This document shows positions 1-17,552 of a stretch of DNA of 17,552 nucleotides, piece after piece (the first letter of the stretch is position 1; every line of letters starts with the position of its first letter). The DNA lies in the NCBI RefSeq assembly GCF_006345805.1, contig NW_021824809.1, positions 1 through 17,552 of the forward strand, written 5' to 3'. This DNA is from Octopus sinensis. Taxonomy: Eukaryota. The notes beneath the pieces were generated by a model. The model saw only the letters and a program-made list of their open reading frames with translations. It had not been told where the DNA came from and did no database searches. A program made the translations under genes and the position numbers.

Positions 1-2
1 AC

Positions 3-1830
3 GACATTTTGGTGGACGAAACTGTAGTGCCAGCCGACGAGGTAGTGAGACATCTGGAGAAGTTCGGACTGGTTGCTAAGCCACCGGAGTCGATTGAAGG
101 GGGAGCCGCGCTGGGGCTGAAGCTGCGAAGAGATAGATCAGGTGAATTGGTGTTCTGGAGAGGAAATGAAATCCCAGAGCTGAGTTCCAGCGTCAGCAGG
201 AGAGAGCTGTTCTCGGTGTGTGGGAAGTTGGTCGGTCACTACCCGATCGCTGGATGGCTGCGCACGGCGTGTAGTTACACCAAGAGACGAGCAGAAGGAG
301 AGAGGTGGGGCGACAAGGTGGGAGAAGGGACGGTGGCGATGATGCAGGAGATCCTAGAGAGGACAAGAGCGGAAGACCCGGTCAGGGGAACTGGTACGTG
401 CCCAAGACGAAATGCGGGACCGTCTGGTGTGATGCTAGCAGTGTATAGCGATAGGGGTGGTGTTGGCAATCGAAGGCACTGCGGTGGAGGACGCGGCCTG
501 GCTTCGGAAAGCAGACGATTTCAACCACATCAATGTCGCCGAATTAGACGCGCTGCTGAAAGGGGTGAACTTGGCCTTGAAATGGGGGCTGCGCACGATT
601 GAAATGCGGACGGATTCGGCCACTGTGCTTGGCTGGGTAGGATCGGTGATCACCGGTGACAGGAGAGTGCGGACGAAAGGTGCTGCGGAGATGTTAGTGA
701 AGCGCCGTCTAGGAGTTCTAGGTGAATTGATCGCCGAATTCGGACTGAAGCTGAACGTGGTCTTCGTGCCTTCGGAGAAAAACAAGGCGGACGTACTGAC
801 CAGGATGAAAAGGGCGTGGTTGGAAGAACCGGAGGAGGCCCGGAAAGGGATAGCTGCGGCGTGTCGGTTGGATGACTCTGAACTGAAGAAACTGCACGCT
901 ATGCATCACCTGGGTGTGGACAGGACCCTGTATCTGGCGAAGAAAATTGATGCTGACGTCACTAGGAGAAGCGTCCGGAAGGTGGTCGGGAGCTGCGACA
1001 GGTGTCAGTCCATCGACCCTGCTCCGTGTGGGCATGAACAGGGAAGCCTTTCCGTGGAGCAGAACTGGAAAAGGCTAGCTGTGGATGTGACACACTACCG
1101 TCAGCGAATGTACCTCTCCATGGTCGACTGTGGGCCGGGCCGGCTGGCCATTTGGAGGGAGTTGAGATCGGGCATTGCTGACGAGATCGTGCAGATCCTG
1201 AACGGGATATTTTTAGAGAGAGGTCCCGTGGAAGAACTACTGATGGACAACGGGGCGGCGTTTCGTTCGGAAGCATTGAGGGTTATGCTTGATCGGTGGA
1301 ACGTGCGACGCTTGTTCAGAGCAGCGTATAGGCCGGGCGGTAACGGGATCGTGGAGAGGTACCATCGGACAGTCAAGGCCATAGCGGAAAGAGGGCATAT
1401 TTCGCCGCTTGAAGCAGTTTTTTGGTACAACTTGTCTCCCCGATCCGGACAGGCTGAGGAATCTGTGCCGCAGAGAGCTGTGTTCAAATATGAATGGAGG
1501 CACCCGAGCAAAGCGCCAGAGGGTCACGAGGAAGAGAAGGGACCCGTTCGCGTGAAAATAGGGGAGGAAGTCTGGGTCAAGCCACCAAAGGCGCGCTGTA
1601 CGTCTCAATGGAGCAGAGGAACGGTGACGGCGATCAATTCCAGAAGCAACGTATCCGTAGATGGCACACCACGACATGTCTTGGACCTTCGCAGGATTGT
1701 TGCTTCGACGGACGATGATTCGGGAGAGGGGGAGAGTGAGGAGCCCAGCTTGAGAAGATCTCGACGAGCAAGGCGTTCTCCCGGTTGGATGGTAGACTAC
1801 AACATGGAGCGGAGAGATTGTGATCTTTAA
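3..1830 (+). pseudogene. pol: pol polyprotein (RT C-terminal half, RNase H, integrase), interrupted by two frameshifts
   Basis: The window opens inside the YxDD motif ([D]DILVDE, frame 3). There is a shift near 389 to frame 2 (NWYVPKTKCGTVWCDASS) and near 443-445 to frame 1 (IAIGVVL). RNase H motifs: CDAS, HINVAELDA, TDS, NKADVLTR. Integrase: HHCC zinc motif (HAMHH...CDRC), DDE core (AVDVT, MDNGAAF, GIVERYHRT) and an SH3-like C-terminus ending LRRSRRARRSPGWMVDY. Stop at 1828-1830. Confidence 0.9.
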
Positions 1831-1843
1831 GATCAGGGTGGCG

Positions 1844-2262
1844 TGTGGGATGACGTCAGCAGCAGGACGTCAGCCAGCGGGGTGCGGCAAGCGGAAGGGG
1901 TTAGCCGTCAAGCGCGCGCAGGGGGCGGAAGTTGACCTTTCCAACGTGGGTTGTGCTGGTGACAAGACGTGCGATGAAGTCGCTAAAGGGTTTGGGGCTA
2001 GCAGCTGCTATCGTTAGTGTTCGGGTAGGGGCTGTGAGGAAGGACCAGCCATCTCGGGAGGATCTCCGTCACCACGAAGAGAAGGTAGGTGCCTCTATAT
2101 TCAAATCGCACACACTCACTACACTCCCTCATAACCCGCCAATTTAGCCAGTCTTCTAAGCTCATTGGCAAACACGTCCACCTGTTGCCCAGTCCATCTC
2201 ATTCTCCCCAAGCCCCACTTCCGCTCTCCCCCATCCGTCACACTCCTTCACCACACACCACA
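1844..2262 (+). repeat. Putative 3' LTR (419 bp)
   Basis: It starts TGTGG directly after the PPT-like tract and ends CCACA (5-bp inverted termini), where SINE sequence resumes. A TATA-like TATATT lies at about 2096-2101. The 5' LTR is not in the window, so the boundary is not confirmed by a second copy. Confidence 0.65.
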
Positions 2263-2497
2263 GTGTGTTTATGGTTTATGAGCAAAACACATAAGCACCA
2301 CGTGGCTCCGGCAGAAGGTAATGAAATAGTTAACTTTCGCTGATTCTTTCGCCACAACTTCCTCTCACACTTTCCTCCTGCATCTAGCAGCTCACATGCG
2401 AGAGACCGGTATCCTGTCCAGGTAGGGAACCTATACGCCAATGAAAGAGGGAAACCGACCCTCATGAGCCAGGCATGACTCGAGAAGGAACAAAAAA
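2263..2497 (+). mobile_element. SINE body lacking its tRNA-derived head (octopus SINE family 'C' in this report)
   Basis: The sequence GTTTATGAGCAAAACAC...GGCTCCGGCAGAAGGTAATG...CCTGTCCAGGTAGGGAACCTATACGCC...GAGCCAGGCATGACTCGAGAAGGAACAAAAA matches my memory of an abundant octopus SINE, and it has an A-rich tail. Not database-verified. Confidence 0.6.
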
Positions 2498-3302
2498 TAG
2501 TGTTTAAGCAGAATATCGAACATCTAATGAAGAATTTATTTTGCTTTACTATAAAAAAAAATCTCTTAAAAAGATCTTCAAACAGTTTAATAGCAACAGA
2601 CAATATTTTTCATATTCATTTAAATACTTACCATGTTTATAAGTATATTTTCTTGACACACGAATGATTATAACTTGAGGAAGCAGTATTTCGTTTCCAT
2701 CATCTTTATTATTTAACGTCACATTCTTTACTTTCTCACTATTTATAATAAAATATATTATTGAATGTATTGCGAGTGAGGTATATGTTTCTGGTTGGAA
2801 CCCCCAGGTTTTCTCTCCTGAAATGGCCTGGTTAACAGTTCATCCGGGTACAGGAATGCTACCGGAAACCTTGTCACTATGTTATGCTACCAACCAGCAT
2901 GTTAGATTGGGTGCTTAAGAACTCAAAGGTGCATAAAACAACCTCACAAACATCAAAAACAAGCTGAAGATGTCTGTTACTTCACCCTAGTCTCCAGATG
3001 TCTGGGTATGCCCCCTGGCGCACACATTCCAGTAGCTTCTAATCACCGAGAAAGGTTGAAAGAGACTGAAGAGTTTTCAAACCAAATCTCACGAAAAAAA
3101 AAAAAAAAAAACGTCAACGATATTGTGACGTCATAAACACAATATGGAAACAATTATATTACTTTGGATTAGAAAGTAGATGCTTCAATCTCATTCTCTG
3201 TCTGTCTTTCTGTCGCGCGCGCGCGCACACACTCACAAACACACACGCAAATGCACACACACACACATACACACAATTATTCAAATTTATTCAATACACA
3301 CA

Positions 3303-3843
3303 TATGACATGTGTATGCGTTTGTGAGTATGTATGTATGTATATGTATGTATGTATGTATGTGTGTATGTATGTATGTATGTATGTATGTTTGTATGTAT
3401 GTATGTATGTATGTACGTATGCATGCATGTATTCATGTGTATGTATGTATGTGTGTATGTATGTATGTATGTATGCATGTATGTATGTACGTATGCATGC
3501 ATGTATGGGTATGTATGTATGTATGTATGTGTGTGTATGCATGTATGTATGTATGTATGTATGTATGTATGTATGTATGTATGTATGTATGTATGTATGT
3601 ATGTATGTATGTATGTATGTATGTATGTATGTACGTATGCATGCATGTATGGGTATGTATGTATGTATGTATGTGTGTGTATGCATGTATGTATGTATGT
3701 ATGTATGTATGTATGTACGTATGCATGCATGTATGGGTATGTATGTATGTATGTGTGTATGTATGTATGTATGTATGTATGTATGTATGTATGTATGCAT
3801 GTATGTATGTATGTATGTATGGGTGTGTATGCATGTATGTATG
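3303..3843. repeat. Compound (TATG)n microsatellite with recurrent variant blocks
   Basis: Direct inspection. The variant block TACGTATGCATGCATGTATGGG recurs within the tract. Confidence 0.95.
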
Positions 3844-4076
3844 TATTGCTTTACTACCCACAAGGGGCTAAACACAGAGGGGACAAACAAGGACAGACAA
3901 AGGGATTAAGCCGATTACATCGATCCCAGTGTGTAACTGGTACTTAATTTATCGACCCCGAAAGGATGAAAGGCAAAGTGGACCTCGGCGGAATTTGAAC
4001 TCAGAACGTAACGGCAGACGAAATATCGTTAAGCATTTCGCCCGGCGTGCTAACGTTTCTGCCAGCTCGCCGCCTT
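3844..4076 (-). mobile_element. tRNA-derived SINE (family 'A'), full length, inserted in a microsatellite
   Basis: The minus strand starts AAGGCGGCGAGCTGGCAGAAACGTTAGC (A-box-like TGGCAGAAACG) and carries a B-box-like GAGTTCAAATTCC. Homologous copies occur at 6496-7096 and 9195-9420. Confidence 0.9.
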
Positions 4077-4271
4077 GTATGTATGGGTGTGTATGCATGT
4101 ATGTATGGGTGTGTATGCATGTATGTATGTATGTATGTATGTACGTATGCATGCATGTATGTGTGTGTATGCATGTATGTATGTATGTGTGTGTATATAC
4201 ATGTATGTATGTATCTATGTGTGTATACATATATAAATATATAATACATGCATGCACACAAACATACATAC
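4077..4271. repeat. (TATG)n/(TG)n microsatellite continuation
   Basis: Direct inspection. Confidence 0.9.
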
Positions 4272-4591
4272 AGGAATAGACTTCGTAGTCATAAAGCGAG
4301 AGAGATGAGTGAGAACCTGGCCACTGGGGGTGGTGTAACACACCATACTAATCATATCTGTCGGGCATGTGGAAGAGAGTGTAATTCGGCAGGTGGACTT
4401 AAACGACATGCAAAGGTACATGAAGCCCAGTTACAACTACAGCCGGCTATTACCGGTAAAGGTTTTAGCTGCCAATTCTGTACAAGACATTGTAGATCTT
4501 TAGCTGGGCTAAAAAGTCACATTCGATCACAGCACCAATAACAGTTAAGCTTCGTGCAATGGCCATACTCGATAACGAGGGGGCAGCCATA
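4272..4591 (+). mobile_element. 3' end of a non-LTR retrotransposon (probably RTE clade) with two C2H2 fingers; longest copy
   Basis: It encodes NRLRSHKAREMSENL...CRACGRECNSAGGLKRHAKVH (CX2CX12HX3H)...CQFCTRHCRSLAGLKSHIRSQH (CX2CX12HX4H) and a stop at 4539-4541, followed by a 50-bp 3' UTR. The CxxCGRxCxSxxGLxxHxRxH pattern resembles RTE ORF2 C-termini. The clade assignment is inference. Confidence 0.65.
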
Positions 4592-4817
4592 ATGAGCCAA
4601 TGAGGGAAACCTCTCTATATTAGGGTAGACCTGGCAGAAAAAGCAGCCAAACGTCCCTCCAAATCATACTCACTGACTTATGTGTGTATATATGCATGTA
4701 TGAACAAATGTGAGAAACATCTATATGTAAGACAGATCTGACAGAAATAGCAGCCAAAACTCCCTCAAATCGCCCCCTACTGTCTTCCGTATGTATGTAT
4801 GTATGCATGAGCCAATG

Positions 4818-5078
4818 TGGTGTAACACACCATACTAATCATATCTGTCGGGCATGTGGAAGAGAGTGTAATTCGGCAGGTGGACTTAAACGACATGCAA
4901 AGGTACATGAAGCCCAGTTACAACTACAGCCGGCTATTACCGGTAAAGGTTTTAGCTGCCAATTCTGTACAAGACATTGTAGATCTTTAGCTGGGCTAAA
5001 AAGTCACATTCGATCACAGCACCAATAACAGTTAAGCTTCGTGCAATGGCCATACTCGATAACGAGGGGGCAGCCATA
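4818..5078 (+). mobile_element. 5'-truncated copy of the same LINE 3' end, flanked by an 11-bp TSD
   Basis: Identical to 4331-4591. ATGAGCCAATG lies on both sides (4807-4817, 5079-5089). Confidence 0.8.
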
Positions 5079-5304
5079 ATGAGCCAATGAGGGAAACCTC
5101 TCTATATTAGGGTAGACCTGGCAGAAAAAGCAGCCAAACGTCCCTCCAAATCATACTCACTGACTTATGTGTGTATATATGCATGTATGAACAAATGTGA
5201 GAAACATCTATATGTAAGACAGATCTGACAGAAATAGCAGCCAAAACTCCCTCAAATCGCCCCCTACTGTCTTCCGTATGTATGTATGTATGCATGAGCC
5301 AATG

Positions 5305-5565
5305 TGGTGTAACACACCATACTAATCATATCTGTCGGGCATGTGGAAGAGAGTGTAATTCGGCAGGTGGACTTAAACGACATGCAAAGGTACATGAAGC
5401 CCAGTTACAACTACAGCCGGCTATTACCGGTAAAGGTTTTAGCTGCCAATTCTGTACAAGACATTGTAGATCTTTAGCTGGGCTAAAAAGTCACATTCGA
5501 TCACAGCACCAATAACAGTTAAGCTTCGTGCAATGGCCATACTCGATAACGAGGGGGCAGCCATA
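5305..5565 (+). mobile_element. 5'-truncated copy of the same LINE 3' end, flanked by an 11-bp TSD
   Basis: Identical to copy 2. ATGAGCCAATG lies at 5294-5304 and 5566-5576. Confidence 0.8.
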
Positions 5566-5788
5566 ATGAGCCAATGAGGGAAACCTCTCTATATTAGGGT
5601 AGACCTGCAGCAAAAAAGCAGCCAAACGTCCCTCCAAATCATACTGACTTATGTGTGTATATATGCATGTATGAACAAATGTGAGAAACATCTATATGTA
5701 AGACAGATCTGACAGAAATAGCAGCCAAAACTCCCTCAAATCGCCCCCTACTGTCTTCCGTATGTATGTATGTATGCATGAGCCAATG

Positions 5789-6049
5789 TGGTGTAACACA
5801 CCATACTAATCATATCTGTCGGGCATGTGGAAGAGAGTGTAATTCGGCAGGAGGACTTAAACGACATGCAAAGGTACATGAAGCCCAGTTACAACTACAG
5901 CCGGCTATTACCGGTAAAGGTTTTAGCTGCCAATTCTGTACAAGACATTGTAGATCTTTAGCTGGGCTAAAAAGTCACATTCGATCACAGCACCAATAAC
6001 AGTTAAGCTTCGTGCAATGGCCATACTCGATAACGAGGGAGCAGCCATA
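5789..6049 (+). mobile_element. Last LINE 3'-end copy, with a different 3' flank
   Basis: It has two substitutions relative to copies 1-3. It is followed by ATGTATATATG rather than the full 11-mer. Confidence 0.8.
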
Positions 6050-6052
6050 ATG

Positions 6053-6086
<34 letters not shown>

Positions 6087-6171
6087 TGTATGTTTGTGTG
6101 TGTGTGTGTGCGTATATGAGTATGTCTATAGCATAATAATATATGCATACATATGCATATGTATTATATAT

Positions 6172-6202
<31 letters not shown>

Positions 6203-6290
6203 TACATACATACATACGTACGTACGTACGTACGTAAGTACGTACATAGAACATACCTAAACACACACACACACACATTTGTATACGTGC
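6050..6290. repeat. Mixed microsatellites (TATG, TG, TA, CA, TACG)
   Basis: Direct inspection. Confidence 0.9.
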
Positions 6291-6495
6291 AATTATGTGA
6301 GGCGAGAATCCTGTTGTTAACCCAGAATCAGTGCAATCCGCTGCATGTTTTTGTCGCCGACAACTGAACTTGTGATTCTACCAGTTTAGTTGTCGGTGAG
6401 GGGGGTGATTTTCGACAACCGGCAAGACCATCCCCCACAGAGTCCCCTCCTCAAGAACTATGAACGGACCAATAGAATCATGGTAATCCAATAAT

Positions 6496-7096
6496 TATTT
6501 CTTTACTACCCACAAGGGGCTAAACACAGAGAGGACAAACAAGGACAGACAAACTGATTAAGTCGATTATAACGACCCCAGTGCGTAACTGGTACTTAGT
6601 TTATCGACCCCGAAAGAATGAAAGGCAAAGTCGACCCCGGCGGAATTTGAACTCAGAACGCAGCGGCGGATGAAATACCTATTTCTTTACTACACCCAAG
6701 GAGTTAAACACAGAGGGGACAAACAAGGATAGACAAACTGATTAAGTCGATTATATCGACCCCAGTGCGTAACTGGTACTTATTTAATTGACCCCGAAAG
6801 GATGAAAGGCAAAGTCGACCTCGGCGGAATTTGAACTCAGAACGTAGCGGCGGATGAAATACCTATTTCTTTACTACACCCAAGGAGTTAAACACAGAGG
6901 GGACAAACAAGGATAGACAAACGGATTAAGTCGATTATAACGACCCCAGTGCGTAACTGGTACTTAGTTTATCGACCCCGAAAGAATGAAAGGCAAAGTC
7001 GACCCCGGCGGAATTTGAACTCAGAACGCAGCGGCGGACGAAATACCGCAAGGCATTTTGGCCGGCGTGCTAACGTTCCTGCCAGCTCGCCGCCTT
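6496..7096 (-). mobile_element. Head-to-tail trimer of SINE family A with a single 16-bp TSD
   Basis: Units are 6496-6679 and 6680-6863 (184 bp each, headless) and 6864-7096 (with head). ATGGTAATCCAATAAT lies at 6480-6495 and 7097-7112. Confidence 0.92.
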
Positions 7097-7214
7097 ATGG
7101 TAATCCAATAATACTGGGGTACTACGCATATGGGGGTCGGCAAAATATTGCCAGTTGTGCGGTTTCAGATGCATGGCTTGAGTGGTAGGCAGAGGAAGAG
7201 TTGCTGTTCTCAAT

Positions 7215-7217
<3 letters not shown>

Positions 7218-7253
<36 letters not shown>

Positions 7254-7500
7254 TGTGTACAGTGCTCAGGTGCACTACAACTCATCTAAAGTGTATATAT
7301 AATCAGGTGTAGTTTCGACGGATTTCGGGAAGCATGAGGGCCTTAAAGGATGCAGTGTCATGGCAGTCAACAACTGATGCAGGCCGTTTATTCCACGCTT
7401 CAGCAACCCTGAGCGTGAAAAAATGTTTCCGAAAGTCATGGGAGCTGTGCTGTTTTCTGACTTTGTAGGCATGTGCACGTGTGTTATTGAACGAGAATGG
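7218..7500 (-). mobile_element. 5'-truncated CR1/L2-type LINE 3' end with an (ATT)n tail
   Basis: The minus strand reads TRAHAYKVRKQHSSHDFRKHFFTLRVAEAWNKRPASVVDCHDTASFKALMLPEIRRNYT* (stop at 7303-7305). This matches the CR1-group ORF2 C-terminal pattern TRGH..K....R..FF..RV...WN.LP..VV.....FK. A short 3' UTR and the (ATT)n tail (plus-strand AAT repeat, 7218-7253) follow. Confidence 0.85.
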
Positions 7501-7621
7501 TTAATTTGGAGAGCTTTTGCTGTTGTGTTCCTTCGTTTCATCCACTCATCTTTATCTTCTCATCTATTTTTGTTTTAAACAGCTGCTCGCTCATCATTAA
7601 ATTTGATCAAATAAACACACT

Positions 7622-7734
7622 ACACGTGTGTGTGTGTGTGTGTGTATGATTATTTTTCTGTGACTGCGTTTGTATCAGTGATTTTGTGTCTGAGAGCGTA
7701 TGTATTTAAGTCTGTGGATTGTGCGTGTATGTGT

Positions 7735-7766
<32 letters not shown>

Positions 7767-7839
7767 GTGTGTTGTGTGTGTGTGTGTATGTATGTGTGTG
7801 TGTATGTTTGTGTTTGTGTGTGTGTGTATGTTTGTGTGC

Positions 7840-7884
<45 letters not shown>
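7622..7884. repeat. (GT)n-rich compound microsatellite
   Basis: Direct inspection. Confidence 0.9.
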
Positions 7885-7885
<1 letters not shown>

Positions 7886-8321
7886 TAGCTTGCAGATTCA
7901 TCTTCATGGCAAGTGTTCCGTCAAATATTGCAAGACCTTCCCAGGTGGTAACACTTAGCAGTTGCGGTCGTGCTGTGTGTCATCGCTTCAGATTTGCAAC
8001 AAGGGAAATAGATACGCTCTCAAGAAAAGTGTAATGTCCCTTGATTATAATATATTCTATTTTATTCTCGGCTTAAGATTTATTATCAAAGATGTACCTA
8101 ATGTGAATATATCGCTTTCTAGGGCTACACTGAAAAGCAATGCTCGTGTTTTCCATATTCTGCGTTTATTGTATCATCTGTAGCATTAGCATTTCCTTAG
8201 GCTGCTGAAATTTTTAAAATTTCGTTTTATTTTATTTTTTAAGCGATTTGTTGAACCTTGCTTGGATTTTTTTTCTGAGTTGTTGCTTATTTTGTAATAA
8301 TTATTTTTCACTGGAGTATTT

Positions 8322-8322
<1 letters not shown>

Positions 8323-8355
<33 letters not shown>
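8323..8355. repeat. (CA)n microsatellite
   Basis: Direct inspection. Confidence 0.9.
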
Positions 8356-8360
<5 letters not shown>

Positions 8361-9020
8361 TTGGCAGAAGAAAAATGAAGGCGACAGCAAAATCTTACAT
8401 CCTTTCAGGTAAAAAAAAGAACTGGCTGTAACTGACAAGAAGTGCATCTAAAGGAGAGAGAGAGCGGGAAAGAGAGGTTCACACTGTTGGAGAACATCAT
8501 TATTAATAGCTGCTTCCATTACCTCAGAGATGTTAGAAGGGTTAACAATAGAACGGTAGTTGGCTGGGTAGAAGGAACTACCAGGGGAGACTATCTACCT
8601 TGAATTAATAAACAACAGTTATTTCCCTTGGAAAAAAATTTCCAACTGGATTCTATTCTGGAATGAACATAGACTACAACATAAGATTACACGTACTGAT
8701 GTTAGATGTGGAGTTGTTGCAACGGAGTCATATCGACAGAGTATATTACTGGTACTTTTAATTTTTGTTCCAGGTTGGATCTGAATTCAGTATCTAAAGA
8801 GAAGTCACTTAATACAGCATGACACTTTATGCCCCGTGGGCCACCGTCATTTTCATTTCAAACATAGCTACAATAACAAAACTTTGAGATATGAATAGTA
8901 AATCGACCCGCGCGTAGTTCTTGAATATCCTAATTTTTTAGAACCTGGAAAGAACCATTAAAGGCGATATTTTCTTAAACAAAATTTGATATACTCTAAT
9001 AAAGCTAATTTATTTTTATA

Positions 9021-9080
9021 TAGTAGTTTGGATTCATGGCTCTCACCCAGGCGGTACGGGTTCGATTCCCGGCATGGGAA
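9021..9080 (+). pseudogene. tRNA-Glu(CTC) pseudogene lacking the 5' acceptor strand
   Basis: The anticodon arm is CATGG-CTCTCAC-CCAGG (anticodon CTC at 9042-9044, one stem mismatch). It has a T-loop GGTTCGATTCC and a 3' acceptor CATGGGAA, followed by a T9 Pol III terminator-like run. The expected 5' TCCCATG is absent. Confidence 0.85.
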
Positions 9081-9094
9081 CACTTTTTTTTATT

Positions 9095-9490
9095 GGTGCA
9101 GGAGTGGCTGTGTGGTAAGTAGCTTGCTTACCAGCCACATGGTTCCGGGTTCAGTCCCACTGCGTGGCACTTTAGGCAAGTGTCTTCTACTATATATTTC
9201 TTTACAAGGGGCTAAACACAGAGGGGACAAACAAGGACAGACAAACGGATTAAGTCGATTACATCGACCCCAGTGCGAAACTGGTACTTTATTTATCGTA
9301 CCCGAAAGGATGGAAGGCAAAGTCGACCTCGGCGGAATTTGAACTCAGAACGTAACGACAGACGAAATACCGATAAGCATTTTGCCCGGCGCGCTAACGT
9401 TTCTGCCAGCTCGCCGCCTTAAGTGTCTTCTACTATAGCCTCGAGTCAACCAAAGCCTTGTGAGTGGAGTGGTAGACGGAAAGCAAGAGA
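9095..9490 (+). mobile_element. tRNA-derived SINE family 'B' (OR-type by recollection), 5' portion, interrupted by a family A SINE
   Basis: Head GGTGCAGGAGTGGCTGTGTGGTAAGTAGCTTGCTTACC with B-box-like GGTTCAGTCCC. Homologous to 10681-10823 on the minus strand. Confidence 0.85.
9195..9420 (-). mobile_element. Full-length SINE family A nested in a family B SINE, with a 17-bp TSD
   Basis: AAGTGTCTTCTACTATA lies at 9178-9194 and 9421-9437. Confidence 0.93.
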
Positions 9491-9932
9491 CACGAAAGCT
9501 CTTATAACAGAAAAAGGAAGTGAAAGTTTCCAAAGGTTATGCTTTTCTAATTTGTTTGCACACAATATATGCCAGAGGTCTCCAACTATTGTACCAAGTT
9601 ATCAACACACACTGCAGACATATCACTCACGCGTTCGGAAGTTCGCTGAAGGAGCAGCATATTCAACAAAATTTCAAAAATTGCTCTCTTCATCCTAAAG
9701 GTACATTAGAGACCTCATCTATATCCATGCTCCCTACCCGCCCCTTATTGAAATTTAAGTCGGAGGATGTGTAATAAACAAGCGAAGGAAGGGCACGGAC
9801 GACTCCAAGCGTTGTAGAGACAAGCATTGGCCTAAAGAATCAAATTTATAAATTAGCTACGAATTAAAAAAATAAAATAAAAATATTCTTATTGTCTTCT
9901 TGCTTCAATATATCAACACTTGTTAAAAAGTA

Positions 9933-10098
9933 CCGTAAATCCTCGAGTATAATCCGCATTTCTCCCCCCCAAAAAATTTAAAGGTCAAAAGAGAAGTGGT
10001 GCGTATTATACACAAGGTTTAGGGTTTTCAGATGTATAGGCCCCTAAAAATCCCCTGCGTATTATACTCAAGGGCGGACTATACTTGAGGATTTACGG
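9933..10098. mobile_element. 166-bp MITE, Tc1/mariner superfamily (Tc2/pogo-like termini)
   Basis: 25-bp TIRs CCGTAAATCCTCGAGTATAATCCGC (23/25 match), with TA on the left and CA on the right (decayed TA TSD). An internal repeat TGCGTATTATAC occurs at 10000 and 10056. Confidence 0.85.
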
Positions 10099-10458
10099 CA
10101 ATAGTTCACAGAAAATACGAAGATAAAACATTGAATATACTTTGAAAAACTTTAAGCAGATTTTGTGACGTATTTGTAAAATGATGAATATGCCTTTCCT
10201 AAATCATACATATATACATAGATACATAGGTTAACAACTCACATGTTAATTCTACGTTCTTGCTGAAATTAAGTGGACTCTCACTTGCCGGGATCTAAGA
10301 ACCGGAGACGCAGACAATAACAACGATGCTGCTAGGCAGTTGCCATTTGCTTATCAATCAGTCAGATGTCTTCTGGATTTGGCATAATTATTGCTTTACC
10401 TGGGTGTATTGGGCTCTGTATATTCCTATATATCAAGAAATAGCTGGTAGGATGGACA

Positions 10459-10823
10459 TACTCTCTTTACTCTTTTACTTGTTTCAGTCATTTGACTGCG
10501 GCCATGCTGGAGCACCGCCTTTAGTCGAGCAAATCGACCCCGGGACTTATTCTTTGTAAGCCTAGTACTTATTCTATCGGTCTCTTTTGTCGAACCGCTA
10601 AGTTACGAGGACGTAAACACACCAGCATCGGTTGTCAAGCAATGGTGGGAGGGACAAACACACACACACACACACACACATACGTCGGGCTTCTTTCAGT
10701 TTCCGTCTACCCAATCCACTCACAAGGCTTTGGTCGGCTCGAGGCTATAGTAGAAGACACTTGCCCAAGGTGCCACGCAGTGGGACTGAACCAGGAACCA
10801 TGTGGTTGGTAAGCAAGCTACTT
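10459..10823 (-). mobile_element. SINE family B body and tail; the head is displaced to 14045-14066
   Basis: It matches the 9095 copy from AAGTAGCTTGCTTACC onward and includes an internal (TG)n and a 3' tail of AAAGAGT-like repeats. It lacks the first ~22 nt. Confidence 0.88.
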
Positions 10824-11890
10824 TATTTTATCGAATTTGCCATAAAGGCAGTACATAGAGTAATGTAGCTTGCGGGCTGGACAAGGACATTAATGAGGTG
10901 AATGATAATGATACAAGTATAAGAACGGGAGAAGACGAAAAGCGCCCGCCGACTTTTGCTTCTCTAAAACATTGTTCTTTTAAAAACAGACACATATTGA
11001 GGTAATAACCCTCTTACAATTTGCAATATTTCTACTATTTTTGGACTAAGAAGTCCATTACAATTTAAAACACAAATAAGACACATATTGAGGCGATGAA
11101 CCCCTTACCTCATGTCCCCGATTAATTCTCTTGCGACCTGCAGGCATTCCTGCATCCGCAAATCGGGGTACCAAGAAAATATTCTATAATCCTCCTTTGG
11201 GAAGGAGTCTGGTGTGTGAAATAAATCCTCTTTTTCCTGTAGCAGAGCAGCCACCTGCGGAGGCCACTCTGGTCTGTCCATGCAAGTCGGTTCTATTAGA
11301 TCTCGACTCTGAAGGATATTTTCCACATAATTATCAATGGCCCCTCCACTGTGATAGAAGAACACATATCTTTCCACACCTGCATCGGGAGGGGCCTCCA
11401 CTCCCTCGGTCGGTGGCACACATCGTACCAACGAGGTTTCCATCTTCTCTCCCTCCGGTGACAATCCCACCAAAGGGGTTTCGAGGCATGCCGCCGCCGG
11501 TGATGCCCCGTTTTTCTTTTTTCTTTTCCTTTTTTCACGCCGCCTCGAGATCCATCAGTGGGCAACCATTATTGCCCACCTTCTTTTTGTTCCTTTTTTC
11601 AAGGGGGTTGCCTCCTCCTCGACTCTCTCCCTCTCTCCCTCCAATGAAGGAGCAGGGGGCTCCGTTGGGGGACCAGGGAGTTCTTCATCGATTAACTGTT
11701 CCAGGACCTTTGCCTGGTCCCGGCGACAGTTTTTCCTTATGTGTACTGATTCCAGGCACAGTTGACACTTGGGGGGGGGGGCATCCCTCAACCATCACCG
11801 GTTACTTGGAACCGGCCATTGTTAAAAAATCTGGTAAAACCAGATCTTTTGCTGATTGGGTCCATAGGGTCAATTTTTCACGAAAGACAT
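10824..11890 (-). mobile_element. 5'-truncated, pseudogenised ORF1-only non-LTR element (copy B)
   Basis: It reads LTLWTQSAKDLVLPDFLTMAGSK*PVMVEG (26/30 identical to copy A; stop at 11802-11804), then a poly-C frameshift, the zinc knuckle CQLCLESVHIRKNC and a C-terminal domain ending at the stop 11105-11107. Its 3' UTR is homologous to that of copy A. Confidence 0.8.
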
Positions 11891-11982
11891 GACTTCTTCA
11901 GTGTGCAACACAATCGCACATGCGCACACCGACAACAAAGAATCATGGGAAGTCTCAAAGCCTCATGGGAAGCGAGCTACTT

Positions 11983-14028
11983 TATTTCAATTATTTGCCA
12001 CTAGGGCATAACACAGAGGTAGCGGTAGCTCCGGGCTGGACACAGACATTAATGGATTATGGTAATGGTGGATGAAGATGGTGATGGGAGAAGTCAGAAA
12101 GCGCCCGTCGACTTTTGCTTCTCTAAAACAATGTTCTTTTTTCAATAGTTTTACAGAGTTCAAAAATTTCAAAAATTTCAAACAATTTCAAAAAATTACA
12201 AAATGTTCACATTACATGTTTTAGAGGAGGCAATGAACCTCCTCTTCCATATGTTACAGGGATGTTACATTGCCTAAGTGACCCGGCCGACCATTGCTCT
12301 TGCCTCATTGAGGCAATACTCGCTGGTCAGGCCGGAGTCCAGTGGTACAGTCTGGAAAGAGTCCGCCGGGCAGGAACTCACGATCCTGTGTAGATCAGCC
12401 CTTCCCACGACCCCCGCAGCTAACTGCGAAGGCCACTCGGGGCCTTCCACACAAGACCGGATTACCTCCCAATGTCCTCTCTTTCGCACTTTTCTTACGG
12501 CGTCTTCCACCTTTTTTCCCTTGAAAAAGAGGAGCACAAAATTTTCTACAAATAGTCCCTCAGGCAGCACACCCGCCTGAGAGGATCCGGGATACTCGGG
12601 AACCGCCGTCTGCGTGTAGCAATCCGCCGGCGGGGCTCCGTTTCTCTTCTTTTTTCTTTTCTTTTGGCCCTGGGCCACGGGAGGCTGAGGTTCCGGAGCT
12701 GTGCGCACCAGGTTCTCCTCTCCCGGAGCTTTCGGGTCCTTTTGTGGGTCGCCATTGCTTCCCACTCTTCTTTTTCTTTTGGCGGAGGGTTTTTCCCCCT
12801 CCTCGCTTTGTTTCTCTCCCTCCATTGGTGAGGCAGGGAGAGGCTCTAATATTAACTTCTCCAGGATCCTACTCTGGTTCCTGGAGCAGTTTTTCTTAAT
12901 ATGGCCGGTCTCCGAGCACAGGTGACACTTGGGGGCGCGTCCCTCTAGCATCACCGGATACTTGGAACCGGCCATCTTTAGGAAGTCCGGCAAAACCAGA
13001 CTCTTGGCCGACTGGGTCCACAGAGTTAAAGTAGCTTTTCCTCCTTCCCAGTTAGCCGCAGGCTGCATTCTTACGTTCAGGATCTTGGCGCTACCACCAC
13101 TCAGACCCCGGCGGATGGAATCTTCCACCCAGTCGGGCTCAAAGCCGGGCGGCAGGCCGCAGACCCATAAACGTATCAATTTTTCCCCCTTATAGCTTGG
13201 GAGAAACAGAATCTCTTTGCCCTCAGTGGGCTTACTTGCGAAATCGCAAGCTGCTTTAGGAGAGTCAAACAGCAACCAAATCGTTGCGTATTTGGCTCCC
13301 CGTTGAATGTGTTTAACGGCTGGCATATAGTCTGCCAGCTCGTTCATAATTGTGTCTTTCGGAAAGACCATTATGGTGTCGAGAGACTTCGAATATGTCC
13401 TCAGCACCACTGTCTTTTCCTCAAGTTCGTTCAAATATTTTTTGGGAGGTGTTAATTCCCACACTGTGAAATTCCTTGCCATAACTTAAGAAAAACAGTT
13501 CAAAATGTTACAAAATAAATTAGACACAGAAAGGAGAATGAAAAAAGCAACAGAAGGGAAGAAATAAAATTAAAATGGCAATTCAAAGAAAGTTTTTTAC
13601 AAATGAATGATAGGCAGAGAAAGAGAGTTCAAATTCAGACAAAGGAATTTTTTCACTTTTTCGGCCAAAAATTGTACTCCAGGCCAAGTATATGGTTGGT
13701 ACAACACCTTGGTAAATGATCCTTGGTAAATCCGTAGATAACACAACGATAATTTCAAAAATAATTTTTGTAGACGGACTACGCCGCCTCAAAAACACAA
13801 TTTTCTTCACACCCGACAACAGGCAGAAAAATTATATCCGGAGCAAAATGGAGCCTTATTATCTGCTAAAAATATTTAATGCTAAAATACATTAATGCAA
13901 GTAATAAAGCTTCACTTCGCTCGCAAAAATACAAAATTCCTACCTGCAGTCGAGTCGAAAGTTCAACAATTCACGTTGAAACAACGTGGCATCCGGAGCA
14001 GCAAAATAACACGTCTAACTCAGACGAA
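11983..14028 (-). mobile_element. Apparently complete 2.05-kb ORF1-only non-LTR element (copy A; Tx1/L1-like, HAL1-like)
   Basis: 5' UTR of about 546 bp, an intact 402-aa ORF1 and a 3' UTR of about 290 bp ending at AATAAA. No endonuclease or RT sequence was seen between ORF1 and the terminus. Confidence 0.75.
12274..13482 (-). CDS. Gag-like ORF1 protein of a Tx1/L1-type non-LTR element (RRM-like N-terminus, CCHC knuckle, basic linker, unknown C-terminal domain)
   Basis: Intact 402-aa ORF. It contains CHLCSETGHIKKNC (CX2CX4HX4C, 12886-12927) preceded by RLWVCGLPPGF (RRM-like) and Lys/Arg-rich stretches (KRKRR, KKRKKKR). The RRM call is by eye. Confidence 0.8.
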   Translation of the reverse strand: MARNFTVWELTPPKKYLNELEEKTVVLRTYSKSLDTIMVFPKDTIMNELADYMPAVKHIQRGAKYATIWLLFDSPKAACDFASKPTEGKEILFLPSYKGEKLIRLWVCGLPPGFEPDWVEDSIRRGLSGGSAKILNVRMQPAANWEGGKATLTLWTQSAKSLVLPDFLKMAGSKYPVMLEGRAPKCHLCSETGHIKKNCSRNQSRILEKLILEPLPASPMEGEKQSEEGEKPSAKRKRRVGSNGDPQKDPKAPGEENLVRTAPEPQPPVAQGQKKRKKKRNGAPPADCYTQTAVPEYPGSSQAGVLPEGLFVENFVLLFFKGKKVEDAVRKVRKRGHWEVIRSCVEGPEWPSQLAAGVVGRADLHRIVSSCPADSFQTVPLDSGLTSEYCLNEARAMVGRVT

Positions 14029-14066
14029 GGTTAGCGAGCTACTTACCACACAGCCACTCCTGCGCC
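14029..14066 (-). mobile_element. Displaced 5' head of the family B SINE plus a duplicated target
   Basis: The minus strand reads GGCGCAGGAGTGGCTGTGTGGT-AAGTAGCTCGCTAACC, which is exactly the part missing from 10459-10823. Confidence 0.88.
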
Positions 14067-14304
14067 TATGGGCATGGGAACCTTTTTCGAGAAGCAGATG
14101 ACATGAGACATGGTTCCTCATCTGGTGGGCAGCATTACTAAAAAAAGAAAGTTTCAAAGTACATTTTTTATTCGTTTGTTAGGCATGCTATTCAGAGAGC
14201 CTTTCAGGCAGAGTCGATCCTCAAGTTCAACATTTCACTCCATTTTTGTTAATCTGAAGTAACGACAAAAGTGAAAGGGAAGTGTGAAACTCAAGGATCG
14301 ATTT

Positions 14305-14344
14305 ACACGTACACACACAAGCACACAAACATGGATAAGCACAT

Positions 14345-14377
<33 letters not shown>

Positions 14378-14383
14378 TGGATA

Positions 14384-14426
<43 letters not shown>

Positions 14427-15042
14427 GCACACAAACATGGATAAGCACATGCACACACACACACACACACACACAAGCACACAAACATGGATAAGCACAT
14501 GCACACACACACACACACACACACAAACATGGATAAGCACACACACACACACACACACACACAAGCACACAAACATGGATAAGCACATGCACACACACAC
14601 AAACATGGATAAGCACATGCACACACACACACACACACACACACAAACATGGATAAGCACACACACACACACACACACACACACAAGCGCACAAACATGG
14701 ATAAGCACATGCACACACACACACACACACACACACACAAGCGCACAAACATGGATAAGCACATGCACACACACACACACACACACACAAACATGGATAA
14801 GCACATGCACACACACACACACACACACACACAAACATGGATAAGCACATGCACACACACACACACACACACAAGCACACAAACATGGATAAGCACATGC
14901 ACACACACACACACACACACAAGCACACAAACATGGATAAGCACATGCACACACACACAACACACACACACCACACAAACATGGATAAGCACATGCACAC
15001 ACACACACACACACACAAGCACACAAACATGGATAAGCACAT

Positions 15043-15077
<35 letters not shown>

Positions 15078-15428
15078 TGGATAAGCACATGCACACACAC
15101 ACACACACACACAAGCACACAAACATGGATAAGCACATGCACAACACACACACACACACACACACAACACAAGCACACAAACATGGATAAGCACATGCAC
15201 ACACACACACACACACACACAAACATGGATAAGCACATGCACACACACACACACACACACAAGCACACAAACATGGATAAGCACATGCACACACACACAC
15301 ACACACACACACCACACAAACATGGATAAGCACATGCACACACACACACACACACACACACAAGCACACAAACATGGATAAGCACATGCACACACACACA
15401 CACACACACAAGCACACAAACATGGATA

Positions 15429-15466
<38 letters not shown>

Positions 15467-15857
15467 TGGATAAGCACATGCACACACACACACACACACA
15501 CAAGCACACAAACATGGATAAGCACATGCACACACACACACACACACACAAGCACACAAACATGGATAAGCACATGCACACACACACACACACACAACAA
15601 GCACACAAACATGGATAAGCACACACACACACACACACACAAGCACACAAACATGGATAAGCACATGCACACACACACACACACACACACACACAAGCAC
15701 ACAAACATGGATAAGCACATGCACACACACACACACACACACACAAACATGGATAAGCACATGCACACACACACACACACACACAAGCACACAAACATGG
15801 ATAAGCACATGCACACACACACACACACACACAGCACACAAACATGGATAAGCACAT

Positions 15858-15889
<32 letters not shown>

Positions 15890-16003
15890 GCACACAAACA
15901 TGGATAAGCACATGCACACACACACACACACACACACAAACATGGATAAGCACATGCACACACACACACACACACACAAGCACACAAACATGGATAAGCA
16001 CAT

Positions 16004-16035
<32 letters not shown>

Positions 16036-17178
16036 GCACACAAACATGGATAAGCACATGCACACACACACACACACACACAACAAACATGGATAAGCAC
16101 ATGCACACACACAACACACACACACAAGCACACAAACATGGATAAGCACATGCACACACACACACACACACACAAGCACACAAACATGGATAAGCACATG
16201 CACACACACACACACACACAAGCACACAAACATGGATAAGCACATGCACACACACACACACACACACAAACATGGATAAGCACATGCACACACACACACA
16301 CACACACACAAGCACACAAACATGGATAAGCACATGCACACACACACACACACACACAAGCACACAAACATGGATAAGCACATGCACACACACACACACA
16401 CACACAAGCACACAAACATGGATAAGCACATGCACACACACACACACACACACACAAACATGGATAAGCACATGCACACACACACACACACACACAAGCA
16501 CACAAACTTGGATAAGCACACACACACACACCACACACACACAAGCACACAAACATGGATAAGCACATTCACACACACACACACACACACAAACATGGAT
16601 AAGCACACACCACACCACACACACACACCACAAGCACACAAACATGGATAAGCACACACACACACACACACACACAAGCACACAACATGGATAAGCACAT
16701 TCACACACACACACACACACACAACATGGATAAGCACATGCACACACACACACACACACACAAGCACACAAACATGGATAAGCACATTCACACACACACA
16801 CACACACAAACATGGATAAGCACATGCACACACACACACACACACACACAAACATGGATAAGCACATGCACACACACACACACACACACACACACAAGCA
16901 CACAAACATGGATAAGCACATTCACACACACACACACACAAACATGGATAAGCACATGCACACACACACACACACACACACACAAGCACACAAACATGGA
17001 TAAGCACACACACACACACACACACACACAAACATGGATAAGCACATGCACACACACACACACACACACACACAAACATGGATAAGCACATGCACACACA
17101 CACACACACACACACAAACATGGATAAGCACATGCACACACACACACACACACACACACACAACATGGATAAGCACAT

Positions 17179-17211
<33 letters not shown>

Positions 17212-17552
17212 TGGATAAGCACACACACACACACACACACACAAGCGCACAAACATGGATAAGCACATGCACACACACATACACACACACACAAGCGCAC
17301 AAACATGGATAAGCACATGCACAACACACACACACACACACACACACCAACACACACACACACATGGATAAGCACACACACACACACACACACACAAGCA
17401 CACAAACATGGATAAGCACATGCACACACACACACACACAACACACACAAACATGGATAAGCACATGCACACACACAACACACACCACACACAGCACACA
17501 AACTTGGATAAGCACATGCACACACACACACACACACACACAAGCACACAAA
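14305..17552. repeat. Composite minisatellite: [AGCACAC]AAACATGGATAAGCACATG + variable (CA)n, running off the window
   Basis: The core recurs every ~25-55 bp over more than 3.2 kb (roughly 70 units by estimate). Confidence 0.97.

What the first reader, a model, noticed from the sequence alone, without database searches (positions are those of the whole stretch)
10808..14066. Candidate new system: ORF1-only half-LINEs that repeatedly target one site in a SINE head
A family B SINE is split right after its A-box, with the head at 14045-14066 and the body at 10459-10823. The 3.2-kb insert holds two related but strongly diverged elements in tandem, each with ORF1 running directly into a shared-type 3' UTR and no ORF2. 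The target 16-mer occurs three times, on the minus strand as AAGTAGCTCGCTAACC (14029-14044), AAGTAGCTCGCTTCCC (11967-11982) and AAGTAGCTTGCTTACC (10808-10823), pairwise 14/16 identical, in the pattern T-A-T-B-T. Established precedents are sequence-specific Tx1-clade elements (including Xenopus Tx1L/Tx2L targeting other transposons) and ORF1-only HAL1 derivatives of L1. The combination, a non-autonomous coding element hyperparasitising a tRNA-derived SINE at a fixed position, is not something I recognise as described. Target specificity is inferred from a single locus.
Basis: partly seen in the sequence, partly recalled or inferred. Interest (0 to 1): 0.85.

Follow-up and report, generated by a model that had tools for sequence, protein, structure and literature searches.

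The report
SINE-targeting, ORF1-only LINE derivative in octopus
Two copies of a small octopus retrotransposon that keeps only its RNA-binding ORF1 gene sit back to back at one exact spot inside another mobile element (a SINE), and copies in three other octopus loci use the same spot, so this is a real site-specific, non-autonomous LINE derivative, a new combination of two known habits and not a new kind of system.

Summary
On the minus strand a SINE is split after its A-box, and the 16-mer AAGTAGCTYGCTNNCC occurs three times in the order T-A-T-B-T.

- **Element A:** 2046 nt, with an intact 402-aa ORF1 made of two RRM-like domains, a CCHC knuckle and a private C-terminal domain.
- **Element B:** 1143 nt, a decayed and internally deleted relative, about 75% identical to A.
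- **No ORF2:** neither copy has one, and there is no ORF2 remnant anywhere in the window.

Three further loci carry the family at the same SINE position and in the same orientation: two in O. sinensis and one in O. bimaculoides. The O. bimaculoides copy was met by chance. It is a 138-nt 5'-truncated fragment in which T occurs only once, so T is SINE target sequence, not the element's own terminus.

Distant ORF1 relatives sit upstream of APE-RT-zinc-finger ORF2s in full LINEs of the L1/Tx1 group. Those LINEs share the 3'-terminal motif. Individual members form tandem arrays, sit in an (ATT)n microsatellite, or make a perfect 16-bp duplication.

The best reading is an ORF1-only, trans-mobilised, SINE-specific LINE derivative that inserted twice in succession. 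The autonomous partner was not found and the clade was not shown by RT phylogeny. Each ingredient has precedents (Tx1-Mar, SINEU-3, HAL1, HeT-A), so this is a new variant of a known kind.

The parts
14045..14067 (-). 5' head of the interrupted SINE (family B), with an A-box-like TGGCTGTGTGGT
   Evidence: It is 95% identical to the head of the uninterrupted copy at 9092 and to heads in L002 and L004.
14029..14044 (-). T1: upstream copy of the target-site duplication, AAGTAGCTCGCTAACC
   Evidence: It shares the private C at position 9 with T2, and the first 12 nt are identical to T2.
11983..14028 (-). Element A: full-length ORF1-only element, 2046 nt (5'UTR 14028-13483, ORF1 13482-12274, 3'UTR 12273-11983)
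   Evidence: It has an intact 402-aa ORF. Its ORF1 is homologous to the ORF1 of full LINEs. Its 5' start and 3'UTR blocks are shared with ORF2-bearing relatives. No ORF2 is present.
12274..13482 (-). ORF1 of A: two RRM-like domains (about aa 14-180), a CCHC knuckle (185-200), a disordered basic linker (224-305) and a family-private C-terminal alpha/beta domain (314-401)
   Evidence: Pfam zf-CCHC hit. AlphaFold2 model with mean pLDDT 75. The best Foldseek matches are tandem-RRM proteins. dN/dS is 0.21 against the L001 copy.
11967..11982 (-). T2: middle copy of the target 16-mer, AAGTAGCTCGCTTCCC, sandwiched between A and B
   Evidence: The GCTTCCC variant also exists in an uninterrupted SINE copy (L085:3040).
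10824..11966 (-). Element B: older, degenerate, internally deleted copy, 1143 nt (ORF1 remnants 11876-11108, 3'UTR 11107-10824)
   Evidence: It is 74-76% identical to A in three blocks and has frameshifts and stop codons. Its 5' end is loosely alignable with the 5' ends of the L001 and L002 copies.
10808..10823 (-). T3: downstream copy of the target 16-mer, AAGTAGCTTGCTTACC, contiguous with the SINE body
10459..10807 (-). Rest of the interrupted SINE, with a B-box-like GGTTCAGTCCC, an internal (TG)n and the 3' tail
   Evidence: It matches SINE copies in L002, L004, L085, L086 and L087 at 83-96% identity.
9092..9482 (+). Control: a second SINE-B copy whose head is uninterrupted across the target site. 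It is itself split further downstream by a different SINE at 9195-9420.
   Evidence: A 17-bp duplication, AAGTGTCTTCTACTATA, flanks the inner SINE.

Best explanation
A and B are two members of a low-copy octopus family of non-autonomous LINE derivatives. Members keep the 5'UTR, ORF1 and 3'UTR of an L1/Tx1-group LINE and have lost ORF2.

They are copied by target-primed reverse transcription (TPRT), using the endonuclease and reverse transcriptase of a related autonomous LINE supplied in trans. That step is inferred, and the partner has not been found.

The endonuclease nicks one site in the head of a tRNA-type SINE, between GGT and AAGTAGCT just after the A-box, always in the sense orientation. 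Full-length insertions duplicate 12-16 bp of target (T).

The duplication rebuilds the target on both sides of the insert, so a second element can land next to the first. B entered the SINE first. A later entered the upstream T copy, which gives head-T-A-T-B-T-body. This order is inferred from two things: T1 and T2 share a private C at position 9, and A is intact while B is decayed.

ORF1p is an RNA-binding protein with tandem RRM-like domains and a zinc knuckle. It is presumably kept because it coats the element's own RNA in cis and helps it compete for the partner's ORF2p, as proposed for HAL1 and HeT-A.
For: **Structure in the window**
- The T-A-T-B-T layout is confirmed.
- An uninterrupted SINE copy shows that T is SINE sequence.

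**Recurrence of the site: five insertion events, all in the same orientation**
- Events 1 and 2 are A and B in the window.
- Event 3 is L001 and event 4 is L002, both in O. sinensis on different chromosomes. Both have the SINE head up to GCTTCC directly followed by the element's 5' end.
- Event 5 is L085 in O. bimaculoides, found by chance. It reads head..GGTAAG | 138-nt 5'-truncated 3'UTR | AAGTAGCTTGCTTATC plus the SINE body.

**LINE ancestry**
- ORF1-A matches ORF1 proteins at E 1e-10 to 1e-14. These lie directly upstream of APE + RT + zf-RVT ORF2s in L003, L004 and L084; in L005 and L006, which come from another host, tblastn finds an equally distant ORF1 upstream of APE + RT ORF2s.
- The L004 ORF2 best matches human L1 ORF2p in the PDB, at 2e-71.
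- A and B share two 3' features with those LINEs. One is the terminal motif CCYTWGTGGSNAATAA, shared with L003, L004 and L084. The other is a T-rich block, matching 25/27 between A and L004.

**Behaviour of the lineage**
- L004 and L006 are tandem arrays at about 99% identity.
- L003 is flanked on both sides by (ATT)n.
- L084 has a perfect 16-bp duplication.

**ORF1-only as an inherited state**
- A, B and L002 all go from a homologous ORF1 C-terminus into a short 3'UTR of about 145-290 nt.
- dN/dS between A and L001 is 0.21.

**Published precedents**
- Tx1-clade elements target other transposons, make a 16-bp duplication, and form tandem insertions that sandwich it (PMC4494074).
- ORF1-only non-autonomous LINEs are known: HeT-A, HAL1 and Ag-Sponge (PMC5786205).
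Against: - Only five events could be examined, because no octopus genome could be searched by DNA.
- L001 and L002 show only the 5' junction. L001 is cut inside ORF1. L002 ends in (TG)24 with no SINE body downstream.
- No ORF2-bearing element with this target, or with a close ORF1 (above 30% identity), was found. The ORF2-bearing relatives use other sites.
- The 5'-truncated L085 copy has almost no duplication, so the top-strand break is not fixed.
- The 3'UTR shows no significant predicted fold (z = -0.42).
- The tRNA origin of the SINE rests on A-box and B-box resemblance only. ARAGORN and Rfam find nothing.
Confidence: 0.72

Rival explanations
1. The SINE head is carried by the element and is not its target. 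It would have been acquired by 5' transduction from a master copy sitting in a SINE, or by template switching onto SINE RNA, as with the U1/U2 heads of some crocodilian Tx1 families. L001 and L002 would then be ordinary insertions of a 'headed' RNA and would say nothing about target choice.
For: L001 and L002 have the head but no SINE body downstream. L002's element ends close to its normal 3' end and is followed by (TG)24 and unrelated DNA. L001, L002 and T2 share the GCTTCC(C) variant rather than the commoner GCTTACC. Tx1 families with small-RNA heads are published (PMC4494074).
Against: In the window, B is preceded by T2 alone with no head, and T3 continues in register into the SINE body. 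In L085 a 5'-truncated copy cannot have brought a head, yet it lies between head and body of one SINE with the same 3' junction. The GCTTCCC variant also occurs in an uninterrupted SINE copy (L085:3040). No duplication flanks 'head plus element' in L002. This rival could hold for L002 alone without affecting the main conclusion.
Confidence: 0.1
2. The family is normally autonomous, with ORF1 and ORF2, and the copies seen here are deletion derivatives that do not themselves propagate.
For: Only three copies with a preserved ORF1-to-3'UTR transition were seen. Internally deleted LINE copies are common: B has an internal deletion, and L086 holds a LINE deleted from the APE domain to the C-terminus.
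Against: A, B and L002 differ by 25-30% at the DNA level yet share the same ORF1 C-terminus followed by the 3'UTR. The ORF2 loss therefore predates their divergence, and the deleted form kept spreading. ORF1 stayed under purifying selection. A is a young insertion with an intact ORF and a 12/12 identical core duplication. None of the ORF2 hits examined by locus has a close ORF1 beside it.
Confidence: 0.08
3. The ORF1 is a domesticated host gene, since one copy is annotated as LOC115225585 in O. sinensis, and the flanking repeats are incidental.
For: dN/dS of 0.2 is also what a host gene would show. NCBI annotates P0001 as a gene.
Against: The copies lie at non-orthologous places. Each is bounded by the same SINE junctions. 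Most are decayed (B, L002, and L001 with a C-terminal frameshift), and L085 holds a 5'-truncated fragment, which is a LINE hallmark. The UTRs are homologous to LINE UTRs.
Confidence: 0.03
4. The tandem arose by local duplication, ectopic recombination or misassembly, not by two insertions.
For: Related LINE arrays in L004 and L006 are about 99% identical between units, which could reflect array amplification rather than repeated insertion.
Against: A and B are only about 75% identical and have different 5' regions and different internal structure, so one is not a copy of the other. Each is bounded by T exactly as the single insertions are in other loci.
Confidence: 0.02

Closest known systems
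Tx1 clade of the L1 group: Xenopus Tx1L/Tx2L, and crocodilian Tx1-Mar, Tx1-9_AMi and Tx1-8_Crp, which target Mariner, Harbinger and LTR elements
   Same: The ORF2 of relatives has APE, RT and a C-terminal zinc finger and is closest to L1 ORF2p. ORF1 has RRM-like domains plus a CCHC knuckle. Insertion is sequence-specific and oriented, and it goes into another transposon. The duplication is about 16 bp. Tandem insertions sandwich the duplication (PMC4494074).
   Different: The element has no ORF2 at all. The target is a tRNA-type SINE; no paper describing one turned up in the held library. Clade membership could not be shown by an RT tree.
SINEU-3 with Tx1-Mar in crocodilians
   Same: It is a non-autonomous passenger that shows its partner's target specificity and piles up in tandem with the 16-bp duplication in between.
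   Different: SINEU-3 is a short non-coding SINE with a U2-derived head. The octopus element is 2 kb and encodes a selected ORF1p.
HAL1 (half-L1) of mammals
   Same: It is an L1-group derivative that keeps the 5'UTR, ORF1 and 3'UTR, lacks ORF2 and spreads in trans (PMC5786205).
   Different: As far as I know, HAL1 is not site-specific. From general knowledge, its ORF1p is the coiled-coil/RRM/CTD type without a zinc knuckle. It also belongs to a different host lineage.
HeT-A of Drosophila telomeres
   Same: It is ORF1(gag)-only, non-autonomous and target-restricted, forms head-to-tail arrays, and relies on a related element's RT.
   Different: It belongs to the Jockey clade. By established knowledge of HeT-A (not tested here), it targets chromosome ends without endonuclease cleavage of a sequence and serves a host function.
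Ag-Sponge (CR1-derived, Anopheles)
   Same: It is another ORF1-only bipartite non-autonomous LINE.
   Different: It belongs to the CR1 clade, and I know of no site specificity for it.

Membership tests
Non-LTR retrotransposon (LINE) derivative | Encodes a protein homologous to LINE ORF1p | tested here: met
   phmmer hits at E 1e-10 to 1e-14. Their genes sit directly upstream of APE/RT ORF2 in L003, L004 and L084; L005 and L006 carry a tblastn-detected ORF1 homolog in the same position. The predicted fold is tandem RRM plus a knuckle.
Non-LTR retrotransposon (LINE) derivative | Insertion signatures of target-primed reverse transcription: target-site duplication and 5'-truncated copies with an intact 3' end | tested here: met
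   T1/T2/T3 form the duplication. L085 holds a 138-nt 5'-truncated copy with the same 3' junction. The full LINE relative in L084 has a perfect 16-bp duplication.
Non-LTR retrotransposon (LINE) derivative | Own reverse transcriptase and endonuclease | tested here: not met
   tblastn with two related ORF2 proteins finds nothing in the window, nor inside the L001 and L002 copies. The element is therefore non-autonomous.
Tx1 clade (L1 group) | RT domain groups with Tx1 in an RT phylogeny (for example RTclass1) | not testable with these tools
   The element has no RT. The L004 relative's ORF2 best matches human L1 ORF2p (2e-71) and carries zf-RVT, which places it in the L1 group. No Tx1 reference set was available.
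Tx1 clade (L1 group) | Sequence-specific insertion into a repeated target | tested here: met
   Five events at one SINE position, all in the same orientation. Two relatives form tandem arrays (L004, L006) and one sits in (ATT)n (L003).
ORF1-only bipartite non-autonomous LINEs (HAL1 / HeT-A / Ag-Sponge type) | 5'UTR + ORF1 + 3'UTR without ORF2, inherited by diverged copies rather than a private deletion | tested here: met
   A, B and L002 share the transition from a homologous ORF1 C-terminus to the 3'UTR, at 25-30% DNA divergence.
ORF1-only bipartite non-autonomous LINEs (HAL1 / HeT-A / Ag-Sponge type) | An identified autonomous partner sharing the 3' end | tested here: inconclusive
   ORF2-bearing relatives share the terminal motif and a T-rich block. 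Their ORF1 is only about 23-25% identical, and they use other targets.
HAL1 proper | Derived from mammalian L1, with a coiled-coil/RRM/CTD ORF1p | tested here: not met
   The host is a cephalopod, and ORF1p has tandem RRM-like domains plus a CCHC knuckle. It is an analogue of HAL1, not a member.
tRNA-derived SINE (the target) | Head recognisable as a tRNA, with A and B boxes | tested here: inconclusive
   A-box-like TGGCTGTGTGG and B-box-like GGTTCAGTCCC are visible. ARAGORN and Rfam report no tRNA. The literature classes octopus SINEs as tRNA-Core and tRNA-Deu (PMC8967140).

The most novel reading that the evidence does not exclude
The ORF1-only lineage may keep its site specificity partly through its own RNA. 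Transcripts would begin in the SINE head and read through into the downstream T. These co-transcribed target sequences would pair with the nicked SINE at both ends of the cDNA. The element could then borrow ORF2p from several related LINEs with looser or different specificity and still land at one SINE position. That would make it an RNA-guided hyperparasite of a SINE. L002, which has a head but no body, would be an off-target product of such a headed transcript.
Probability: 0.1. Interest if true: 0.75.

Novelty: new variant of a known kind. Interest (0 to 1): 0.5.

Why it matters
The family joins two strategies otherwise seen together, among the precedents named here, only in HeT-A of Drosophila telomeres. 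One is site-specific insertion into a harmless, hugely abundant target, here a SINE that is a major component of octopus repeats. The other is survival as an ORF1-only passenger on another LINE's enzymes.

If a genome-wide census confirms it, three things follow.
- A tRNA-type SINE joins the list of Tx1-type targets.
- There is a natural case for asking why ORF1p is retained when ORF2 is lost.
- Annotators get a practical rule for cephalopod genomes. Gene models such as LOC115225585 (P0001) and the chimeric K02A2.6-like model (P0033) contain this transposon, and a SINE split at this position marks an insertion of this family.

The family does not change how LINE biology is understood.

Tried and rejected
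- **Large upstream ORF (14227-17547).** It looked like a possible ORF2. It is a translation of a CA-rich minisatellite.
- **Closer protein relatives.** The word-index search with ORF1-A gave one hit, P0001. The search with B's C-terminal piece gave none. The exhaustive search added only relatives at 20-30% identity, plus a 38-residue exon in P0033.
- **Metagenome scans.** A scan for the ORF1 found nothing. A scan for the 3' junction gave 70 chance matches, none containing the SINE or the element.
- **C-terminal domain as an ORF2 fragment.** tblastn against six loci found no similarity outside the family.
- **SINE body downstream of the L001 and L002 copies.** Sensitive blastn found none.
- **tRNA detection in the SINE.** ARAGORN and Rfam were negative. 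The three weak Rfam hits are below threshold and were ignored.
- **3'UTR fold.** It does not differ from shuffled sequence.
- **Link to ZCCHC3-type ORF1 RNA-binding domains of fish LINEs.** hhalign gave only 60% probability, E 8.5e-5. This is suggestive and was not relied on.
- **Contexts fetched for other distant ORF1 hits, none of which helped identify a partner:**
  - L007 is a contig that breaks off at the start of an ORF2.
  - L008-L013 are about 1.1-1.7-kb transcripts.
  - L086 holds an internally deleted LINE.
  - L087 shows no ORF2 within 10 kb.
  - In L085, the P0027 element runs into an assembly gap.
- **A multi-fragment protein profile for the exhaustive search.** Abandoned in favour of the single protein, because fragment rows could have removed profile columns.


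Full report
**1. What is in the window**

Read on the minus strand, the order is as follows.
- SINE head: 14066-14045, GGCGCAGGAGTGGCTGTGTGGT.
- T1: 14044-14029, AAGTAGCTCGCTAACC.
- Element A: 14028-11983, 2046 nt.
- T2: 11982-11967, AAGTAGCTCGCTTCCC.
- Element B: 11966-10824, 1143 nt.
- T3: 10823-10808, AAGTAGCTTGCTTACC.
- The rest of the SINE, down to 10459.

With up to three mismatches, the 16-mer occurs in the window only at these three junctions and once inside an uninterrupted SINE copy at 9117. That copy reads GGTAAGTAGCTTGCTTACCAGCCACATGG without a break. T is therefore normal SINE sequence, and head, one T and body rebuild a normal SINE. Three copies of a 16-mer placed exactly at three element boundaries cannot be chance.

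The 1106-aa 'ORF' upstream (14227-17547) is a translated CA-rich minisatellite, not an ORF2.

**2. The two elements**

*Element A.*
- It has a 546-nt 5'UTR, an intact 402-aa ORF1 (13482-12274) and a 291-nt 3'UTR.
- The only Pfam hit is a CCHC zinc knuckle at residues 185-200.
- An AlphaFold2 model (mean pLDDT 75) shows two confident RRM-like domains (about 14-180), the knuckle, a disordered basic linker (224-305) and a small alpha/beta C-terminal domain (314-401).
- The best structural matches are tandem-RRM proteins such as UP1, NONO and Prp24.

*Element B.*
- It is 74-76% identical to A in three blocks and lacks about the first 150 codons of ORF1.
- It needs at least one frameshift and carries stop codons.
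- Its ORF1 C-terminus (...CLQVARELIGDMR*) is homologous to that of A (...CLNEARAMVGRVT*), and so is its 284-nt 3'UTR.
- B is not simply 5'-truncated. Its first ~90 nt lie outside the blocks that match A and align loosely with the 5' ends of the L001 and L002 copies. That fits an internal deletion.

tblastn with two related ORF2 proteins finds nothing in the window.

**3. Other copies**

The only close protein relative in 5.8 billion clusters is P0001, Octopus sinensis LOC115225585, at 59% identity. The exhaustive search added a 38-residue exon in the chimeric O. sinensis model P0033. The window is therefore from an octopus; the species was not determined.

*L001 (O. sinensis).* The element's 5'UTR starts directly after ...GGCATGGCTGTGTGGTAAGTAGCTTGCTTCC.

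*L002 (O. sinensis, a different chromosome).* The 5'UTR starts directly after ...GGCGTTGCCGTGTGGTAAGAAGTTTGCTTCC.

In both, this is SINE positions 1-39 in the same orientation, and the element's 5' end aligns with that of A. Neither has a SINE body downstream. L001 is cut inside ORF1 at about 10975. L002 ends ...CTTATGGATATTTGAAT, followed by (TG)24.

*L085 (O. bimaculoides).* This locus decides the question. It was fetched for an unrelated protein, P0027. On its minus strand it reads:
- ...AGGCGCAGGAGTGGCTGTGTGGTAAG
- then a 138-nt 5'-truncated 3'UTR, 79% identical to B and 76% to A, ending ...TATGGCAAATTAAAATGAAATA
- then AAGTAGCTTGCTTATC AACCACATGGTTCC... and the full SINE body.

The 3' junction is identical to those of A and B. 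T occurs only once and belongs to the SINE. A 5'-truncated copy is a LINE hallmark.

*Totals.* This makes five insertion events at four loci, across the window's genome, O. sinensis and O. bimaculoides. All are at one SINE position and in one orientation. Given a hit in this SINE, the chance of the same position within 3 nt and the same strand is below 1% per event.

*SINE variants.* In the roughly 180 kb of octopus DNA held, ten other SINE heads are uninterrupted. One of them (L085:3040) carries the GCTTCCC variant seen in T2, so that variant is a natural SINE allele.

**4. Ancestry**

The distant ORF1 relatives (20-30% identity, E down to 2e-14) are from cephalopods: O. vulgaris, O. bimaculoides, O. 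sinensis and Argonauta hians. Several belong to full LINEs.

- **L004 (O. vulgaris):** three tandem units of about 5273 bp at 99% identity. Each has ORF1 followed by an ORF2; the first unit's ORF2 has all three Pfam domains, Exo_endo_phos, RVT_1 and zf-RVT.
- **L003 (O. sinensis):** a decayed ORF1 plus ORF2 element, flanked on both sides by (ATT)n.
- **L084 (Argonauta):** ORF1 plus an ORF2 52% identical to L004's, with a perfect 16-bp duplication, TCTTCAACTTATGTTT.
- **L005 and L006 (an ENA assembly of another host):** the same gene order, with L006 again a tandem array of period 6432 bp.

The L004 ORF2 best matches human L1 ORF2p among solved structures, at 2e-71 over residues 3-868. R2 proteins are far behind. 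This is the L1/Tx1 group. L1-Tx1 elements are reported in coleoid genomes (PMC8967140).

A and B share several features with these LINEs.
- A 3'-terminal motif: GCCCTAGTGGCAAATAA in A, GCCTTTATGGCAAAT in B, CCCCTTGTGGGTAAATAA in L004, GCCCTTGTGGCCAATAA in L003 and GCCCTTGTGGCGAATAA in L084.
- A T-rich block: TTTGAAATTTTTGAAATTTTTGAACTC in A against TTTGTAAATTTTTGAAATTTTTAAACTC in L004.
- A's 5' start, TTCGTCTGAGTT, resembles TTTTTTGTCTGAGTT near the 5' ends in L005 and L006, and TTTTTTGTCTGAAATAG in L004.

The element is thus a LINE with its ORF2 removed. The C-terminal ~100 residues of ORF1 (PEWP motif) are private to the family and are not a piece of ORF2.

**5. Is ORF1-only the propagating form?**

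A, B and L002 differ by 25-30% in DNA. All three pass from a homologous ORF1 C-terminus into a short homologous 3'UTR. The deletion therefore predates their divergence.

Between A and the L001 copy, dN is 0.29, dS is 1.40 and dN/dS is 0.21 over 269 codons. ORF1 was under purifying selection while the ORF1-only form spread.

A looks young. Its ORF is intact, and the first 12 nt of T1 and T2 are identical, including a private C at position 9 where T3 and the SINE consensus have T. This also orders the events: B entered the SINE first, and A later entered the upstream T. For that second event the downstream context was B, not SINE. The sequence that is recognised therefore probably lies in the head plus T (inference).

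**6. Mechanism**

*Shown.*
- A fixed 3' junction.
- A 12-16-bp duplication for full-length copies.
- Almost no duplication for the truncated copy, where the 5' end joins at an AAG microhomology.
- Tandem stacking with the duplication in between.

*Inferred.* A related autonomous LINE's endonuclease nicks GGT^AAGTAGCT, and its RT copies the element RNA, recognised through the shared 3' end. ORF1p acts in cis on its own RNA.

*Not found.* The partner itself. None of the ORF2-bearing relatives seen uses this site.

**7. Rivals**

*The head travels with the element.* This fits L002 and has a published parallel in the U1/U2 heads on crocodilian Tx1 families (PMC4494074). It fails for B, which has no head in front of it, and for L085.

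*Private deletions of an autonomous family.* This fails on the shared architecture of diverged copies, although the sample is small.

*Host gene.* This fails on multiple non-orthologous, decayed and truncated copies with transposon termini.

*Local duplication or misassembly.* This fails because A and B are only about 75% identical.

**8. Comparison and novelty**

- Tx1-clade elements that target other transposons, make a 16-bp duplication and stack in tandem around it are described. So is a non-coding passenger, SINEU-3, that shares its partner's target (PMC4494074).
- ORF1-only non-autonomous LINEs are described in three clades: HeT-A, HAL1 and Ag-Sponge (PMC5786205). HeT-A is also target-restricted.
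- Searches of the held literature found no SINE-targeting LINE and no ORF1-only Tx1-type element in cephalopods.

This is a new variant of a known kind, of moderate interest to transposon specialists. It is also useful for cephalopod genome annotation, where copies are currently annotated as genes.

Noticed in passing
window 14236-17552: A CA-rich minisatellite of more than 3.3 kb runs to the window's end. Its units look like CACACAAACATGGATAAGCACATG(CA)n, with periods of about 42-54 bp. It produces spurious ORFs of up to 1106 aa on the minus strand.
   Followed up: partly
window 4330-6087: A tandem repeat of 487 bp in four units. The first three are 100% identical over the 300 nt compared, and the fourth is 90% identical.
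   Followed up: no
window 9195-9420, also 3844-4076 and 6496-7096: A second SINE family of about 230 nt has five copies in the window. Three of them overlap in a 184-bp tandem register at 6496-7096. The copy at 9195-9420 is inserted in a SINE-B copy in the opposite orientation, with a 17-bp duplication AAGTGTCTTCTACTATA. SINE-in-SINE nesting with 16-17-bp duplications is therefore common here.
   Followed up: partly
window 13940-13949 and 13483-13500; L001 about 9585 and 9990; L002 about 15838 and 16383: In the three copies that retain it (A, L001, L002), the 5'UTR has a splice-donor-like CAG|GTAGG or AAG|GTAGG about 85-100 nt from the 5' end. It also has a polypyrimidine tract followed by AG just before the ORF1 ATG, or about 50 nt before it in L002. 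The 5'UTR may contain a retained intron of about 450 nt.
   Followed up: no
window 12274-12540 (ORF1 residues about 314-401): A C-terminal alpha/beta domain with a conserved PEWP motif. It is predicted with pLDDT of about 80 and is found only in this family (A, B, L001, L002). It is absent from the ORF1 of ORF2-bearing relatives, and its function is unknown.
   Followed up: partly
L004 4445-19184 (O. vulgaris OX597840.1): Three or more tandem units of a 5.27-kb LINE at 99% identity; the first unit is full-length with both ORFs open. Units are joined by short, similar sequences (AACCCGAC / ACACTGATA / ACACCCGAT before AGGACGTTAC). The target was not identified, and the array ends in an assembly gap.
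   Followed up: partly
L003 9720-15370 (O. sinensis CM016872.1): A decayed LINE of the same lineage is flanked on both sides by (ATT)n. This points to a microsatellite-specific member, analogous to the Kibi and Koshi elements of fish.
   Followed up: partly
L008-L013 (Logan assemblies of SRR11869384-94): The same 294-aa ORF1-like protein (P0007) appears on contigs of about 1.1-1.7 kb assembled independently in six runs. It is followed by an A/C-rich 560-nt tail and no ORF2. This may be another expressed ORF1-only element or a domesticated gene. The host species is unknown.
   Followed up: no
L087 10001-10774 (O. vulgaris) and L085 6738-7657 (O. bimaculoides): Another ORF1 subfamily (P0014 and P0027, about 26-31% identical to ORF1-A). 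L087 shows no ORF2 within 10 kb downstream, and L085 runs into an assembly gap. Loss of ORF2 may have happened more than once in this lineage.
   Followed up: partly
L002 10001-36638 and L001 10001-10846: NCBI gene models include pieces of this transposon. P0033 ('K02A2.6-like') is a chimera of an element exon and an integrase fragment. P0001 (LOC115225585) is an ORF1 copy truncated by a frameshift.
   Followed up: yes
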